Notes: generated by a model not told the origin, from the letters alone. A stretch of 64,000 nucleotides of DNA from an uncultured Verrucomicrobiota bacterium (GCA_937873455.1 CALMYG010000177.1:60118-124117); one strand, 5' to 3'. Positions 1 to 64,000 are shown, numbered from the stretch's first letter. Translations and numbers: made by a program.

Positions 1-171
1 CACATCCACGGTGGAGATCAACTCTCCGGTAGTCCGGTTTAGCGTGGTGCGCTCGTTGGTGGTGGCGATGTGAAACTGGTTGCCGACATCCAGCAGGGCC
101 GGGGCCTGACCGTACACCGCCCCTGCGAACAGCCAGGCGGCCAGCGTCGTGAATACCCCGGCGCATCTCAT
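1..171 (-). CDS. Partial exported hypothetical protein. Only the N-terminus falls inside the window (MRCAGVFTTLAAWLFAGAVYGQA...); the gene continues past the left edge.
   Basis: Reverse-strand translation from the ATG at 171..169 gives a signal-peptide-like N-terminus. The start overlaps the stop of the PEP-CTERM gene as ATGA. There is no in-frame stop before position 1. Confidence 0.35.
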   Translation of the reverse strand, partial: MRCAGVFTTLAAWLFAGAVYGQAPALLDVGNQFHIATTNERTTLNRTTGELISTVDV

Positions 172-887
172 AACCGGCGTCTCCTTATCCACCACACCCA
201 TGCCCCGCAACCAAGGAAAGCCCAAGTCGCCGGCTCCGGCACCACGGCAATCATCACATTATCAATACGAACGGAACTGTCGCCGTTCACGCCGTTGATA
301 CCGGCCAACTCAAACGCGACCGCGACGTATTGATAAACCATGGTAAACTCATAGGTGAAATGAAACCAGTCCGGACCCAGAGCGCTGGGTCCTACCGTGC
401 CCTGGTTGTTGAAGATACCCATCCAATCGAGATCGAACAACGGAGCGGCCTCATCAAAAACCAAGCCGGGAATATCCAGCGTTGAGTCATCATCGGTGAA
501 ATACAACGAGGCAAAAAAAGTGTCCGGAAAACGACCGCGCTCGGTCTGGTCGGACAACGCAGGCCGGAAATCAAAGGACAAGGTGTAGACGCCGGACGTC
601 AACAGTACCGTTTGATGCAGCATGGCAAATGGAAGTGTATCGCTGATGACCGCTTCGCCAGCGAGGACCTGCACGGTTCCGGTGACGTTCCAAAAGTCCA
701 AACCAGCTTCAAAGGTTCCATTGGAAACGGCATTTCCGCTCAACTCAAGAAGCTGAGGAATTTGTGGCGGCTGCTCCAGTGCGCGTCGCAGCAAACGTTC
801 GTGGTGGATGGGATCTTCCACGAAGGCAGCTTGTGCCGTCATGGCAAGCATGATCCCCAAAAGGATAAATGTTCTCGCTACGTTCAC
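168..887 (-). CDS. PEP-CTERM sorting-domain secreted protein
   Basis: It has an N-terminal signal peptide (MNVARTFILLGIMLAMTAQA). The C-terminus reads VPEPATWAFLGCGAWVWWIRRRRL, which is a PEP motif, a hydrophobic helix and an Arg cluster, the typical exosortase target. Confidence 0.75.
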   Translation of the reverse strand: MNVARTFILLGIMLAMTAQAAFVEDPIHHERLLRRALEQPPQIPQLLELSGNAVSNGTFEAGLDFWNVTGTVQVLAGEAVISDTLPFAMLHQTVLLTSGVYTLSFDFRPALSDQTERGRFPDTFFASLYFTDDDSTLDIPGLVFDEAAPLFDLDWMGIFNNQGTVGPSALGPDWFHFTYEFTMVYQYVAVAFELAGINGVNGDSSVRIDNVMIAVVPEPATWAFLGCGAWVWWIRRRRL

Positions 888-954
888 GCCTGTTGCTTAA
901 CGTCCTTGGTGGTTAAGAACCGCCTTATCACGCATCAGTTTATCCCCTATAACA

Positions 955-3774
955 ATGCAGGGCAATTACAAAACGCAACAAAATACCGCCGTTTCCGGTT
1001 CTTTGCGTAAGGACATGTTTTGGGAAACCGCCTTCCTATTTAGCCTGGTCGCCCTAATCTACGTTATCACCACAATACCTTACCCGGTAACGGGTTATCA
1101 CTCAGACTGGTTGTACCGACATCTTAGCGGTGACCTCTGGTTTCCTTCCCCTCGCCCGATTGCCGGGTGGTGGGCATACGGGTTGCGGGGGTTGCCGCAA
1201 GGCCATGAATTCGCCTGGGCGGCCTTTTCCAACACCGGTTGGATGCTGGCCGGATTGTTCATCTTCAACAGGCTCGCACGGCGATTTCCCTTCTATGACG
1301 GAACTCCGCAGGTACGAGAACGCTACCGGGAGCGCATCGCCTTTCTAGCGACGGGATTGGTCGGGCTGTCTCCCGCGACGTGGTCGACAGCTACCCAACC
1401 CGGCCCGGCTCCTCTGGCCTTCTTCGTATTCATGCTTACCGCAGCCTTATGGCAGTATGCTCTCCAGCATCCCACGCGAATGCGGCTGGGAACCGCATCG
1501 TTTTTGCTTGGATTGTCCATCATCGAAACGCCGGCGGCCACTGTTTTGGGATTGCCATTGTTCATCGTCGTGACGGCTTTGGTCTGGAGCCGTCGCGATC
1601 GTCGGGTTGAGATTCCGGTTATGGCGGGGTCCTTGCTTGCCGGTCTAATCACCGCGATCATGCTGCTTCGTAAACTGGCCGTCGTCATGATGGGCGAAAC
1701 GCCATTATGGTCGGACATATTTTTGGCCTGGCGCGCGGATACCGGCATCAGCCTATTTCCCGTAGGATGGCTGTCCGTCCTGGTCCTTTCCGGGGGAGCG
1801 CTGTTCTTAAGCGCCTGGGCAACGATTCCGGCTCGAAAACGGACACATCGCCGAACCATCATCATTCAATGCGCATTGACCGCCGGTCTGATCGCCCTAT
1901 ACATGACCCATCCTTGGAGCAATGACACCGCGCATCGCGGAAGAGTCCCCCTCATGCCCGAGTTGGCCGTCGCCGTTGCGTTGAGCGTCAGTATTGCATT
2001 TCTATTTCGCCATTTTTCCGTCCGGCAAGACGGCACAACGCACATTCAGCGCTTCATCTACATCGCCCTCGCCTTCCTGTTGCAACACCGGATCATGGAA
2101 TTTCAACCGCTACGCCGCATCCAGGAGGCCCGCACGATGGACAGGCTGCACCAAACGGCCTTTGATGACACGGCGCCGGAAATTTGGGTGTTGAGCGATG
2201 GCGCCATGGATGCGCCGCTTTGGTTCGCCGGGCAAGCACGAGGGCTTCGGATCATCTTTCTCCATCCGGCAATGGAAACCCAGCCCGCCTACCTGCGCCG
2301 GCTATCCCGGCAATTTACCGACGAACGTTACCGGGCCATGGCGGAAGTTGGAATCGGCGCCCTCCTGGCGGAGTTTCGTTCGAGCAACGCTTCCGATATA
2401 TCCGTCACGGGAATGCGTCATTACGCCACGATGGTGCTGGCCGGTCTTCGTCCGGTTCCCCACCTTCTTCGCTACGACGGATCGACCGCGCATGAAACAA
2501 TCGACGGGTTCAAACGAGGCGATCTGCACCATGCATGGGATGAGATGGCGCGACCGACGCTGCAACGGGCCGCGAAACGCAACGACGTATTCGGACGGCA
2601 TGCCCAGCACCTGCTGCGTTTGCTGTCCCGCGCCGCTAACGATTTAGGCGTGCATGCCGAATACGAGGGACAACCGGAACGAGCGCAAGCGCTCTACCGC
2701 CAAGCGTTAAACTGGAATCCCCTCAACGTAAGCGCCGGCCTGAACACCCTGTCCGACGAGCGCCTGCGGGCGCCGACTGAAACGTTAAGACGTGAACTCG
2801 GACGGGGTCAAACCGGTCGATTGGCGGCACTGGTGGAAACCGACGGTTTAATTTACCGGCGGGCGCTTATCGAATTCATGGAGGAAGCGATCCAACAGCA
2901 GCAGCGCCGTCCGGAAACGCTATCGCGCTTGTTTCCGATTGCCCGACTCGCCCTGGAAGGTCGCACCCATGAAGCCTTCACGGCGGCGAGACGCTTCACG
3001 GCGGAACATCCCGATGACATTCCCGGCTGGATCATGCTGGCCAGCTTGGCGCACGAGCGGAATGATACGGTTCTGCTCCATGAGATTTTCCAGCGCGCTG
3101 ACCGGACCGATCCCGCGTGGACGCCGCTGTGGGCCATGCTGGGGGAACGCGCCATGAACGAAGGCGACCTCAAGGCGGCCCGCCGTCACTTCGAAACGGC
3201 GGCGCGCCATTGGCCGCTCAACTTGCGGACGCGAGAGGCCTTGCTGAAAATCGCCTGGCACGACCAGGATACCGGCGCGCAAGATCGCCATCTCCGCGAT
3301 GTACTGACGATTGATCCCGGAAATCCCTGGGCGCATTTCGTATTGGGCCTGCGACGATTCGCCGAGGGCGATCATCCGCGAGCAGAGCGGATGCTGCTCG
3401 CCACGATCAGCCGCGAGCCCATGCCCATCGCCTTGAACAATTTGGCCTGGCTAATGCTCCGGCGGGGTCAAACCGCTGAAGCGTTATGGTATGTCCGCAT
3501 GGCGATTAACCTCGAACCCTATGGCGGAGCGCAATGGGACACCTTGGCATCCATCCTGCTGGAACAAGGCGAGTGGACGGCCGCCGGGATCGCCCTGCAA
3601 ACCGCACTGCGTTTGGATCCGGAAAGCCCGGCCGCCGCGGTGCACTATGCGTTCTGGAAACGGCAAACCGGCACGACGTTCGAAGAAGGCGAGGTCAGCA
3701 TGCGAAGGCTCGACCCCCAGCGCCTTCCGGATGATGAGCGCCTCAAGCGGCTATGGCGCCTGGCGATGGAGTAA
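955..3774 (+). CDS. Polytopic membrane protein of the DUF2723/TMEM260-like (GT-C-like) type, with a long C-terminal TPR-repeat domain
   Basis: The first ~450 aa contain more than ten predicted TM helices, with many W/Y/F residues and loop Arg. The remaining ~450 aa are TPR-like, with repeated A/L/Y/W patterns (AWLMLRRGQTAEALWYVRMAINLEPYGG...). The family assignment comes from recognising the architecture. The true start may be the internal Met (MFWETAFLF). Confidence 0.6.
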   Translation: MQGNYKTQQNTAVSGSLRKDMFWETAFLFSLVALIYVITTIPYPVTGYHSDWLYRHLSGDLWFPSPRPIAGWWAYGLRGLPQGHEFAWAAFSNTGWMLAGLFIFNRLARRFPFYDGTPQVRERYRERIAFLATGLVGLSPATWSTATQPGPAPLAFFVFMLTAALWQYALQHPTRMRLGTASFLLGLSIIETPAATVLGLPLFIVVTALVWSRRDRRVEIPVMAGSLLAGLITAIMLLRKLAVVMMGETPLWSDIFLAWRADTGISLFPVGWLSVLVLSGGALFLSAWATIPARKRTHRRTIIIQCALTAGLIALYMTHPWSNDTAHRGRVPLMPELAVAVALSVSIAFLFRHFSVRQDGTTHIQRFIYIALAFLLQHRIMEFQPLRRIQEARTMDRLHQTAFDDTAPEIWVLSDGAMDAPLWFAGQARGLRIIFLHPAMETQPAYLRRLSRQFTDERYRAMAEVGIGALLAEFRSSNASDISVTGMRHYATMVLAGLRPVPHLLRYDGSTAHETIDGFKRGDLHHAWDEMARPTLQRAAKRNDVFGRHAQHLLRLLSRAANDLGVHAEYEGQPERAQALYRQALNWNPLNVSAGLNTLSDERLRAPTETLRRELGRGQTGRLAALVETDGLIYRRALIEFMEEAIQQQQRRPETLSRLFPIARLALEGRTHEAFTAARRFTAEHPDDIPGWIMLASLAHERNDTVLLHEIFQRADRTDPAWTPLWAMLGERAMNEGDLKAARRHFETAARHWPLNLRTREALLKIAWHDQDTGAQDRHLRDVLTIDPGNPWAHFVLGLRRFAEGDHPRAERMLLATISREPMPIALNNLAWLMLRRGQTAEALWYVRMAINLEPYGGAQWDTLASILLEQGEWTAAGIALQTALRLDPESPAAAVHYAFWKRQTGTTFEEGEVSMRRLDPQRLPDDERLKRLWRLAME

Positions 3775-3779
3775 CCGTT

Positions 3780-4733
3780 CTATTCCATCAAGGCCAGCGT
3801 CGCGCACCCGATCATACCGGCATCCGGCCCCAGCTCGGCGGTTTTGATTTCCAGCTTTTTGAAGAAGTGCGGACTGAGCCGTTCGGCGAGATGTTTACGC
3901 AGCAGCTCAAACAGCAGATCGGCGTCCTGAGCCACACCACCACCGACAATAAAGGCCTGCGGTTGCAGGATGTAGGCAATGGAAGCAAAGGCCGTGGCGA
4001 TGCAGTCGGTAACAAAATCGAGAATTTCCAACGCCAACGCGTCTCCCTTGACCGCAGCTTCCTTGATGATCTTTGGCGATATCGCGAAACGATCGCCCTG
4101 GCACAGATCATCGATCATTGAGGCGCGTCCCGCCTCCAGCGCCTCGACAGCGCGTTCGATAATTCGCCGGTTACCGACATACTGCTCCAGACCGCCTTTT
4201 CCTTGGGGCGAGACTCGTCCGTTCATATCGATGGAGACATGACCGATTTCACCGGCCATCGAATGCGCCCCCCGGTACAGTTGATTATGAATCAGCAAGG
4301 CCCCGCCAACGCCGGTGCCCAGGGTGACAAAGACCGCATGTTGAAAGGTCCGGCCTGCTCCAAAGGTGCATTCCCCCAAGGCCATCGCGTTGACATCGTT
4401 ATCAATGCGCACCGGGAGGTGAAGCCGTTCTTCAAGGAGATCAGCCAGGGGAACGCCGGTCCAGCCCGGCACGTTGGCAAGATCATAAATATAGCCGCGA
4501 TCGTAATCGACAAATCCGGGGACCCCCACCCCCACCCCGCAAATCGTGCGTTCGCCTTTTATGGCATTAATGGCGCGGCAAACCGCATCCAACCATTCGG
4601 ACCGATCTTTTACATGTTCGGTGATGATCCGCTCCTGGGCGAGCAGGTTACCGCGATCATCTACCAGGGCAATTTTAACCGAGGTGCCGCCAAAATCGAC
4701 ACCTACCGCATAACGGGTTTCGACTGTAGTCAT
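3780..4733 (-). CDS. ROK-family sugar kinase (glucokinase-like)
   Basis: VGVDFGGTSVKIALVD is the N-terminal ATP-binding motif. ROK signature segments are present (GVGVGVPGFVD, HVSIDMNG). The start was reassigned to the internal ATG at 4733 (MTTVETRYAVGVDFGG), which overlaps the tatD stop as ATGA. The listed 436-aa ORF has an implausible N-terminal extension. Confidence 0.8.
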   Translation of the reverse strand: MTTVETRYAVGVDFGGTSVKIALVDDRGNLLAQERIITEHVKDRSEWLDAVCRAINAIKGERTICGVGVGVPGFVDYDRGYIYDLANVPGWTGVPLADLLEERLHLPVRIDNDVNAMALGECTFGAGRTFQHAVFVTLGTGVGGALLIHNQLYRGAHSMAGEIGHVSIDMNGRVSPQGKGGLEQYVGNRRIIERAVEALEAGRASMIDDLCQGDRFAISPKIIKEAAVKGDALALEILDFVTDCIATAFASIAYILQPQAFIVGGGVAQDADLLFELLRKHLAERLSPHFFKKLEIKTAELGPDAGMIGCATLALME

Positions 4734-5581
4734 GTTGCATTCCTTTTTGACAGGGCAAATAGCCGCCGGGCATTGGCGGACGTTTGCCGGGAAATCGTTT
4801 GTAGCGCATCGGATCGGATGCTGGCAAGCGTCTCCGCGACCTTGGGCACCCAGGCCGGTTCGTTGGTTTTGCCGCGATGAGGAACCGGGGCGAGGTAAGG
4901 GGCGTCGGTTTCGATCAGAATACGGTCCAAAGGCAACTTGCGGGCAACGTCCCGCAAGGCCTCGGCATTGCGAAAGGTAAGAATGCCGCTGAAACTGATC
5001 AACAGGCCGAGGTCGAGCAGTTTTCTCGAGAATTCGTAGTTTCCGGTGAAACAATGCAGCACGCCGGGATAAGCGGGATCCCCTTTCCACGCGCGGATAA
5101 AATCACGAACCAGCGCGATGGTATCGTCATCGGCGTCTCGACTGTGAATCACCATGGGCTTGGTCGTTTCGGCGGCAAGGGTCAACATGATCTCGAAGAG
5201 GGTTCGCTGAGCCGGCGCGGTTTCCGGATGGTAATGGTAATCCAGGCCGCACTCGCCGACTCCGACGACCTGCTGAGGGTTGCTGATCATCCATTGCCGC
5301 ACGGCGGAAACATCGACGGATCGCCCGGCGTGATCGCGGTCGTAACCGACCACCGCAAAGACGCGGTCCGGATGGCTGGTAGCCATGCGTACCGCGCGTT
5401 CATTGGCTTCGTCAGATCCTCCAATGGCAACCAACTGCTCCACCCCGGCGTGCTCCGCCCGGCGGATGATTTCTTCGCATTTGTCGTCACGATCAAAGTC
5501 GTCAAAGTGGACATGACTGTCCACCCAACATTCACCGGGGAGCGGATTATCGGGAATGACATCTGCGAGGTGGATATTCAA
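4730..5581 (-). CDS. tatD: TatD-family metal-dependent hydrolase
   Basis: It has HVHFD near the N-terminus, a TIM-barrel hydrolase pattern (GECGLDYH, ...HSRDA..., ...ETDAPYL) and a length near 283 aa. Confidence 0.85.
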   Translation of the reverse strand: MNIHLADVIPDNPLPGECWVDSHVHFDDFDRDDKCEEIIRRAEHAGVEQLVAIGGSDEANERAVRMATSHPDRVFAVVGYDRDHAGRSVDVSAVRQWMISNPQQVVGVGECGLDYHYHPETAPAQRTLFEIMLTLAAETTKPMVIHSRDADDDTIALVRDFIRAWKGDPAYPGVLHCFTGNYEFSRKLLDLGLLISFSGILTFRNAEALRDVARKLPLDRILIETDAPYLAPVPHRGKTNEPAWVPKVAETLASIRSDALQTISRQTSANARRLFALSKRNAT

Positions 5582-7206
5582 GGGACGGCTCCTTCGAGAT
5601 ACCGCAAGAACGGGCTACCCGGCCACATGGAGGTAATGGCCGCTTTCTCGGCGGCGGCATCATCGGGTCGATCCAGCAAACGCAACAAAAGAATGAGGCG
5701 ATAGCCGATACGCGCGGCGGTAACATCATCGGCGGCTTCGCGCACCAGCCGACGATACAGCGGAAGCGCCTCGGCCCAGTTTTCGTTTTTGGCATACAGG
5801 TCCGCGAGTTTTTCCCGCAGCAACGGATCATCGCTTTGCCGGACGGCTTCGCGGGCATAGGCAAGGGCCGGATGCACCTGCTGTTGATCGGCCAGAAGGT
5901 TCACCCATCGCACCTGTTCCCACGGGCGATTCGGATGCTCGTCCTCCTCCAAAAGGCGCAAGCGCTCTTCGGGTTGATACGCAAACGGACGGTAAAGGGG
6001 ATCACCGATCACGGTGTTCTGCCAGGACAAGGCCCGCTGGGCCAAATAGGCGCTTTCACCCAACGTGAAGCCGGAGGCGAGCCGATCCGCGAAAACCTGC
6101 AAATCCGGCGTGTAGAGCAGGTACGGTTCGTATACCGAGCCCATGACGGCGGCGGCGCCTGCGGCCAATAAGGGGCCGGCCCAGAAACGGTCGGTCCGGC
6201 GCACGGTTTCTGCGCTGGTTGAATGCAGGTGATACGCGACGGCGCCGGTCCGGAATCGAAATCCGGGACGCAAAAAAGGACCGGCGACATGCTCGGCATA
6301 CCAGCCGAAATAAAGGGCCACGTCCTCCATGGGGAAATACTCGGGGAACAAGTCCTCCTGGCGGTCGATCACAACATCCATGCCGTATCGTCGCCAGCGT
6401 TCGCCGGCTTCCCGCAGCCAAAAATCTCCAATCAGATAATCCGGATCACGAAGGTTGCGGGTATCGATATAGGCGCGGCCATAGAGTCCGTATCGCTCGG
6501 CGAACATGGTGTCATCCATCATACGCCGGACGGTGTCGGCATCCGGTCCATCCAGTCGTGCGGCCATCAGGATCGGGCGGGGTTGGCGTTCGGCGCGACT
6601 CCATCCGACCAGGTTGTACTGCGGATTGCCTTGAAATCCTTTTATTTCATAAGCATCCCAAAGCACGAGGGCAAGTTCGCTATCCACGGCCGCGGCATCG
6701 CGTTGAAACGGTTCCTCGATCAACCGGCTCAATGTTGCCAAAAGAAAAGGTCGGGTTTCCGCAATGCGCAAGGGTACGCCCATCATGCTGACCACATAAC
6801 GAACACGATGGCGCACGGTGCGCCAGCCGCTGTCATGCGGCCCCAGTCCTTCGTCCTCGCGCTTCACTTGTTCAATCAGGTCCTGCTCCCGCAGAAAAGC
6901 CAGCAAGGGATCCCGCAGTCGACGCTCGTACTGGCGACGGGCCATGGTTTCGCCGGTCGGTAAATCCAACACGCACAGATGCGTTTCCGGAATGCCGCGC
7001 ACGTGCATATAATGGCGGGCCAACGCAAGGGAGGCCGGATGATTCTGATTGGCAATGACCACCGTTTGCGCCGCATCCCGTTCGCGTAATGCACGGTCCG
7101 CGGCAAAAACGCCGGGCATGACCGCATAAACGCCACAGGCCAGAACTCCGCATTTGAGCGTCGGGCTTCGGCGCGCCAATGCCATGACTGCCGCCGCCAT
7201 GCTCAT
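5578..7206 (-). CDS. Exported hypothetical protein with a C-terminal helical-repeat (TPR-like) region
   Basis: It has an N-terminal signal-like segment with AAD. The tail is Leu/Ala-rich (LADLYAKNENWAEALPLYRRLVREAADD). It is ATGA-coupled to the lipoprotein gene upstream and to tatD downstream. I recognise no catalytic motif. Confidence 0.55.
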   Translation of the reverse strand: MSMAAAVMALARRSPTLKCGVLACGVYAVMPGVFAADRALRERDAAQTVVIANQNHPASLALARHYMHVRGIPETHLCVLDLPTGETMARRQYERRLRDPLLAFLREQDLIEQVKREDEGLGPHDSGWRTVRHRVRYVVSMMGVPLRIAETRPFLLATLSRLIEEPFQRDAAAVDSELALVLWDAYEIKGFQGNPQYNLVGWSRAERQPRPILMAARLDGPDADTVRRMMDDTMFAERYGLYGRAYIDTRNLRDPDYLIGDFWLREAGERWRRYGMDVVIDRQEDLFPEYFPMEDVALYFGWYAEHVAGPFLRPGFRFRTGAVAYHLHSTSAETVRRTDRFWAGPLLAAGAAAVMGSVYEPYLLYTPDLQVFADRLASGFTLGESAYLAQRALSWQNTVIGDPLYRPFAYQPEERLRLLEEDEHPNRPWEQVRWVNLLADQQQVHPALAYAREAVRQSDDPLLREKLADLYAKNENWAEALPLYRRLVREAADDVTAARIGYRLILLLRLLDRPDDAAAEKAAITSMWPGSPFLRYLEGAVP

Positions 7207-7865
7207 CGGGAGTCCGGTCGAATGATCATGCGTACAGGGGTAAGCCGCGGAGGTACAACGGAACGGTTGACGCCGAGACGTTCATCATCCGCTCCGGCTT
7301 CAGACTGGAGGTTGATTATGGCCCATGGATCCCAATAGGTGGCGATCAGGCTTTCCTCGGCACGGGCGAGAAAGTAACCGTCCTCCACCATGGAGCCGTT
7401 GAAAATCCATGCGCCATGTCGCGCCGGCCGTTGGGTTATGAAATCAAAAACGAAGCGTTCGGCGCGTTCCCTTACCGTCTGGCCATCCGCATCCCATTCA
7501 ACGTCCAGAATCAGCGAATCGCCGCGCGGCGGGCCTTCACCAAGACCCGCCATCGGTTCGCCGTGGGTAAATCCCAACAACAAAAGACCGGCATGAATAT
7601 CCGCGGGTTCGGCAAACAAGACAAATACACTTTCGTGGACTTTGCCGCCCGGCCCGCAAGCCAACAACTCAATGGCGCCTTCCACCTGATTGACATAACC
7701 GGACACCATCATCGCGCGATGGCCGGGATCAAGCTGCACGGAACCGAAGGTCGACCACGCATACGCAGGCGGCGCCACGGCTCGCGGCACATGCGCGCAT
7801 CCAACATGGAGCACTCCGACGGCCACGACGACGACCCACCCCACCCTCTTGATGAAACGCCGCAC
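7203..7865 (-). CDS. Hypothetical lipoprotein
   Basis: The signal peptide has a lipobox Cys (VAVGVLHVGC). It is ATGA-coupled to the next gene. Confidence 0.5.
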   Translation of the reverse strand: MRRFIKRVGWVVVVAVGVLHVGCAHVPRAVAPPAYAWSTFGSVQLDPGHRAMMVSGYVNQVEGAIELLACGPGGKVHESVFVLFAEPADIHAGLLLLGFTHGEPMAGLGEGPPRGDSLILDVEWDADGQTVRERAERFVFDFITQRPARHGAWIFNGSMVEDGYFLARAEESLIATYWDPWAIINLQSEAGADDERLGVNRSVVPPRLTPVRMIIRPDSR

Positions 7866-7871
7866 AATCCA

Positions 7872-8543
7872 TCACTCCAACAAGCTCATGACCACGGCTG
7901 CTTCCTGCATTTTTTGCAGTTGTTGCTGATAGGTGGCTATGGCTTCGGGACCTGCCTGCATCCGCGTCGCCAAATCAAGGCATTGCCGCATGGCGCGCAT
8001 GGCACGATCAAAGTTGCCGTTCAGGTAGTGAGCCTCGGCCAACGTGCTCCAAACATGGTAGCTGCCGGGAGCTATCAACACCGCATCCTGCGCAAGGGCC
8101 AGGGCACGGCGGGCATCCCGACGCTCCGGTTCGGTGGCCGTGGCCAGATACCACGCAAAATTGTTCAACACCTGAAAATTTTCCGGGTGATCGGCAAGCT
8201 GCTGCTCAAACAACATGGTTAATTCATCGTAGCGGCGTTGTTTGATCAACACCGAAGATAAAATTTGCTGGATGGGCAACACCTCAGGATGTTCCGCCAT
8301 CAAACCGCGCAACATCTTTTCAGCGGTATCGAAGTCCTCGCGCTGGAGCAATTCATTGACCTGATGCAGCCGTCCACGCGAGGCGACCGGCAAAACCGGC
8401 GTTGCGGTTTCATCAACCTGATCGGGCGGAAGGGCCGACTCCGCTTCGGGTGGCGGCGATGGGACTTCGGCTTCCGCCCAACCGGAAGGACACGACCACC
8501 ATGCGATGGCCAGCAGCATCAGGCAACGTATGGCCGATCTCAT
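7872..8543 (-). CDS. Secreted TPR-repeat protein
   Basis: It has a signal peptide (MRSAIRCLMLLAIAWWSC) and TPR-like repeats (NNFAWYLATA..., AEAHYLNGNFDRAMRAMRQCL). Its start overlaps the cdaR stop by 1 nt. Confidence 0.6.
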   Translation of the reverse strand: MRSAIRCLMLLAIAWWSCPSGWAEAEVPSPPPEAESALPPDQVDETATPVLPVASRGRLHQVNELLQREDFDTAEKMLRGLMAEHPEVLPIQQILSSVLIKQRRYDELTMLFEQQLADHPENFQVLNNFAWYLATATEPERRDARRALALAQDAVLIAPGSYHVWSTLAEAHYLNGNFDRAMRAMRQCLDLATRMQAGPEAIATYQQQLQKMQEAAVVMSLLE

Positions 8544-9496
8544 CAGTTTTCCTCCTGCACACTAAATCGCACGTGATCCGGATCAATCATGATAACCGAT
8601 ACGTTGGCATCGGTGGAAATGCGCACGGGCAAATCAACCGCGCCATCCTCCAGCATGGCCACATTGACGAAGGCGTTGATGTCCCCGACGGAGAGAGAGG
8701 CCAGTACATCAGACCGCCCCTTGAGGGCGACATTCACGCTAGGCGGAAAAAAGGAAACGTCGCGCGTGCTGCCGGCCGGGACAAGCACATTGACTGGAAT
8801 GTTGGTGAAGTCCTGGCGGATGGTCCGCTCGGTAATGGTAAAGGTTACGGAGACGCGATCAACATCCATGCGTGCCTGCCAGTTTTCGCCGGGCGGAGCA
8901 AGCGGGTGCTGGGGAATGGTGAACGTGCGAATGCGTCCGGCCATATCGACCGGCATGGTGCGAACAACGTGCACATCCTTGAGGCGCTGTTCCGGACCGT
9001 AAAGGGTAACCTTGTCCGGCGTGAAGGCAAACCGTTCCACAAAATAGCCGTCCGAAGGCTCCCCGGCCTTGACCAGTTCGACCGGAACGGTTTTTTCCAC
9101 TTCGCGATCCAGCGTGACTTCCAACTCGGGAGGATCAACAAAAATAGCCCGAACCGTGCGAGGCGCGGTAACTTGCCGGGGACCCAGCGGGATGAAGACC
9201 GTTCGTTCGTTATTCCGCAAGGGAACGTTGACGGCCACCCGCACCTGCTCCTTGTTCAAGGCGCGTAAATCCGCCTGCGAACCCCGGAAAGATACCGCGA
9301 CATGGACGGCGGAGCGTTCTTCAATCGCCCAACCCTCCGGCGGCGTCACTTCAATCGGGATATCGCGCACCACCTCGATGTAGCTGGTGGTCTCACGGAT
9401 AAAGAACCAGGTCACCGAAGCAAGTAACAAAGCCAACAGCTTCAGCCCCTTGTTGTGCAGAATCAGCGAAATCCCTTTATCAAGCCTACGCGACAT
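8543..9496 (-). CDS. cdaR: YbbR-domain protein, CdaR-like regulator of diadenylate cyclase
   Basis: It lies immediately downstream of cdaA. It has a single N-terminal TM (LKLLALLLASVTWFFI) followed by repeated beta-rich YbbR-like segments. The start was moved to the internal Met (MSRRLDKG) because the upstream extension of the listed ORF overlaps cdaA. Confidence 0.65.
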   Translation of the reverse strand: MSRRLDKGISLILHNKGLKLLALLLASVTWFFIRETTSYIEVVRDIPIEVTPPEGWAIEERSAVHVAVSFRGSQADLRALNKEQVRVAVNVPLRNNERTVFIPLGPRQVTAPRTVRAIFVDPPELEVTLDREVEKTVPVELVKAGEPSDGYFVERFAFTPDKVTLYGPEQRLKDVHVVRTMPVDMAGRIRTFTIPQHPLAPPGENWQARMDVDRVSVTFTITERTIRQDFTNIPVNVLVPAGSTRDVSFFPPSVNVALKGRSDVLASLSVGDINAFVNVAMLEDGAVDLPVRISTDANVSVIMIDPDHVRFSVQEEN

Positions 9497-10349
9497 GTTC
9501 TTCCCCCCGGGGCGAGGCAACGGCAGGCTTCGGTGACATCGGCTTGAGGCGCAACCATGCCGGCCATTTGGACGCGCGGGTCGGACGCGGTTTGTCGGCA
9601 AGCAAGACGGAAACCAAAACCCGGCGCAAACGCTCTTCATCCAGGCCGCGGCGCAACCGGCCGCGGTAGGCTACGGAAATGGAACCGGTTTCCTCCGAAA
9701 CCACCAGCGCGATGGCGTCGGTTTCCTCGGTGATCCCGATGGCCGCGCGGTGCCGGGTCCCCAGCGTACGGCTCAATTCATCGCGTTGCGACAAGGGAAA
9801 CACGCAGGCCGCGGCCACCACACGGTTGTTCTGCACGATGACGCCGCCGTCATGCAGCGGGGTGCGGGGATAAAAAATATTCACCAGCAACTCGGGAGAA
9901 AGCTCGGAATCGATCTGCACGCCGGTTTCCCGAATGGTCCGCATGCCGATATCACGTTGGACGGCGATCAAGGCCCCGATTTTCTGCTCGGACAAACGAT
10001 CCGCCGCCGACACCAGATTGTCGACGGTGGACTGCTCAAAGGCCGGTCCGCCGAAGAAATGCCGCCGCCCCAACTCGGCCAGCGCCTGCCGGATTTCCGG
10101 TTGGAAGATCACCAACAGCCCGAAGACGATATAGAACGTGGAACGTTGGAGAATCCAATTCAAGGTATCCAGTTGAAAAAAATAGGTCAGCAAGATCAAG
10201 GCGATAAAAATCAAGGCCAGGCCGAATAACACCTGAACCCCACGGGTGCCGCGAATGAAGAGCAGGATATAGTAAAATGCAATGGAGAGTATGACAATCT
10301 CCAGAACGCCGTTGAATCCCGGCATGACAAATCGTTGCAACAAATTCAT
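9486..10349 (-). CDS. cdaA: Diadenylate cyclase (c-di-AMP synthase), CdaA type
   Basis: It has three N-terminal TM helices and then a DisA_N/DAC domain with conserved LHDGGVIV, ...RHRAAIGITEETDA... and ...VVSEETG... segments. Confidence 0.85.
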   Translation of the reverse strand: MNLLQRFVMPGFNGVLEIVILSIAFYYILLFIRGTRGVQVLFGLALIFIALILLTYFFQLDTLNWILQRSTFYIVFGLLVIFQPEIRQALAELGRRHFFGGPAFEQSTVDNLVSAADRLSEQKIGALIAVQRDIGMRTIRETGVQIDSELSPELLVNIFYPRTPLHDGGVIVQNNRVVAAACVFPLSQRDELSRTLGTRHRAAIGITEETDAIALVVSEETGSISVAYRGRLRRGLDEERLRRVLVSVLLADKPRPTRASKWPAWLRLKPMSPKPAVASPRGEEHVA

Positions 10350-11203
10350 GCGAACACCTGCTGACGGTTCAGTCTATCAATCATCCGGGCGAGATCGCAA
10401 GATTCCTTTACATCGTGAACGCGCATTACCGAGGCGCCCTGCATGATGGCAAACGCGGCGGCGCCCAACCCGGCGGCCAACCGGTCACCGACATCCCGTC
10501 CGGTTATCGCGCCGAGAAATCGTTTACGCGAAACCCCGATCAAGACCGGGCGCCCGGCGCTCTCCCGGAGCACGCGAATTCCTTTCAGCAATGCGATGTT
10601 ATGCTCCAGAGTTTTTCCGAAACCAATACCCGGATCAATCACCAGCGACGAGGCATCGATGCCCCGGGCGGTCGCCGCGGCGACCCGGTCACGCAAAAAC
10701 TCCGACACCTCGGCCACCACATCGACGTAACGCGGATCGTGCTGCATGGTCCCGGGAGAGCCTTGCATATGCATGATAACCGCACCGGCCCGATGGCGGC
10801 GGATGACCTCCAGCATGCCCGGGTCGCCGGCAAGTCCCGAAATATCATTTACAATATGCGCGCCGGCGGCCAGAGCGGCGTCGGCCACTTCCGCCTTGGT
10901 GGTGTCGATGGAGAGTGTAATTTCGGGAATACCAGCCAAAGCCCGGACAACCGGAAGCACCCGTCGCAATTCTTCATGCGGGGAAACCGGCTCGGCGCCG
11001 GGACGACTCGATTCCCCGCCGATATCGATGATGTCCGCCCCCTCCTCCAGCATGACCCGGGCGCGCGCGATGGCAGCTTCCGGGTCGATATACCGCCCGC
11101 CATCGGAAAACGAATCGGGGGTGACATTCAGCACGGCCATCACGCACGTGCGCGCGCCGAGATCAATCGAACGCTCGCGAACGTGCCAAGAGGTCCGGGT
11201 CAT
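10346..11203 (-). CDS. folP: Dihydropteroate synthase
   Basis: VMAVLNVTPDSFSDGG and DIIDIGGESSRPGA are the pterin-binding DHPS motifs. The start was assigned to the ATG at 11203 (MTRTSW...), giving a TAATG overlap with the ftsH stop. The listed longer ORF has an Arg/Pro-rich extension that is unlikely to be real. Confidence 0.85.
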   Translation of the reverse strand: MTRTSWHVRERSIDLGARTCVMAVLNVTPDSFSDGGRYIDPEAAIARARVMLEEGADIIDIGGESSRPGAEPVSPHEELRRVLPVVRALAGIPEITLSIDTTKAEVADAALAAGAHIVNDISGLAGDPGMLEVIRRHRAGAVIMHMQGSPGTMQHDPRYVDVVAEVSEFLRDRVAAATARGIDASSLVIDPGIGFGKTLEHNIALLKGIRVLRESAGRPVLIGVSRKRFLGAITGRDVGDRLAAGLGAAAFAIMQGASVMRVHDVKESCDLARMIDRLNRQQVFA

Positions 11204-13194
11204 TAGGCCAGGGAAGGGTTGGCCGACGCCGGCCCGATCAGTGGAGCCGCCGGGTCGGAGGCGGGGGCGACGGTGGCCCGGGGACTGCCGGGACCGGCAT
11301 CGCCGTCGGTTTTTTTGACCCGGTTCACCACGCCGGTCTTGAACAAATCCTCGACTTCCTGACCGTCGAGGGTTTCCCATTCAATCAAGGCTTTGGTAAG
11401 CAATTCCAGCTTCTCGCGGTTTGCTATAAGCGTCGAACGCGCCTTGTCATAGGCATCATGAATCAGGCGATTGACCTCGCCGTCCACTTTGCGGGCGGTT
11501 TCCTCGCTCATTTCCTGTTGGCGCGAGACTTCCTTGCCGAGGAACATCACCTCGTGATTGCCACCGAAGGCTTGGGGTCCGAGCGTTTCGCTCATGCCCC
11601 ATTCGCACACCATGGCCCGGGCGATGCGGGTCGCCTGTTGGATATCGTTTTGAGCGCCGGTGGTGATATCGCTGCAGGCAATTTCCTCGGCGGCGCGCCC
11701 GCCCATAAACACCGCCAGCATGGTCAACAGCTTGCCGCGACTCTGGGTGTACTGATCTTTTTCCGGCAACTGCATGGTCGACCCGAGCGATTGACCGCGC
11801 GGAATAATCGTCACTTTGTGGAGCGGCTCGGAATCTTCGAGTTCCATCATCAGGATAGCGTGACCGGCCTCGTGGTAAGCGGTGAGCAGCTTCTCCTTGT
11901 CGTCCATGATACGGCTGCGTCGCTCACGGCCCCAGCGGACCTTGTCGCGCGCCTCTTCCATATCTTTCAGTTCCACCGCCTCCGCGCCCCGGCGAGCCGC
12001 AAGCAGCGCGGCCTCGTTGACCAGATTGGCCAGATCGGCGCCGGAAAATCCCGGAGTACCCCGGGCGACCCGCCGCAAGTCCACATCGGACGCCAACTTG
12101 ATTTTTTTCACGTGAATCTTGAGTACGTTTTCACGCCCCTCCACCCCGGGCAGATCCACATACACCTGGCGGTCGAAGCGACCCGGCCGCAACAAGGCAT
12201 TGTCGAGAACATCCGGACGGTTGGTCGCGGCGATTAGAATAATGCCTTCCTGGGTATCGAAACCGTCCATTTCAACGAGCAGCGCGTTCAAGGTTTGCTC
12301 GCGCTCGTCATGTCCGCCGCCAATTCCGGTAAAGCGACTCCGGCCCACGGCATCGATTTCATCGATAAAGATAATGCACGGAGCGTTTTTCTTGCCTTGC
12401 TCGAACATATCGCGCACCCGGGACGCGCCCACGCCGACAAACATTTCGACAAAATCCGATCCACTGATGCTGAAGAAGGGAACGTTGGCTTCGCCGGCGA
12501 TGGCTTTGGCAAGCAGGGTTTTTCCGGTTCCCGGCGGGCCGACGAGCAGGACGCCCTTGGGAATCCGACCGCCAAGTTTTTGAAATTTCTTGGGATCTTT
12601 GAGGAAGTCGACTATTTCCATCAACTCCTCTTTGGCTTCTTCAATTCCAGCGACATCGGAAAAGGTGATCTTGTGCTTGCCGCGGGTCAACAACCGGGCC
12701 CGGCTCTTGCCGAAGCTCATGGCGCCCTTGCCGGCCATTTTCATCTGACGCATAAACAGGAAATACAAAAGCCCCAGAATCAGAATGAAGGGAATGATGC
12801 TGGACAACAACTGCATCATGAAAGGATTTTGCGGAGTGATCTTGAAATGGACGCCCTTGGCCACCAGCAAACGCTGCAACTCTTCGGTATCAGCCACATT
12901 GACGCGGAACTTTTTGTTGCGGCCGGCTTCATCCAGCTCAATCAGCTCTCCCCGGACATGGCGGAAGCCCGAGGCATCCAATACAATCTCGCATTTGCGG
13001 ATTTGTCCCTCTTCGATCATTTGAACGAAATTGGGACTGTAGGGAATATCCTCGAACCGCTCCTGCCCGCCTTTCATTACCTGGTAGGTGGTAAGAAAGA
13101 GCGCCAAAAGCAAAAACCATACCGCCAGTCCGCGCAACGGTGCTTTTACGCCGCCGGGTCCTGCTTCATTTCGATTGTTATCTTTGGAATCCAT
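11203..13194 (-). CDS. ftsH: ATP-dependent zinc metalloprotease FtsH
   Basis: It has N-terminal TMs, the Walker A motif [26 protein letters not shown] and an SRH region. The HEAGHA zinc site is in the C-terminal M41 protease domain. Confidence 0.95.
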
Positions 13195-13276
13195 AAGGGA
13201 TGTATCACCTGAATGCGTGTGGTTGGGTACTATACCACGCCCGAGGCCGAATCACCAAACACAAACAGCATGGGGA

Positions 13277-13669
13277 TTACTTGCGAATCCACGCACGCTC
13301 TTCCTGCTTCCAGGCGGTAGCGGAACCGCCCTGGCGCAGCACAATATCCGATATCACGCGTGCGAGTAGCCAGTCGCCGCCAGACGCCCGCCACTTACCG
13401 TCGGTTCCCAACGTCCACGTTCGACCACCCGGAGTTTCGACCCAGTCCGCCCCCTGCTGGGTGTACGACGCGATTTCACGGCCGGCCATCGTTGCCCGGT
13501 ATCCCATGCCAAAGCGGTCGACGCTAATCAGCGAACCATTATCCAGCGCCACGGTGTACCCCGCGCCAACAACGCGGATTTCCTTGGCTTGCGGTGTAAA
13601 CAGAAAAGGCAGCAGGGCGTGAGCGGGAAGCGCGGCCAACAAGGCGCCAATAAAAAGAAGTAGTTTCAT
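13277..13669 (-). CDS. Small secreted hypothetical protein
   Basis: It has a signal peptide (MKLLLFIGALLAALPAHA). I recognise no domain. Confidence 0.35.
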   Translation of the reverse strand: MKLLLFIGALLAALPAHALLPFLFTPQAKEIRVVGAGYTVALDNGSLISVDRFGMGYRATMAGREIASYTQQGADWVETPGGRTWTLGTDGKWRASGGDWLLARVISDIVLRQGGSATAWKQEERAWIRK

Positions 13670-13732
13670 GAGAATTCTGGTAGAAAAAAGGCGCCGCAAA
13701 ACGGCGCCTTATGGTTGTTGTAACGTATGCGA

Positions 13733-14077
13733 TTACGAACCGCAGCCGGACTTACCCGACTTTGAGGAAGTGGCCGTGGCCGCGTCAAACTTTTCCTTCT
13801 GTGCGTCGGTCAACAGATCACGGATTTTCGACATGGACGTGGAGCAGGCATCCACGGTCATGCCTTGCGCCTTGCAATCCGCTTCGATTTTGGCGATTTC
13901 CGCCTGCTGTTCCGCGGTCAGTTCGATGCCGGAAAGGGCGCGCGTGCAAGCGCCTTCCTTATCGTAAGCGGCCTTCTTGGACTTGCCGGACATCGGGCAA
14001 CAACCGCCGCCCGCCCAAACATTGCCCGCCAACGCCGCAACACCCATAATCGCCACTACCCATATCATTTTCTTCAT
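13733..14077 (-). CDS. Periplasmic protein with an LTXXQ motif (Spy/CpxP/ZraP-like) and Cys-rich ends
   Basis: It has a signal peptide (MKKMIWVVAIMGVAALAGNVWA). There are two LTXXQ-type motifs (LTAEQQAEI, LTDAQKEKF), plus GGGCCP and C-terminal CGS cysteines. Confidence 0.45.
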   Translation of the reverse strand: MKKMIWVVAIMGVAALAGNVWAGGGCCPMSGKSKKAAYDKEGACTRALSGIELTAEQQAEIAKIEADCKAQGMTVDACSTSMSKIRDLLTDAQKEKFDAATATSSKSGKSGCGS

Positions 14078-14153
14078 TACACATTCTCCTCTTGATTTTG
14101 TGCGCCCCACCAATAGGACTTTCCACTAATGACCATTAATCATACCCCGCCGC

Positions 14154-14654
14154 TCAAATTTTTTCCACTTTTTCGTATACCTGAAAACTCATCGCCCAAG
14201 GATTTTTATCATCCGCCGGGTGCTCGAGGCACTCGACGAGCTGCCAATGGGCTGGATCAAGCGGCCATTCGGGAAACCAGACATCCCCGGTAAATGACCC
14301 GTGAATCATGGTGACATAGACACGTCGCACGACCGGCAGGAAAAGCCGATACACATCGGATCCGCCTATAACCACAAGTTCATCAACGTGTTGCACGGCG
14401 GACAGCACCGCACGCTCCCCGGTAAAACACTCAAAACCCTCGCGTCGGAATTCCGGGTTCCGGGTCAGGACCAGGTTGCGCCGCCCGGGAAGCGGCCCGC
14501 CCAGCGACAGGCAGGTTTTACGCCCCATCAGAATGGGTTTCCCCATCGTTAGCGCCTTGAAATGGCGCAAATCGGCCGGCAAGCGCCAAGGCAACCGACC
14601 CGCAGCGCCGATCAGACCATTTTGATCCAGAGCAACAATCAGGGAAACATGCAT
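14154..14654 (-). CDS. folA: Dihydrofolate reductase
   Basis: The N-terminus MHVSLIVALDQNGLIGAAGRLPWRLPADLRHFKALTMGKPILMGRKT is typical of DHFR. It is ~166 aa long. Confidence 0.85.
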   Translation of the reverse strand: MHVSLIVALDQNGLIGAAGRLPWRLPADLRHFKALTMGKPILMGRKTCLSLGGPLPGRRNLVLTRNPEFRREGFECFTGERAVLSAVQHVDELVVIGGSDVYRLFLPVVRRVYVTMIHGSFTGDVWFPEWPLDPAHWQLVECLEHPADDKNPWAMSFQVYEKVEKI

Positions 14655-14657
14655 CGG

Positions 14658-15452
14658 TTAGACCGCAATGGGCGCCTTGATCGCGGGGTGGCACTGATAA
14701 TTTTCCAAGGTAAAATCCTCGTACCGGAAGGCGAACAGATCCTTGACCTCGGGATTCAGTCGCATTTTCGGCAGCGGGAAGGGTTGGCGGCTCAGTTGCT
14801 CATGCACGGCGTCCCGGTGGTTGCTGTACACATGGGCATCGCCCAACGTATGAATGAATTCCCCCGGCTGCAAATTGCAGACCTGCGCCATCATCATGGT
14901 CAACAAGGCATACGAGGCGATGTTAAAGGGAACGCCAAGGAAAACATCCGCGCTACGCTGGTAAAGTTGACAGGATAGCCGTCCCCCGGCCACATAAAAT
15001 TGAAACAGACAATGACAAGGCGCCAAGGCCATGCGATCCAGCTCCCCCACATTCCACGCGCTGACCACCAGGCGGCGGGAATCCGGATTCGCTTTAATCT
15101 GATTCACCACCCCGGCGATTTGATCCACCGTTTTCCCGTCCCGCGCGGGCCAGGATCGCCACTGCACCCCGTAAACCGGACCCAAATCCCCCTGGGCATC
15201 CGCCCATTCATCCCAGATCGTTATCCCGTGCTCCCGCAGGTAGCCGATATTCGAATCCCCCCGCAAAAACCACAGCAATTCGTAAATGACCGATTTCAGG
15301 TGGAGCTTTTTGGTCGTCACCGCGGGAAAACCGGCCGAAAGATCAAACCGCATCTGATGGCCAAACACGCTCAACGTGCCCACGCCGGTCCGGTCGGACT
15401 TGGGCATTCCCTGGTCCATGATGGTGCGGAGTAAGTCGAGATAAACCTTCAT
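14658..15452 (-). CDS. thyA: Thymidylate synthase (ThyA type)
   Basis: MKVYLDLL...[19 protein letters not shown]...PCH... are classical ThyA motifs. At 264 aa it matches ThyA length once the start is set at the internal ATG at 15452. Confidence 0.9.
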
Positions 15453-15597
15453 GATTGCCCATTCTTGTAGGAGGAAAAGCCCGGCGGCGCAATCCGGGAA
15501 TCGCATCATTTTTACCTTTACACCACCCGGGAGTGTGCTACGTTCCCGCGTTTTGCAAGCAATGCGCACGCCACCTAACGTGCGCCGGAGAAAACGA

Positions 15598-15837
15598 ATG
15601 AAAGCTGAAATTCATCCTAAACTGAATCCTGTTTGTTTTATCGACGCCCCGACCGGTAACCGCCTGTTGACGCGCTCCACCTTGACGTCCAAAGAGCGTG
15701 AAACCATCGACGGGGTCGAATACCATGTCGTGCATTGTTCGACCTCCGGCGCTTCGCATCCCGCCTACACCGGCCAGAAGATGATGCTCGACACCGCCGG
15801 ACGCATCGACAAGTTCAACAAGCGCTACAAGAAATAA
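15598..15837 (+). CDS. rpmE: 50S ribosomal protein L31
   Basis: It reads [11 protein letters not shown]...[50 protein letters not shown], with the L31 signature (IHPK...HPFYTG...RV..F.KR). GGAG lies upstream of the ATG. Confidence 0.8.
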
Positions 15838-15892
15838 GCGCCGACCTCCCGGCAATCATTCCAAAACGCGCGAGGGCCTCCTCGCGCGTTTT

Positions 15893-16462
15893 TTACTTCC
15901 GGGCGTCGCCGGCGATCAGAGCCCATTCCGGGCCCAGGCGATGCCAAGCGATCTGCTCCGCCAAAAAATCCCGATCGAGCTTGTCGCCCGATACCGCCAG
16001 CATGCCCCGGATATCGTGGATATGTTTTTCCGACTGACCTTCCCGGTAATACTCCAGCTTTTTTAGGATCACATATTCAGGCGGGGCAATCCACAGCGTG
16101 TCGCCGCCTAAAGCAATCTGCCTCCGATGCTTTAAGCCCCATGCTTGCAGCGGTTCCGAACCGGCGAGATAGATATCGGCTTTTAATCCGGAATCATGGT
16201 GAATGATGTTAAAATGCCCTCGCCGTTGGCGTCTCGATTCGATGCCGATGACTTCGAATGGCGGACAATAAAACGTTTCGGCTGGAAACAGCGATTCGAT
16301 GCGAGACGCCATTCCCGAATCAAGCATGAGGACAAGATCGACATCATTGGTCAGCCGGGGTTCGCCATAAATCATACAGGCAACCGAACCCGCGATCATG
16401 TACGGTATCTTCCCGGCATCCAGCGGCCGGGTGAACACGAGAAATGGTTCATTGGGGGGCAT
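15893..16462 (-). CDS. Nucleotidyltransferase-fold protein, a putative toxin or antitoxin component
   Basis: MIAGSVACMIYGEPRLTNDVDLVL matches the Pol-beta-type NTase motif (G-S...D-x-D). It is ~189 aa and overlaps a small upstream ORF. Confidence 0.55.
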   Translation of the reverse strand: MPPNEPFLVFTRPLDAGKIPYMIAGSVACMIYGEPRLTNDVDLVLMLDSGMASRIESLFPAETFYCPPFEVIGIESRRQRRGHFNIIHHDSGLKADIYLAGSEPLQAWGLKHRRQIALGGDTLWIAPPEYVILKKLEYYREGQSEKHIHDIRGMLAVSGDKLDRDFLAEQIAWHRLGPEWALIAGDARK

Positions 16463-16634
16463 AAAGAAACCACCGTCGAACTTCCTGTTGGATGCGACTT
16501 TCCGGCCAGTCCGGATGCTCCTGCTTTAACGCCTGGGCCTTGACCTGTCGGGCAAACAAAATGAATTGCCCGGCAAGTTCGAGTTTTTTGGCCGGCGACA
16601 TCGCCCGGAATATCTTGATCTGTTCAGGATGCAT
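16449..16634 (-). CDS. Small helical protein upstream of the nucleotidyltransferase, a possible cognate partner
   Basis: It is a 61-aa ORF (MHPEQIKIFRAMSPAKKLELAGQFILFARQVKAQAL...) that overlaps the NTase start by 14 nt. The call rests on position only. Confidence 0.3.
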   Translation of the reverse strand: MHPEQIKIFRAMSPAKKLELAGQFILFARQVKAQALKQEHPDWPESRIQQEVRRWFLYAPQ

Positions 16635-16680
16635 CCTTGCGAGTCTGCTCCGAGGGTAAAACGAGGGCAAGCTGATTTCG

Positions 16681-16908
16681 TTAACGCGGGCGGGGATTGC
16701 AGCAGGCGCATGAGTCGGAATGATGCACCCGGGGAATTTTCGGAGGATCGCTTTTCGCCCGGGGCATTTCCAGTCCGCCGGAAATGACCCTGCGCACCGG
16801 GCGCCCGGTTTCCGGATCACGGCTCAACGCGTCCTCTTTGATGCTTTGATACAGTTCGATGACCCGCCGGGGGCCGTCGTCCGTGGTTTCATACACATAT
16901 ACGGGCAT
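16681..16908 (-). CDS. FmdB-like small protein in which the zinc-ribbon cysteines are replaced
   Basis: MPVYVYETTDDGP resembles the FmdB-family N-terminus MPxYEYxCxxCG, but it lacks the Cys pair. There is a strong RBS (GGAGTTGTGAGGAAACC) 5' of the ATG. Confidence 0.4.
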   Translation of the reverse strand: MPVYVYETTDDGPRRVIELYQSIKEDALSRDPETGRPVRRVISGGLEMPRAKSDPPKIPRVHHSDSCACCNPRPR

Positions 16909-16915
16909 GGTTTCC

Positions 16916-19900
16916 TCACAACTCCAACAGTTCTTGCACGTCTTCCCAGGACAACTTGTCCATGACCTGCTCGTCGTTTTCCAGCGTGGCGTCGATGATC
17001 GCCCGTTTGCGTTCCTGCATCGCCAACACTTTTTCCTCGATGGTGCCTTTGGTGATCAACTTGACGCTGTACACCGTACGTTTCTGCCCGATGCGGTAGG
17101 CCCGATCGGTGGCCTGGGCTTCCACGGCAGGATTCCACCAGGGGTCATAATGAATCACCATATCCGCGCCGGTAAGATTGAGGCCGGTCCCCCCGGCTTT
17201 CAGGCTGATCAGGAATACCGGAATGGCGCGGTTGGTGTTGAACGTATGCACCACGGCCATCCGGTCCTGGGTGCTGCCGTCGAGGTAACAATAGGCCGCG
17301 CCGCGCCGTTCCAATTCCTGCCGCAAAATGGTCAGCATCGAGACAAACTGACTGAACACCAATACCCGGTGACCGCCATCCATCGCCTCGTTGAGCAATT
17401 CCATGAACAGTTCCAGCTTGGCCGAAGGATTTTCCGCCGGCGGCGCCTCCTCCTTGAGCAAGGCCAGGTGGCAGCATACCTGGCGCAGACGCAGCAGGGT
17501 TTTGAGCACTTCCATACGCGAACGGTTGAATCCCTGTTCATTGACCAACTGGGTGAGGCGACGGCGGGAAGCATCCAACAATTTCCGGTAAACCGCCTGT
17601 TGATCACCCGACAGCGGACAATACGCCACCCGTTCGATTTTTGGCGGCAAGTCGGTGGCGACATCCCTCTTCAATCGCCGCAACAGAAACGGACTGAGCT
17701 TGCGCTTGAGTTTGGCCTGCGCGAACGCCGCTCCATCCTCGCCACGGGAAATCGGGAGTTCGTAGTTGCGACGGAATTTCTCGTGCCCGCCCAGATAACC
17801 CGGCATGAGAAAATCCATAATCGACCAGAAGTCCGAAACACCGTTTTCGATCGGTGTGCCGGTGAGGACAAGGCGATGGCGGGCCTGCAGGCGCTTGGCC
17901 GCCAGGGCGTTTTGCGTGGCTTTGTTTTTGATGTGCTGGGCTTCATCAAGAATCACCACGGAAAACGGTTGAGCGGCGTATTGTTCAATGTCGCGCCGTA
18001 ACAGGGCATAGGAAGTGATGATGACATCGTGTTCATGTAGCCCGGCCCATTTTTGGCGCCGGTCGCTTCCGGTGACGGTCAACACCCGGAGGTCCGGCGT
18101 AAACCGCGCCGCCTCCAAGGCCCAGTTATCGACCAGACTGGTCGGGCAAACAATCAAGGCGGGCAATTCACGGGCGGCTTCCTCCACCCGGTCCAGTTGA
18201 AGCCAGGCCAAGGTCTGCAAGGTTTTTCCAAGGCCCATTTCGTCAGCCAACACGCCGCCGTAGCCGCCCCGTTCGAGAAACCGCAGCCAGTTCAAGCCGT
18301 CGTATTGATAGGGTCGCAACGAGGCGTTCAACAAGGGGTGCGGCGCGACCGGTTCGAGGGTAATCTCACGGTTTTGCTTGCGCGCCGCCTCAAGCCATTC
18401 CGGCGTTACCTCGACATCAATGCCATCCAAGGCGTCGAGCGACGATTTGACATACGAGGCATAAATGGGAGGCAACCGGAACATACCCGGCTCGTCGCCT
18501 TCCCCGGAAGCGCAATCATCGAAGACATCCTGCATGGCCTCAATCGCCCCGGCGTCCAGCAAACAGGTGTGCGCGTCACGCTCCAGGAAGGCATCGCCCA
18601 TCCGCAAGGCGTGCTGAATTTCCTGGGCTGACCACTGCCCGCCCCGCGCGTCCTCGAATTGAAAGCCGACATCAAAACCATTCCCGCCGCGATCATGAAT
18701 TTTGACGACCGGGGCGATAAAATCAGCCTGCTCCATGAATTCGGCGACCGGGCCTTGCAGGTCCAATTTCCACCCCGCTCGCCTTAGCGCCGGCCATTCG
18801 CGTCCCAGAAAATTCATCACATCCCGGGTGCCGACGATCGGCGTCAGGTCATCCCCCACCACGCCGCGGAAGCCGGCGCGGCCGATACGTTCCAATCCTG
18901 CTTTCTCCGCGGACGGATTGCGCACGGTGAATCGAAACAGGTCTTCGGGATCCGGATGGGCGAAATGTCCCGCCGGGTCCGGCTTCGCGGCCACCATGCG
19001 CACGCCCTGGTAGTCGGCAACCAGCGTCGCGGCCAACGAAGCCGGGCTACCTCGAATCTCCAGCCGGAACCGGGGCGTTTCCGGTTCGACGGCAAACAAG
19101 TCGCGTTGCAGGTCGGTGGCGACCGCCATTTCTTTTTCGATCAGCGGTAATTCGATTTCAAAAAATCGCAATACGGCATCGCGGGCTATCCGCACCGGTC
19201 CGTTGTAAAGTTCCTGGAAGGGTCCGGGCAACACATGGTCCAGCGGCCAGAAATGTCCCGCGCCGAAGACCCAGCCCCGCTTGCCTTGAACGATATATAC
19301 CGGGCGCTCGCCTTGGCCGAGAAACGGCAACTCGGTATGCAAAACCAGAATCAGCTCCCCGGTGGTGCGGTGCAAATCCACCTGTAAGTTCGACTTCAGC
19401 GGCGTGCCGTTGACCTGGGCCTCCGCGCCATCGGGCAACTCAACGGTCCGCCCTTCGCGAACCTTCAGCACATTGGCAAAATCCTGGGCGTTGATGGTGA
19501 ATTGCTCCGGGACGGGACCCTCGAGAATGTCCTCCAACACATACATCAGGGCGTCGTCATCAGGACTTAATTTGACCGGGGTCGCTGGCGGACGGCGAAT
19601 GGAATGGCGGGCTCGCCCCTGGTCCAGCAGGGCGCGTAACGTGACTTCGCGCACCAGCGCCGATCCGTTCCATCCCGCGGACAATGCCAGAACCAACGCC
19701 ATGCGATCCAGCGATGATGCGCCAACCACGGTGCGCTGGAGATAAGCCGACTCATCCACCACCGCGACCCGGGCCGCCTTTACCGACTCCTCCTTCACCT
19801 TGACATCCCGGCGCGCCACTTCGGTTTCGTAACGTTTGGCCATTACCATGCCCAAGGCGATCACATGCGAGCAGACAATCCCCCGCTCGGTGGCATCACG

Positions 19901-20104
19901 ACAGGGGCACAAACTTTCGCACGTTCCGTCCGGCGAGACGTTGGCCCGGGTGGTCAGGGAGCGGTTGCCGAACGACAGCGTGCCTTCGAGGATCGGCGCG
20001 TCAAACCGAACCTCAAGCACCGCGCCACGCTCGTAAAGCAACTTGGCGTCGCGGTACACCGCTTCCCCGGCCCATTCCTTCAATAGTTTTTGCGTAAACT
20101 CCAT
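16916..20104 (-). CDS. SNF2-family helicase with an N-terminal SWIM zinc finger
   Basis: It has a SWIM-like CxC...CxH ([23 protein letters not shown]). The SNF2 ATPase motifs are [16 protein letters not shown] (I) and DEAQHIKN (II). Helicase-C motifs appear near the C-terminus ([23 protein letters not shown]...[11 protein letters not shown]). Confidence 0.9.
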   Translation of the reverse strand: [1062 protein letters not shown]

Positions 20105-20177
20105 GGTTCCGACTTCCCGGCCACCGGATGGTTTCCTCCAAACACAATCGGCGATAATACGAAATCAAAACGTCGAG

Positions 20178-21359
20178 TCACGCGGAAAGGATCGACGCCA
20201 ACCGGTCCAATACCCAGCGGTATTCCCAGGATAAACTTTCGGAAAGCCGGTTTTCGCCTACGCCTTCCGGCAGAACGGCGAACGTGTAGGTTTCAATTTC
20301 GAGATGGGGGCAACCGCCGGCGGTGATTTCCCGCCAGAACGATTCGTCCATATTCGAGCCGGTGGAATAGATGGGTGCGCTCCCCGCCCAGTGCAGCGGA
20401 ACATGAAAATGCGTGCGCGCTTCTTCCCAGTCCGGCGGATCATCGCATGCCGATATAGCGGCATCCAAATCGACAAAACGCCTCCACGCTCCCGGCGAAC
20501 CGACCACGGTTTGGTGCAGGTATACCGGCTCGATAAACTGCGCCCAGGCTTTCCGCCAGCCTGCTTCCGGGCGGACCGAAAGCGCGGCGCTGAGTTGCGT
20601 CTTGACCAGGGCGATTCCGTTTGCGCGCAAGGCGGCGATGGCCGAAGCCGGCGACTCATCAGCCAGCGCGCAATGACACGTATCCAAGCAAACCCCGACC
20701 CGACGACGGCGAACGCCTTCCTCCGAACCAGCGCCCCCGGCAAAGAATTCGCCGAGAAAGTCAATGGCATCCGCGGATGATTCCAACGCACACCACGGTT
20801 CCGGCTCGAGCCCCAAGCGTATTTCCGCGCCGGTTGACTCGGCCAGTTTATCCAGATGCCGGGCGACGTCTCCAAGATGCTGGCCCGCGCGTTGCCGAGC
20901 CGCGGCGCGATCACCGGCACGCGTATAATCCGGCGCGTACCAACCGGGAACGGTGCTGATACTCCCGACCATGCCGGAAGGCAACCATTTGCTCAAGACA
21001 TCAGCCAAGCCCATCGTGTAATCCCGGCGCCTCGGATCCGTCCAGTCGGGTCGATACACCGCGGATTTAACCGGCTGACCATGAAACGCGCCGAAAGGAA
21101 AACCATTGAGCGTGAAGACATAGAAGCCGTGGTCCCGGCACCAGACTCCAAAATCATCGGCTAACGTTCCGGATTGCAATTCCGCCAGCGCGCGCGCGCC
21201 GATGCGCAACCCCAAGCCGAAAGGTTCGGTGATCCCCAAACGGTCGCGCACCTCGGTGGCACATCCACGAACGGCCGTCCATTGGTCATGAAAACGTTCG
21301 CCGGCATGCACGTTGAGGCAATACGTCAGGTGCACGGGCGGCTGAACCGGCGCTCTCAT
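20178..21359 (-). CDS. Xylose-isomerase-like TIM-barrel protein (sugar-phosphate isomerase/epimerase family; EboE-like)
   Basis: It is ~393 aa with an Asp/Glu/His-rich TIM-barrel pattern (LGLEPEPW, CLDTCHCAL). It is ATGA-coupled to the upstream DHQS-like gene. The family assignment is by resemblance and has not been searched. Confidence 0.5.
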   Translation of the reverse strand: MRAPVQPPVHLTYCLNVHAGERFHDQWTAVRGCATEVRDRLGITEPFGLGLRIGARALAELQSGTLADDFGVWCRDHGFYVFTLNGFPFGAFHGQPVKSAVYRPDWTDPRRRDYTMGLADVLSKWLPSGMVGSISTVPGWYAPDYTRAGDRAAARQRAGQHLGDVARHLDKLAESTGAEIRLGLEPEPWCALESSADAIDFLGEFFAGGAGSEEGVRRRRVGVCLDTCHCALADESPASAIAALRANGIALVKTQLSAALSVRPEAGWRKAWAQFIEPVYLHQTVVGSPGAWRRFVDLDAAISACDDPPDWEEARTHFHVPLHWAGSAPIYSTGSNMDESFWREITAGGCPHLEIETYTFAVLPEGVGENRLSESLSWEYRWVLDRLASILSA

Positions 21360-22522
21360 AAGGCGAAAGCCCGCAAGGCCCCCAGCGCTTCCTCCATGAG
21401 CGCCTCATCAATTTCGCTGATCTCCATGCAATGGCCGACGCCCTGTGGCACGGTGATGCACAGGATACCGCCCAGATGTTCGCGAAATCGCTCCAGGCCA
21501 TTGAACAGGACCAGTCGCCCCCGGGGATCCCGCCGCTCCAGCGCTTCATGCCAGAGCGTAAACCCGGTCCGACGCAAGGCGAGGATGAGCCGGTGAGCGT
21601 CCGCCTCGGGCAACCACCCGCGACGCACGGCATACAGCGAGTCCAGCGCCACACCGATCGCCACCGCCGCGCCGTGGCCAACCTGATAACCGGTTTGCGC
21701 CTCCACGTGGTGCGCCGACCAATGCCCAAAATCCAACGGCCGCGCCCGACCCATCTCAAACGGGTCGCCACCCTCCCGGATATGGGTCAAATGCAATTCC
21801 GCGCAACGGACTACCAGGCGCTCCATCGCAGCCGCATCACGTGCCGCCAACGTGTCAGCCTCCCGGTCAAGCCAATCGAAGAAGGCCGTGTCCTTGATCA
21901 TCGCCACTTTGAACGCTTCGGCGATACCGGCGCGCCATTCGGCATCCGGAAGGCTGGCGAGAAAGTTCAAATCATTGAGAACGGCAAACGGCGGCGCAAA
22001 GGTGCCGAGAAGGTTTTTCCCGCACGGATCGTTGATGGCGGTTTTCACCCCGACCCCGCCGTCGTTCTGGGAAAGCACGGTGGTGGGCAACCGGATCATC
22101 CGGACCCCCCGATGCAGCAGCGAAGCGGCAAAACCCACCGCATCCAGAACCGCCCCGCCGCCGATCGCCATGACAAACGAATGGCGGTCCAGCGATGCCT
22201 CGGCCATCCCGCGGATCAGTTCGTCGATGCGCGCCCGATCCGACTTCAACGCCTCACCACCCCGAATCCCCCGGGGCGAGCCGACCAGATCAATGTTTGG
22301 AGCAACGGCCCGGAGGTAACATGCCAAGCGGTAGAGCAATGCCGGATGCGCCTCGGAAACCGCATCTTCCACGATCACCAACATGCGCGGATGGGGATGG
22401 CGGGCCACCTCCGGAGCAAGAATTTCCGCCAGTGCCGCATTTTCAGGGGCGAAAACGTCGCGGGTGAACACCACCGGATAGCGGTAGCGAACGGTTATAT
22501 CCTGTACGATGCGATGGGTCAT
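21356..22522 (-). CDS. 3-dehydroquinate synthase-like sugar-phosphate cyclase superfamily protein
   Basis: AIGGGAVLDAVGFAAS is the Gly-rich NAD-binding motif. ...LPTTVLSQNDGGVG... and a His-rich C-terminal metal site (HWSAHHVEAQ...HGAAVA) match DHQS-like enzymes. Confidence 0.7.
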   Translation of the reverse strand: MTHRIVQDITVRYRYPVVFTRDVFAPENAALAEILAPEVARHPHPRMLVIVEDAVSEAHPALLYRLACYLRAVAPNIDLVGSPRGIRGGEALKSDRARIDELIRGMAEASLDRHSFVMAIGGGAVLDAVGFAASLLHRGVRMIRLPTTVLSQNDGGVGVKTAINDPCGKNLLGTFAPPFAVLNDLNFLASLPDAEWRAGIAEAFKVAMIKDTAFFDWLDREADTLAARDAAAMERLVVRCAELHLTHIREGGDPFEMGRARPLDFGHWSAHHVEAQTGYQVGHGAAVAIGVALDSLYAVRRGWLPEADAHRLILALRRTGFTLWHEALERRDPRGRLVLFNGLERFREHLGGILCITVPQGVGHCMEISEIDEALMEEALGALRAFAL

Positions 22523-22660
22523 GGCATTGACGGAAAAATGTAGCTCACCCAGCGCGATCCCACAACTTCACTTTGCGACCGAGACAGGACCATTTTTTCT
22601 ATCGTGTTGTTAAGCCGTTGTGTTAGCTTTTCGTTTAACACCAAAAAACGCGGGGAAATT

Positions 22661-23839
22661 ATGAAAGTCGTCTTGATTGTTTTGGACTCCGTCGGCATCG
22701 GCCATGCGCCGGATGCCTCCGCATACGGCGACGAAGGCGCCGCCACCCTCCCTCATATCGGCGAAGCGGTCGGCGGTCTTGTCCTTCCGACCCTTCAAGC
22801 CCTTGGCCTGGGCAACATTCCCGCCCTGATCCCGGGATCTCCGGCCATACCCGGCATCGCCCCACATCGCCAACCACTCGCCCATTACGGGGTGATGATC
22901 GAAAAGTCCCAGGGCAAGGACACGGTCACCGGCCACTGGGAAATCGTGGGGCTGGAACTGATTCCCGGCTTTCACCTGTTTCCGCCGGGACCACCCTCGT
23001 TTCCTGATGAATTGGTCCGGCAGTTCGAAGAACGCACCGGGCGGGGCATTCTCGGAAACAAAGCGGCCAGCGGCACCGGGATCATCGATGCGTGCGGCGC
23101 GCAACACATGCAAGAGAAGAAATGGATCGTCTATACCAGCGCCGACAGCGTATTCCAGATCGCCGCGCACGAGGAAGTCATCCCGCTGCCCGAATTGTAC
23201 CGGGCCTGCGAAATCGCCCGGGAGCTTTGTGATGCCTACCGGGTCGGGCGGGTCATCGCACGCCCCTTCATCGGACAGCCGGGCGCATTTCAACGCACGG
23301 AAAACCGGCGCGATTACGCGTTTAAACCATCTGAACCAACCGTACTGGAAAAATTGACCGCCGCCGGTCATGCCGTGTACGCCGTCGGGAAAATCGAAGA
23401 CATTGTCGCCCACCGGGGCATCACCGAATCCAACCACACCGGCAACAACCGCGACTCGCAAAAAGCGGTCGAAGCGTTCATGAAGAAGCCGGGCGACGGC
23501 CTGATCTTCGCCAACTTCATCGATTTCGACATGATCTATGGCCACCGCCGCGACCCGCAAGGGTACGCCGACAGCTTAAAACAAACCGACGATTGGCTCG
23601 CCGGGTTTATTCCCACCTTGGCTCAAGACGACGTCCTGATCCTGACCGCTGATCACGGCAACGACCCGACCTGGAAAGGTACCGATCATACCCGGGAGAC
23701 CGTTCCCCTGCTGCTGTACCGCCCCGGACAGACCGGAATATCCCTCGGGGTTCGCAACGGTTATTACGATGTCGCCCAGTCCATCGCCACGCTTTTTGGA
23801 ATTGATCCCATGACGCGGGGCGTGTCATTTATTTCATAA
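22661..23839 (+). CDS. deoB: Phosphopentomutase
   Basis: MKVVLIVLDSVGIGHAPDA...GDEG at the N-terminus and a C-terminal ...ILTADHGNDPT... match the metalloenzyme-superfamily DeoB. The start was assigned to the ATG at 22661 with an upstream GGGGA. Confidence 0.9.
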   Translation: MKVVLIVLDSVGIGHAPDASAYGDEGAATLPHIGEAVGGLVLPTLQALGLGNIPALIPGSPAIPGIAPHRQPLAHYGVMIEKSQGKDTVTGHWEIVGLELIPGFHLFPPGPPSFPDELVRQFEERTGRGILGNKAASGTGIIDACGAQHMQEKKWIVYTSADSVFQIAAHEEVIPLPELYRACEIARELCDAYRVGRVIARPFIGQPGAFQRTENRRDYAFKPSEPTVLEKLTAAGHAVYAVGKIEDIVAHRGITESNHTGNNRDSQKAVEAFMKKPGDGLIFANFIDFDMIYGHRRDPQGYADSLKQTDDWLAGFIPTLAQDDVLILTADHGNDPTWKGTDHTRETVPLLLYRPGQTGISLGVRNGYYDVAQSIATLFGIDPMTRGVSFIS

Positions 23840-23853
23840 CGAAGGAGTCCCCT

Positions 23854-25158
23854 ATGTTGCCGCAATGGATCATCGAAAAGAAACGCGACGGGAAAGCCCT
23901 GAGCGAAGAAGAAATCCGTTTTTTTATCCGGGGTTACACCGATGGAACCCTTCCCGATTATCAAATGTCCGCCCTGGCCATGGCGATTTACTTTCAGGGC
24001 ATGACCCCGGAAGAGGTTTCCGTGCTGGTCGATGCGATGATGCGCTCCGGCGATCTCGTCGACACCTCCTCCATTCCGCTGCCCAAGGCGGACAAACATT
24101 CGACCGGCGGCATCGGCGACAAGGTCTCCCTGGTGCTGGCCCCCCTGGTCGCTTGTTTTGATGTCGCCGTTCCCATGATTTCCGGGCGCGGCCTCGGCAT
24201 CACTGGCGGCACCCTGGACAAACTGGAATCCATACCCGGCTATCAAGCCAAGATCGCGGAATCCCACTTTATTGATGTCATCAAGCAATGCGGTTGCTCC
24301 ATCATCGGCCAAACCGACCGCCTCGCCCCCGCGGACAAAAAGTTGTACGCGTTGCGGGATGTCACCGCGACGGTGCCCTCCATCCCCCTCATCACCGCCA
24401 GCATCATGTGCAAAAAAATGGCCGAAGGCATCGACGCCCTCGTTCTGGATGTCAAATGCGGCTCCGGCGCCTTTATGAAAACCCGCGATGATGCGCGCGC
24501 GCTCGCTCAAAGCATGATCAACGTCGGCAAGGCGATGAACAAAAAAGTCTCGGCGATCGTGACCGACATGAACCAACCGCTCGGCAAAACCGCCGGCAAT
24601 GCGCTTGAGGTGATCGAGTCGGTCGAAACCTTGCGCGGAGAAGGACCAGCGGATTTAGTCGATCTTACCGTCGTGTTCGCGGCGGAAATGATCGGCCTGG
24701 TCCACCCCGTGTCCGATCCGGCGGCGCTCGACCGGCAACTGCGTGAAAAGCTGGTAAACGGCGAGGCGCTCGCCCGCTTTCGCGAGATGGTACGCCTGCA
24801 ACACGGCGATGTCGGAGCCATCGACGATCTTTCCCGGCTGCCCAAAGCCCGGATTGTCCGCCCCTTCCCCGCGCCGCGCGGCGGTTTCGTGTCCAAAGTT
24901 CACGCCGAAACCATCGGCCGCGCGTGCATCGTGCTCGGTGCGGGACGTAAAAAGACCGAAGATCCGGTCGATTTCGCGGTCGGGGTATCCCACCTGGTCA
25001 AGATCGGCGACCGCATCGAAGCCGGCGCGCCGCTGCTGATGATTCACGCCAACGACGAAGCCAAGCTGAATGAGGCGGAACGTATGCTGGCCGAAGCTTT
25101 TAACATATCGGATGCGCCGGTTCCCCCGTCACCCGCCGTATTGGAGCGACTGGCGTAG
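23854..25158 (+). CDS. deoA: Thymidine/pyrimidine-nucleoside phosphorylase
   Basis: Family motifs include ...KKRDGKALSEEEI..., ...DKHSTGGIGDKVSL... and SGRGLGITGGTLDKLESIPG. It is ~434 aa. Confidence 0.9.
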   Translation: MLPQWIIEKKRDGKALSEEEIRFFIRGYTDGTLPDYQMSALAMAIYFQGMTPEEVSVLVDAMMRSGDLVDTSSIPLPKADKHSTGGIGDKVSLVLAPLVACFDVAVPMISGRGLGITGGTLDKLESIPGYQAKIAESHFIDVIKQCGCSIIGQTDRLAPADKKLYALRDVTATVPSIPLITASIMCKKMAEGIDALVLDVKCGSGAFMKTRDDARALAQSMINVGKAMNKKVSAIVTDMNQPLGKTAGNALEVIESVETLRGEGPADLVDLTVVFAAEMIGLVHPVSDPAALDRQLREKLVNGEALARFREMVRLQHGDVGAIDDLSRLPKARIVRPFPAPRGGFVSKVHAETIGRACIVLGAGRKKTEDPVDFAVGVSHLVKIGDRIEAGAPLLMIHANDEAKLNEAERMLAEAFNISDAPVPPSPAVLERLA

Positions 25159-25214
25159 TACAACCCGAAGGACCGCACGAGACGTGATGCGTTCCCGTAA
25201 CCAAGGAAACAACA

Positions 25215-26042
25215 ATGAACATGGAAATTCTGGATAAAGCCCTTGCCGTGGTGCGCGAGCGGCTCGGCAACCCGCAACCTACGGCCGGCTTGATCCTCGG
25301 CTCCGGATGGGGCGATGTACTGGAATCGTTTGAGATCGAGAAGACCCTGCCGTATGAGGAAATTCCCGGACTGGGCAAGACCGGCGTGGTCGGCCATTCC
25401 GGCCGGCTGATCCTCGCCCGGGGCGCGGGTATTTCCACCCTGATCTTCCAGGGTCGGCGTCATTATTACGAGGGCGAAGGCTGGACCCCGGTGGCGCTTC
25501 CGGTCTACGTCCTCAAACAACTGGGCGTATCCTGGGTGCTGCTCACCAACGCGGCCGGCGGCGTGCGCGCCGACCTGACCCCGGGAAGCCTGATGGTGCT
25601 GTCTGATCACGTCAACAACATGGGAACCAATCCCCTGATCGGCCCGCACCACCCGGCCTGGGGGCCGCGCTTCCCCGACCTGTCCCACGCCTACGACGCT
25701 CCCATGCGGTCCGCGCTCGCGCGGGCCGGCGCCGCCGCCGGGCTCAACGTCTCCGAAGGCGTCTACCTCGCCTCCACCGGACCCTTTTACGAAACGCCCG
25801 CGGAAATTCGCGCATACCGCACCCTCGGCGCGGACGCGGTCGGCATGTCCACCGTGCCGGAAACGTTGCTGGCCAACGCGGCCGGGTTGCGGGTCGCCGG
25901 TCTTTCCTGCATCACCAACAGCGCGGCGGGCATCAGCGCCCACCCGCTCAGCCACGAAGAAGTCACGGAAACCTCCCGGCAAACCATGCCCAAGATGAAG
26001 GCCATGATCGCCGGCTTCTGGAAGGAAATGGCCCATGCATGA
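25215..26042 (+). CDS. punA: Purine nucleoside phosphorylase (PNP/MTAP family)
   Basis: It is ~275 aa with LILGSGWG, ...HSGRLILARG... and ...GMSTVPE... motifs. Its end overlaps cdd by 8 nt. Confidence 0.85.
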   Translation: MNMEILDKALAVVRERLGNPQPTAGLILGSGWGDVLESFEIEKTLPYEEIPGLGKTGVVGHSGRLILARGAGISTLIFQGRRHYYEGEGWTPVALPVYVLKQLGVSWVLLTNAAGGVRADLTPGSLMVLSDHVNNMGTNPLIGPHHPAWGPRFPDLSHAYDAPMRSALARAGAAAGLNVSEGVYLASTGPFYETPAEIRAYRTLGADAVGMSTVPETLLANAAGLRVAGLSCITNSAAGISAHPLSHEEVTETSRQTMPKMKAMIAGFWKEMAHA

Positions 26043-26439
26043 GATGGCGGAAAAAATGATCGAAGCGGCAATTGAAGTCGCCGCCCGCGCCTACGCCCCC
26101 TACTCCAAGTTTCATGTCGGCGCAGCCTTGTTGACCCATGACGGCGAAATCATCGTCGGCTGCAATGTGGAAAACGCCTCCTACGGGCTCACCATTTGCG
26201 CTGAGCGCAATGCCATCTTCGCCGCGGTGGCCCGGAACATCCGGACCTTCCGCGCAGTGGCCATTGTCGCCGATGGCGAGGTCATGCCGTTTCCCTGCGG
26301 CGCCTGCCGCCAGGTCTTGAGCGAATTTTGCGGGCCGGCCACCCCGGTTTATGTCGCATCGATCAGCAAGCCTGGCGAAATCAAGGCGCTGACCATGGGC
26401 GAGCTGCTCCCGCATGCCTTCGCCTTCGGGGATGAGTGA
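26035..26439 (+). CDS. cdd: Cytidine deaminase
   Basis: The zinc-binding motifs CAERNA and PCGACRQ are present. It is ~134 aa, matching the homotetrameric type. Confidence 0.85.
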   Translation: MHEMAEKMIEAAIEVAARAYAPYSKFHVGAALLTHDGEIIVGCNVENASYGLTICAERNAIFAAVARNIRTFRAVAIVADGEVMPFPCGACRQVLSEFCGPATPVYVASISKPGEIKALTMGELLPHAFAFGDE

Positions 26440-27152
26440 AAACCAAGCTTAAACTCGAAATCGCTCCCCAACCCGACAACACCACCTGCGGGCCGACCTG
26501 CCTGCATGCGGTCTACCGTTATTATGGCGATGGCATTCCCTTGCCCGATGTCGTGCGGGAGGTCCCCTCGTTAAAAACCGGCGGCACGCTCGGCGTCATG
26601 CTTGCCGGCCATGCCTTGCGCCGGGGCTATCGCGCCACCATCTACTCGTACAACCTGAAGTTATTTGATCCGACCTGGTTCTCCTTGCCTTCGGAGGAAA
26701 TCTGCCGTCGCCTGAAGCGTCAGGCGCGTTTTAAAAAGCGGGAAAAACTGCAAAAGGCGACCCGCGCCTACATCGACTTCCTCGAACTGGGCGGGCGGTT
26801 AAAAACCCTGGACCTCAATGCCCGATTGCTCCGGAAATACCTCAACCGCAATATCCCGATCCTCACCGGGCTCAGCTCCACCTATCTTTACCAGACCGCC
26901 CGCGAATACGGCCCGCACGATGTCGATGACGACCTGCGCGGCCACCCCGCCGGCCATTTCGTGGTTCTGCGCGGCTACGACCGCCGGCGCAAAACCGTCT
27001 TTATCGCCGACCCGCTGGAAAGCAACCCCTACTCCGCCGACCATCAATACCAACTCGGCATCGACCGCGTCATCTGCGCCATCCTGCTCGGGATCGTCAC
27101 CGACGACGCCAACTTAATCATTTTGGAACCCCCCAAAACCACCAACCCCTAA
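26436..27152 (+). CDS. Peptidase C39-like (papain-fold) domain protein
   Basis: Q-x6-CGPTCLHAV matches the C39 Gln/Cys active-site block. A later HPAGHFVVLRGYD supplies the His. The GTG start overlaps the cdd stop (GTGA). Confidence 0.55.
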   Translation: MKTKLKLEIAPQPDNTTCGPTCLHAVYRYYGDGIPLPDVVREVPSLKTGGTLGVMLAGHALRRGYRATIYSYNLKLFDPTWFSLPSEEICRRLKRQARFKKREKLQKATRAYIDFLELGGRLKTLDLNARLLRKYLNRNIPILTGLSSTYLYQTAREYGPHDVDDDLRGHPAGHFVVLRGYDRRRKTVFIADPLESNPYSADHQYQLGIDRVICAILLGIVTDDANLIILEPPKTTNP

Positions 27153-27159
27153 CCCCGTC

Positions 27160-28629
27160 ATGTATATTCTCGTTGTTGTCGACAACCCCAAGTACTGGCC
27201 GCTCAACATTCAAAACGTCGAAGTCGTCCAGGCCCGCAAATACATCACCGAGCCGGCCTTCACCCGCATTGGAGATGCCCGGGTGTTCAACCTCTGCCGC
27301 TCCTACCGTTACCAAAGCACCGGATATTACGTGTCGTTGCTGGCCGCCGCCCGCGGCCACAAGCCGATCCCCGATGTCTCCACCATTCGCGACCTGCAAT
27401 TTCCGACCATCGTCCGGCTCGCCTCGGAAACCCTCGAAGAGGAAATGGATCGCGCGCTTGCCGACCATAAAGGCAACCGCTTCACCTTGAGCATTTATTT
27501 CGGGCGCAACCTTGCCAAGCGCTATGACCGGTTGAGCATGGAACTGTTCAACCTGTTCCGCGCTCCCTTGCTCCGCGCCGAATTCGTGAAAGAGGAAGGC
27601 AAGTGGCAACTACAGGGCATCGGCCCGATCGCCGTCAGCGAAGTACCGGAAAGCCACCACGCCTTTATTGTCATTGTCGCCTCGGACTTTTTCCGCGGAC
27701 GCCACCGCCGGCTCCGCCCGCGCGCCCAAGCCGCGTATTCAATGGCCATCCTGACCAATCCCAAGGACGAAGGCGCGCCGTCCAACCCCCGCGCCCTGGA
27801 AAAATTCATCGAAGCAGCGGAAAAAATCGGAATCGACGCCGAGCTGATCGACCGCGACGCCTACAGCCGCCTTCCCGAATACGACGCCCTGTTCATCCGT
27901 GAAACCACGTCGGTCACCAATCATACCTTCCGTTTCGCGCGCCGCGCCGAGGCGGAGGGCCTGGTCGTGATCGACGACCCGCAATCCATCCTCAAGTGCA
28001 CCAACAAGGTGTACCTTGAAGAACTGCTTACCCGGCATCGCATTCCCACCCCCAAATCCATCATTGTTCACCGCGACAACCTCGACCTCCTGCCCTATGA
28101 AATCGGGTTCCCGCTCATTCTCAAGCAACCCGACTCCTCCTACTCCGTCGGCGTCATCAAGATCGACAACAAGGAGCAACTCGAACGGGAAGCCCCGCCG
28201 ATGCTGGAGGATTCCGAACTGCTGATCGCCCAGGAATTCCTGCCCACCGAATTCGACTGGCGCATCGGGGTGATCGACGGCAAACCCTTTTATGCCTGCA
28301 AGTACTACATGGCCCGCAAGCACTGGCAGATCGTCCGCCGGGAAAAACAGACCGTGATGGAAGGCCGCGTCCAAGCCATTGCCCTGCGCAATGTGCCCGA
28401 CAAAGTCATTGATGTCGCGGTCAAGGCCTCCCGCCTGATCGGCGACGGACTCTACGGCATCGACCTCAAGCAGATCGGCAACAAGCTCTATGTGATCGAA
28501 ATCAACGACAACCCCAACCTCGATGCCGGCTTCGAAGATGCCGTCGTCAAAAACCGGCTGTACGAAACGGTCATGAAAAGTTTTCTCCGCCGGATCAAGG
28601 CGGCCAAGCAATTGCGGAAATCCCGATGA
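27160..28629 (+). CDS. RimK-family ATP-grasp ligase (alpha-L-glutamate ligase-like) with a ~200-aa N-terminal extension
   Basis: The C-terminal ~280 aa are ATP-grasp: ...FPLILKQPDSSYSVGV..., ...LIAQEFLPTEFDWRIGVIDGK..., ...GLYGIDLKQIGNKLYVIEINDNPN.... The N-terminal domain is of a pre-ATP-grasp type. Confidence 0.8.
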   Translation: MYILVVVDNPKYWPLNIQNVEVVQARKYITEPAFTRIGDARVFNLCRSYRYQSTGYYVSLLAAARGHKPIPDVSTIRDLQFPTIVRLASETLEEEMDRALADHKGNRFTLSIYFGRNLAKRYDRLSMELFNLFRAPLLRAEFVKEEGKWQLQGIGPIAVSEVPESHHAFIVIVASDFFRGRHRRLRPRAQAAYSMAILTNPKDEGAPSNPRALEKFIEAAEKIGIDAELIDRDAYSRLPEYDALFIRETTSVTNHTFRFARRAEAEGLVVIDDPQSILKCTNKVYLEELLTRHRIPTPKSIIVHRDNLDLLPYEIGFPLILKQPDSSYSVGVIKIDNKEQLEREAPPMLEDSELLIAQEFLPTEFDWRIGVIDGKPFYACKYYMARKHWQIVRREKQTVMEGRVQAIALRNVPDKVIDVAVKASRLIGDGLYGIDLKQIGNKLYVIEINDNPNLDAGFEDAVVKNRLYETVMKSFLRRIKAAKQLRKSR

Positions 28630-29855
28630 ACCGGCGGCGGCATTTGTTCGAGGCTTTTGGCGTCGAATTGGAATACATGCTCGTTCACCGGGACAGCCTG
28701 GAGATTGTTCCCGAGGTGGACCAGTTGTTCCGGGATGCCGCCGGCAGCTTCGTTTCTGATTACGAGGACGGACCGATCTCCTGGTCCAACGAATTGGTCC
28801 GCCACGTCATGGAAGTCAAAGTCAGCGAGCCTGTGGCCTCGTTCGCCGGACTGTCCGATGTCTTTCAACGCAGCCTGGATCGCATCCAGACATTGGCCGC
28901 GGCGCGCAACACCTGCCTGATGCCCACCGCCATGCACCCGTGGATGGATCCCGCCCGCGAGACCGAACTCTGGCCGCACGATTATGCCGAGGTATACCGG
29001 ACCTTTGACCGCATTTTTGACTGCCGGCGGCACGGCTGGGCCAACCTCCAATCCGTACACCTGAACCTGCCGTTTTGCGGCGACGAGGAATTCGCCCGCC
29101 TCCACGCGGCCATTCGCCTCGTACTGCCCTTGTTGCCGGGCTTGGCCGCCGCCTCCCCGATCATGGAGGGCCGCATCACCGGGCATCTCGACAGTCGGCT
29201 GGATGTCTACGTCAACAACAGCCGGGTCATTCCCCACATCACCGGTGATATCATTCCCGAACCGGTTTTCAGTCGGGATGCCTACGTGGACGCCATTCTC
29301 CAACCCATGTACACGGCCATCGCGCCCTACGACCCGGAAGGCATGCTGCAAGACGAATTTCTCAATGCGCGCGGCGCTATCGCCCGATTCGACCGCAACG
29401 CCATCGAAATCCGGCTGCTCGACGTCCAGGAATGTCCCGCCGCCGACCTCGCCATCGTGCAGGCCGTCGTCCATGCGGTGCGCCGTCAGGTGGAAGAAAC
29501 CTGGACGCCCCTCGACACCCAGAAGCAGTGGTCCTCCGCGCGCTTAAAAGCCATACTGCTCGCCCATATCCGGGATGCCGATGATACCATCATTTCCGAC
29601 CGCGAGTTTCTCGCTGCGTGGGGCTACGCCGGCGTCACCACCACGTCGCGCGACCTCTGGCGTCATATCCTCAACGACGTTTCGATCCCCGATGCCGAAC
29701 CGGCCCGCGCACTTGAGCTGATCCTCCGCGAAGGTGTGTTGGCCCGACGCATGCTCAGAAGGCTTCATGGCAGCATGGATCGCCCGGCCATCGCCGGCTT
29801 GTACCGGGAGCTCATGGAGGCGCTGCGTATCGGGCGCCCCTGGAGCCCGGCATGA
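28626..29855 (+). CDS. Carboxylate-amine ligase of the GCS2 family (YbdK-like glutamate-cysteine-ligase fold)
   Basis: MNRRRHLFEAFGVELEYMLVHRD is the hallmark GCS2 N-terminus (GxExEY). Further along it reads ...HLNLPF.... Its start overlaps the ATP-grasp stop by 4 nt. Confidence 0.8.
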   Translation: MNRRRHLFEAFGVELEYMLVHRDSLEIVPEVDQLFRDAAGSFVSDYEDGPISWSNELVRHVMEVKVSEPVASFAGLSDVFQRSLDRIQTLAAARNTCLMPTAMHPWMDPARETELWPHDYAEVYRTFDRIFDCRRHGWANLQSVHLNLPFCGDEEFARLHAAIRLVLPLLPGLAAASPIMEGRITGHLDSRLDVYVNNSRVIPHITGDIIPEPVFSRDAYVDAILQPMYTAIAPYDPEGMLQDEFLNARGAIARFDRNAIEIRLLDVQECPAADLAIVQAVVHAVRRQVEETWTPLDTQKQWSSARLKAILLAHIRDADDTIISDREFLAAWGYAGVTTTSRDLWRHILNDVSIPDAEPARALELILREGVLARRMLRRLHGSMDRPAIAGLYRELMEALRIGRPWSPA

Positions 29856-30601
29856 TACGCCCCGCTCCCGGCCTCGTATTAACCTGTGAACATGCGGGGA
29901 ACTGCGTCCCCCCCGCCTACCGCCACGTATTTCCGTCGCATCGCGCCCTGCTCACCTCGCATCGCGGGTGGGACCCCGGCATCTATCCGGTCGCCCTCGC
30001 GGTCAGCCGGGCCTTGCGTGTCCCGCTGAAGGCGCACTTTGTCACACGCTTGCTGGTCGAAACCAACCGCTCGCTGACGCATCCCGATCTCTTCTCGAAA
30101 ATAACCCGGTCGTTGCCAGCCGACGAAAAACAACGTGTCCTCGAACGGTATTACCACCCGCACCGCGCACGGGTGGTTGCCCTGCTCCAGCGGGTCATCG
30201 ACGCCGGACACCCCGCCCTCCACCTCGGATTTCACTCCTTCACGCCGGTATGGAATGGCGCTGTGCGCACGGTGGACATCGGCCTGCTCTACGATCCGGC
30301 CCGCCCCGGCGAGCGCTCCTATTGCTTCGTGCTCAAGCGCCTGCTGGAACGCACCCATCCCGAGTGGCGCATTCGCATGAACCGGCCCTACCGTGGAACC
30401 AGCGATGGCCTCACCACCGCATTACGGAAACGCTGGCCGGACCGGTCCTACCGAGGCATCGAAATCGAAATCAACCAAGCCCTGCTGGGCCGGGCCCGCG
30501 ACCGCACCCGCATCGCCCGATCGCTCGCCCAGTGCCTGATCGCCGCATCGACCGAGGGCGAAAATCAAGCCGCTTTGCCTCGGGGAAAAAGACACTACTG
30601 A
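29852..30601 (+). CDS. N-formylglutamate amidohydrolase-family protein (zinc carboxypeptidase-like fold)
   Basis: LVLTCEHAGNCVP is the FGase-family CEHA/G motif. The protein also has ...HSFTP... and is ~249 aa. It is ATGA-coupled to the GCS2 gene. Confidence 0.7.
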   Translation: MIRPAPGLVLTCEHAGNCVPPAYRHVFPSHRALLTSHRGWDPGIYPVALAVSRALRVPLKAHFVTRLLVETNRSLTHPDLFSKITRSLPADEKQRVLERYYHPHRARVVALLQRVIDAGHPALHLGFHSFTPVWNGAVRTVDIGLLYDPARPGERSYCFVLKRLLERTHPEWRIRMNRPYRGTSDGLTTALRKRWPDRSYRGIEIEINQALLGRARDRTRIARSLAQCLIAASTEGENQAALPRGKRHY

Positions 30602-30661
30602 ACTACGCCGATTGCGGTACGCCGCAAGACCACGGATGCAACATGGTTAGGCAGACAAGCC

Positions 30662-31084
30662 TCAGGGCGGGGAAGCCTGCCCGCAAAGCGCATGGAAACC
30701 TTTCACGTTCCGTAGTTGTTTGGCCAACAGCAGTTCACACGCTATTACCACGACGATAATGACAAGCACGTTCAACGCCGGGGTATGTAACCCTCGCGGA
30801 TTGACCACGTAGTTTCCAAAAAGCACATAGAGCGGAGTATAGAGTACCACGATCATCGCAATGCGCGTGGCTGTCACATTGCCCAACAGTGAAAGAAGAA
30901 GAGCGGCAGCCAGGATCAGGTTTGTACCACTCCACAAAAGTGATGCGGGATGATAGTCATAGTGGCCAACGTTGCCTTCTCGCAGGCTTGCGTCGAAGTA
31001 GTCGCGGAAGTGTGTGATGGAATGCGGCACAAGCGCGCAGACGGCAACAAGAAGTACAATCATCAAAACACGCGTTAGTTTCAC
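30662..31084 (-). CDS. Small integral membrane protein (4 TM)
   Basis: It has four hydrophobic helices and sits in a lower-GC region. I recognise no motifs. Confidence 0.45.
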   Translation of the reverse strand: MKLTRVLMIVLLVAVCALVPHSITHFRDYFDASLREGNVGHYDYHPASLLWSGTNLILAAALLLSLLGNVTATRIAMIVVLYTPLYVLFGNYVVNPRGLHTPALNVLVIIVVVIACELLLAKQLRNVKGFHALCGQASPP

Positions 31085-31171
31085 TTGAGCTTCCCTTCGG
31101 CAATAGCATGCAAAAATCTTGGCGACGACCCGCAGCTCCGCTCGCTCCGGGCGTGCTTCAGTCGGCGCATG

Positions 31172-31852
31172 TTAGGGCAAACCCATTGCGAAGTTGATGC
31201 TATGAATCAGAAGCTTCGGATTATCTTTTAGGATTCCATCATGGCCGTATAAAACAATTCGTCCGCGCCCGTAGGTTTGTAGAGCCGCAACCGTTTTATG
31301 TTTATCATCCTTAAGGATTGGCTTGAAGCTTTTTTCGTTCGCGCGGACCTCGGAGGGCCACCAATCAGAACGCTCGACAACGCTGATGCCCGCCATTATC
31401 TCCGTGCCAAAATATACGGGTTCTCCACTACTATGCTCGGTGATCCAGAAGTTGAGTCGACGTCCGATTATGTTGAGGGGATACGTCTCGATCGGCTGGT
31501 TTCCGTACTCCTTGTACGTCCATGACCACGCCTGACCCGCACAGACCAGACCGCCGCCGTTTTTAACAAAGCGCTGGATAGCATCCAATTCGCCGACCCG
31601 GTATTTCGAGTTTGGCGCGGCAATAAATAGCACCCCAAGCTTTTCCAACGATGCTGAGTCAATCGCGTTATCAAGGGTTATCGCCTTGAATCCATTTGAC
31701 GCCAGCGCCTCGGCCAGTCCAGGCCAAACCTGTCCATGCCTAACATCAAGACCGACAATGGAACTGGACTGGCGCGGCACCGTAGCGCATCCCTGAATGA
31801 TAAGGACCGCGACGGAGATGCACGTAATCGACAGGATGGACTTTATTTTCAT
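31172..31852 (-). CDS. Lipoprotein with a ThuA/GATase1-like fold
   Basis: The signal-plus-lipobox is MKIKSILSITCISVAVLIIQGC. GGGLVCAGQAW resembles the class-I glutamine-amidotransferase-like/ThuA core. It lies in the lower-GC segment. Confidence 0.45.
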   Translation of the reverse strand: MKIKSILSITCISVAVLIIQGCATVPRQSSSIVGLDVRHGQVWPGLAEALASNGFKAITLDNAIDSASLEKLGVLFIAAPNSKYRVGELDAIQRFVKNGGGLVCAGQAWSWTYKEYGNQPIETYPLNIIGRRLNFWITEHSSGEPVYFGTEIMAGISVVERSDWWPSEVRANEKSFKPILKDDKHKTVAALQTYGRGRIVLYGHDGILKDNPKLLIHSINFAMGLP

Positions 31853-31932
31853 AGGTGTTTCTTTTGTTCTTCCGTTAACGGCGTCTCCTGCGTGGCGGCA
31901 GGTTGAACCCACCGTCATATTCGGTTTATGGA

Positions 31933-32682
31933 TTAGACCTTTCTGGCGATGTATACCCCATAGCCGTAGAAGGCTTTGTATCTCCGGTAAAAATCGATCT
32001 CTTTCCTTTCCGCGTTAACAATCGCTTTTGCTTTCTCGGAATTCCCGTGGCGAGACAAGAACGCTTCAAACCGGTTTTGCATCGGCGCATAATACGCTTC
32101 GAGCCAACACGCCTCAGGCAATATGAAATAGCCGACAGGTGAATAGCCGTGTTTCTCAAGCACCCTGATCTTGGACGAGGCTACATCGATCTCGGGATAT
32201 TCCGCATCCCAATGTTCCTGAATCTCGGACGGGCGGGAATCCGTGATCCACGTAATCTCGGATGCAACCAACACGCCTCCAGTCTTCAGAAAGCGTCGCC
32301 ACTGAGAAACGCCTTTTTCAAATCCGATCGTGTAGATCGAACCCTCAGCCCAGATTACGTCTAGCTCTTCATCGGCAAACGGCAAATCATCCATGGAGCA
32401 GGCCAACGTCGAAATCCTGTCTTGCACGCCCGCCTGCTTCGCACGAAGGATCAACTCGTCAAGAAACTCCTGGAGGAAATCGACCGCGATGATTTGGGCA
32501 TTCACATGCTTCGCAAGGAAAAGCGTGGAAGCGCCCGTCCCGCAGCCGATGTCGGCTAATTTTATGGGCGCTTTCCGATCCAGGCGAGTCAAACCAAGTG
32601 CAATTTCAGTCTGCGCGTCTCCGCCGGGACCCTGCCGCGCGCCCCCCTTGTGAAGATCGATTAATAGTCGGAAGTCGTCCAC
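31933..32682 (-). CDS. Class I SAM-dependent methyltransferase
   Basis: LADIGCGTGASTLFLA is SAM-binding motif I. An acidic residue follows IIAVDF (motif II), and LKTGGVLVASE is motif III. Confidence 0.7.
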   Translation of the reverse strand: MDDFRLLIDLHKGGARQGPGGDAQTEIALGLTRLDRKAPIKLADIGCGTGASTLFLAKHVNAQIIAVDFLQEFLDELILRAKQAGVQDRISTLACSMDDLPFADEELDVIWAEGSIYTIGFEKGVSQWRRFLKTGGVLVASEITWITDSRPSEIQEHWDAEYPEIDVASSKIRVLEKHGYSPVGYFILPEACWLEAYYAPMQNRFEAFLSRHGNSEKAKAIVNAERKEIDFYRRYKAFYGYGVYIARKV

Positions 32683-32861
32683 GGTGCTTTTCCATCCTCT
32701 GGCAAACAGGGTTATTGATCATCACGAAGCTATTAATTCCTTATCAGAATAATCAATCGGGGACACTGAAATAATGGCCTTGCGCCTCTCCTGCGATCAG
32801 GCATGACGAACGGGCCATCATCAACGCATCATCGCCCCATCCTGTGCGGACCAGCCAGGGT

Positions 32862-33956
32862 TTAGCGAAACGTTGCCGCGTGACTACCGGGAAGAGTCAA
32901 CAGATCGCTGATTCCCCAGCTATATTGAACGATAGTTCCAATGCTAGAGGACCGCTCGTGGGTCTTTTGCCGCAAAGCAATCGCTTGAATTTTTTCCGAA
33001 TCGGGATAAGCCCGCGCTGCGATGTCCCAGACCGGAATCGGCGCACCTCCCCGTGGCTCCATGAGGTCAGCATAGAATTCCAGCGATTCTTTCAGGATGC
33101 CATCCTCCCGATGGAACAAATCCTCGCCGGTATCCGCCTTTACCACCTCGCAAATCTGAAGGCAGGCCGCCAATCCTGCGGTCTGGTGCCAGGCATCGCC
33201 GCGGAAATGATCATTATTTTCGCCGTTGGCGTTCACGAAATAGGTGGTTCCGCTTCCCGGTTCCTCTCTCGGAGCGCGAAAGTCCCGCCACCGGATCACC
33301 TGTTTATAACGCTGCACCACAGCCTGATACCAGGCTTGGTCCCCGACAAGTCGCGCGACATGCAAGACGGCCTCCAGACCCGCCAACGTCCGGTTGCTCA
33401 CATGTTCGTTTTCCCAGTGCTGCAGGAGTTGAGGCCTGGTATCGGGCAACGCCTTCTCCCTGGGGAGCAGATAGACCTGCGCCGTGAAAACGGCCCACGC
33501 TTCGAAATCGGCCCGAATCTCCTCGTATTCCTCGGCCTCCAACCTTTTCAGCACATACGCCGCCCTGGCCATCGCGCCAAGATTCCAGGCCGCGCACAAC
33601 CAGCCATTCGGACCGATGAACCCCTTGTTTTGGGCAGCCCAGGCGCTCAGAATCGCGGCCGCGGATCGCGCGTGGGCTTCGCGCTCCGGCCCGGTCACCC
33701 GCGCATAAGCCGCCGCATGTAACAGCGCGTTTTCAGCATCCGCGGTAAAACTCCCGCATGCCGTATGGGCGGGTAAATCAAGAAAGGCCACCGGTTCCGC
33801 TCTACCCGATTGCACGCCCCGAGCCTGCAGGATATGGAGGATGATCTCCGTCCGGACAGGCGAGAGAACATCCTTTCCGTCTGCCCGGACCAAAGCCGGA
33901 AACAAATACGGACAAGTGACAAGCCACGCGCAAAGCACCTCAGCACGCCATTTCAT
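32862..33956 (-). CDS. Secreted alpha/alpha-toroid protein that resembles a polysaccharide lyase (alginate-lyase-like)
   Basis: It has a signal peptide. It is W-rich and helical, and its WENEHVSNRT segment resembles the NNHSYW block of alginate-lyase-like lyases. This assignment is by resemblance only. Confidence 0.4.
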   Translation of the reverse strand: MKWRAEVLCAWLVTCPYLFPALVRADGKDVLSPVRTEIILHILQARGVQSGRAEPVAFLDLPAHTACGSFTADAENALLHAAAYARVTGPEREAHARSAAAILSAWAAQNKGFIGPNGWLCAAWNLGAMARAAYVLKRLEAEEYEEIRADFEAWAVFTAQVYLLPREKALPDTRPQLLQHWENEHVSNRTLAGLEAVLHVARLVGDQAWYQAVVQRYKQVIRWRDFRAPREEPGSGTTYFVNANGENNDHFRGDAWHQTAGLAACLQICEVVKADTGEDLFHREDGILKESLEFYADLMEPRGGAPIPVWDIAARAYPDSEKIQAIALRQKTHERSSSIGTIVQYSWGISDLLTLPGSHAATFR

Positions 33957-34312
33957 GTTGCCTCACGTTCCGCTTATTCGCCCGGCGGGTCAACGGAAAT
34001 CACCAACAGGGCATAGTCGTGGATTCGGGTATGCGCCGCAGGCGCAGGGCGGATTCCCGCCTGGCTCTCACGCCGCATCACATGCCGCCCTCGGCGCGGG
34101 CGGCGACCGCGCCTCTCTACCCTGCGGACGGCGAGGCCGCCGTCCCTGTCCCTCCCGACGTGATCCAGCGTTGTAGGCCGACCCTCCGCCTGCCTCGCCA
34201 AAGGCTTTGCGAAGGCGGGTGGTCGGCGTACGTTACGTATGGGGCGATCAACCAGCAGGCGGAAGGGCCCGCGTGCAAACGTTCCAAACCTCGGAAAAAA
34301 GGACGCTGAAAA

Positions 34313-34361
34313 GTTCCAAGGTTTGGAACTTTTTGACTGGCGATTTTCCGAAGTTTGGAAC
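34313..34361 (+). promoter_or_regulatory. Two adjacent palindromic operator-like sites upstream of the thr leader: GTTCCAAGGTTTGGAAC (perfect 7-3-7) and TTCCGAAGTTTGGAAC (imperfect)
   Basis: I read these directly. 34313-34329 is a perfect inverted repeat. 34346-34361 is a near-repeat. A further GTTCCAA half-site lies at 34281-34287. A TTGACT -35-like hexamer at 34333-34338 sits between the two sites. Confidence 0.5.
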
Positions 34362-34428
34362 TTTTACTTCAATTTTCCCTGAAATTACCGCTTGTCCTGA
34401 ATCAGGATTCCGTTAGTATCGGCCGAAG

Positions 34429-34476
34429 ATGAAATTTGGAACCACCATTACCATTACGAAGATCGCAGACTCCTGA
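34429..34476 (+). CDS. thrL: Thr/Ile-rich leader peptide (MKFGTTITITKIADS) of a threonine-operon-type attenuator
   Basis: The ORF is atg aaa ttt gga acc acc att acc att acg aag atc gca gac tcc tga. Six consecutive Thr/Ile codons are followed ~28 nt later by an intrinsic terminator. It is located 77 nt upstream of hom. Confidence 0.6.
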   Translation: MKFGTTITITKIADS

Positions 34477-34503
34477 GGGGCAGCGATGCGCGCAGTGGTG
34501 CAA

Positions 34504-34527
34504 CCCCTCCCCGAGAGGGGTTTTTTT
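34504..34527 (+). terminator. Rho-independent terminator/attenuator hairpin (CCCCTC-cccga-GAGGGG + TTTTTTT) between the leader peptide and hom
   Basis: A 6-bp GC stem at 34504-34509/34515-34520 with a 5-nt loop and a 7-T tail. An upstream GAGGGG at 34475-34480, overlapping the leader stop codon, can pair with the CCCCTC arm instead, giving an antiterminator. Confidence 0.6.
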
Positions 34528-34552
34528 GTAACGATATACCGGGAACAGGATT

Positions 34553-35851
34553 ATGAAGGAAATTGGATTGGGCTTGCTGGGTTTTGGCACCGTGGGGGCC
34601 GGTGTCGTGGAAGGACTCCAACGCAACGGGGACCTGATCGCCGGGCGCTCCGGCGTGAAGCTGGTGTTGCGCAAAATCGCCGATCTCGACCTGGAACGCG
34701 ATCGCGGCGTGTCCGTTGATCGCGGCATGTTGACCAACGACGCGATGTCGGTCATCCGCGATCCCCAGGTTCATATCATCATCGAGCTGATCGGCGGCGT
34801 GGGCATCGCCCGCGAACTGGTTACCGAGGCGCTCAAAATGGGCAAGCCGGTGGTAACGGCGAACAAGAAATTGCTGGCGGAATACGGAGCGAGCCTGTTC
34901 GCGCTGGCCGATGCCAACCAGGTGGACCTGCGTTTTGAAGCGAGCGTCGGCGGCGGCATCCCGATCATCCAGGCGCTGCGCGAGGGGTTGATCGCAAACC
35001 ACATCCCCAACCTTTACGGCATTCTCAACGGCACCTGCAACTACATCCTGACCCGGATGGAAACCGAAGGGCTTCCGTTTGACCAGGTCTTGCGGGCCGC
35101 CCAGGACGCAGGCTTTGCCGAAGCCGAACCGAGCCTGGATATCGACGGCCACGATACCGCACACAAGGCGGCGCTGCTGGCGTCGCTGGCTTACGGTTTT
35201 CCCATACCGCTGGATTCGCTGTACGTGGAAGGCATTCGCGGCATGGCCCGCGAAGACATCGCGTATGCCGCCGACCTGGGCTACCGGGTGAAGTTATTGG
35301 CGGTGGTGAAGAAACAGGACGACGCGGTGAGCGTGCGGGTGCATCCGGCGCTGGTGCCGCAGGATCACATGATCGCGTCGGTGTCGGGCGTGTTTAATGC
35401 GGTAATGGTGTCCGGCGATGTCGTCGGCGATACGTTGTATTACGGACGTGGAGCGGGTCGCCTGCCCACGGCCAGCGCGGTATTGAGCGATGTCGCGGCG
35501 GTGGCGCGCCAACTGGCCACCCAGTCCCGCCACCACCTGCCCGCGTTTATCCCGGAGGGCGCCACCCCGTCGATGCTGCCGGTCGATGATATTTCCTGCC
35601 GGTACTACCTGCGCCTGCTGGTGCAGGACAAGCCGGGGGTGCTTGCCCGGGTCGCCGGGATTCTCGGCGAACACGCGATCAGCATCGCGACGATGATCCA
35701 GAAAGACACCGGACGCGCCGGGTTTGCCGAGATGATCATGACGACGCATGTGGCGCTGGAGAAAAACTGCCGCAACGCACTGGTCGCCCTGAACGCGCTG
35801 GACGTGGTGGGCGCGCCGGCGGTGCGCTACCGGATCGAGGATTTTCACTGA
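34553..35851 (+). CDS. hom: Homoserine dehydrogenase with a C-terminal ACT domain
   Basis: The NAD-binding N-terminus is LGLLGFGTVGAGV. ...ANKKLLA... and EASVGGGIPII are homoserine dehydrogenase motifs. The C-terminal ~80 aa form an ACT-like domain. Confidence 0.9.
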   Translation: MKEIGLGLLGFGTVGAGVVEGLQRNGDLIAGRSGVKLVLRKIADLDLERDRGVSVDRGMLTNDAMSVIRDPQVHIIIELIGGVGIARELVTEALKMGKPVVTANKKLLAEYGASLFALADANQVDLRFEASVGGGIPIIQALREGLIANHIPNLYGILNGTCNYILTRMETEGLPFDQVLRAAQDAGFAEAEPSLDIDGHDTAHKAALLASLAYGFPIPLDSLYVEGIRGMAREDIAYAADLGYRVKLLAVVKKQDDAVSVRVHPALVPQDHMIASVSGVFNAVMVSGDVVGDTLYYGRGAGRLPTASAVLSDVAAVARQLATQSRHHLPAFIPEGATPSMLPVDDISCRYYLRLLVQDKPGVLARVAGILGEHAISIATMIQKDTGRAGFAEMIMTTHVALEKNCRNALVALNALDVVGAPAVRYRIEDFH

Positions 35852-35857
35852 TCGGCG

Positions 35858-37021
35858 ATGAAGTACGTGCTCGTCATTTACGAGGGGGCCGCGCAAGGCC
35901 CCTGCGATGACCTGGAGGGCGCCACCCCGCTGGAGTTGGCCCGCAACATCCACGCCACCGCGTTGAAGGCGCGCGGCCAGGCCGGATTGCTGCGTTGGCC
36001 GGAACGCGATGCGGTCACCCGCACCGAACAGGCGCTGGCCTGGTTGCTGGGCGTCGCTCCCGAAGAAGCCCGCGCACTGCGACGCGGCCCGCTGGAGGCC
36101 GCCGGCACCGCGATGGACCGTTCGCGCTGGACCTATGCCTACCGGGGCAACTTCATCACCACCGACGGGCCGGAAATCCGCGATAACCGTGTGCACGGGT
36201 TGAGCCGGGATGAAACCGCGTGGCTGACCCAGGCGGTACAAGAGGCGACGCAGGAGGAGCCGGTACTTTTCGAGGTGCTGGGCCCGGGACGCGTGGCGGT
36301 GATGTTTGACCGGCTGGACGGAGTAATCGATGACGGGGCGTTCCCCCGGCTGGGCGAACTCGAGGAACCGGAAACCGCCGCCCGTTCGAGCGCCCGGTCG
36401 CGCGTCATGGCGGCGGCGCAATCCGCGCTGGCCCGCCAATCCATCAACGACGTGCGGGTCGATCTTGGTGAAAATCCGGCGAACTGCCTGTGGCTCTGGG
36501 GCGGAGGTCCGCCGGTCCGGCTTGGCCGCCCGTTTCTGGGCGCACCCCTGCGGGCATGTATGATCACCAACAGTCCCCTCGCCCGCGGCCTCGCCACGCT
36601 GTGTGGCATGTCCACCGAACCGCTCGGCGATCCCTGGGCGGAAGCCGCCAAACCGGAACTCATCACGGCGGAAGAAATCGCCGCCCGGATCGCCGCCCAC
36701 GAGTTGACGGTGATCTACGTGGAGGCGCCGAATGAAGGCGGGACATTCGACGCTCCGGTCGACTGCGTTAAAAGCCTCGACCGGTTGGATATTCATGTAC
36801 TGGCGCGGGTGGTCGAAGCGGTGGAGCGTGCGGGCCCCGTGCGGCTCATGGTAACCGCCCTCCCCGCCGAAGGCGAATTTCTGGGTCAAACTCCCGTGCT
36901 GCTGTGGGGCGCCGGCATCTCCGGCGATGAGGCGGCCCGGTGGGATGAAACGCACTGCGGCGAGGGCGCCTTGGGCGTCACCCCGGCCCAACGATGTTTA
37001 TCACGTTTAATAGGAGAATAA
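35858..37021 (+). CDS. Cofactor-independent phosphoglycerate-mutase-like (ApgM-family) protein, the predicted non-orthologous homoserine kinase of thr operons
   Basis: The N-terminus MKYVLVIYEGAAQGPCDDLEGATPLELA matches the ApgM-family start (MKYIL.I.DG.AD.P...L.GKTPLE). In lineages lacking thrB this family is embedded between hom and downstream thr genes. That point is established knowledge from comparative genomics. Confidence 0.7.
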   Translation: MKYVLVIYEGAAQGPCDDLEGATPLELARNIHATALKARGQAGLLRWPERDAVTRTEQALAWLLGVAPEEARALRRGPLEAAGTAMDRSRWTYAYRGNFITTDGPEIRDNRVHGLSRDETAWLTQAVQEATQEEPVLFEVLGPGRVAVMFDRLDGVIDDGAFPRLGELEEPETAARSSARSRVMAAAQSALARQSINDVRVDLGENPANCLWLWGGGPPVRLGRPFLGAPLRACMITNSPLARGLATLCGMSTEPLGDPWAEAAKPELITAEEIAARIAAHELTVIYVEAPNEGGTFDAPVDCVKSLDRLDIHVLARVVEAVERAGPVRLMVTALPAEGEFLGQTPVLLWGAGISGDEAARWDETHCGEGALGVTPAQRCLSRLIGE

Positions 37022-37025
37022 CGGT

Positions 37026-38270
37026 ATGGCACTGATTGTGCAAAAATATGGAGGCAGCTCGGTGGCGGATGCCGACTGCATGCGGCGGGTTGCCCGCCGC
37101 ATCTTGAATACCCGCGACCAAGGCAACCAGGTTGTGGTCGTCGTCAGCGCGATGGGCGACACCACCGATGACCTGATCGCCCTGGCCAAACAAATTACGC
37201 CGGACCCCAGCGAGCGCGAACTCGATATGCTCATGGCCAGCGGCGAACAAATTTCCTCGGCTATCCTGACCATGGCTTTGCACGCCATGGGCGCCGACGC
37301 CATCGCCATGAGCGGACCGCAGGCCGGCATCTTTACCGACGCCGTGCATACCAAGGCCAAAATCCGTGCAATCAAGCCGAAGCGTATTCGCGAACACATC
37401 AAACAGGGCAAAATTGTCATCATCGCCGGGTTTCAGGGCTTAAACCCGAACGAGGACATCGCCACCCTGGGTCGCGGCGGATCGGACACCACCGCCGTCG
37501 CCCTCGCCGCCGCCCTGAAAGCGGATCGCTGCCAAATCCTGAAAGACGTCGAAGGCGTGTACACTGCGAACCCGCGGGTGGTGCCCGGGGCGGTCAAGCT
37601 GGACGAAATTGCCTACGACGAAATGCTCGAGCTGGCCAGCCTCGGTTCCGAGGTCTTGCAGTCGCGGGCGGTCGAATTCGCCAAAAAATACGGCGTGGTG
37701 TTGGAAGTTGTTTCAAGTTTCGTGGAAAAACCGGGTACATTGGTAAGAGAAGAGGTAAAAAACATGGAAGATATCGTGGTTCGTGGAGTGGCATCGGACA
37801 AGGGGCAGGCCAAAGTCACCATCGCCGGCGTTCCGGACAAACCGGGCATGGCCGCCGAATTGTTCAAGGCGTTGGCCGCCGCCAGCATCAACGTGGACAT
37901 GATTGTGCAGAACGTCAGCGCCCAGGGCGCCACCGACATTTCCTTTACCGTGCCGGCGACGGAAATCAACAAGACCCGCAAAACGCTGAAAACCCTGAGC
38001 GGCCATCTGGGCGACCGCGAAGCCGTCCTCGACGAGGACATCGCGAAAATCAGCATCGTCGGCGTAGGGATGCGCAGTCACTCCGGTGTAGCCTTCCGGA
38101 TGTTCGACGCCCTGGCCAAGGCCAAGATCAACATCAGCATGATCGCCACCTCGGAAATCAAAATTTCCGTGGTGATCAAAAAGGCCCACGCCGACAAGGC
38201 CGTGCAGACCCTGCACGAGGTGTTCGGCCTGGATAAGCTCGGCAAGAAGAAATCCAGCAAAAAGAAGTAA
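37026..38270 (+). CDS. lysC: Aspartate kinase
   Basis: MALIVQKYGGSSVAD...VVVVVSAMGDTTDDL are the kinase motifs. The C-terminal tandem ACT domains are ...ISIVGVGMRSHSGVAFRMFDALAKAKINI.... Confidence 0.9.
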   Translation: MALIVQKYGGSSVADADCMRRVARRILNTRDQGNQVVVVVSAMGDTTDDLIALAKQITPDPSERELDMLMASGEQISSAILTMALHAMGADAIAMSGPQAGIFTDAVHTKAKIRAIKPKRIREHIKQGKIVIIAGFQGLNPNEDIATLGRGGSDTTAVALAAALKADRCQILKDVEGVYTANPRVVPGAVKLDEIAYDEMLELASLGSEVLQSRAVEFAKKYGVVLEVVSSFVEKPGTLVREEVKNMEDIVVRGVASDKGQAKVTIAGVPDKPGMAAELFKALAAASINVDMIVQNVSAQGATDISFTVPATEINKTRKTLKTLSGHLGDREAVLDEDIAKISIVGVGMRSHSGVAFRMFDALAKAKINISMIATSEIKISVVIKKAHADKAVQTLHEVFGLDKLGKKKSSKKK

Positions 38271-38316
38271 GCGGACGGTACGGCGGCGGCAAGCCGCCGG
38301 CAGGAAGGACGTCATC

Positions 38317-39906
38317 ATGAAGAAAATCGAAATCTACGACACGACCTTGCGCGATGGCGCGCAGGGAGAAGGCATTTCCTTTTCCGGGGTCGGCAAGATT
38401 CGTGTGGCGAAAATCCTCGATGAACTGGGCGTCGACTACATTGAGGGCGGTTATGCCGCCTCGAACCCCAAAGACATGGAATTCTTCCATGCCATCGGCA
38501 AGGAAAAGCTCCGGCACGCCAGAGTCGCCGCGTTTGGCAGCACGCGGCGCGCCAACATCAAGGCCTCGGAAGATCCCGGCACGCTCGCCTTGATCGAGGC
38601 GGGCACCCCGGTGGTCACCCTCTTCGGAAAAAGCTGGGCCTTCCATGTGCATGAAGTCCTGCGCACCACCGAAGAGGAAAACCGCGCGATGATTTTCGAT
38701 ACCGTGCGCTTCCTCAAGGAGAACAACCGCGAAGTCATTTACGACGCCGAACACTTCTTCGACGGCTACAAGGACTCGCCCGCCCACGCCCTGGCCACCC
38801 TCAAGGCCGCGCGGGATGCCGGCGCCGACCGCATTGTATTGTGCGACACCAACGGCGGCACCCCCTACTTTGAAGTGGGAGATATCACCCGCGAAGTAAT
38901 CCGCCAATTGGGCGGAGCGATCGGCATTCACACCCACAACGACTCCGAACTGGGGGTCGCCAACTCGCTGGAAGCAATCCGGGCCGGCGCCATGCACGTG
39001 CAGGGAACGATCAACGGCTTTGGTGAACGCTGCGGCAACGCCAACCTGTGTTCCATCATCCCCAATCTTGCCCTGAAAATGGGTTACACGGTGTTGAGCG
39101 GACCGGAAAAACTGAAGCAGCTCAAGGCGGTGGCCGATTTTGTCTATGAGATGGCCAACGTGCGTCCCAACGACAAGGCGGCCTTTGTCGGTCACAGCGC
39201 CTTCGCCCATAAAGCGGGCATGCACGTGGACGGGGTTAACAAGAACCCGCAAAGCTTCGAGCACATCCCGCCGGAAAGCGTGGGCAACCAGCGACGGGTC
39301 CTGATCTCGGAATTGTCGGGGGCCAGCAATGTCTTTCTCAAGGCCGTGGAAATGGGCCTGGAGGTCGACAAGAAGTCTCCCGAGGTGAAGGCGATCCTGA
39401 ACGAACTCGAACAGATGGAAAAGAAAGGCTACGAATTCGAGGCAGCGGAGGCTTCGTTCAAGTTGCTTATTCAAAAGGTATTGAAGGCGCACAAACCGTT
39501 CTTCTCACTCGAAGCGTTCCGGGTAATCGTGGAGAAACGGCATAAAGACGATCCCTGTATTTCCGAGGCGACGGTCAAATTGCGCATCAACGGCAATGTG
39601 TTGCATACCGTCGGCGAAGGCGACGGCCCGGTGGACGCCCTCAACGACGCCATGCGCAAAGCGTTGTCCTCGGCCTACCCTGGCATCGGCGACGTGCATC
39701 TGGTTGACTACCGGGTCCGCATCCTCGATCCCGAAGAAGCGACCGCGGCGAAAACCCGCGTGCTCATCGAATCATCCGACGGCGAACAAACCTGGGGAAC
39801 GGTCGGGGTCTCCACCAACATCATTGAAGCCTCCTGGGAGGCGCTGGTGGATAGCGTGGAGTACAAACTTTTCCTCGAGGAACAAAAGAAAAACAGCGCG
39901 TCCTGA
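38317..39906 (+). CDS. cimA: (R)-citramalate synthase / 2-isopropylmalate-synthase family, CimA-like with a C-terminal regulatory domain
   Basis: IYDTTLRDGAQ is the HMGL-like/LeuA N-terminal motif. HTHNDSELGVANSL is the metal site. The C-terminal LeuA-dimer-like domain takes it to 529 aa. It lies in a thr/ile operon behind a Thr/Ile-codon leader, which favours the citramalate route to isoleucine. Confidence 0.65.
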   Translation: MKKIEIYDTTLRDGAQGEGISFSGVGKIRVAKILDELGVDYIEGGYAASNPKDMEFFHAIGKEKLRHARVAAFGSTRRANIKASEDPGTLALIEAGTPVVTLFGKSWAFHVHEVLRTTEEENRAMIFDTVRFLKENNREVIYDAEHFFDGYKDSPAHALATLKAARDAGADRIVLCDTNGGTPYFEVGDITREVIRQLGGAIGIHTHNDSELGVANSLEAIRAGAMHVQGTINGFGERCGNANLCSIIPNLALKMGYTVLSGPEKLKQLKAVADFVYEMANVRPNDKAAFVGHSAFAHKAGMHVDGVNKNPQSFEHIPPESVGNQRRVLISELSGASNVFLKAVEMGLEVDKKSPEVKAILNELEQMEKKGYEFEAAEASFKLLIQKVLKAHKPFFSLEAFRVIVEKRHKDDPCISEATVKLRINGNVLHTVGEGDGPVDALNDAMRKALSSAYPGIGDVHLVDYRVRILDPEEATAAKTRVLIESSDGEQTWGTVGVSTNIIEASWEALVDSVEYKLFLEEQKKNSAS

Positions 39907-40132
39907 ATCTCCGATTACGCTCTCGCGCAGTATGTCCCGCCGGTAGGAGAAGAGGGTGTGGGTTCACCCCCCGCCGGGCGTACCGGCTTGAAATCATTGC
40001 CAGACGAGTTTATTTTGCCGCTTTAGGCCATTTTCTGACTAAGGCATTTTAAATTAAACAGTAGCCCAAAACAGCATGGTCATGGCGAGGCCCTCTGACC
40101 CATGTTAATATATTATCGTAAAGGTAAATATT

Positions 40133-40363
40133 ATGACAACTCTCGACAGAATAACGTTTAATCCTGAAATTATGGGCGGAAAGCCCTGTATCAGGGGACT
40201 TCGCGTTACCGTCGGCTTGATTGTTGGCCTTGTTGCCGCTGGAAGAACGCGCAAAGAGATACTGGATCTTTATCCCTATCTCGAAGACGAGGATGTGACA
40301 CAAGCCCTAACCTATGCTGCATGGCGTGCTGAGGAAATTGATATTCCACTTGTCCCGGCATGA
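40133..40363 (+). CDS. DUF433-domain protein, a putative antitoxin
   Basis: It is ~76 aa. PEIMGGKPCIRGLRVTV is the characteristic DUF433 core. It overlaps the next gene by 4 nt, and an AT-rich promoter-like region lies upstream. Confidence 0.6.
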   Translation: MTTLDRITFNPEIMGGKPCIRGLRVTVGLIVGLVAAGRTRKEILDLYPYLEDEDVTQALTYAAWRAEEIDIPLVPA

Positions 40364-40734
40364 AATTGATTGTCGACATGAACCTCTCCCCTGCTTGGGT
40401 AACGGTACTTAATCAAGCTGGGCATGTAGCAAGTCATTGGTCGAATATAGGCGCGCCTAGTGCGAAAGACCGGGAAATAATGGCGTGGGCTCGCGATCAT
40501 GGGTACACAGTTTTCACTCATGATCTTGATTTTGGATCTATACTCGCCGCAACAAACGCCGAAGCACCTAGCGTCATTCAAATTCGAACCCAGGATCCAA
40601 CACCTCTACATTGCGCAACAATGGTCCTTAACATCATCAGGAAATACAATGCAGATTTGACACGTGGCGCATTGATATCTGTAGATGAGAATCGTGCACG
40701 TTTGCACATATTACCATTGCGAAAAGATGGATGA
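40360..40734 (+). CDS. DUF5615-domain (PIN-like/Mut7-C-like) protein, a putative toxin
   Basis: The N-terminus MKLIVDMNLSP...HDLDFG.. is typical of the DUF5615 partner of DUF433. It is ~124 aa. Confidence 0.6.
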   Translation: MKLIVDMNLSPAWVTVLNQAGHVASHWSNIGAPSAKDREIMAWARDHGYTVFTHDLDFGSILAATNAEAPSVIQIRTQDPTPLHCATMVLNIIRKYNADLTRGALISVDENRARLHILPLRKDG

Positions 40735-40831
40735 ACACAGAACAAGCGACTCGACGACATCCGATAAGAATTGGAGTCGTCAGCCTTGTCCGGTATTGGC
40801 AGGTCGCTCCAGATAAGGTACAAACCGGCTC

Positions 40832-41233
40832 ATGAATACAACCAAACGCAATCTCGATGACGTCCAGATGGACACCGCGAACCTTTACCGGGAAGAAACC
40901 ATCACCGATCTCCGCACCGGCACCATCAAGGTGTTGTATCCGATCACCGTGGATGGTTCGGCGGACCCGATGCGCCCGCCGATGTTCATCTGCCAAACCG
41001 AATTGATGTCCAATGCCGGCATGCTTCCGGTTTCCGCGCCGATCGAGGCGACCAACCTCGCCGAGGCGGTGGAAAAATTCCCGGTGGCGGTCAAGCAGGC
41101 GGTGGACGATATGATCAAGCGGGTTCAGGACTATCAGCGGGAACAAGCTTCCCGCATCGTCACCCCCGGGGAGCTGGGAAGTCCGCATCTCGGCGGCGCC
41201 CCAAGTGGCGGCAAGGGCGGCCTGATTCTCTGA
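40832..41233 (+). CDS. Hypothetical protein
   Basis: It is a 133-aa ORF immediately 5' of the peptidase-like gene, with a 1-nt gap. I recognise no domain. Confidence 0.4.
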   Translation: MNTTKRNLDDVQMDTANLYREETITDLRTGTIKVLYPITVDGSADPMRPPMFICQTELMSNAGMLPVSAPIEATNLAEAVEKFPVAVKQAVDDMIKRVQDYQREQASRIVTPGELGSPHLGGAPSGGKGGLIL

Positions 41234-41234
41234 C

Positions 41235-42311
41235 ATGACCGCTTTCGATCTGCACAAACTGCTTCGCGATGTCTTTGCTCCGGATGAACGCGATACCGCG
41301 GTCGTCATGGTCGATGTGCCCACCGGAACCATTGCCGATAATCCCGACTGGGTGGAACGACGCCACATGGCCGAGATCTGGCGGCAAGGCCTGCTGGATC
41401 TCGGCGTAAACGTATTGCCGCTCCTCGAATACCCGGCGACCGGCGCGAACAACGGCGATCTGCCCGCAAAAGGAAAACAAGCAGGCGTAACCGTCGGCAT
41501 GGAAGCGGTGCTGTCCACCGCCACCCTGGTCATCGCCATGACCCGGTACTCGGCCACCGCCCCGCTCTCCGCATTGACCCGTCGTTACCCCGCGCTGCGC
41601 GCGGCCAGCATGCCCAATGTGCTGCGCCGGATGGAGCAATCGGCGCTGGCCGCCGACTACCGGGAAGTCGCCCGCAAAGCGACGCGCATGGCCGAATGGC
41701 TGACCAGGGCCGAGTCCGCCGAAGTCGTCTTCGCGACCGGACACCGTCTGGTCTTCGATTTGCGCTTCCGTATCGCTCACGCCGATGACGGCATGTGCCG
41801 GCGTGATAAAACCGGATTCCGTGTCATCAACCTCCCGAGCGGTGAAGCGTTTATTGTTCCGTATGAGGGCGAAATCCCCGAAGAACCCAGTCGAACCGCC
41901 GGCGAAATTCCGCTGCACTGGAAAGGTCATGTCTACGTGTTACCCGTGGAACGAAACCGCATCATCGAGGTGCGCGGCGATGGGCCCGACCTCGACGCCC
42001 TACGCGCTCATTTCGCGCTGGACCCCGCCCGACGGAACGTGGCGGAATTGGGACTGGGTTGCAACGATCGCGCCTTGATTACCGGCAATGTGCTGGAAGA
42101 CGAAAAAGCAGGTTTTCATTGGGCCTACGGTCGCAGCGAACATCTCGGCGGCACGGTGGGACCCGACCGGTTTTCGCACCCCGATCACGTGGTGCACCAC
42201 GATGTGGTGTACGCACCGGGATGCCCGATTGAAGTAACCCGCCTGGACCTGATTGATGCCGCCGGTCAACACCGGACGGTCATCCAAGACGGACAATACG
42301 TCGGCGTTTAA
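41235..42311 (+). CDS. Putative aminopeptidase (M29/aminopeptidase-T-like)
   Basis: HWAYGRSEH and HPDHVVHHD are His/Asp/Glu-rich segments that resemble metal-ligand blocks of thermophilic aminopeptidase-T-type enzymes. It is ~358 aa. The assignment is by resemblance only. Confidence 0.4.
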   Translation: MTAFDLHKLLRDVFAPDERDTAVVMVDVPTGTIADNPDWVERRHMAEIWRQGLLDLGVNVLPLLEYPATGANNGDLPAKGKQAGVTVGMEAVLSTATLVIAMTRYSATAPLSALTRRYPALRAASMPNVLRRMEQSALAADYREVARKATRMAEWLTRAESAEVVFATGHRLVFDLRFRIAHADDGMCRRDKTGFRVINLPSGEAFIVPYEGEIPEEPSRTAGEIPLHWKGHVYVLPVERNRIIEVRGDGPDLDALRAHFALDPARRNVAELGLGCNDRALITGNVLEDEKAGFHWAYGRSEHLGGTVGPDRFSHPDHVVHHDVVYAPGCPIEVTRLDLIDAAGQHRTVIQDGQYVGV

Positions 42312-43129
42312 TCCGCAACCGGAGGAGCGCTCACCCGTGGCGTTCGCCCCACGCCCGGCGGGCGCACCGGAATCATAACCGCGCGGTAGGGCCGGGTCTC
42401 CGGCAACAAGACCTGCACCTTGGGGCTGATATCCACCGCGATGCGGGCCTGCTGGACCGTGAAGTCCAGCACGTGCCCCCCGGTCTTGCGCTCGGCATCG
42501 ATGAAATGCCAATGATAACCCGCCGGGTGAAGCGCCGACAATTCGGCGGGAAAATAATAGCCGACCATGGTCCCGTGCAGATTGGTATGGGTTTGCATGC
42601 GTTGGTCGCGTTCGAGTACCTGGGCGAGCGGCACATACGGTTCATCCTGGGCGGGAACCGACCTCAAGGTGATGGAACTGAATCGCCCGTTGACCTCCAA
42701 GGCCTCCGGCAAATCAGCGGTTCGTCGAATGTCCATGGCCCGATGAAAACGCTCCATGCCGACCTGCTCAATATCGAAGATTCGGTCGGGGGTGAAAAAC
42801 GTGACCACGGCGAAAGGGGTCAACACAGCGGGATCAGCCGCGGAAAGCATGCCATCCACGTCCGCGCGGTACACCCGGCCGCTATGGATAATCATTTCCC
42901 CGTCGAGGCGGTCAAACGTACCCAGGCCATGATTGCCGTACCGGAACAGATTCGACACCGCATAAAAGCCTTCGTAGCGTCCGCCGGCCAAATCCGCGAT
43001 GATCCCGGCATGGGTCACCGTGTCATCGTATTCCTGGCGGGGCAACAACGGCGAACGGCACCCGGCGATCACCGCCAAGCCGGCGAGGACGACCATTCGA
43101 AACAGCATGCAATAACGACCATCATTCAT
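42308..43129 (-). CDS. alsD: Alpha-acetolactate decarboxylase with a lipoprotein signal peptide
   Basis: AVSNLFRYGNHGLGTFDRLDGEMIIHSGRVY...TPFAVVTFF matches the ALDC core (LYQ.S...GD.GLGTF..LDGE.I...G..Y). The preceding MLFRMVVLAGLAVIAGC is a signal peptide plus lipobox. Confidence 0.7.
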   Translation of the reverse strand: MNDGRYCMLFRMVVLAGLAVIAGCRSPLLPRQEYDDTVTHAGIIADLAGGRYEGFYAVSNLFRYGNHGLGTFDRLDGEMIIHSGRVYRADVDGMLSAADPAVLTPFAVVTFFTPDRIFDIEQVGMERFHRAMDIRRTADLPEALEVNGRFSSITLRSVPAQDEPYVPLAQVLERDQRMQTHTNLHGTMVGYYFPAELSALHPAGYHWHFIDAERKTGGHVLDFTVQQARIAVDISPKVQVLLPETRPYRAVMIPVRPPGVGRTPRVSAPPVAD

Positions 43130-43141
43130 GACATTATTCCC

Positions 43142-44299
43142 TTAGCGCAGCAGGAGCAGGAACACGCCGGCCGCCACCGCGGAACCGATGACCCCGGCGA
43201 CATTGGGCCCCATGGCCGCCATTAACGGATTGACCCGGCCCTGGGTTTCGTCGGCGACAAATTTCTGGACCACCCGCGCCGACATCGGCACCGCCGATAC
43301 GCCGGCCGCCCCGATGCACGGATTCATCTTACGGCCCTCCGGCAACAACAGGTTGATCCCCTTGGCGAATACGATACCGCCGGCGGTGCTGAAGCTGAAC
43401 GCCACCGCGCCCAGCACCAGGATAAACAAGGTTTGGGAGCGGAGAAACGCCTCCCCGCTCATCGTTGAACCAATCACCAGTCCGAGAAAAATCGTCACGA
43501 TGTTGATCAAAGGACCGGCGGCGGTTTTGCTCAGCCGATCGGTCACGCCCGATTCTTTCAGTAAATTCCCCAACATCAGCATGCCGATCAACGGAGCGCA
43601 GGAGGGAATGGCCAGCGAGGCCAAGGCCGCAATGAGAATGGGGAAAATAATGACCGTCGCGCGCGAAACCGGACGGGCTTGCCGCATCGGGATCTCGCGT
43701 TCTTTGCGGGTCGTCAATAGGCGCAGGATCGGAGGCTGAATGACCGGGACCAGCGCCATATAGCTGTAGGCCGCCACCGCGACCGGACCCAGCAATTCCG
43801 GCGCAAGCTGGGAGGTGAGAAAGATGGACGTTGGGCCATCCGCGCCGCCAATGATCCCGATCGACGCGGCTTCGCGGACCGAGAATCCAAAGATGTAATG
43901 AGCGCCCAGCGCGGCCATGAAGATGCCCAATTGCGCGGCCGCCCCCAGCAACAAGGTGATCGGGCGACTGATCAAGGGGCGAAAATCGGTCAAGGCCCCC
44001 ACGCCGAGAAAAATGATCGGCGGCAGCAACTGGGTCTTGATGCCGCCGTTGTAGATCATTTGCATTAAAGGTACGGATACTTCGCCAACGGCAGGTTCAT
44101 AAGCGCTGCTGGCGCTCATCATCGCTCCCGGAAGGTTGGCCAGAAATGCCCCAAAACCAATCGGCACCAGCAACAGCGGCTCGTAATTCTTTTTGATCGC
44201 CAGGAAAATCAGCGTGGCCGAGACCACATACATCACCCCGTTCTGCCAGGATATGCCGGCAAATCCGGACGCCGTAATCAATCGCTCCCATACATTCAT
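43142..44299 (-). CDS. oadB: Na+-translocating decarboxylase beta subunit (OadB/GcdB/MmdB family)
   Basis: It is a polytopic membrane protein with the conserved EPLLLVPIGFGAFLANLPG block and ...GAADGPTS.... It is ~385 aa. Confidence 0.9.
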   Translation of the reverse strand: MNVWERLITASGFAGISWQNGVMYVVSATLIFLAIKKNYEPLLLVPIGFGAFLANLPGAMMSASSAYEPAVGEVSVPLMQMIYNGGIKTQLLPPIIFLGVGALTDFRPLISRPITLLLGAAAQLGIFMAALGAHYIFGFSVREAASIGIIGGADGPTSIFLTSQLAPELLGPVAVAAYSYMALVPVIQPPILRLLTTRKEREIPMRQARPVSRATVIIFPILIAALASLAIPSCAPLIGMLMLGNLLKESGVTDRLSKTAAGPLINIVTIFLGLVIGSTMSGEAFLRSQTLFILVLGAVAFSFSTAGGIVFAKGINLLLPEGRKMNPCIGAAGVSAVPMSARVVQKFVADETQGRVNPLMAAMGPNVAGVIGSAVAAGVFLLLLR

Positions 44300-44300
44300 G

Positions 44301-46136
44301 TTACGGCTCCAGGGTCATAATCGGGTGGCCGGAGGTCACCTCGGCTCCAAGCGCGGCATGAACGGCGGCCACCTTGCCATCCGCCGGCGCCCGCACTTCG
44401 TGCTTGGCTTTCATCGCCTCGACCGCCGCGACAATCTGGCCCTGCTTGATCATGTCTCCTGCCTTCACATTGATCTCCACGAGTTCCACCTTGCCCTCGA
44501 ACGGGGAAAATACCGGAATGCCGGCGGTCGCGGATGACGCGACGGATCCGACCGCGTCGGCGGACCCGGAGGCCGCGCCGCCCGGCGGCTCAATCGTGAT
44601 GCGAAACGTCCGGGTGGTCGCGCCTTCCGCCACCGTGCAGGTGGTGGTGAACGGACGGGAAACTACCGGCGTGGACGCGGCCTCGACCGGTTTGGACGGA
44701 TCTTCCTTCTTCTTTAACGGCAGGTTGATGCGGGCCTTTCCGGAGAGAAACCGGATGCCCTCATTCAGTTCCATCTGCTTGCCCGGCACGATTGCCGACG
44801 CCACCAGAAAAATGGATTCCTCGGTCACCGGTAGCGATCGCTCGCGCAAGGCTTTTTCGGCCTCGCCCAGCGTATCCGGGGCGCTCGCCAGCGGATCGCC
44901 CTCAAACACCGGAAGCTTCAACTGTTCGGTGGCGATCCGGACAACATCCGGGTCCGGCGATTCCGGCGGACGGCCAAAATATCCCAACACCGAGCGCCCG
45001 TAGCCGGGATCGATTTTACTCCAGCGCCCGTGAAGGACGTTGTTGAACGCCTGCAACCAATACTGTTGGCTTCCCGGCGTAACACTGGCCCACGCTCCGC
45101 CGGCCTTCACCACCACGGGGAACTCCGCCAGCACGTGGCTGTATTTATCGAGAATACCCGCCTGTTCCATCATTTGCACATTGGGTCCGATCGCCCCTCC
45201 CGGCATGGGAAAATTAACCACGCGAGCATCAGCGGCCAGGGTGATCGGGTTGATCTGGTAGTCACGAAGCCCATCGTCCAGGATGCCTTCCAGGTCATCC
45301 ATCTTGGTGTGATCCACATCCAGGGAAAAACCCGTCCCCTTCAAGGCATGCCACATCGAACGGACATCCGGCTGCGATGTACCGGAAGCCAGCGGTCGCA
45401 CGGACAAGTCAATGCCGTCCACCCCCCCGGCGATCCCGGCCATGTAACAGGCGACAGCCATCGACGCGGTGTCATGGGTGTGCTGAAGCAACGGGATTTC
45501 CGGTGGAAGGATTTTTTTGAGACCGCGCGCGGTTTCATAACATGTCCGCGGATCGGTGGTCCCGGAGGCATCCTTCATGCAGACGGAGTCGATGCGGATA
45601 CCGGTCGCCAAGAGCTCGCGGACAATCGTGATGTAAAACTCGGGCGTATGCACGCGGTCAGAGGCATAAGGCAGCCCCATCATGGCCACGCATACTTGAT
45701 GATGCATGCCGGCATCGACAATGAATGCACCGGTTTTGACCAGGTTGCCAATGTCGTTCATGAAGTCGAAGTTGCGGTCGATGGTGGTGCCATGTTTCTT
45801 CATCAACCGGGCCTGCAACTTCAGCGCGTCCGCCGGTTGGTTGGTCAATGTGACCCCGGAAACCGACCGGGTCAGGATTTGCAGATCGGCCTCCGGCCCG
45901 ACGGCCTCCCGCATGCGGTCCATACAGACAAACGGATCTTCCCCGACATAGAAATAAGGTGCCTGGTAGCGCGCGCCTCCGCCAAATTCGAAATGGCGAA
46001 TTCCGGCTTCGGCGGCCGCTTGCATCGCGGGTAGCAGATCATTGACCCGAACCTTCCCGCCAAAAACGCTTTGCACGCCGTCGCGGAACGCGGTCAACAT
46101 GACCCGAATGGTTTTTTTCTGTCCGGTGTGGATCAT
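44301..46136 (-). CDS. oadA: Oxaloacetate-decarboxylase-type alpha subunit: carboxyltransferase (HMGL-like TIM barrel) plus a C-terminal biotinyl domain
   Basis: The N-terminal carboxyltransferase domain has ...TAFRDGVQS... and ...HTHDTASMAV.... The C-terminal biotinylation motif is EAMKAKHEV. The start was set at MIHTGQKK (46136), which abuts the oadG stop. Confidence 0.9.
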   Translation of the reverse strand: MIHTGQKKTIRVMLTAFRDGVQSVFGGKVRVNDLLPAMQAAAEAGIRHFEFGGGARYQAPYFYVGEDPFVCMDRMREAVGPEADLQILTRSVSGVTLTNQPADALKLQARLMKKHGTTIDRNFDFMNDIGNLVKTGAFIVDAGMHHQVCVAMMGLPYASDRVHTPEFYITIVRELLATGIRIDSVCMKDASGTTDPRTCYETARGLKKILPPEIPLLQHTHDTASMAVACYMAGIAGGVDGIDLSVRPLASGTSQPDVRSMWHALKGTGFSLDVDHTKMDDLEGILDDGLRDYQINPITLAADARVVNFPMPGGAIGPNVQMMEQAGILDKYSHVLAEFPVVVKAGGAWASVTPGSQQYWLQAFNNVLHGRWSKIDPGYGRSVLGYFGRPPESPDPDVVRIATEQLKLPVFEGDPLASAPDTLGEAEKALRERSLPVTEESIFLVASAIVPGKQMELNEGIRFLSGKARINLPLKKKEDPSKPVEAASTPVVSRPFTTTCTVAEGATTRTFRITIEPPGGAASGSADAVGSVASSATAGIPVFSPFEGKVELVEINVKAGDMIKQGQIVAAVEAMKAKHEVRAPADGKVAAVHAALGAEVTSGHPIMTLEP

Positions 46137-46363
46137 GATGGCCTCCGTGATGGTTCCGGTTCGATTCTCGTCACCCGGGCGCCCGGCAACCACTGGTGCA
46201 CGGCCTCGTTGATCGCCGCGGGAATCGCCGCGTCCGGGGGGTCAGGGGCACGTTCGGGAAACCACGCAATCAACCCGCGTATCGCCAGCGACAGCAAACT
46301 TAGCAGCGCCATGACCGCCACGAAGGCATTCAGGCAGACGTTGAGCAGGTTGATCTCATCCAT
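46133..46363 (-). CDS. oadG: Small single-TM subunit, a candidate decarboxylase gamma subunit (OadG-like)
   Basis: It is 76 aa from MDEINLL, with one TM helix (VCLNAFVAVMALLSLLSLAI) followed by a Pro/Ala-rich tail. It sits immediately 5' of oadA. Confidence 0.45.
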   Translation of the reverse strand: MDEINLLNVCLNAFVAVMALLSLLSLAIRGLIAWFPERAPDPPDAAIPAAINEAVHQWLPGARVTRIEPEPSRRPS

Positions 46364-46442
46364 CGTGTCGGTCTCCACGTCCTTACTATCAATCCTCACC
46401 CGGATTAAAAAGGAAAAACTACCCCCGGCCAAAGATCATCGA

Positions 46443-47465
46443 TCACCCGGAAGGCCCGGTATCCGTGACCCAGGCCATGCGTCCAGCGCGAACCGGCGCG
46501 GATTGGCCGGCAATCATCAGCGACAAATCCGGCAGCAAGTCGACCACGCGGCCCACCACGGATGGCGCCACGGATTGCCAATCCTCCACGCCCTCCGGCC
46601 AAATCGTCACCTCCCGGCCAATAAAACCCGCGCAGGATCGGTAGCGATCAAAAATACCCGCCCAACGTCCGGCCTTCAGCTCCTCCACCCCGGCATGTAA
46701 ACGCGTTGTTATCTCCTGGAAAATCCTGGGTAAGGCGTCGCGAAGGCTGGAGTCCGCATCGCCCAGGCAAATCGCGCGCGGAACAAATGGCGTGGGCGGG
46801 ACCTGGGGCGCCACGGCAATGTTCAATCCGATACCGAAGACCACGCGATCGACCGTAGCGCCGCGCACGCTGGTTGCGGTTAAAACGCCGGCGACTTTGC
46901 CATCCCCCAGCAGCACGTCATTGACCCACTTGATCCGCGGATGCAACCGCCCACCGGAAATCGAGGCGATGGACTCGGCGGCAACCACCGCGGGTAACAT
47001 GGTCAATGCGGCCTGGGCAGCCGCGGCATCACAACCGAGATCATAGTGAGCGGTAAGGTGAAGGTTGCCCGGACACGCCGTCCACGGGCGCTGGCGTTGC
47101 CCTTGAAATCCTTGACCGCCTAGCGCCAGCGCAACCAGGCGATCCGGTAACGCCACGCCGGATTTCCAACCCTGCAACACCGCCTTGAATTGTGAGGCGG
47201 ACGCGAATTCGATCACCAGATAATGAGCGTCCGCAGGTTCGGAATTCGGGGATGCGGTGACCGTCCAGGCGGGCTCCTTGCCTTCGTGAAACAAGGGCCA
47301 GCAGCTCGGCCATGGCTCGGGCGCCTCGGAAACCTTACCCGTTTGCCACTCCCCAACACCGGGCAGCAGGCGCTCGACCGCCTGGGGATGATCGGTCAAC
47401 CAGGTGATCATGGTTGTCGCGCCAAGACCGGCGAGTAAAGACCCTTGAGTTCCCGGTTCCACCAC
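46443..47465 (-). CDS. birA: Biotin--protein ligase (BirA-like)
   Basis: GQGFQGQRQRPW corresponds to the GRGRxGRxW biotin-binding loop. KWVNDVLL and VFGIGLNI match the BPL catalytic core. Confidence 0.7.
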   Translation of the reverse strand: MVEPGTQGSLLAGLGATTMITWLTDHPQAVERLLPGVGEWQTGKVSEAPEPWPSCWPLFHEGKEPAWTVTASPNSEPADAHYLVIEFASASQFKAVLQGWKSGVALPDRLVALALGGQGFQGQRQRPWTACPGNLHLTAHYDLGCDAAAAQAALTMLPAVVAAESIASISGGRLHPRIKWVNDVLLGDGKVAGVLTATSVRGATVDRVVFGIGLNIAVAPQVPPTPFVPRAICLGDADSSLRDALPRIFQEITTRLHAGVEELKAGRWAGIFDRYRSCAGFIGREVTIWPEGVEDWQSVAPSVVGRVVDLLPDLSLMIAGQSAPVRAGRMAWVTDTGPSG

Positions 47466-48868
47466 TGATGCTCCCGGCGGAGTTGGCGGCGGCCGGCGAA
47501 CGAGTATTCGTACAGCAGGGCCCGCATGTAACGCGGCGGTTCCTCGGCAAAAGGATTGTTTTCCAGAAGATCAAGTACGTCCGGCCGGCCCTCCATCATG
47601 GCGATCATCAAGCGCTGCAACCAAGGCTGATGCTCAAACCGGCCGAGCGCGGCAAACCACATTTGCCAATCCAGTCGCGGCATGTGCGGAGCGACAAACA
47701 GCGGCGTGCGATGGACATCACCCGGCTTGTACATGAATTCATAGGCCGTCCAATTGATGCCGTCCCGGCTGCCCTCCATGATGATTTCCGGGCGTGACTT
47801 GGTCATGGCGGCGAACAAACCGTAGGCATTGATGCTTCGAAACGGCGCGGCGGCGGCCGCCAAATGCTGCACCGGACTCGGCCACACGATATCCCGCTTC
47901 ACCATGGAAATAAATGCGGGTACGGAAACCGCCAGAATCACCACCGAAGCCACCCACCGAAAGCCGACCAACGCCGGCTGTTTTCGCCAGTTATCGACCG
48001 GCGGAGGCGTGTCCCGGGCGGCACGCGAGAACCAGCGATCATCCAACAACGGGACGCAAAGGACCATGGTCAGGATGTTGAAAAAACCATAATTCCCGGT
48101 CCCCATGATCATCACCTGCAAAAACATCAGCAAGGCAAAGGCTGCGGTTCGCGCCCGGTGTCCGGCAAAAATCAGGAAGGGCACGACCAGTTCAATAACG
48201 AACATGATAGCGGTGGATGTCTTGAGGAACCACAGCGGAGCCTGATGAAAATACCAAGCGGTCCAGGTCGGAAGCGGCTGCGTCCAGAAATGGTAGGTCA
48301 AGGCTGTGAGATCCCACCAACTGGCATCCTGGCTGGCCAGCTTGACATAACCGGCCGCGAACATGAGGCGGAATAATAGCCAATGCAGTAAAAAGATCAC
48401 CAAGCGGGACGGCTCCGGATTGACCGACGGTCGCGAACGCCATGACGGACGCGCCAGCAAAATCGCCAAAAATCCCGCTTCCAGTAAAAGGTTGTCCCAC
48501 TGAAAAGCAAAAAAGGTTTGCCCCGCCACCGTCATGGACAAATACAAGACCCACAGCATGGCCGACGCCACCAAGGGAACCAAACCGGCGAGGAGCAGCA
48601 CGCCCAGAACCATACCCGCCCAGCAAAATGCCATCAGCGCGGCATCTCCACTCCACCACCACACCAAGGAAGGAAGCCGCCACCAACCGCCGACACCCAA
48701 CACCTCACCGGCTTGTCGGAAAAACTCACCAGCGGGAAGAATCCCTCCCGTGCCGATCAAACCATGCACTTGGGTCGACAGGGAATAAAAAGCAATCGCA
48801 TACACCCCACCCAACAGGCGGATAAAGAGGTCCGCGGCATACCGATAGGAAGAACGGCTCAATTCCAT
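47408..48868 (-). CDS. Lipase-maturation-factor-like (LMF1/DUF1222) polytopic membrane protein
   Basis: It has ~10 TM helices and W-rich loops (AFQWDNLLLEAGFLAIL, HFWTQPLPTW, DWQMWFAAL), consistent with the LMF family. It is ~486 aa. Confidence 0.6.
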   Translation of the reverse strand: MELSRSSYRYAADLFIRLLGGVYAIAFYSLSTQVHGLIGTGGILPAGEFFRQAGEVLGVGGWWRLPSLVWWWSGDAALMAFCWAGMVLGVLLLAGLVPLVASAMLWVLYLSMTVAGQTFFAFQWDNLLLEAGFLAILLARPSWRSRPSVNPEPSRLVIFLLHWLLFRLMFAAGYVKLASQDASWWDLTALTYHFWTQPLPTWTAWYFHQAPLWFLKTSTAIMFVIELVVPFLIFAGHRARTAAFALLMFLQVMIMGTGNYGFFNILTMVLCVPLLDDRWFSRAARDTPPPVDNWRKQPALVGFRWVASVVILAVSVPAFISMVKRDIVWPSPVQHLAAAAAPFRSINAYGLFAAMTKSRPEIIMEGSRDGINWTAYEFMYKPGDVHRTPLFVAPHMPRLDWQMWFAALGRFEHQPWLQRLMIAMMEGRPDVLDLLENNPFAEEPPRYMRALLYEYSFAGRRQLRREHQWWNRELKGLYSPVLARQP

Positions 48869-49081
48869 GGCCCTTTATAACACAAAGAACCGCTTTACTA
48901 AACATTTTTTGAATGATTTGTTACAAATATTACACCGGTTGACGGGATGGCCACGTTGAGTAACTTGACGGGAACGATACCCCGTGCATGATGAACGGCA
49001 TTCATGAATAGGCCGAACAACTCATGCCGCTGAATCCTTGGGAACACCACCAGTAACGGATCCGCTTGATCGGTAATCACT

Positions 49082-50539
49082 ATGGGTAACAGTCATTTTT
49101 CAGGTAAGCCGGCATTTGCAAATCGCGGCGTCATGCTGGACATCAGCCGAAACAAAGTCCCCACCATGACCAGCCTCAAGGCCATGGTGGATGAACTTGC
49201 CCAATGGGGCATTAACCACGTGCAACTCTACACGGAGCACACCTTCGCTTATCCCGGGCACGAGGACATTTGGCGTGATGCTTCGCCGATGACCCGGGAA
49301 GAAGTGATTGAACTTGATGGTTACTGCCGCGCACGCGGCATCGAACTGGTCGCCAATCAAAACTCCCTGGGTCACTTGCATCGTTGGCTGCGTCATCCGC
49401 GTTACTTGCCGCTGGCTGAATGTCCCGACGGTTATGACACCCCGTGGGGCGAGCGCCGGAGCGGACCGTTTAGCCTGAATCCCGTCGACCCGGCCGCCTT
49501 GGCGCTGCTTGCCGATTGGTACGATGCGCTGCTTCCCTGTTTCTCCAGCTCCCTGGTCAATGTGGGTTGCGATGAAGCCTTTGATTTAGGTCAGGGAAAA
49601 AGCCGGCCCGCCTGCGAAACCACCGGTAAAGGGCGGATCTACCTCACCTATTTGCACCACGTAAAACACCTGGTCGAGGCGCGAGGTAAAACCATGATGT
49701 TCTGGGGGGATATTATTCTAAACTATCCCGAATTGATCCCGGAGCTTGAACGCAACGCAATCGCGCTGGTCTGGGGATACGAAGCGGATCACCCGTTTGA
49801 TGCCCAATGCCGTCTATTCAAGGAGGCTGGCATTCCGTTCTGGGTCTGCCCCGGCACGTCCACGTGGAATAGCATTTGCGGGCGATTCGACAACATGATC
49901 GGAAACCTCCAGGCGGCCGCGACGGCTGGACGAGCGCATGGGGCGGAAGGGTTTTTAATCACCGAGTGGGGGGACAATGGACACTGGCAAACCAAACCCT
50001 TCAGCCGCCTCGCCTTGGCCGCGGGAGCGTTCGCCGCCTGGCACGGACGAGCGCCATCGGAGACAGAACTCGCGGAGTTGGTTGCCCCTGCCCCCTTGTT
50101 AATCGCTCTCGGGCGTGTATACCGAATGGCCGGTTTCGACCTTCCGAATTCCAGCCCACTTTTCTCTTTGATCCGCTTCCAGAATCCCCAAGCCGTTCTT
50201 GATCGTTGGAGCGTCGAAACGCTGGAACACGCCTCACGGCAGGTTGACGCCATCATGGCGAACGGCGCCGACGCCCTGGCATCGCTCCTGCCGCTGGAGG
50301 CAAAAGAAATTGAACTGGCCGCCCGCATGCTGGGTCATGCCCTGCGGCGCGGACGCTGGCTGAAACGCGGCCAGCCAAGCAGCGAAACCCCGGCACTCGC
50401 CGCCGATCTCGAGGGTATTCGCAAGACGCTGGCCGAGCTTTGGCTCATCCGAAATCGACCAGGCGGCCTGGATGAAAGTTTGGCGCCGCTCGACAACCGC
50501 TTGATGGAATACCGGGCGGTCACCGGCCAAACGACCTGA
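49082..50539 (+). CDS. Glycoside hydrolase family 20-like (beta-N-acetylhexosaminidase catalytic domain) protein
   Basis: RGVMLDISRN is the GH20 R-G-x-M-L-D-x-S-R motif. VGCDEAF matches the H-x-G-G-D-E catalytic pair region. ...WGYE... and a W-rich barrel are present. I see no obvious signal peptide. Confidence 0.6.
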   Translation: MGNSHFSGKPAFANRGVMLDISRNKVPTMTSLKAMVDELAQWGINHVQLYTEHTFAYPGHEDIWRDASPMTREEVIELDGYCRARGIELVANQNSLGHLHRWLRHPRYLPLAECPDGYDTPWGERRSGPFSLNPVDPAALALLADWYDALLPCFSSSLVNVGCDEAFDLGQGKSRPACETTGKGRIYLTYLHHVKHLVEARGKTMMFWGDIILNYPELIPELERNAIALVWGYEADHPFDAQCRLFKEAGIPFWVCPGTSTWNSICGRFDNMIGNLQAAATAGRAHGAEGFLITEWGDNGHWQTKPFSRLALAAGAFAAWHGRAPSETELAELVAPAPLLIALGRVYRMAGFDLPNSSPLFSLIRFQNPQAVLDRWSVETLEHASRQVDAIMANGADALASLLPLEAKEIELAARMLGHALRRGRWLKRGQPSSETPALAADLEGIRKTLAELWLIRNRPGGLDESLAPLDNRLMEYRAVTGQTT

Positions 50540-50588
50540 TGGCGCGACCAGAATTCCGGCCCCCGCGACGGCTCAGGAAATCAGGGCA

Positions 50589-50993
50589 TCATGCGTCAGC
50601 CGGCAGTACGCGTACCCATACATCCCTGGAGCGCGGCCCGTCGAACTCACAGAAAAATATACCCTGCCACGTACCGAGAGCCAGACGTCCATTGCGAATA
50701 GGGACCATGGCCGATGAGCCCATCATGGCCGCCTTGATATGCGCAGCGGAATTGCCTTCGCCATGCCGGTACTTGGGATCATCCCAAGGCACCATGCGGT
50801 CCAACATCATGACCATATCGCGGGCAACATCGGGGTCGGCATGCTCATTCACGGTCACGCCCGCCGTGGTGTGCGGAACATAAACCACCGCCACGCCCTC
50901 CTGAAGGCCCGACGACTCCACGGCGTGCCGAACCTCCCGGGTAATTTCCACAAAGTGAGATCGGCCGCTTGTTTTCAGGGAAAATTGCTTCAT
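50589..50993 (-). CDS. YjbQ/UPF0047-family protein (secondary thiamine-phosphate-synthase-like)
   Basis: It is 134 aa. ...YVPHTTAGVTVNE..DPDV..D.. and ...HIKAAMMG... are conserved family blocks. Confidence 0.75.
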   Translation of the reverse strand: MKQFSLKTSGRSHFVEITREVRHAVESSGLQEGVAVVYVPHTTAGVTVNEHADPDVARDMVMMLDRMVPWDDPKYRHGEGNSAAHIKAAMMGSSAMVPIRNGRLALGTWQGIFFCEFDGPRSRDVWVRVLPADA

Positions 50994-51047
50994 TTGCGGA
51001 TTAAGTTATGGCATAAGTCTCCGCGTCGACAAGTAAAAGCCTCCGGC

Positions 51048-52307
51048 ATGCACGCCTCTTTGATACAAGAAATAATCGCCCTGATTTTATTACTAGGGGC
51101 ATCGGGTCTGTTTTCCAGCGCGGAGACGATTTTTTTCTCCCTCAGCCCCCTGCAGGTCCGCCGCATCACCGAAAAGCATCCTGGAACCGGCGCCCGGTTG
51201 CATGCCATGGTCAATCAACCCGGCCGCTTGCTTTCCACCATCCTCATCGGCAACACCATCATCAACGTGGCGACCGCGGCGGTCGGCTACGCCATCGCCG
51301 ACAATCTTTTCAAGGGTCATGGCGAGTGGGTGGCCATTCCCGCCGTGACCATCTTGCTGATCCTGTTTGGTGAGGTCGCCCCCAAACGCATCGGGCTGTA
51401 TTATGCCGAAAAAATCAGCGTGGTTTATGTGCCGCTGTTTCAACTGGTAACCGTAATCTTTAGCCCGCTCCGGTTTGTCCTCGAAAAAATCACCAAGGGC
51501 TTTGAGCCGCTGTTGCGCCCTCATGGCAAATCGTTGAGCAGCGAGGAATTTGAAACCGTGCTGGAAATCGGCAACGAAGCCGGCGTCCTGAACGCCGATG
51601 AGTTGGCCATGCTGAAAGCCATCATTCAACTGGAAGACCTCACCGCCGCCGACGTCATGACGCCGCGCGTCGACATTGTCGGACTGGACCTAGGCGACGA
51701 AACGCTTGGCCCCGGGGATTATATCGAAACCGCCCGCAAAGCGCGCCGCAACTTTCTTGTGGTTTTTCACGACACCATGGATCAGGTCCTGGGGTTTCTG
51801 GATGTGCGGCGCTACCTGTTGGATCCGGACCACGTACTGGAGGCAGCCATCCTGCCGCCCTATTACGTTCCGGTCAGCGCCCCGCTCAACCGCCTGCTGA
51901 CCGACTTCCAGAAACAGCACCGCCGCGTGGCCATCGCGGTGGATGAATACGGCGGCACCGCCGGCATCATCACCCGCGGCGATATCCTCGAGGAGATCAC
52001 CGGGGAAATTTACCAGGAACTAAACAAGCCGCGCCCGCTTTTTCAACCGGCTGGTCCGAATCGATGGCTGGTTGACGCCAACTTCAGCCTGGAAGAATTA
52101 AACCGCAAACTGGACCTGGACTTGGATAGCGAGGGCGGCGACCGACTGGCCGGATGGATCGCCGAACATGTCGGCCATCTACCCCAGAAAGATGATGTGG
52201 TTGAGGCGCAGGGTATCCGGGTGACGGTGCTGCAAACCATCCGGCTCCGGGTGACGCTGGCCATGGTGGAGAAGCTACCGCACGGTGATGAGGAGGCCAC
52301 GTCATGA
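51048..52307 (+). CDS. CNNM/CorC-family protein with DUF21 transmembrane, tandem CBS and CorC_HlyC domains
   Basis: The N-terminal DUF21 (LLGASGLFSSAETIFFS) is followed by a CBS pair and a C-terminal transporter-associated domain. The start was assigned to the ATG at 51048. Confidence 0.8.
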   Translation: MHASLIQEIIALILLLGASGLFSSAETIFFSLSPLQVRRITEKHPGTGARLHAMVNQPGRLLSTILIGNTIINVATAAVGYAIADNLFKGHGEWVAIPAVTILLILFGEVAPKRIGLYYAEKISVVYVPLFQLVTVIFSPLRFVLEKITKGFEPLLRPHGKSLSSEEFETVLEIGNEAGVLNADELAMLKAIIQLEDLTAADVMTPRVDIVGLDLGDETLGPGDYIETARKARRNFLVVFHDTMDQVLGFLDVRRYLLDPDHVLEAAILPPYYVPVSAPLNRLLTDFQKQHRRVAIAVDEYGGTAGIITRGDILEEITGEIYQELNKPRPLFQPAGPNRWLVDANFSLEELNRKLDLDLDSEGGDRLAGWIAEHVGHLPQKDDVVEAQGIRVTVLQTIRLRVTLAMVEKLPHGDEEATS

Positions 52308-53269
52308 CCGCGATTGAATTCGTGATCATTGCGGCTTGTCTGATCGGCTCGGCGTTTTTCTCCGGCATTGAAACCGGGATGATTTCCATCAATCGCCTCC
52401 GGTTGCGCCATCTCGTCCGGCACAAGATCAAAGGCGCCGATATTCTTCAGGATTTTCTGGAAAAGCCGGATTACCTGCTCGGCACCACCCTGGTCGGCAA
52501 CAACATCGTCAACACCATGTTGTCGATTGTCGCGGTCAGCGTGGGCGGCCGCTTATTCGGAATCACCGGGTCCTGGATGGCCAGCGTTGGCGTGACCCTG
52601 ACCCTTCTGGTATTGTGTGAATACCTGCCAAAGGCCTGGTTCCGGAGCTTCCCCAGCCGCCGCTGCCTTCCTTTTGCCGGGGCCTTGCGCGTCATGGGGC
52701 GCATCCTCCATCCGTTTAGCCACGCCATGATGAGCATTGTTCGCCTTCTTACCCCGTTCATGAATTCGGCTACCGGAAACGCCTCCCCGGCGATCACCCG
52801 CGATGAAGTCTTGCACCTGGTGCGCGAAGGCCAGAAATCCGGTGCCTTGTCGCAGGATGAGGTCCGCATGATCACCGGCGTTTTTGAACTGCGCACCATG
52901 ACCTGCGCCGAAGTAATGACCCCGCGTAAGGATATGGTCTACATCCACCCCGACACGCTATACGACGACATTCTGATGTTCGCCCGCGCCCAGCAAGCCG
53001 ATCAATTCGCGGTTTTCGACCGCGAACGCCAGATGTTCACGGGCATGGTCTACGTCTTTGATATTCTCGCCGACGACAATCCGAAGGGAAAATGCGCGAA
53101 AGATTACATGCGCCCGCCGCAGCTAGTCGCGGCGGCCACGCCGGTCGACCATGTTTTGCCCCGCATGCGGGTGACCAAGCAACCCATCGTCCTGGTCACC
53201 GACGAAAAATATCAGGTCGTCGGCAGCGTCACCCTTGATCTGGTGCTCCAGGAGATTGTCGGCACCTAA
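52304..53269 (+). CDS. DUF21-CBS domain protein (CNNM/CorC paralog that lacks a clear CorC C-terminal domain)
   Basis: FFSGIETGMISIN is the DUF21 motif, followed by a CBS pair. Its start overlaps the upstream paralog's stop by 4 nt. Confidence 0.75.
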   Translation: MTAIEFVIIAACLIGSAFFSGIETGMISINRLRLRHLVRHKIKGADILQDFLEKPDYLLGTTLVGNNIVNTMLSIVAVSVGGRLFGITGSWMASVGVTLTLLVLCEYLPKAWFRSFPSRRCLPFAGALRVMGRILHPFSHAMMSIVRLLTPFMNSATGNASPAITRDEVLHLVREGQKSGALSQDEVRMITGVFELRTMTCAEVMTPRKDMVYIHPDTLYDDILMFARAQQADQFAVFDRERQMFTGMVYVFDILADDNPKGKCAKDYMRPPQLVAAATPVDHVLPRMRVTKQPIVLVTDEKYQVVGSVTLDLVLQEIVGT

Positions 53270-53284
53270 GCGGCGGCCTCCCGG

Positions 53285-53632
53285 TCAACGGAACATGAAG
53301 TACACCGCGCCGACCAGACAGAGGCCCGCCCAAATGAAATCCAGCCGGAACGGTTCGTTCATGTAGTAAATACTGAACGGGATAAACACCGACAGCGTGA
53401 TCACTTCCTGAAGAATCTTAAGTTGACCCAGATTCAGCTCGCTGTAGCCGATGCGATTGGCCGGAACGTGAACGAGGTATTCAAACAATGCGATTCCCCA
53501 ACTGATCAACGCGGCAATAATCCATGGCTTTTCGCGCAGGTCCTTGAGATGCGCATACCAGGCGAATGTCATAAAGATATTGGAAAGCGTCAACAGACCG
53601 ACGGTTTGCCATAACACAGGGATAGGATTCAT
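53285..53632 (-). CDS. Small 4-TM membrane protein (DMT/DUF486-like)
   Basis: It is 115 aa from MNPIPVLWQ, with four hydrophobic helices. The long listed ORF has an implausible Arg-rich extension. Confidence 0.5.
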   Translation of the reverse strand: MNPIPVLWQTVGLLTLSNIFMTFAWYAHLKDLREKPWIIAALISWGIALFEYLVHVPANRIGYSELNLGQLKILQEVITLSVFIPFSIYYMNEPFRLDFIWAGLCLVGAVYFMFR

Positions 53633-53697
53633 GGCGGGAGCATAATCACGCGGGAATCCTTGGCAAAACATTTTCCGGTCGTATATACTCATCCTGC

Positions 53698-54462
53698 ATG
53701 ACCTTTGAATCCGTTTGGATACCCTCCCGCGTTCCCGGCATTCCGGGCCGCCACATCCGGGTTTTCCTGCCCCCCGGATACGATCCTCATTCCACACCTG
53801 GTTATCCGACGCTCTACCTTCACGACGGCCAGAATGTCTTTGCGCCCGGAGGACCATTTGGTTGCTGGCGGGCCGAACAGGTCGCCGGTGAACTCATCGG
53901 GTCCGGTCGCACCCCGCCCTTTATCATCATCGCCATCGACAACGATGGCATCAACCGCCGCCACGAATACGTTCCGCCCGGCGATGCCTACGCCGGCGCG
54001 GAACCCGGACGAGCCGATGCTTATGCCCGTTTTGTGCTTGAGGACATCATGCCGCTGGTGAATGCGCGCTGGCGAACCCGTCCGGAACCGGAAGCTACCA
54101 CGGTGGGCGGTTCATCACTGGGCGGAGTCGTCAGCCTGTACCTCGCGCTGGAAACCGATCGATTCGGCGGGGCTGCCTCCCTGTCCACCGCCATCTGCTG
54201 GGCGCCGAATTACCTGACCGGCTTGGCTGGGCGATCCGGCGTTGCGCTTCGGCTCTACCACGACATTGGCACCGCCGAATACACCAGCATGGCCCCGGCC
54301 GATTACGAACACGCGCCCCGCCTGCTCCATGACCGGCTCACCGCGCTGCTCGTGAACCCCGAACCAAACCTGCGCTTTGTCGTCGCGGAAGCCGCCGACC
54401 ACAACGAGGCCGCATGGCATCAGCGGCTGCCCGACATCCTGACCTGGTTGATGAAACCATGA
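53698..54462 (+). CDS. Esterase-family alpha/beta hydrolase (putative esterase / enterochelin-esterase-like)
   Basis: The family N-terminus is ...RVFLPPGYDPHSTPGYPTLYLHDGQN.... The nucleophile elbow is GGSSLGG. Confidence 0.65.
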   Translation: MTFESVWIPSRVPGIPGRHIRVFLPPGYDPHSTPGYPTLYLHDGQNVFAPGGPFGCWRAEQVAGELIGSGRTPPFIIIAIDNDGINRRHEYVPPGDAYAGAEPGRADAYARFVLEDIMPLVNARWRTRPEPEATTVGGSSLGGVVSLYLALETDRFGGAASLSTAICWAPNYLTGLAGRSGVALRLYHDIGTAEYTSMAPADYEHAPRLLHDRLTALLVNPEPNLRFVVAEAADHNEAAWHQRLPDILTWLMKP

Positions 54463-55301
54463 AACGCAGATGGTTCAACACGGTCCTGACCGCCGCCCTA
54501 CTCCATACCGGCTGCGCGACCGTCCCCTACCGCCCCGGCGTAACGTACATCGATCCGCGCCTGCCTGCCGAACCGCTGGGCGAGGAACAAATCGTCCGGG
54601 GCAAACCTCACCGATGGCTCGACAAGTCTGACTGGATCTGGCCGGGCAGTTGGCTGGGCAAGCTCATCCTGTGGGATCGGCGCGTGGACAATCATACCAT
54701 TGGGGAGGAGACCGAGGCGATCATGCTCCGATATCTGGAAATCAACGACCTGCAACACGTAAAAGTTCGGCTGAATGCCTATCATGTACGCGATGAGTGG
54801 CGCCGATTGGTGGCCAACAAGTCCGTCGGCGCGGGATGGCGGTACACGATAGGCGTTTTAACCTGGCTTCACTATACGATATTGCCCGGCCGCTTTTTCG
54901 GAGGCGATCATTACAACCCATGGTCCAACACCATCCACTTATACTCCGATATTCCAGCCATTGCCCTACACGAGGGCGGACACGCCAAGGATTTCGCCAA
55001 CCGGAAATGGAAAGGCGCCTACGGCTTCGTCTACATTATCCCCCTGGTGGCGTTGTACCATGAAGCCATCGCCACCAGCGATGCCCTCGGGTACTTGCTG
55101 GCCGAGGAAAATGTGGATCTGCAGCGCGAGGGGTATCAAATCATGTATCCCGCCTACGGCACCTACCTCGGCGGCGGCTTCGAGCAGGTGGTTCCCATTT
55201 GGAATCCCGTCATGTTTATTGCCGGGGTGATCGGAGGCCATATCGTCGGACGCGCCGAAGCACGGCGACTGCCCGCGGAATCGCCCGTGGAGCCGGATTA
55301 A
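54459..55301 (+). CDS. Lipoprotein with an HExxH motif, a putative zinc-dependent hydrolase
   Basis: The signal plus lipobox is MKRRWFNTVLTAALLHTGC. HEGGHAKD is an HExxH motif. Its start overlaps the esterase stop by 4 nt. Confidence 0.45.
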   Translation: MKRRWFNTVLTAALLHTGCATVPYRPGVTYIDPRLPAEPLGEEQIVRGKPHRWLDKSDWIWPGSWLGKLILWDRRVDNHTIGEETEAIMLRYLEINDLQHVKVRLNAYHVRDEWRRLVANKSVGAGWRYTIGVLTWLHYTILPGRFFGGDHYNPWSNTIHLYSDIPAIALHEGGHAKDFANRKWKGAYGFVYIIPLVALYHEAIATSDALGYLLAEENVDLQREGYQIMYPAYGTYLGGGFEQVVPIWNPVMFIAGVIGGHIVGRAEARRLPAESPVEPD

Positions 55302-55651
55302 CTGCCCCGATACGTCGAATATCCGTAGGGGCTCAACAGTAGCGGAATGTGGTAATGCGCCGAGGTATCGCGAATCTCAAATACGATATCCGCATAGGGA
55401 TAAAACCCAGCGATCTTGACGGCGGAGAAGTAAGCTTCGGTGTTGAAATGCATCCGGTAGCGTCCCGGCTGAAGATCATGATCCGACGGCAACAAGTCGG
55501 CCACGCGACCATCCGCGTTGGTTGTGCCGGCGGACAGTTGCGTCCACTCCCCGGATGAAGCCTCGACAAACAACCGCACCGGAACACCCGCGGCGGGCTG
55601 CCCCAGCGCGGTATCGAGTACGTGCGTGGTGATCGGCGAACGTTTTGTCAT
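55298..55651 (-). CDS. hiuH: 5-hydroxyisourate hydrolase (transthyretin-like)
   Basis: It is 117 aa with HVLDTALGQPAAG at the N-terminus and the diagnostic C-terminal YRGS. Confidence 0.85.
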   Translation of the reverse strand: MTKRSPITTHVLDTALGQPAAGVPVRLFVEASSGEWTQLSAGTTNADGRVADLLPSDHDLQPGRYRMHFNTEAYFSAVKIAGFYPYADIVFEIRDTSAHYHIPLLLSPYGYSTYRGS

Positions 55652-55655
55652 GGCA

Positions 55656-57101
55656 TTACCTCATACAACGGGCTTCCAGAATTTTTACAAACGAACGGGC
55701 GTGTAACTCGTCCAGGGTCAACCCGGTCATGCGGGCCTCATCCTCGGTAATCGCTCCGCAATTGATGCCCCGTAGAAAATAATTCAACAAACCCTGACCG
55801 GTCGCCGCATCATCGAAGGTGTCGCCGATCAACGTCGCCTGGGCGGCTTTTTCAATAAAGGTTTTAAGTCGGAGCGACGCCGCATCCAGCCCCTTCAGGA
55901 AGAAATAATACACGGCGGCATACCGAATCGGAAATTGGGCGGGGTGAAGATCCCAGCCTTGGTAATAGGCCTGCTCCAGCGAGTGATTTACGTGCTCCAG
56001 CATCAACCGCCATGACCGGTGAACCACGTCGCGGTTTTCCCGGCGTTGCGTTGCCGTCAATGCCTTGCCCGGGGCGGCCCGGTGCGGTCCCACCGGCATG
56101 ATATTCGTGGCCCCGTCGGAAATCCAGATTCCGGTCCCCGCCAGAGAGACCTTCATCATGTGACGGGCGAAATCGCAGGCCAGGTGATTCATGCGCTGAT
56201 ACGCGGCGGTAATGCTGCAGGAAGCGGTGTAATCATACACGCCAAAATGAGCCCCGACGCAGCGCCCCTTCGCCGCCTTCACCAGTTGTGAGACATTGCA
56301 CGCGCCCTCGTGGTTGATGATGGATTGCGGGGTTTCAATCATCAGCTCGCACTTTAGCGAACCTTTGGGCAATTTCAGCCGTGCCTCCAAGGCCTCCAGC
56401 AGGCGCACGCCGGCGGCGACGTGCTCCGGCAACATGACCTTGGGAAAGGTGACCACAAAATTTTCGGGCAACGCGCCCCCGGTCTGTCGCACCAATTCGG
56501 TAATGAAAATATCGAGGGTGGCGACGGCACGTTTTTTGAGCTCCTGGGAAAACGGCTTGATGCGAATACCGATAAACGGGGGAAGCGTGCCGTTTTTCAT
56601 GCCGCGGGCGACTTCCTGTGCGGCAATCACCGCCTGGCGGTCTTCCTCCGCATCCGGGCGGTTGCCATAGCCATCCTCAAAATCGATTCGGAAGTCTTCA
56701 ACCGGTTCGCGCTTCAACTTTTCCACCACCCGCTCATAGACGGTATGAAGCAATCCGATATCCGGATGCGAGCGCTTAACACGATCAGGCCTGGTTTTGA
56801 GCGTACGCATCAAGGCGGCCAAGCCGGCCCGCGACTTGGGCAATTGCTCGTAACCGGGCAACTGAAGAGCGAGGGCGAAGGAAGCGAAATCCGGCGCGTA
56901 TTCCTCAAGACTGCGCAAGGCCACCTCACCCAGCTTGCGGGCGCCATCGGCTTTGAACAAGTGCGCACCGCCATACACCGTCTGAATCGGCTGGCGCGCC
57001 GGCGACTCGCCGGGATACCAAACCGCAAAGCGATCGTTCGCCTTCTTCAAATCGGACAACACCTTGGTGACAACGGATGCGGATAACGACGAACTCATCA
57101 T
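55656..57101 (-). CDS. Divergent malate-synthase-like TIM-barrel protein embedded in the purine-catabolism operon
   Basis: IDFEDGYG resembles the malate synthase DFEDS catalytic block. AHFGVYDYTAS resembles the malate synthase GxWDY signature. At 482 aa it is shorter than canonical AceB/GlcB. Its ATGATGA start overlaps the uraD stop, and GGAGGA lies upstream. Confidence 0.45.
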   Translation of the reverse strand: MMSSSLSASVVTKVLSDLKKANDRFAVWYPGESPARQPIQTVYGGAHLFKADGARKLGEVALRSLEEYAPDFASFALALQLPGYEQLPKSRAGLAALMRTLKTRPDRVKRSHPDIGLLHTVYERVVEKLKREPVEDFRIDFEDGYGNRPDAEEDRQAVIAAQEVARGMKNGTLPPFIGIRIKPFSQELKKRAVATLDIFITELVRQTGGALPENFVVTFPKVMLPEHVAAGVRLLEALEARLKLPKGSLKCELMIETPQSIINHEGACNVSQLVKAAKGRCVGAHFGVYDYTASCSITAAYQRMNHLACDFARHMMKVSLAGTGIWISDGATNIMPVGPHRAAPGKALTATQRRENRDVVHRSWRLMLEHVNHSLEQAYYQGWDLHPAQFPIRYAAVYYFFLKGLDAASLRLKTFIEKAAQATLIGDTFDDAATGQGLLNYFLRGINCGAITEDEARMTGLTLDELHARSFVKILEARCMR

Positions 57102-57649
57102 GATTCCTCCAGCCATTTTAGAATACGCAGATCGGTTATTTTTTGCTGCTCGGCGGCCGCGTTCTCCATCTCGCGGTCGCGTGGATTCGGCAACCGAGCC
57201 TCCAGCAAGCCCAACATTTCCGCCGCGCTTTTTCCGGTTGCGCAGACAATGAAAATAAATCCGAATTTTTCCTCGTAGGCCCGGTTGCCTTCTGCCAGTC
57301 CGCGTAACACCGCGTCATCGGCTGCGGCCACTCCGGATTGCTCACCGGAGGCCCAGCCTTTGGTGTTGGCGTATTTTTCGCGAAGGCTGTTGATATCACC
57401 GATACGCGGATGGGCGGCAAAGGCCTCCAACCAGTCTGCCTGGCTCAAACCACGCCAGACCGCCACCGCCGCGGCTTGAACCTCCGCGCGGGATTGGTAC
57501 GGTCGCCGCTCCGCCATCGCGGCGGCCCAGGCGCGGCAACCGCAACAACGATAAAAAGCCGCTTCCGCCTCCTCGGTGCTGCAACAATTTAATTCGGATA
57601 CCTTCATGATGTTATCGTGTAAGGGCTGAGGGGTTGAGGCCGCGAGCAC
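57098..57649 (-). CDS. uraD: OHCU (2-oxo-4-hydroxy-4-carboxy-5-ureidoimidazoline) decarboxylase
   Basis: It is ~183 aa with AHPRIG and ...FIFIVCA... blocks typical of the OHCU decarboxylase family. Confidence 0.75.
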   Translation of the reverse strand: MLAASTPQPLHDNIMKVSELNCCSTEEAEAAFYRCCGCRAWAAAMAERRPYQSRAEVQAAAVAVWRGLSQADWLEAFAAHPRIGDINSLREKYANTKGWASGEQSGVAAADDAVLRGLAEGNRAYEEKFGFIFIVCATGKSAAEMLGLLEARLPNPRDREMENAAAEQQKITDLRILKWLEES

Positions 57650-57655
57650 TTCGGC

Positions 57656-58648
57656 TCATGCGCCGGCCAGCACCTTGCCCAAAACCCGCAACCGGCTGAC
57701 CCCGCCGTCCGGGAAAATGTTTAGTTTTAAATGGGAAAACGGTCCGGTGTTTTTAATATCCCGGTCAAAGAAATGTTGGTGGTGCGCCTGCAGCTTTGTC
57801 CGCGGAAGCACTTGATTCCATTCGACTTCATTCCACGTCAGGATATCGATGTTTTCATCGGGGGCGAGACAGCCGTCCACCGAGCATTCATCGGGAAAAT
57901 TGCCCTTGAAATGATTGGTATCAACTTCAAGCTGGCTGATGATCCCCGGACGGCCCAGCTTGACGATCACCCAGTCGTAGCCCATCCCGCGGCGGCGCTT
58001 GGTCTCCCATCCATCCCCCATGTTGGCCGAACGACCGGGCATCAGGAGGTTGTGCATGGAGCTGAAAAACATATCGCTGCAGGCCACCGCGCGCCCGCCA
58101 TTCGCGAGGGCGGCGAGATCAATGGTTTCATCCGGATCGCTCGCGGTCCAATCCTTGTACACGTCGCCGTACACCCGGAAACGCGCGACGCCGCCATCGG
58201 GATAAATGTTTAACCGCACATGGGTCCAGGGTTGCCGGCTGCTGATGGCAAACAGATTTTGGGCCCCCGGATTCAACGGCGAGCGCGGGAGAATTTCCGT
58301 CCATTCGCCCTGCGCGCTCATTGCGGCATCGATGGAGGCAAACGCGGGGTTGTTGCCGAGAAAGTGGTTGGTGTCGATGTCCACCCCGTGTATCACACCG
58401 GGAAGGCCGAGTTCGATTACGCACCAATCATGGCCGGGCGTGCGTTTTCGGCGGGTCTCCCAACCGTCCATCCACTTGCCGCGATCCGTATACTTGTCAT
58501 CGATGAAGATGCCCCGCCCCGCCTTGAGCAGGTTTTCCTTTTCGGCAAAAAATTCATCGCTGGCGGAAAGGGTTTTTCCGCCGATTTTTTCCGCGGCGAG
58601 GTCAATAAACCCCGCAAACGACGCAGCTCCGGATGGGGCATGGCTCAT
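57656..58648 (-). CDS. alc: Allantoicase
   Basis: It carries the two tandem allantoicase repeats, each with DGWETRR/DGWETKRRR and VDTNHF(L/K)GN motifs. Confidence 0.85.
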   Translation of the reverse strand: MSHAPSGAASFAGFIDLAAEKIGGKTLSASDEFFAEKENLLKAGRGIFIDDKYTDRGKWMDGWETRRKRTPGHDWCVIELGLPGVIHGVDIDTNHFLGNNPAFASIDAAMSAQGEWTEILPRSPLNPGAQNLFAISSRQPWTHVRLNIYPDGGVARFRVYGDVYKDWTASDPDETIDLAALANGGRAVACSDMFFSSMHNLLMPGRSANMGDGWETKRRRGMGYDWVIVKLGRPGIISQLEVDTNHFKGNFPDECSVDGCLAPDENIDILTWNEVEWNQVLPRTKLQAHHQHFFDRDIKNTGPFSHLKLNIFPDGGVSRLRVLGKVLAGA

Positions 58649-58669
58649 GAACGACTCCTTGAATAGGGA

Positions 58670-60037
58670 TTATGCCAATGATGGGGAACGCAACAGGACG
58701 CGACCCGGCAGAAGATTTTCCATGTGATGAGTGTCATACACAACACGCCCCCGAAGATAGGTGGTTTCCACGACGCCGACAAGCGTTTCGTGATCGTACG
58801 GGGTGACTTTATGGCGGTGGCGCAGTTCGCGCCCCTTGACGGTAAATGAGCGTCCGGGATCCACGACGACCAAATCGGCATCCGCACCCGGGGCGATTGC
58901 CCCTTTGCGCGGGAAAAGTCCTACCAGCCGGGCCGGCCCCTCACACATCCAGCGGGCAATGTGCTCGAGTGAAATGCCCCGATTACGGCATTCGGTTATC
59001 ATGACCGACAAACCCAACTGGAGCGAGCAGATCCCGCCCCAGGCCCGGATCAAGTCCCCCTCCGCCAGGTATTTCATTTCCGGCGGGCATGGCGAATGAT
59101 CGGATACCACCAGATCGAGAGCGCCCTCCTGTAGGGCTTTCCACAAGGCCTCCCGGTGGCATGCTTCCCGTATCGGTGGCGCACATTTGAACCGGGTGTC
59201 GGCATCGGGAATCGACTCGGCTTGAAAATGGAGGTAATGCGGACACGTCTCCACCGTGATCGGCAAACCCTCCGCGCGCGCGGTTGCCAGCATGGGCAGC
59301 GCATCCGCCGTGGCCAGGTGAACGACATGAACATGACAACCGGTCTGTCGACAAAGTTCAATCAGCTGCCCAATAGCATCCGTTTCCCACCATGACGGAC
59401 GGGAGGCCACATAGCGTTGATACGACTGATGTTTTCCCGGCGGCAAATCGACCGGCCCATCCGATTCAGCATGAGCCAGCAAGGGGATACCAAGACGGTT
59501 CAGGATGGGCATGGCTTCGGCCAACTCATTCTTCGTCACATTCAAAAACTCCGGGATGCCGGAATACACCATAAATGCCTTCACCCCGAATACCCCCATG
59601 CGAACAAGTTCCTCCACATGGTGCGCATTTCCCGGAACCAGGCCCGCATAAAAGCCCACATCCACGGAAAGCTTTCCTTCGGCGGCCGCCAATTTCTGGC
59701 GGAAGGCATCCGGGGTGGTCGTGACCGGATTGCTGTTCAGCGGCATTTCGATGAGCGTCGTCACGCCGCCGGCCGCGGCCGCTGAGGTGGCGGTCAGAAA
59801 ACCCTCCCACTCCGTGCGCCCCGGCTCATTGATATGCACATGGCTATCGACCAACCCCGGGAAAACCCATGCATCGCCCACATCACGCACCGGCATGGCG
59901 GAGTTAGGGGGATCGCCCGGCTGCACGGCCATAATCTTCTCGCCCTCCACCAGAACCACCCCGTCCACGACCCCATGCGGGCTCACAATATGCCGGCTAC
60001 GTAAATAAAATGTTTGATCCATGACGCACGTTATCAA
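58670..60037 (-). CDS. allB: Allantoinase (cyclic amidohydrolase superfamily)
   Basis: GLVDSHVHINEPGRTEWEGF is the metal-binding HxH. ...VKAFM.... a later H and ...DHSP... further down also match. It is ~455 aa. Confidence 0.85.
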   Translation of the reverse strand: MITCVMDQTFYLRSRHIVSPHGVVDGVVLVEGEKIMAVQPGDPPNSAMPVRDVGDAWVFPGLVDSHVHINEPGRTEWEGFLTATSAAAAGGVTTLIEMPLNSNPVTTTPDAFRQKLAAAEGKLSVDVGFYAGLVPGNAHHVEELVRMGVFGVKAFMVYSGIPEFLNVTKNELAEAMPILNRLGIPLLAHAESDGPVDLPPGKHQSYQRYVASRPSWWETDAIGQLIELCRQTGCHVHVVHLATADALPMLATARAEGLPITVETCPHYLHFQAESIPDADTRFKCAPPIREACHREALWKALQEGALDLVVSDHSPCPPEMKYLAEGDLIRAWGGICSLQLGLSVMITECRNRGISLEHIARWMCEGPARLVGLFPRKGAIAPGADADLVVVDPGRSFTVKGRELRHRHKVTPYDHETLVGVVETTYLRGRVVYDTHHMENLLPGRVLLRSPSLA

Positions 60038-60133
60038 GCGCGCACCCCGCCCGGCAAGTTCATGTTAATCCCCCGCGCGTGCCGCGAATATTCGATTACA
60101 AACCTGATTACGCGTGCTATACTACCCGGCAAC

Positions 60134-60586
60134 ATGAATGCGTTTGATTATGTCGCGCTGGCCTGCTTGATCTCGGCCGGACTCAATGGCTACCGGCAAG
60201 GGTTTTCCCGGGAGTTTTACCGGTTGGCGCGCATGGGGGCGGCGTTATTCGCCGGAAGCCGTTTTTATGAGGTCGCCGGTGGCGCAGTGACCAACCTCAC
60301 CAACGCGGCGACCTCCGTGGTTGATCCCGTCTTCTTTATCGGCATCACCGTGGCGGTGTGGATCCTGCTGCGCTCCTTGCGACGGTGGATCGAAGCCGGC
60401 TTACAGCGTGCGGTTCCTCAAAAATGGCAGGCCGGGGGCGGGGCGCTGGCTGCCGTGATCAAAACGGCCTTGATCACCGGCGGCGTGGTCGCGGTGTTTA
60501 ACCTCGCCACCTGGATTCCCGGCCATCGCCTGGTGGCCGAGGAATCCCTCACCGCCGCCATCACCAAGCCGTTCATGACGCCGTGA
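60134..60586 (+). CDS. cvpA: CvpA-family membrane protein
   Basis: It is a 150-aa polytopic membrane protein with the N-terminus MNAFDYVALACLISAGLNGYRQGFSREF, which is typical of colicin-V-production CvpA. Confidence 0.6.
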   Translation: MNAFDYVALACLISAGLNGYRQGFSREFYRLARMGAALFAGSRFYEVAGGAVTNLTNAATSVVDPVFFIGITVAVWILLRSLRRWIEAGLQRAVPQKWQAGGGALAAVIKTALITGGVVAVFNLATWIPGHRLVAEESLTAAITKPFMTP

Positions 60587-60772
60587 AACAGCGGTTGCGT
60601 GCGCCAGATCACCGGTAAAGATCAGATCGAACCATGGGCTGGCGCTTACTGGCGACCCGCGAACGGCCCGCCAGTCCGCACGGTCCTGACGTTGTGCCAC
60701 AGGGAGTACTTGACTGCCCCCATGCTCCTTACCATAATGTAAGGCGTGTTAAGAAAGTAAGGAGTACGACAC

Positions 60773-61021
60773 ATGGTCACTGCAACAATGACAAGTAAGG
60801 GTCAGCTCACGATTCCGAAGGCCGTGCGGGATTCGCTTCATCTTCACGCGGGCGATCGCGTCGCATTCGTTATTCGCAACAATGCAGAGGCCGTGCTGAA
60901 GCCGGTGACGAAGTCGGTGGACGATGTATTTGGGCGGCTTCACAACCCCAGGCAACCGCGAAAGAGTGTAGAAGAGATGAACGCTGCCGTGACGAAACGA
61001 ATGCAGGAGCGAAAGGGATGA
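60773..61021 (+). CDS. vapB: AbrB/MazE/SpoVT-type antitoxin (VapB-like)
   Basis: SKGQLTIPKAVRDSLHLHAGDRVAF is a swapped-hairpin beta-barrel motif. It is 82 aa and overlaps the PIN gene by 4 nt. The surrounding region has lower GC. Confidence 0.7.
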   Translation: MVTATMTSKGQLTIPKAVRDSLHLHAGDRVAFVIRNNAEAVLKPVTKSVDDVFGRLHNPRQPRKSVEEMNAAVTKRMQERKG

Positions 61022-61416
61022 TCGCCGTTGATACGAACGTCATTGTACGATTTCTTGTTCGGGACGATGAAAGACAGGCGGAAGCCGTCCGCAAGCGTCT
61101 CAAACAGGCGGAAGAACGGCGTGAACGCTTGAAAATTCCGCTGCTTGTCGTTCTGGAAACTATTTGGGTTCTGGAAAGTGCGTATGAAAAGACACGATCC
61201 GAAATTCTGGGATCGATTGAGGACATGCGACAGATGCCCGTATTTGAGTTCGAGGCCGATCGCGTTATCGAGGGCCTCCTGAATGACGGACCGAAATACA
61301 ATACTGACCTTGCAGATATCCTCATTGGCCACGCGGCCGAGACCTCTGGATGCGACGCAGTCATCACGTTCGACAAGGGGGCAGCCAAGCTTCCCTTCTT
61401 CAGCATCTTGAAATGA
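61018..61416 (+). CDS. vapC: PIN-domain ribonuclease toxin (VapC)
   Basis: MIAVDTNVIVR supplies the first acidic residue. ...LETIWVLE... and the C-terminal ...FDKG... match the PIN fold. It is 132 aa. Confidence 0.8.
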   Translation: MIAVDTNVIVRFLVRDDERQAEAVRKRLKQAEERRERLKIPLLVVLETIWVLESAYEKTRSEILGSIEDMRQMPVFEFEADRVIEGLLNDGPKYNTDLADILIGHAAETSGCDAVITFDKGAAKLPFFSILK

Positions 61417-61592
61417 CCCGGCACAACAGGAGCGTGGATAGACACGTTTCACACCGCGCGGACGCGCCGCGAAATTGCCCGGGGCATGAAGATTCTTTTC
61501 CAAAAATAGTACGGAAAACTAAAACTGCCAAAAAGATGGTCTGACCCGTACACACCCTAAGCGGGTGGTCGCCATCCTTCCCATCGCGTCGA

Positions 61593-62339
61593 TTACGCCG
61601 CCGAATTTCGCAACTTCCGCTGCTCGGCCAACAGGTGCTTGATGCCCTTTCCGGCAAGACCGAGCATAGCCTGCAACTGGTCGGCGCTGAAGGGGCGTTC
61701 TTCCGCCGTACCCTGCACTTCGACAAATTTTCCGGAAGCGGTCATCACCACGTTCATGTCCACATCCGCGGCGGCGTCTTCCGCATAACACAAGTCCAAC
61801 AAGACTTGCCCGTCGATGATGCCGACACTTACCGCGGCGACGGCTTCACGTATGGGGTCTTCAGTCAACCGTCCATCGGCGAGCAAGCGGTCGACCGCCA
61901 ATCGCAGCGCGGCATAGGCTCCGGTGATGGATGCCGTGCGTGTTCCGCCGTCCGCCTGTAACACATCGCAGTCCACCCACAAGGTTCGTTGGCCCAGTTT
62001 GTTGAGATCTACCACGGCGCGCAGGGATCGACCGATCAGCCGTTGAATTTCCTGGGTTCGTCCGCTGGGCTTGCCGCTGGATGCCTCACGCCGGATGCGG
62101 TCCTCGGAGGCATACGGTAACATGCTGTACTCGGCGGTCAGCCAACCACCGGCAACCTTGTCCTGCTTCATCCATCGGGGCACGTCATCCTCAACGGTCA
62201 CCGCGCAAACCACGCGGGTCCGCCCCATGGCCATGAGGACGGATCCGAGAGCGGAAGGGGCGAAATCCGGAGTAAACGCCACCGGGCGTAACACTCCGGG
62301 CTTTCGCCCATCCGGACGTTTCGTGTTACTTCGCGTCAT
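61593..62339 (-). CDS. rph: Ribonuclease PH
   Basis: RPDGRKPGVLRPV..., ...DCDVLQADGGTRTASITGAYAAL... and the ~248-aa length all match RNase PH. Confidence 0.9.
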   Translation of the reverse strand: MTRSNTKRPDGRKPGVLRPVAFTPDFAPSALGSVLMAMGRTRVVCAVTVEDDVPRWMKQDKVAGGWLTAEYSMLPYASEDRIRREASSGKPSGRTQEIQRLIGRSLRAVVDLNKLGQRTLWVDCDVLQADGGTRTASITGAYAALRLAVDRLLADGRLTEDPIREAVAAVSVGIIDGQVLLDLCYAEDAAADVDMNVVMTASGKFVEVQGTAEERPFSADQLQAMLGLAGKGIKHLLAEQRKLRNSAA

Positions 62340-62947
62340 TAATCGCGATACTTCACGCTGCAGCCATAGGGAGTGGTCTGTGCATTGACTACGGCTTCGC
62401 CGGCCATGTGCTGGGCAAGCGCGGCAACCACGTAGTTTTCCGCTCCTTCGATATCTTCCGGATTCGTGGAGCGTATGCTGTCAATGGCGCCTTGGTATAC
62501 CAGAAGACCTTCGGGATCGATGACATACATGTGGGGGGTGGTGCGCGCGCCGTACTTACGTCCGACGACGCCGTCTTCATCGAGCAAAACCGCAGTGGCC
62601 GCCGCGCCGATTTCCTCGTTCTTGGCATTCCATGCTTCAGGACTCATATGGCCCTGCAAGCCTTCCGCTGACGAGCAAATAGAGAGCCAAACCACGCCTT
62701 TTTCCGTGTGTTCACGTTGCAGCGCCTGCATGTGGCCTTCCTTGTAAAACTTCACCACAAACGGGCAGCCGTGGTTGATCCACTCCAAAACGACGTATTT
62801 ACCTTTGAAGTCGCTCAGGTTGTGGCTGGCGCCGTGGGTGTCGGTCAAGGTGAAATCCGGGGCGGGTTCACCGATGCTCAACGTGGCCGCATGGGAGAAG
62901 GCGGCGGTTGCGGCCATGGTTACAAACGTCATGAGTAGTTTCTTCAT
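62339..62947 (-). CDS. Secreted thioredoxin-fold redoxin (AhpC/TSA-ResA-like thiol-disulfide oxidoreductase)
   Basis: It has a signal peptide (MKKLLMTFVTMAATAAFSHA). PAPDFTLTDTHG...KYVVLEWINHGCPFV is the redoxin active-site region. Confidence 0.65.
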   Translation of the reverse strand: MKKLLMTFVTMAATAAFSHAATLSIGEPAPDFTLTDTHGASHNLSDFKGKYVVLEWINHGCPFVVKFYKEGHMQALQREHTEKGVVWLSICSSAEGLQGHMSPEAWNAKNEEIGAAATAVLLDEDGVVGRKYGARTTPHMYVIDPEGLLVYQGAIDSIRSTNPEDIEGAENYVVAALAQHMAGEAVVNAQTTPYGCSVKYRD

Positions 62948-63006
62948 TCTATCGTTCCTCCGGGGTTAATGGTTACCACTACAGACATATCATACTATAA
63001 TAATGC

Positions 63007-64000
63007 TCAATTTAAGTTTTTCAAGGCATCGAGGACAATACGCCGGGTCAGGATTTCCGGCAAAAGGACCGGCGGAGCATCCGCCCGCCCGTCGTAGAGC
63101 GCGTAGACCGGAACGGATTGGCGACCATGTTTGGACAACTCGCGGGCGATCACCTCGTTTTCATCGGTCCAGTCGGCATACAGCAACACGACGCCGCGAT
63201 CCCGGAACGCCTGCATAATTTCCCCGGTGCGCAACACCGTCAACTTGTTGACCTGGCAGGTCAGGCACCATTTGGCCGTAAAGTCGATGAATACTGGCTG
63301 GCCCTCGGCCAACAATTCTTCCAGCAGTTCGGGGGAAAAGTCACGCCACTCCGATGACGCCACGGCGCTTCCAGAGGTTTCAGCGGCCCGCACGCTGGAC
63401 AAGCCGAGGAAAACGGCGAGGCCGATCAGGGGCCACGCGATGATGCGGGCGCGCCAACGCACCCCCGTTGAACGGGATATGGCATCCCACTTGCCGAGGA
63501 TCCAGACCGCGAGCGCAACCAGGAAAAATGCCGCCAAGACGGCGATCAACGTGCTGGCGGCGGCCAAGGCTGACAATACCCAAAGCAACCAAATTACGGT
63601 GGCGACCAGGAAAAAACCCATGATCTGCTTCATGGTCTCCATCCAGGGTCCGGGCCGGGGCAACGCACGTAACAGCGCCGGATACCGGGACAGCAGCAAA
63701 TAGGGCGAGGCCATCCCCAAGGCCAACGCCGTAAACACAGTCAATGCCACATACGCCGGCTGGGTAAGCGCATAGCCCAACGCCACCCCCATGAACGGCG
63801 CCGTGCACGGCGTGGCTATGATGGTGGCCAAGAACCCGCTGAAAAACGACCCGCCCCACCCTGCTTTATGGGCAGCCGTTCCGCCGACTGAAGTCAGCGA
63901 GAGTCCCACTTCAAAGACACCGAACAAATTCAACGCCAAGGTGAAGAATAACAGCGCGAGTACGATCAGCACTTCGGGGGATTGCAACTGAAAACCCCAA
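63007..64000 (-). CDS. dsbD: Thiol:disulfide interchange protein DsbD (partial). The CcdA-like TM core and C-terminal thioredoxin domain are present. The 5' end runs off the window.
   Basis: The TM core carries the Cys in ...ATPCTAPFMGVALG.... The C-terminal thioredoxin domain has WCLTCQ. The reading frame is open to the window edge, and the listed ORF uses a TTG start. Confidence 0.8.
   Translation of the reverse strand, partial: WGFQLQSPEVLIVLALLFFTLALNLFGVFEVGLSLTSVGGTAAHKAGWGGSFFSGFLATIIATPCTAPFMGVALGYALTQPAYVALTVFTALALGMASPYLLLSRYPALLRALPRPGPWMETMKQIMGFFLVATVIWLLWVLSALAAASTLIAVLAAFFLVALAVWILGKWDAISRSTGVRWRARIIAWPLIGLAVFLGLSSVRAAETSGSAVASSEWRDFSPELLEELLAEGQPVFIDFTAKWCLTCQVNKLTVLRTGEIMQAFRDRGVVLLYADWTDENEVIARELSKHGRQSVPVYALYDGRADAPPVLLPEILTRRIVLDALKNLN

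Follow-up and report, generated by a model that had tools for sequence, protein, structure and literature searches.

The window analysed, 64,000 nucleotides in length, carries at 55298-60037 a run of five tightly packed, co-oriented genes on the minus strand, in the order allB-alc-uraD-X-hiuH. The first of them, allB (58670..60037), encodes the allantoinase that converts (S)-allantoin to allantoate; its product scores 546.8 bits against TIGR03178 (cut-off 357.85) and matches Pfam Amidohydro_1 and ALN_composite. The start of the gene is ambiguous, a TTG at 60037 or an ATG at 60022: gene callers give a shorter form of 432 aa, and in the 455-aa open reading frame the TIGR03178 match begins at residue 11. 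Next come alc (57656..58648), encoding the allantoicase that splits allantoate into (S)-ureidoglycolate and urea (TIGR02961, 444.1 bits, cut-off 277.9; Pfam Allantoicase repeat, E = 3e-105), and uraD (57098..57649), which has a GTG start and encodes an OHCU decarboxylase (TIGR03180, 173.4 bits, cut-off 139.4; Pfam OHCU_decarbox, E = 1.4e-43); the last gene, hiuH (55298..55651), encodes a 5-hydroxyisourate hydrolase with a C-terminal YRGS (TIGR02962, 146.2 bits, cut-off 87.45; Pfam Transthyretin, E = 6.8e-41). All four enzymes lie above the curated NCBIfam equivalog cut-offs, and the gene-by-gene assignment of the original prediction is borne out. The remaining gene, X (55656..57101), encodes a DUF6986 protein (PF22484, 604 bits; no NCBIfam match) of 481 aa, not 482 aa as first given. 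The spacers are 21 nt between allB and alc, 6 nt between alc and uraD and 4 nt between X and hiuH; uraD and X overlap by 4 nt. The coupling of these two genes, also predicted, can be read directly from the junction (57098..57110, minus strand; GGAGGAATCATGATGA), where the ATG start of X (57101-57099) overlaps the TGA stop of uraD (57100-57098) and a GGAGGA Shine-Dalgarno sequence lies at 57110-57105. The five genes are an ordinary uricolytic operon carrying one uncharacterised enzyme.

Profile searches of the 64 kb confirmed that the operon comes without a recognisable urate oxidase or ureidoglycolate lyase: urate oxidase (UOX, PuuD, FAD monooxygenase), XDH, AllA and canonical malate synthase A were all missing from the window, and no malate synthase of any type was present among its Pfam-annotated genes. 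The search for oxidase homologues, originally proposed for the genome, covered these 64 kb; the organism, probably a member of the Kiritimatiellia, must encode its urate oxidase outside them.

X matches the Pfam family DUF6986 with 604.4 bits (E = 1.2e-181, model positions 1-408, gathering threshold 27 bits), and its actinobacterial homologues score 451-626 bits. The family, on which we found no literature, is uncharacterised and branches off deep within the CitE-like/malate-synthase TIM-barrel superfamily. In the AF2 model of X (pLDDT 84.8, pTM 0.84) a TIM barrel is joined by a helical insertion on the N-terminal side and a helical lid at the C-terminal end, and Foldseek matches the model to the CitE-like protein 3qqw, malate synthase A (MSA; 3cv2/3cuz), malate synthase G (MSG) and CLYBL with E = 3e-5 to 1e-3. 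An hhalign comparison of the X family profile with MSA of E. coli and B. anthracis gave a probability of 90% (E = 1.5e-6, X 216-414). The malate-synthase-like fold first proposed is thus upheld by model, structure search and profile alignment, the resemblance being distant. The Pfam MS_TIM-barrel model reaches 20.6 bits on X, under its gathering score of 26.4, and matches as weakly in 71 of 76 X homologues; a weak HpcH_HpaI match (PF03328, cut-off 25 bits) is found in 68 of the 76, with homologues scoring 14-25.2 bits and the X of the window giving no match at E <= 0.01. No NCBIfam family, malate synthase models included, matches X at E <= 0.01. The PROSITE-type malate synthase signature is [KR]-[DENQ]-H-x2-G-L-N-x-G-x-W-D-Y-[LIVM]-F; X does not match it, residues 278-293 reading KGRCVGAHFGVYDYTA, with only the G..DY core in common. 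Searches for homology to urate oxidases (UOX PF01014, PuuD PF06181, HpxO/HpyO FAD monooxygenases) found none in X.

Measured over 125 DUF6986 representatives, the family-invariant residues of X are D140, E142, D143, R180, K221, E256, R280, D290, D329, D384, R393, R411 and D430; the DFEDG and GVYDY blocks noted earlier are present as D140-F-E-D-G144 and G287-V-Y-D-Y291. Conservation is 100%, 98% and 97% for D140, E142 and D143, 99% for R180, and 98% for each of E256 and D290. In hhalign, E256 and D290 fall on the MSA Mg ligands E250 and D278 and K221 on the LPK motif of MSA; the former two also align to the ET...FGxxDY motif of malyl-CoA lyase (MCL), and an extended alignment, of low confidence in this part, sets D140-D143 and R180 against ADFEDS and CRVRG of MSA. 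CitE-like enzymes and malate synthases alike conserve the metal/2-oxoacid residues (in MCL Asp42/Glu44/Asp45 and Arg76; PMC3832036), and X keeps the residues of this predicted Mg2+/2-oxoacid site, namely DxED, R180, E256 and D290. OHCU apart, ureidoglycolate and glyoxylate are the pathway intermediates with an alpha-hydroxy or alpha-oxo acid group, and thus ligands that would suit such a site. In the lid, the acids D430/D431 are 96% and 91% conserved and, by motif, 430-DDAAT resembles 446-EDAAT of MSA, which carries the base for acetyl-CoA deprotonation (catalytic Asp D447 in MSA, D631 in MSG and D299 in MCL); hhalign instead pairs DDAATGQG of X with CDGERTEEG of MSA and places the catalytic-Asp position on E453/E455, which are 29% and 61% conserved.

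Related loci, about 170 in number and from many phyla, included 86 with X in other genomes (a genome scan gave 80, and six were looked up by protein) and a further 80 actinobacterial-type metagenome loci. X is a constant member of urate/allantoin clusters, found in those of eight or more named lineages of bacteria, and its linkage to uricolysis genes is far beyond chance; uraD and hiuH, its most frequent and closest neighbours, both lie within 10 kb in 60 of the 86 loci. X accompanies alc in 47 and AAH plus UGlyAH in 3 of the 86, and cupin-type enzymes in 11 of the 80 actinobacterial-type loci. Its translation is coupled to that of allantoicase in mycobacteria, and MSMEG_5726 of M. smegmatis is, judging by synteny, probably its orthologue; in Tsukamurella there is a 4-nt overlap of X with a cupin annotated 'allantoicase/(S)-ureidoglycine aminohydrolase'. 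Some modules handle allantoin only and contain X without uraD, hiuH or oxidase: NCS1-racemase-allB-alc-X (L104), X-alc-puuE-racemase-NCS1 (L099), two others of the kind (L115, L163), the X-cupin pair of Tsukamurella and, in M. marinum, X-alc-puuE with 4-nt overlaps and a divergent permease. Their existence argues that X acts after allantoin. X also keeps company with urease where allantoicase is lacking: three Gordonia-type loci (L095, L097, L098) read X-ureABCFGD, at L031 X is divergent from the ure operon, and at L054 urease adjoins a cluster of AAH/UGlyAH type, in which a ureidoglycolate lyase is the one enzyme that could set urea free.

AllA, the known ureidoglycolate lyase (EC 4.3.2.3; PF04115; PDB 1xsq, 2bdr), was absent from the approximately 2 Mb of X loci searched (the window and 91 loci, 1.45 Mb, with an HMM at --max and E <= 10, then the 80 metagenome loci). 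Neighbour clustering found X to be the only recurrent extra gene in the clusters, with no further recurrent M20-type or dehydrogenase cluster, UAH and AllD being without dedicated profiles. In plasmid records sampled by alc, with ten of fourteen genera listed, allA is adjacent to alc in P. aeruginosa (NZ_CP133752), Vibrio (NZ_CP045339), Phyllobacterium (NZ_CP104969) and Acinetobacter (CP014652, NZ_CP046899); Nocardia, the sole actinobacterial genus of these ten, carries xdh-X-alc-puuE, and its 19-kb locus contains no AllA. Among the matches listed, AllA is always proteobacterial and X non-proteobacterial, and allA adjoins alc in four genera as X does in Actinobacteria. The operon of Pseudomonas aeruginosa runs hiuH-puuE-uraD-alc-allA, the counterpart here being allB-alc-uraD-X-hiuH, so that X may hold the same place in the logic of the operon and an equivalent function. 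It would work like AllA and not be a member of its family: AllA has about 160 aa, belongs to another Pfam family and, in a search with an HMM from the E. coli (1xsq) and P. putida (2bdr) proteins, showed no homology to X. The same mutual-exclusion logic, together with gene context, assigned PuuD (DUF989/COG3748) to a missing step of uricolysis (Doniselli et al. 2015, PMC4562309). The exclusion between PuuD and UOX shows how analogous enzymes look, and X behaves in this manner only towards AllA; PuuD, however, has been validated genetically, whereas X is known here from sequence and gene context at the level of loci.

We consider it probable that X works at the pathway's two-carbon end, on ureidoglycolate and/or glyoxylate. 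More specifically, and as a tentative choice among the readings, we propose a ureidoglycolate urea-lyase which depends on Mg and takes the place of AllA outside Proteobacteria. Gene identities, superfamily membership, metal-site conservation, the cross-phylum linkage to ureidoglycolate-producing enzymes and the absence of AllA are established; substrate, reaction and mechanism we infer as follows. (S)-Ureidoglycolate, the compound to which the operon converts 5-hydroxyisourate by way of OHCU, (S)-allantoin and allantoate, would be bound by X on Mg2+ through the carboxylate and the alpha-hydroxyl. A conserved acid, either D430 of the lid or D329/D384 of the barrel, would take the hydroxyl proton, and the alkoxide could then collapse to glyoxylate as urea leaves. 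Malate synthase catalyses the same retro-addition in the opposite direction, with carbon in place of the nitrogen leaving group that is proposed here. Its substrate is made by two routes, through alc or through AAH/UGlyAH and cupin-type enzymes, and the presence of X on both suggests a lyase, as does its position beside urease without allantoicase. On the other side, the resemblance of the lid motif DDAAT to the malate-synthase EDAAT, the coupling of X to a PaaI acyl-CoA thioesterase in the Gordonia lineage and the modules with neither allB nor alc nearby (uraD-hiuH-X-PuuD at L079, uraD::hiuH fusion-X at L070) count against it; no purine gene is found near X in 8 of 37 full-flank loci, nor at the distant members L090 and L091, and for these a general glyoxylate enzyme fits better. 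The absence of AllA, too, could merely reflect its being a proteobacterial and fungal family. To our knowledge, a C-N lyase would be unprecedented in the CitE-like/malate-synthase superfamily. For its characterised members PMC3832036 describes the formation or cleavage of C-C bonds, or the hydrolysis of CoA thioesters.

The main rival, which we hold to be rather unlikely, is that X serves the pathway as a dedicated fourth isoform of malate synthase, or as a malyl-CoA lyase, joining acetyl-CoA to the glyoxylate that purine breakdown finally releases and so yielding malate or malyl-CoA. The weak domain matches, the hhalign and Foldseek results and the conserved site with its lid acid D430/D431 all speak for it, and X has the three-part build of MSA. 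In detail, X shares with malate synthases A and G (AceB, GlcB; PF01274) the DFED, the Arg after the next strand, the LPK lysine, the Glu/Asp Mg ligands, a W..HP strand and, as predicted from these residues, glyoxylate-Mg chemistry. The superfamily's Asp-x-Glu-Asp, Arg, Glu and Asp set also links X to the CitE-like enzymes, which comprise malyl-CoA lyase, CLYBL, citrate lyase beta and haloarchaeal malate synthase (PMC3832036): its best structural matches are 3qqw (TM 0.64 on target) and CLYBL 5vxc/5vxo, and its best PDB sequence-profile match is malyl-CoA lyase 5ugr (E = 9e-4). From the neighbourhoods come the stand-alone copies of X, the overlap with PaaI, the only hint of acyl-CoA use, and the lack of ICL or a recurrent glyoxylate-consuming gene in X clusters (gcl, glxR and pucG without dedicated profiles). 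There is also a precedent in the allantoin regulon of Streptomyces coelicolor (allB, alc, aceB1), where an allantoinase and an allantoicase similarly stand with an enzyme of the malate synthase type and AllA is absent; aceB1, however, is a canonical malate synthase and X a separate family. Indeed, X is only about 14% identical to malate synthases A and G, has a 90-residue helical insertion after strand 1, reads RCVGAHFGVYDYTA against their DHxxGLNxGxWDY[LIVM]F, and lies in purine clusters, not beside isocitrate lyase; it is also about 130-180 residues longer than CitE-like enzymes. X does not qualify as a malate synthase in Pfam, NCBIfam or PROSITE, the hhalign placement of the catalytic Asp meets poorly conserved positions, and the additional invariant residues R280, D329, D384, R393 and R411 point to a different substrate. 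A malate synthase would leave ureidoglycolate to glyoxylate unencoded in all of the approximately 100 clusters with alc, a cupin-type enzyme or AAH, and the X-urease pairs without allantoicase unexplained. It would also be redundant in mycobacteria, which carry GlcB, and in Gordonia p174, where a canonical malate synthase G lies 9 kb from X. A malate synthase inside the operon, the first alternative of the original prediction, is still a candidate but no longer the best reading.

We think it improbable that X does both, treating ureidoglycolate as glyoxylate in masked form, expelling urea at the Mg site and letting the glyoxylate, still bound, react with acetyl-CoA to form malate or malyl-CoA, so that no free glyoxylate appears. 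Such an enzyme would cover the pathway gap and the urease linkage as well as the retained lid and Arg and the single gene string of PaaI, X and urease in Gordonia; it is, however, pure conjecture without precedent, urea would have to exit where the acetyl-CoA methyl enters, and the thioesterase linkage, a translational overlap, is confined to one lineage (3 loci). Equally improbable in our view is that X works between urate and allantoin, with HIU, OHCU or a by-product as its substrate, or that it serves HiuH and UraD in an accessory or repair capacity. The closeness of uraD and hiuH, the start/stop overlap in the window, the modules without allB and alc (L079, L070 and the uraD-X-hiuH of L086/L087) and the alpha-hydroxy acid nature of OHCU would agree with this, but the actinobacterial allantoin-only modules do not, L086/L087 reflect a recent loss of allB-alc relative to L089, and no chemically sensible reaction is left unassigned at that stage. 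Finally, a novel urate oxidase, raised by the lack of an oxidase in the 64 kb and within 10 kb of X in any Kiritimatiellia relative, and by the 12 species for which Doniselli et al. (2015, PMC4562309) still had Urah and Urad without any known oxidase, is very hard to believe, since UOX or PuuD stands beside X in 44 of the 86 loci (PuuD in 31, UOX in 13, never together) and UOX adjoins it in 23 of the 80, X thus co-occurring with each of two mutually exclusive oxidases and not being a third, and since it lacks a redox cofactor motif, shows no conservation at its candidate Cys/His site and occurs in allantoin-only modules. The earlier hint at an unconventional oxidase finds no support either: the oxidases beside X in the related loci are ordinary UOX or PuuD, and neither of them excludes X.

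Returning to the ureidoglycolate urea-lyase, our analyses suggest that the gene left unassigned and the ureidoglycolate lyase found lacking, between which no connection had been drawn, are one and the same, and they support the earlier alternative that the protein is something new in the pathway. If this is true, X would supply the last step that the pathway lacks, the conversion of ureidoglycolate to glyoxylate and urea.

The operon occupies positions 55298 to 60037 on the minus strand of the window and has five ORFs in the order allB-alc-uraD-X-hiuH, four of which score above the curated equivalog cut-offs: allB, allantoinase (TIGR03178, 546.8 against a cut-off of 357.85); alc, allantoicase (TIGR02961, 444.1 against 277.9); uraD, OHCU decarboxylase (TIGR03180, 173.4 against 139.4); and hiuH, HIU hydrolase (TIGR02962, 146.2 against 87.45). 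The fourth gene, X (55656-57101), encodes a DUF6986 (PF22484) protein of 481 aa, one residue shorter than the 482 aa first given. In gene order, allB and alc are 21 nt apart and alc and uraD 6 nt, uraD and X overlap by 4 nt, and X and hiuH are separated by 4 nt. Where uraD meets X, GGAGGAATCATGATGA, the uraD stop is overlapped by the X start (57101), and a Shine-Dalgarno sequence stands immediately 5' of that start. The operon is present on two independent assemblies, and outside the operon the window matches DAOLCH010000006.1, a contig of the MAG GCA_035324135.1. Within the 64-kb window, we found no urate oxidase of the UOX or PuuD type, FAD monooxygenase, xanthine dehydrogenase (XDH), guanine deaminase, ureidoglycolate lyase (AllA) or malate synthase A (MSA), and upstream of the operon there was no Rfam match or riboswitch, no minus-strand sigma-70-like site and no clear promoter. 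Given these model scores and the absence of an oxidase, AllA and MSA from the 64 kb, the original prediction of a five-gene uricolytic operon with no recognisable urate oxidase and no evident ureidoglycolate lyase is confirmed. The operon itself is ordinary, and the interest is in X.

Several other features of the window were recorded. Directly upstream of the operon, past a Colicin_V-family gene, there is a MazE/PIN (VapBC-like) toxin-antitoxin pair (60773-61416, plus strand). A 295-aa ORF with no Pfam match (54414-55301, plus strand) is convergent with hiuH, its 3' end overlapping the hiuH stop by 4 nt, and among all loci compared it occurs only in contigs of the same organism. Farther away, Pfam matches on the plus strand outline a nucleoside-catabolism cluster (22661-26439) of a phosphopentomutase-like gene (22661-23839), a pyrimidine-nucleoside phosphorylase (23854-25158), a PNP_UDP_1 phosphorylase (25215-26042) and a cytidine deaminase (26035-26439), after which come RimK/ATP-grasp, GCS2 and FGase genes; the cluster could be a source of bases for the purine pathway, although XDH and guanine deaminase are absent from the 64 kb.

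X matches the Pfam family DUF6986 end to end with 604 bits, but no NCBIfam model and no PDB sequence relative was found for it. The family has more than 8000 matches, with 60-85% identity across phyla, and forms 646 clusters at 50% identity (E <= 1e-30); at least 587 matching stretches occur in species-representative genomes, and the closest named homologues are from Kiritimatiellia, at 81% identity. Databases name its members 'phosphoenolpyruvate kinase', 'citrate lyase beta subunit', 'aldolase' or 'DUF6986 family protein', and full-text searches for DUF6986, for 'phosphoenolpyruvate kinase' with allantoin genes and for MSMEG_5726 found no literature. The likeness to malate synthase noted in the original prediction holds at the level of the fold: in the AF2 model (pLDDT 84.8, pTM 0.84), helices precede a TIM barrel and a helical domain follows it at the C terminus, and a Foldseek search of the PDB returned distant relatives only, with E values between 3e-5 and 1e-3: the CitE-like 3qqw, malate synthases A and G, CLYBL and HpcH. 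It does not extend to membership, as X falls outside malate synthase as defined by Pfam, by NCBIfam and by the signature pattern. When the PDB was searched with a profile, malyl-CoA lyase was found (E = 9e-4), and with E. coli AceB (100% identical to 3cuz_A) as the MSA reference, the hhalign probability was 66% for a profile of 76 X sequences and 90% (E = 1.5e-6) for one of 125 diverse representatives. The alignments pair K221, E256 and D290 of X with the LPK motif, E250 and D278 of MSA and, when extended, IDFEDG with ADFEDS and GIRIK with CRVRG, both at low confidence, and WDLHP with WIAHP. Asp-x-Glu-Asp, an Arg, and a Glu and an Asp on Mg are common to CitE-like enzymes and malate synthases (PMC3832036), and the same set is 97-100% conserved in the X family. 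For the catalytic Asp of the lid there are two placements: the motif 430-DDAAT of X resembles 446-EDAAT of MSA, and D430 is 96% conserved, but hhalign aligns the lid in another way and sets the poorly conserved E453/E455 at the catalytic position. X is a new deep branch of the CitE-like/malate-synthase superfamily, outside the known families.

A candidate Cys2His2 metal site (C281-x3-H285 ... H306-x2-C309) was rejected, C281 being 55% and C309 64% conserved family-wide. Sub-threshold Pfam Adenylsucc_synt matches in 15 of 76 members (best 3e-5), as at residues 234-301 in the homologues P0077 and P0098, cover the segment of the Mg-site strands that also gives the malate-synthase and HpcH matches, and are probably spurious. 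Domain fusions gave no Rosetta-stone evidence: P0137 and P0222 consist of X only, and P0211 has a transthyretin fragment of 32 residues, which scores below threshold and probably arose as an artefact of ORF calling. A helical insertion after barrel strand 1 (residues ~84-113, window ~56763-56852) is variable, being absent from 450-aa Kiritimatiellae variants and from the 405-430-aa actinobacterial forms.

We compared 86 loci, the window's own excluded: 80 from species-representative genomes, including Acidobacteriota, Bacteroidota, Ignavibacteria/Chlorobi, Melainabacteria, Myxococcota, Gemmatimonadales, Planctomycetia and Dormiibacterota, and six looked up by protein. Loci were sampled via X, except for a small plasmid control sampled via alc, and neighbours were clustered without prior bias, named by Pfam and then HMM-scored. 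Some purine gene lies within 10 kb of X in 68 of the 86 loci: uraD and hiuH in 60, allB in 48, alc in 47, xanthine dehydrogenase in 26 and the AAH (M20) and UGlyAH (cupin) pair in three. PuuD is found in 31 and UOX in 13, but never both. None of the Kiritimatiellia relatives has an oxidase nearby, and all carry allB-alc-uraD-X-hiuH except one lineage that has lost allB-alc; lack of an oxidase, as in the window, is the minority state, seen in nine of 28 full-flank loci bearing uraD or hiuH. In that Kiritimatiellae lineage (L086, 8609-12295, and L087, compared with L089), small ORFs, some Imm27-like, replace allB-alc, and uraD-X-hiuH is retained together with a low-complexity 184-aa ORF. In 14 loci of Pyrinomonadaceae/Blastocatellia (L006, L010, L012, L014, L017-L020, L024-L026, L029, L030 and L059), a 550-560-aa M49-like (DPP III family) protein lies downstream of X on the same strand, often with purine genes absent nearby. 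The small neighbours with no Pfam match (184 aa in Kiritimatiellae, 177 aa in Pyrinomonadaceae, 295 aa in the window) were discarded as pathway parts, each being lineage-specific, and two further such clusters, 'c6' and 'c10', were judged antisense artefacts of a simple ORF caller on high-GC DNA because they overlap X or purine genes in several loci. A glyoxylate-shunt context was also dismissed, there being no isocitrate lyase in 91 loci.

Actinobacteria add loci of a different make-up. By tblastn, plasmid records of Streptomyces, Nocardia, Tsukamurella, Paenarthrobacter and Gordonia encode genuine DUF6986 proteins, which score 451-626 bits, and a Nonomuraea record gives a partial match only. 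Tsukamurella has xdh-guaD-X and, sharing 4 nt with X, a cupin gene that carries the annotation 'bifunctional allantoicase/(S)-ureidoglycine aminohydrolase', with a racemase, an NCS1 permease and allB close by; Nocardia farcinica has uraD-hiuH-UOX-guaD-xdh-X-alc-puuE; and in Paenarthrobacter, X stands with a PuuE-like deacetylase and an NCS1 permease, a nearby glycerate kinase being rejected as a partner since it is part of a tartrate cluster. In Gordonia, a PaaI thioesterase overlaps X, ureABCFGD follows and malate synthase G (MSG) lies 9 kb away; the thioesterase (4-nt overlap), X and ureABCFGD form one string in L095 (8474-14826, G. polyisoprenivorans p174) and in the metagenome loci L097 and L098. 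This string is the sole hint of CoA chemistry and also a hint of urea release, but as a recurrent neighbour the thioesterase was rejected, being confined to the Gordonia lineage. A metagenome scan with an actinobacterial X alignment gave 80 more loci, with UOX in 23, allB in 25, alc in 16, the cupin in 11, hiuH in 14, uraD in 13, XDH in 12, the racemase and NCS1 in six each and AllA in none. Some modules deal with allantoin only: L104 (NCS1-racemase-allB-alc-X), L099 (X-alc-puuE-racemase-NCS1), L115 and L163. In Mycobacterium marinum (L178), the genes of the string X-alc-puuE overlap by 4 nt, and a permease is encoded divergently. In M. smegmatis, the 405-aa 'hypothetical protein' MSMEG_5726, induced 2.03-fold under nitrogen limitation, is encoded directly upstream of MSMEG_5727 (allantoicase), 5728 (PuuE-type deacetylase), 5729 (racemase) and 5730 (permease), and MSMEG_5726-5731, including a GntR regulator, are all induced (supplement of PMC4617892); judging by synteny with M. 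marinum and L099, MSMEG_5726 is probably the DUF6986 orthologue. In Streptomyces-like loci (L092, L111, L116, L153 and L168), X follows the electron-transfer flavoprotein genes etfB-etfA and purine genes are absent nearby.

Whichever known route leads to (S)-ureidoglycolate (allantoicase, the cupin allantoicase/UGlyAH, or AAH with UGlyAH), X is found with it, and the clustering of neighbours brought up no second recurrent candidate for consuming ureidoglycolate. The dedicated profile search covered AllA: an HMM built from E. coli AllA (checked against 1xsq) and P. putida 2bdr had no match in the ~2 Mb of loci searched. In the plasmid records sampled by alc, allA adjoins alc in P. aeruginosa, Vibrio, two Acinetobacter records and Phyllobacterium, whereas the sole Actinobacteria among the ten genera listed has X, not allA, in that place. 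Urease genes adjoin X without allantoicase in the Gordonia-type loci and in a locus of a Blastocatellia MAG (L031, 3-6014), where the ure operon is divergent from X and no other purine gene is nearby. In a Niastella MAG (L054, 438-3245), a urease operon lies upstream of UOX-allB-AAH-UGlyAH-uraD-hiuH-X. In such an AAH/UGlyAH-type cluster, urea could come solely from a ureidoglycolate lyase. OHCU aside, no pathway intermediates other than ureidoglycolate and glyoxylate bear an alpha-hydroxy or alpha-oxo acid group of the kind that the superfamily binds on Mg2+.

Because of the allantoin-only modules, the absence of AllA from the loci searched, the urease linkage and the chemistry of the Mg2+ site, we favour, tentatively, the reading that X is a Mg-dependent ureidoglycolate urea-lyase, analogous but not homologous to AllA; urea would be lost from the Mg-bound alkoxide of ureidoglycolate, in parallel with the reverse malate synthase step. 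That X is instead a dedicated malate synthase or malyl-CoA lyase is plausible but less probable: the conserved Arg and lid, the DDAAT motif, the thioesterase coupled to X in one lineage, the stand-alone copies of X and the lack of any other glyoxylate-consuming gene in the clusters speak for it, but it leaves the ureidoglycolate step unencoded everywhere and the X-urease pairs unexplained, and in Gordonia it would be redundant with the nearby MSG. A bifunctional enzyme, converting (S)-ureidoglycolate and acetyl-CoA to malate (or malyl-CoA) and urea, would reconcile both lines of evidence and seems to us improbable; urea would be expelled on the Mg site and the bound glyoxylate condensed with acetyl-CoA. 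A role at the urate-to-allantoin stage is disfavoured to a like degree, since the allantoin-only modules place X after allantoin and thereby argue against action on HIU or OHCU. X as a third urate oxidase is hardly credible: UOX and PuuD are mutually exclusive, yet X accompanies both, which rules out a substitute for either.

The ureide pathway is regarded as complete. Nevertheless, the clusters end at ureidoglycolate in Actinobacteria, Bacteroidota, Acidobacteriota, Kiritimatiellia (PVC), Ignavibacteria/Chlorobi, Melainabacteria, Myxococcota and Gemmatimonadales, and one conserved family, DUF6986, sits in the gap. X is widespread and conserved, stands at the sole unassigned step of the pathway in most non-proteobacterial lineages and has orthologues in tractable organisms. 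To our knowledge, no C-N lyase reaction has been reported for the CitE/malate-synthase superfamily. If X were bifunctional, it would bring the first such chemistry to the superfamily, pass purine carbon to the TCA cycle with no release of free glyoxylate and give the ureide pathway a new end in most non-proteobacterial bacteria; if a malate synthase, DUF6986 would be the fourth isoform. Assignment either as malate synthase or as lyase would correct the annotations 'phosphoenolpyruvate kinase', 'citrate lyase beta subunit' and 'aldolase'. If X is the lyase that we favour, a C-N lyase reaction would be added to a well-studied superfamily, and the final gap among the enzymes of purine nitrogen recovery would be closed for a large share of the bacteria of soil and water, mycobacteria, Nocardia and Rhodococcus among them.
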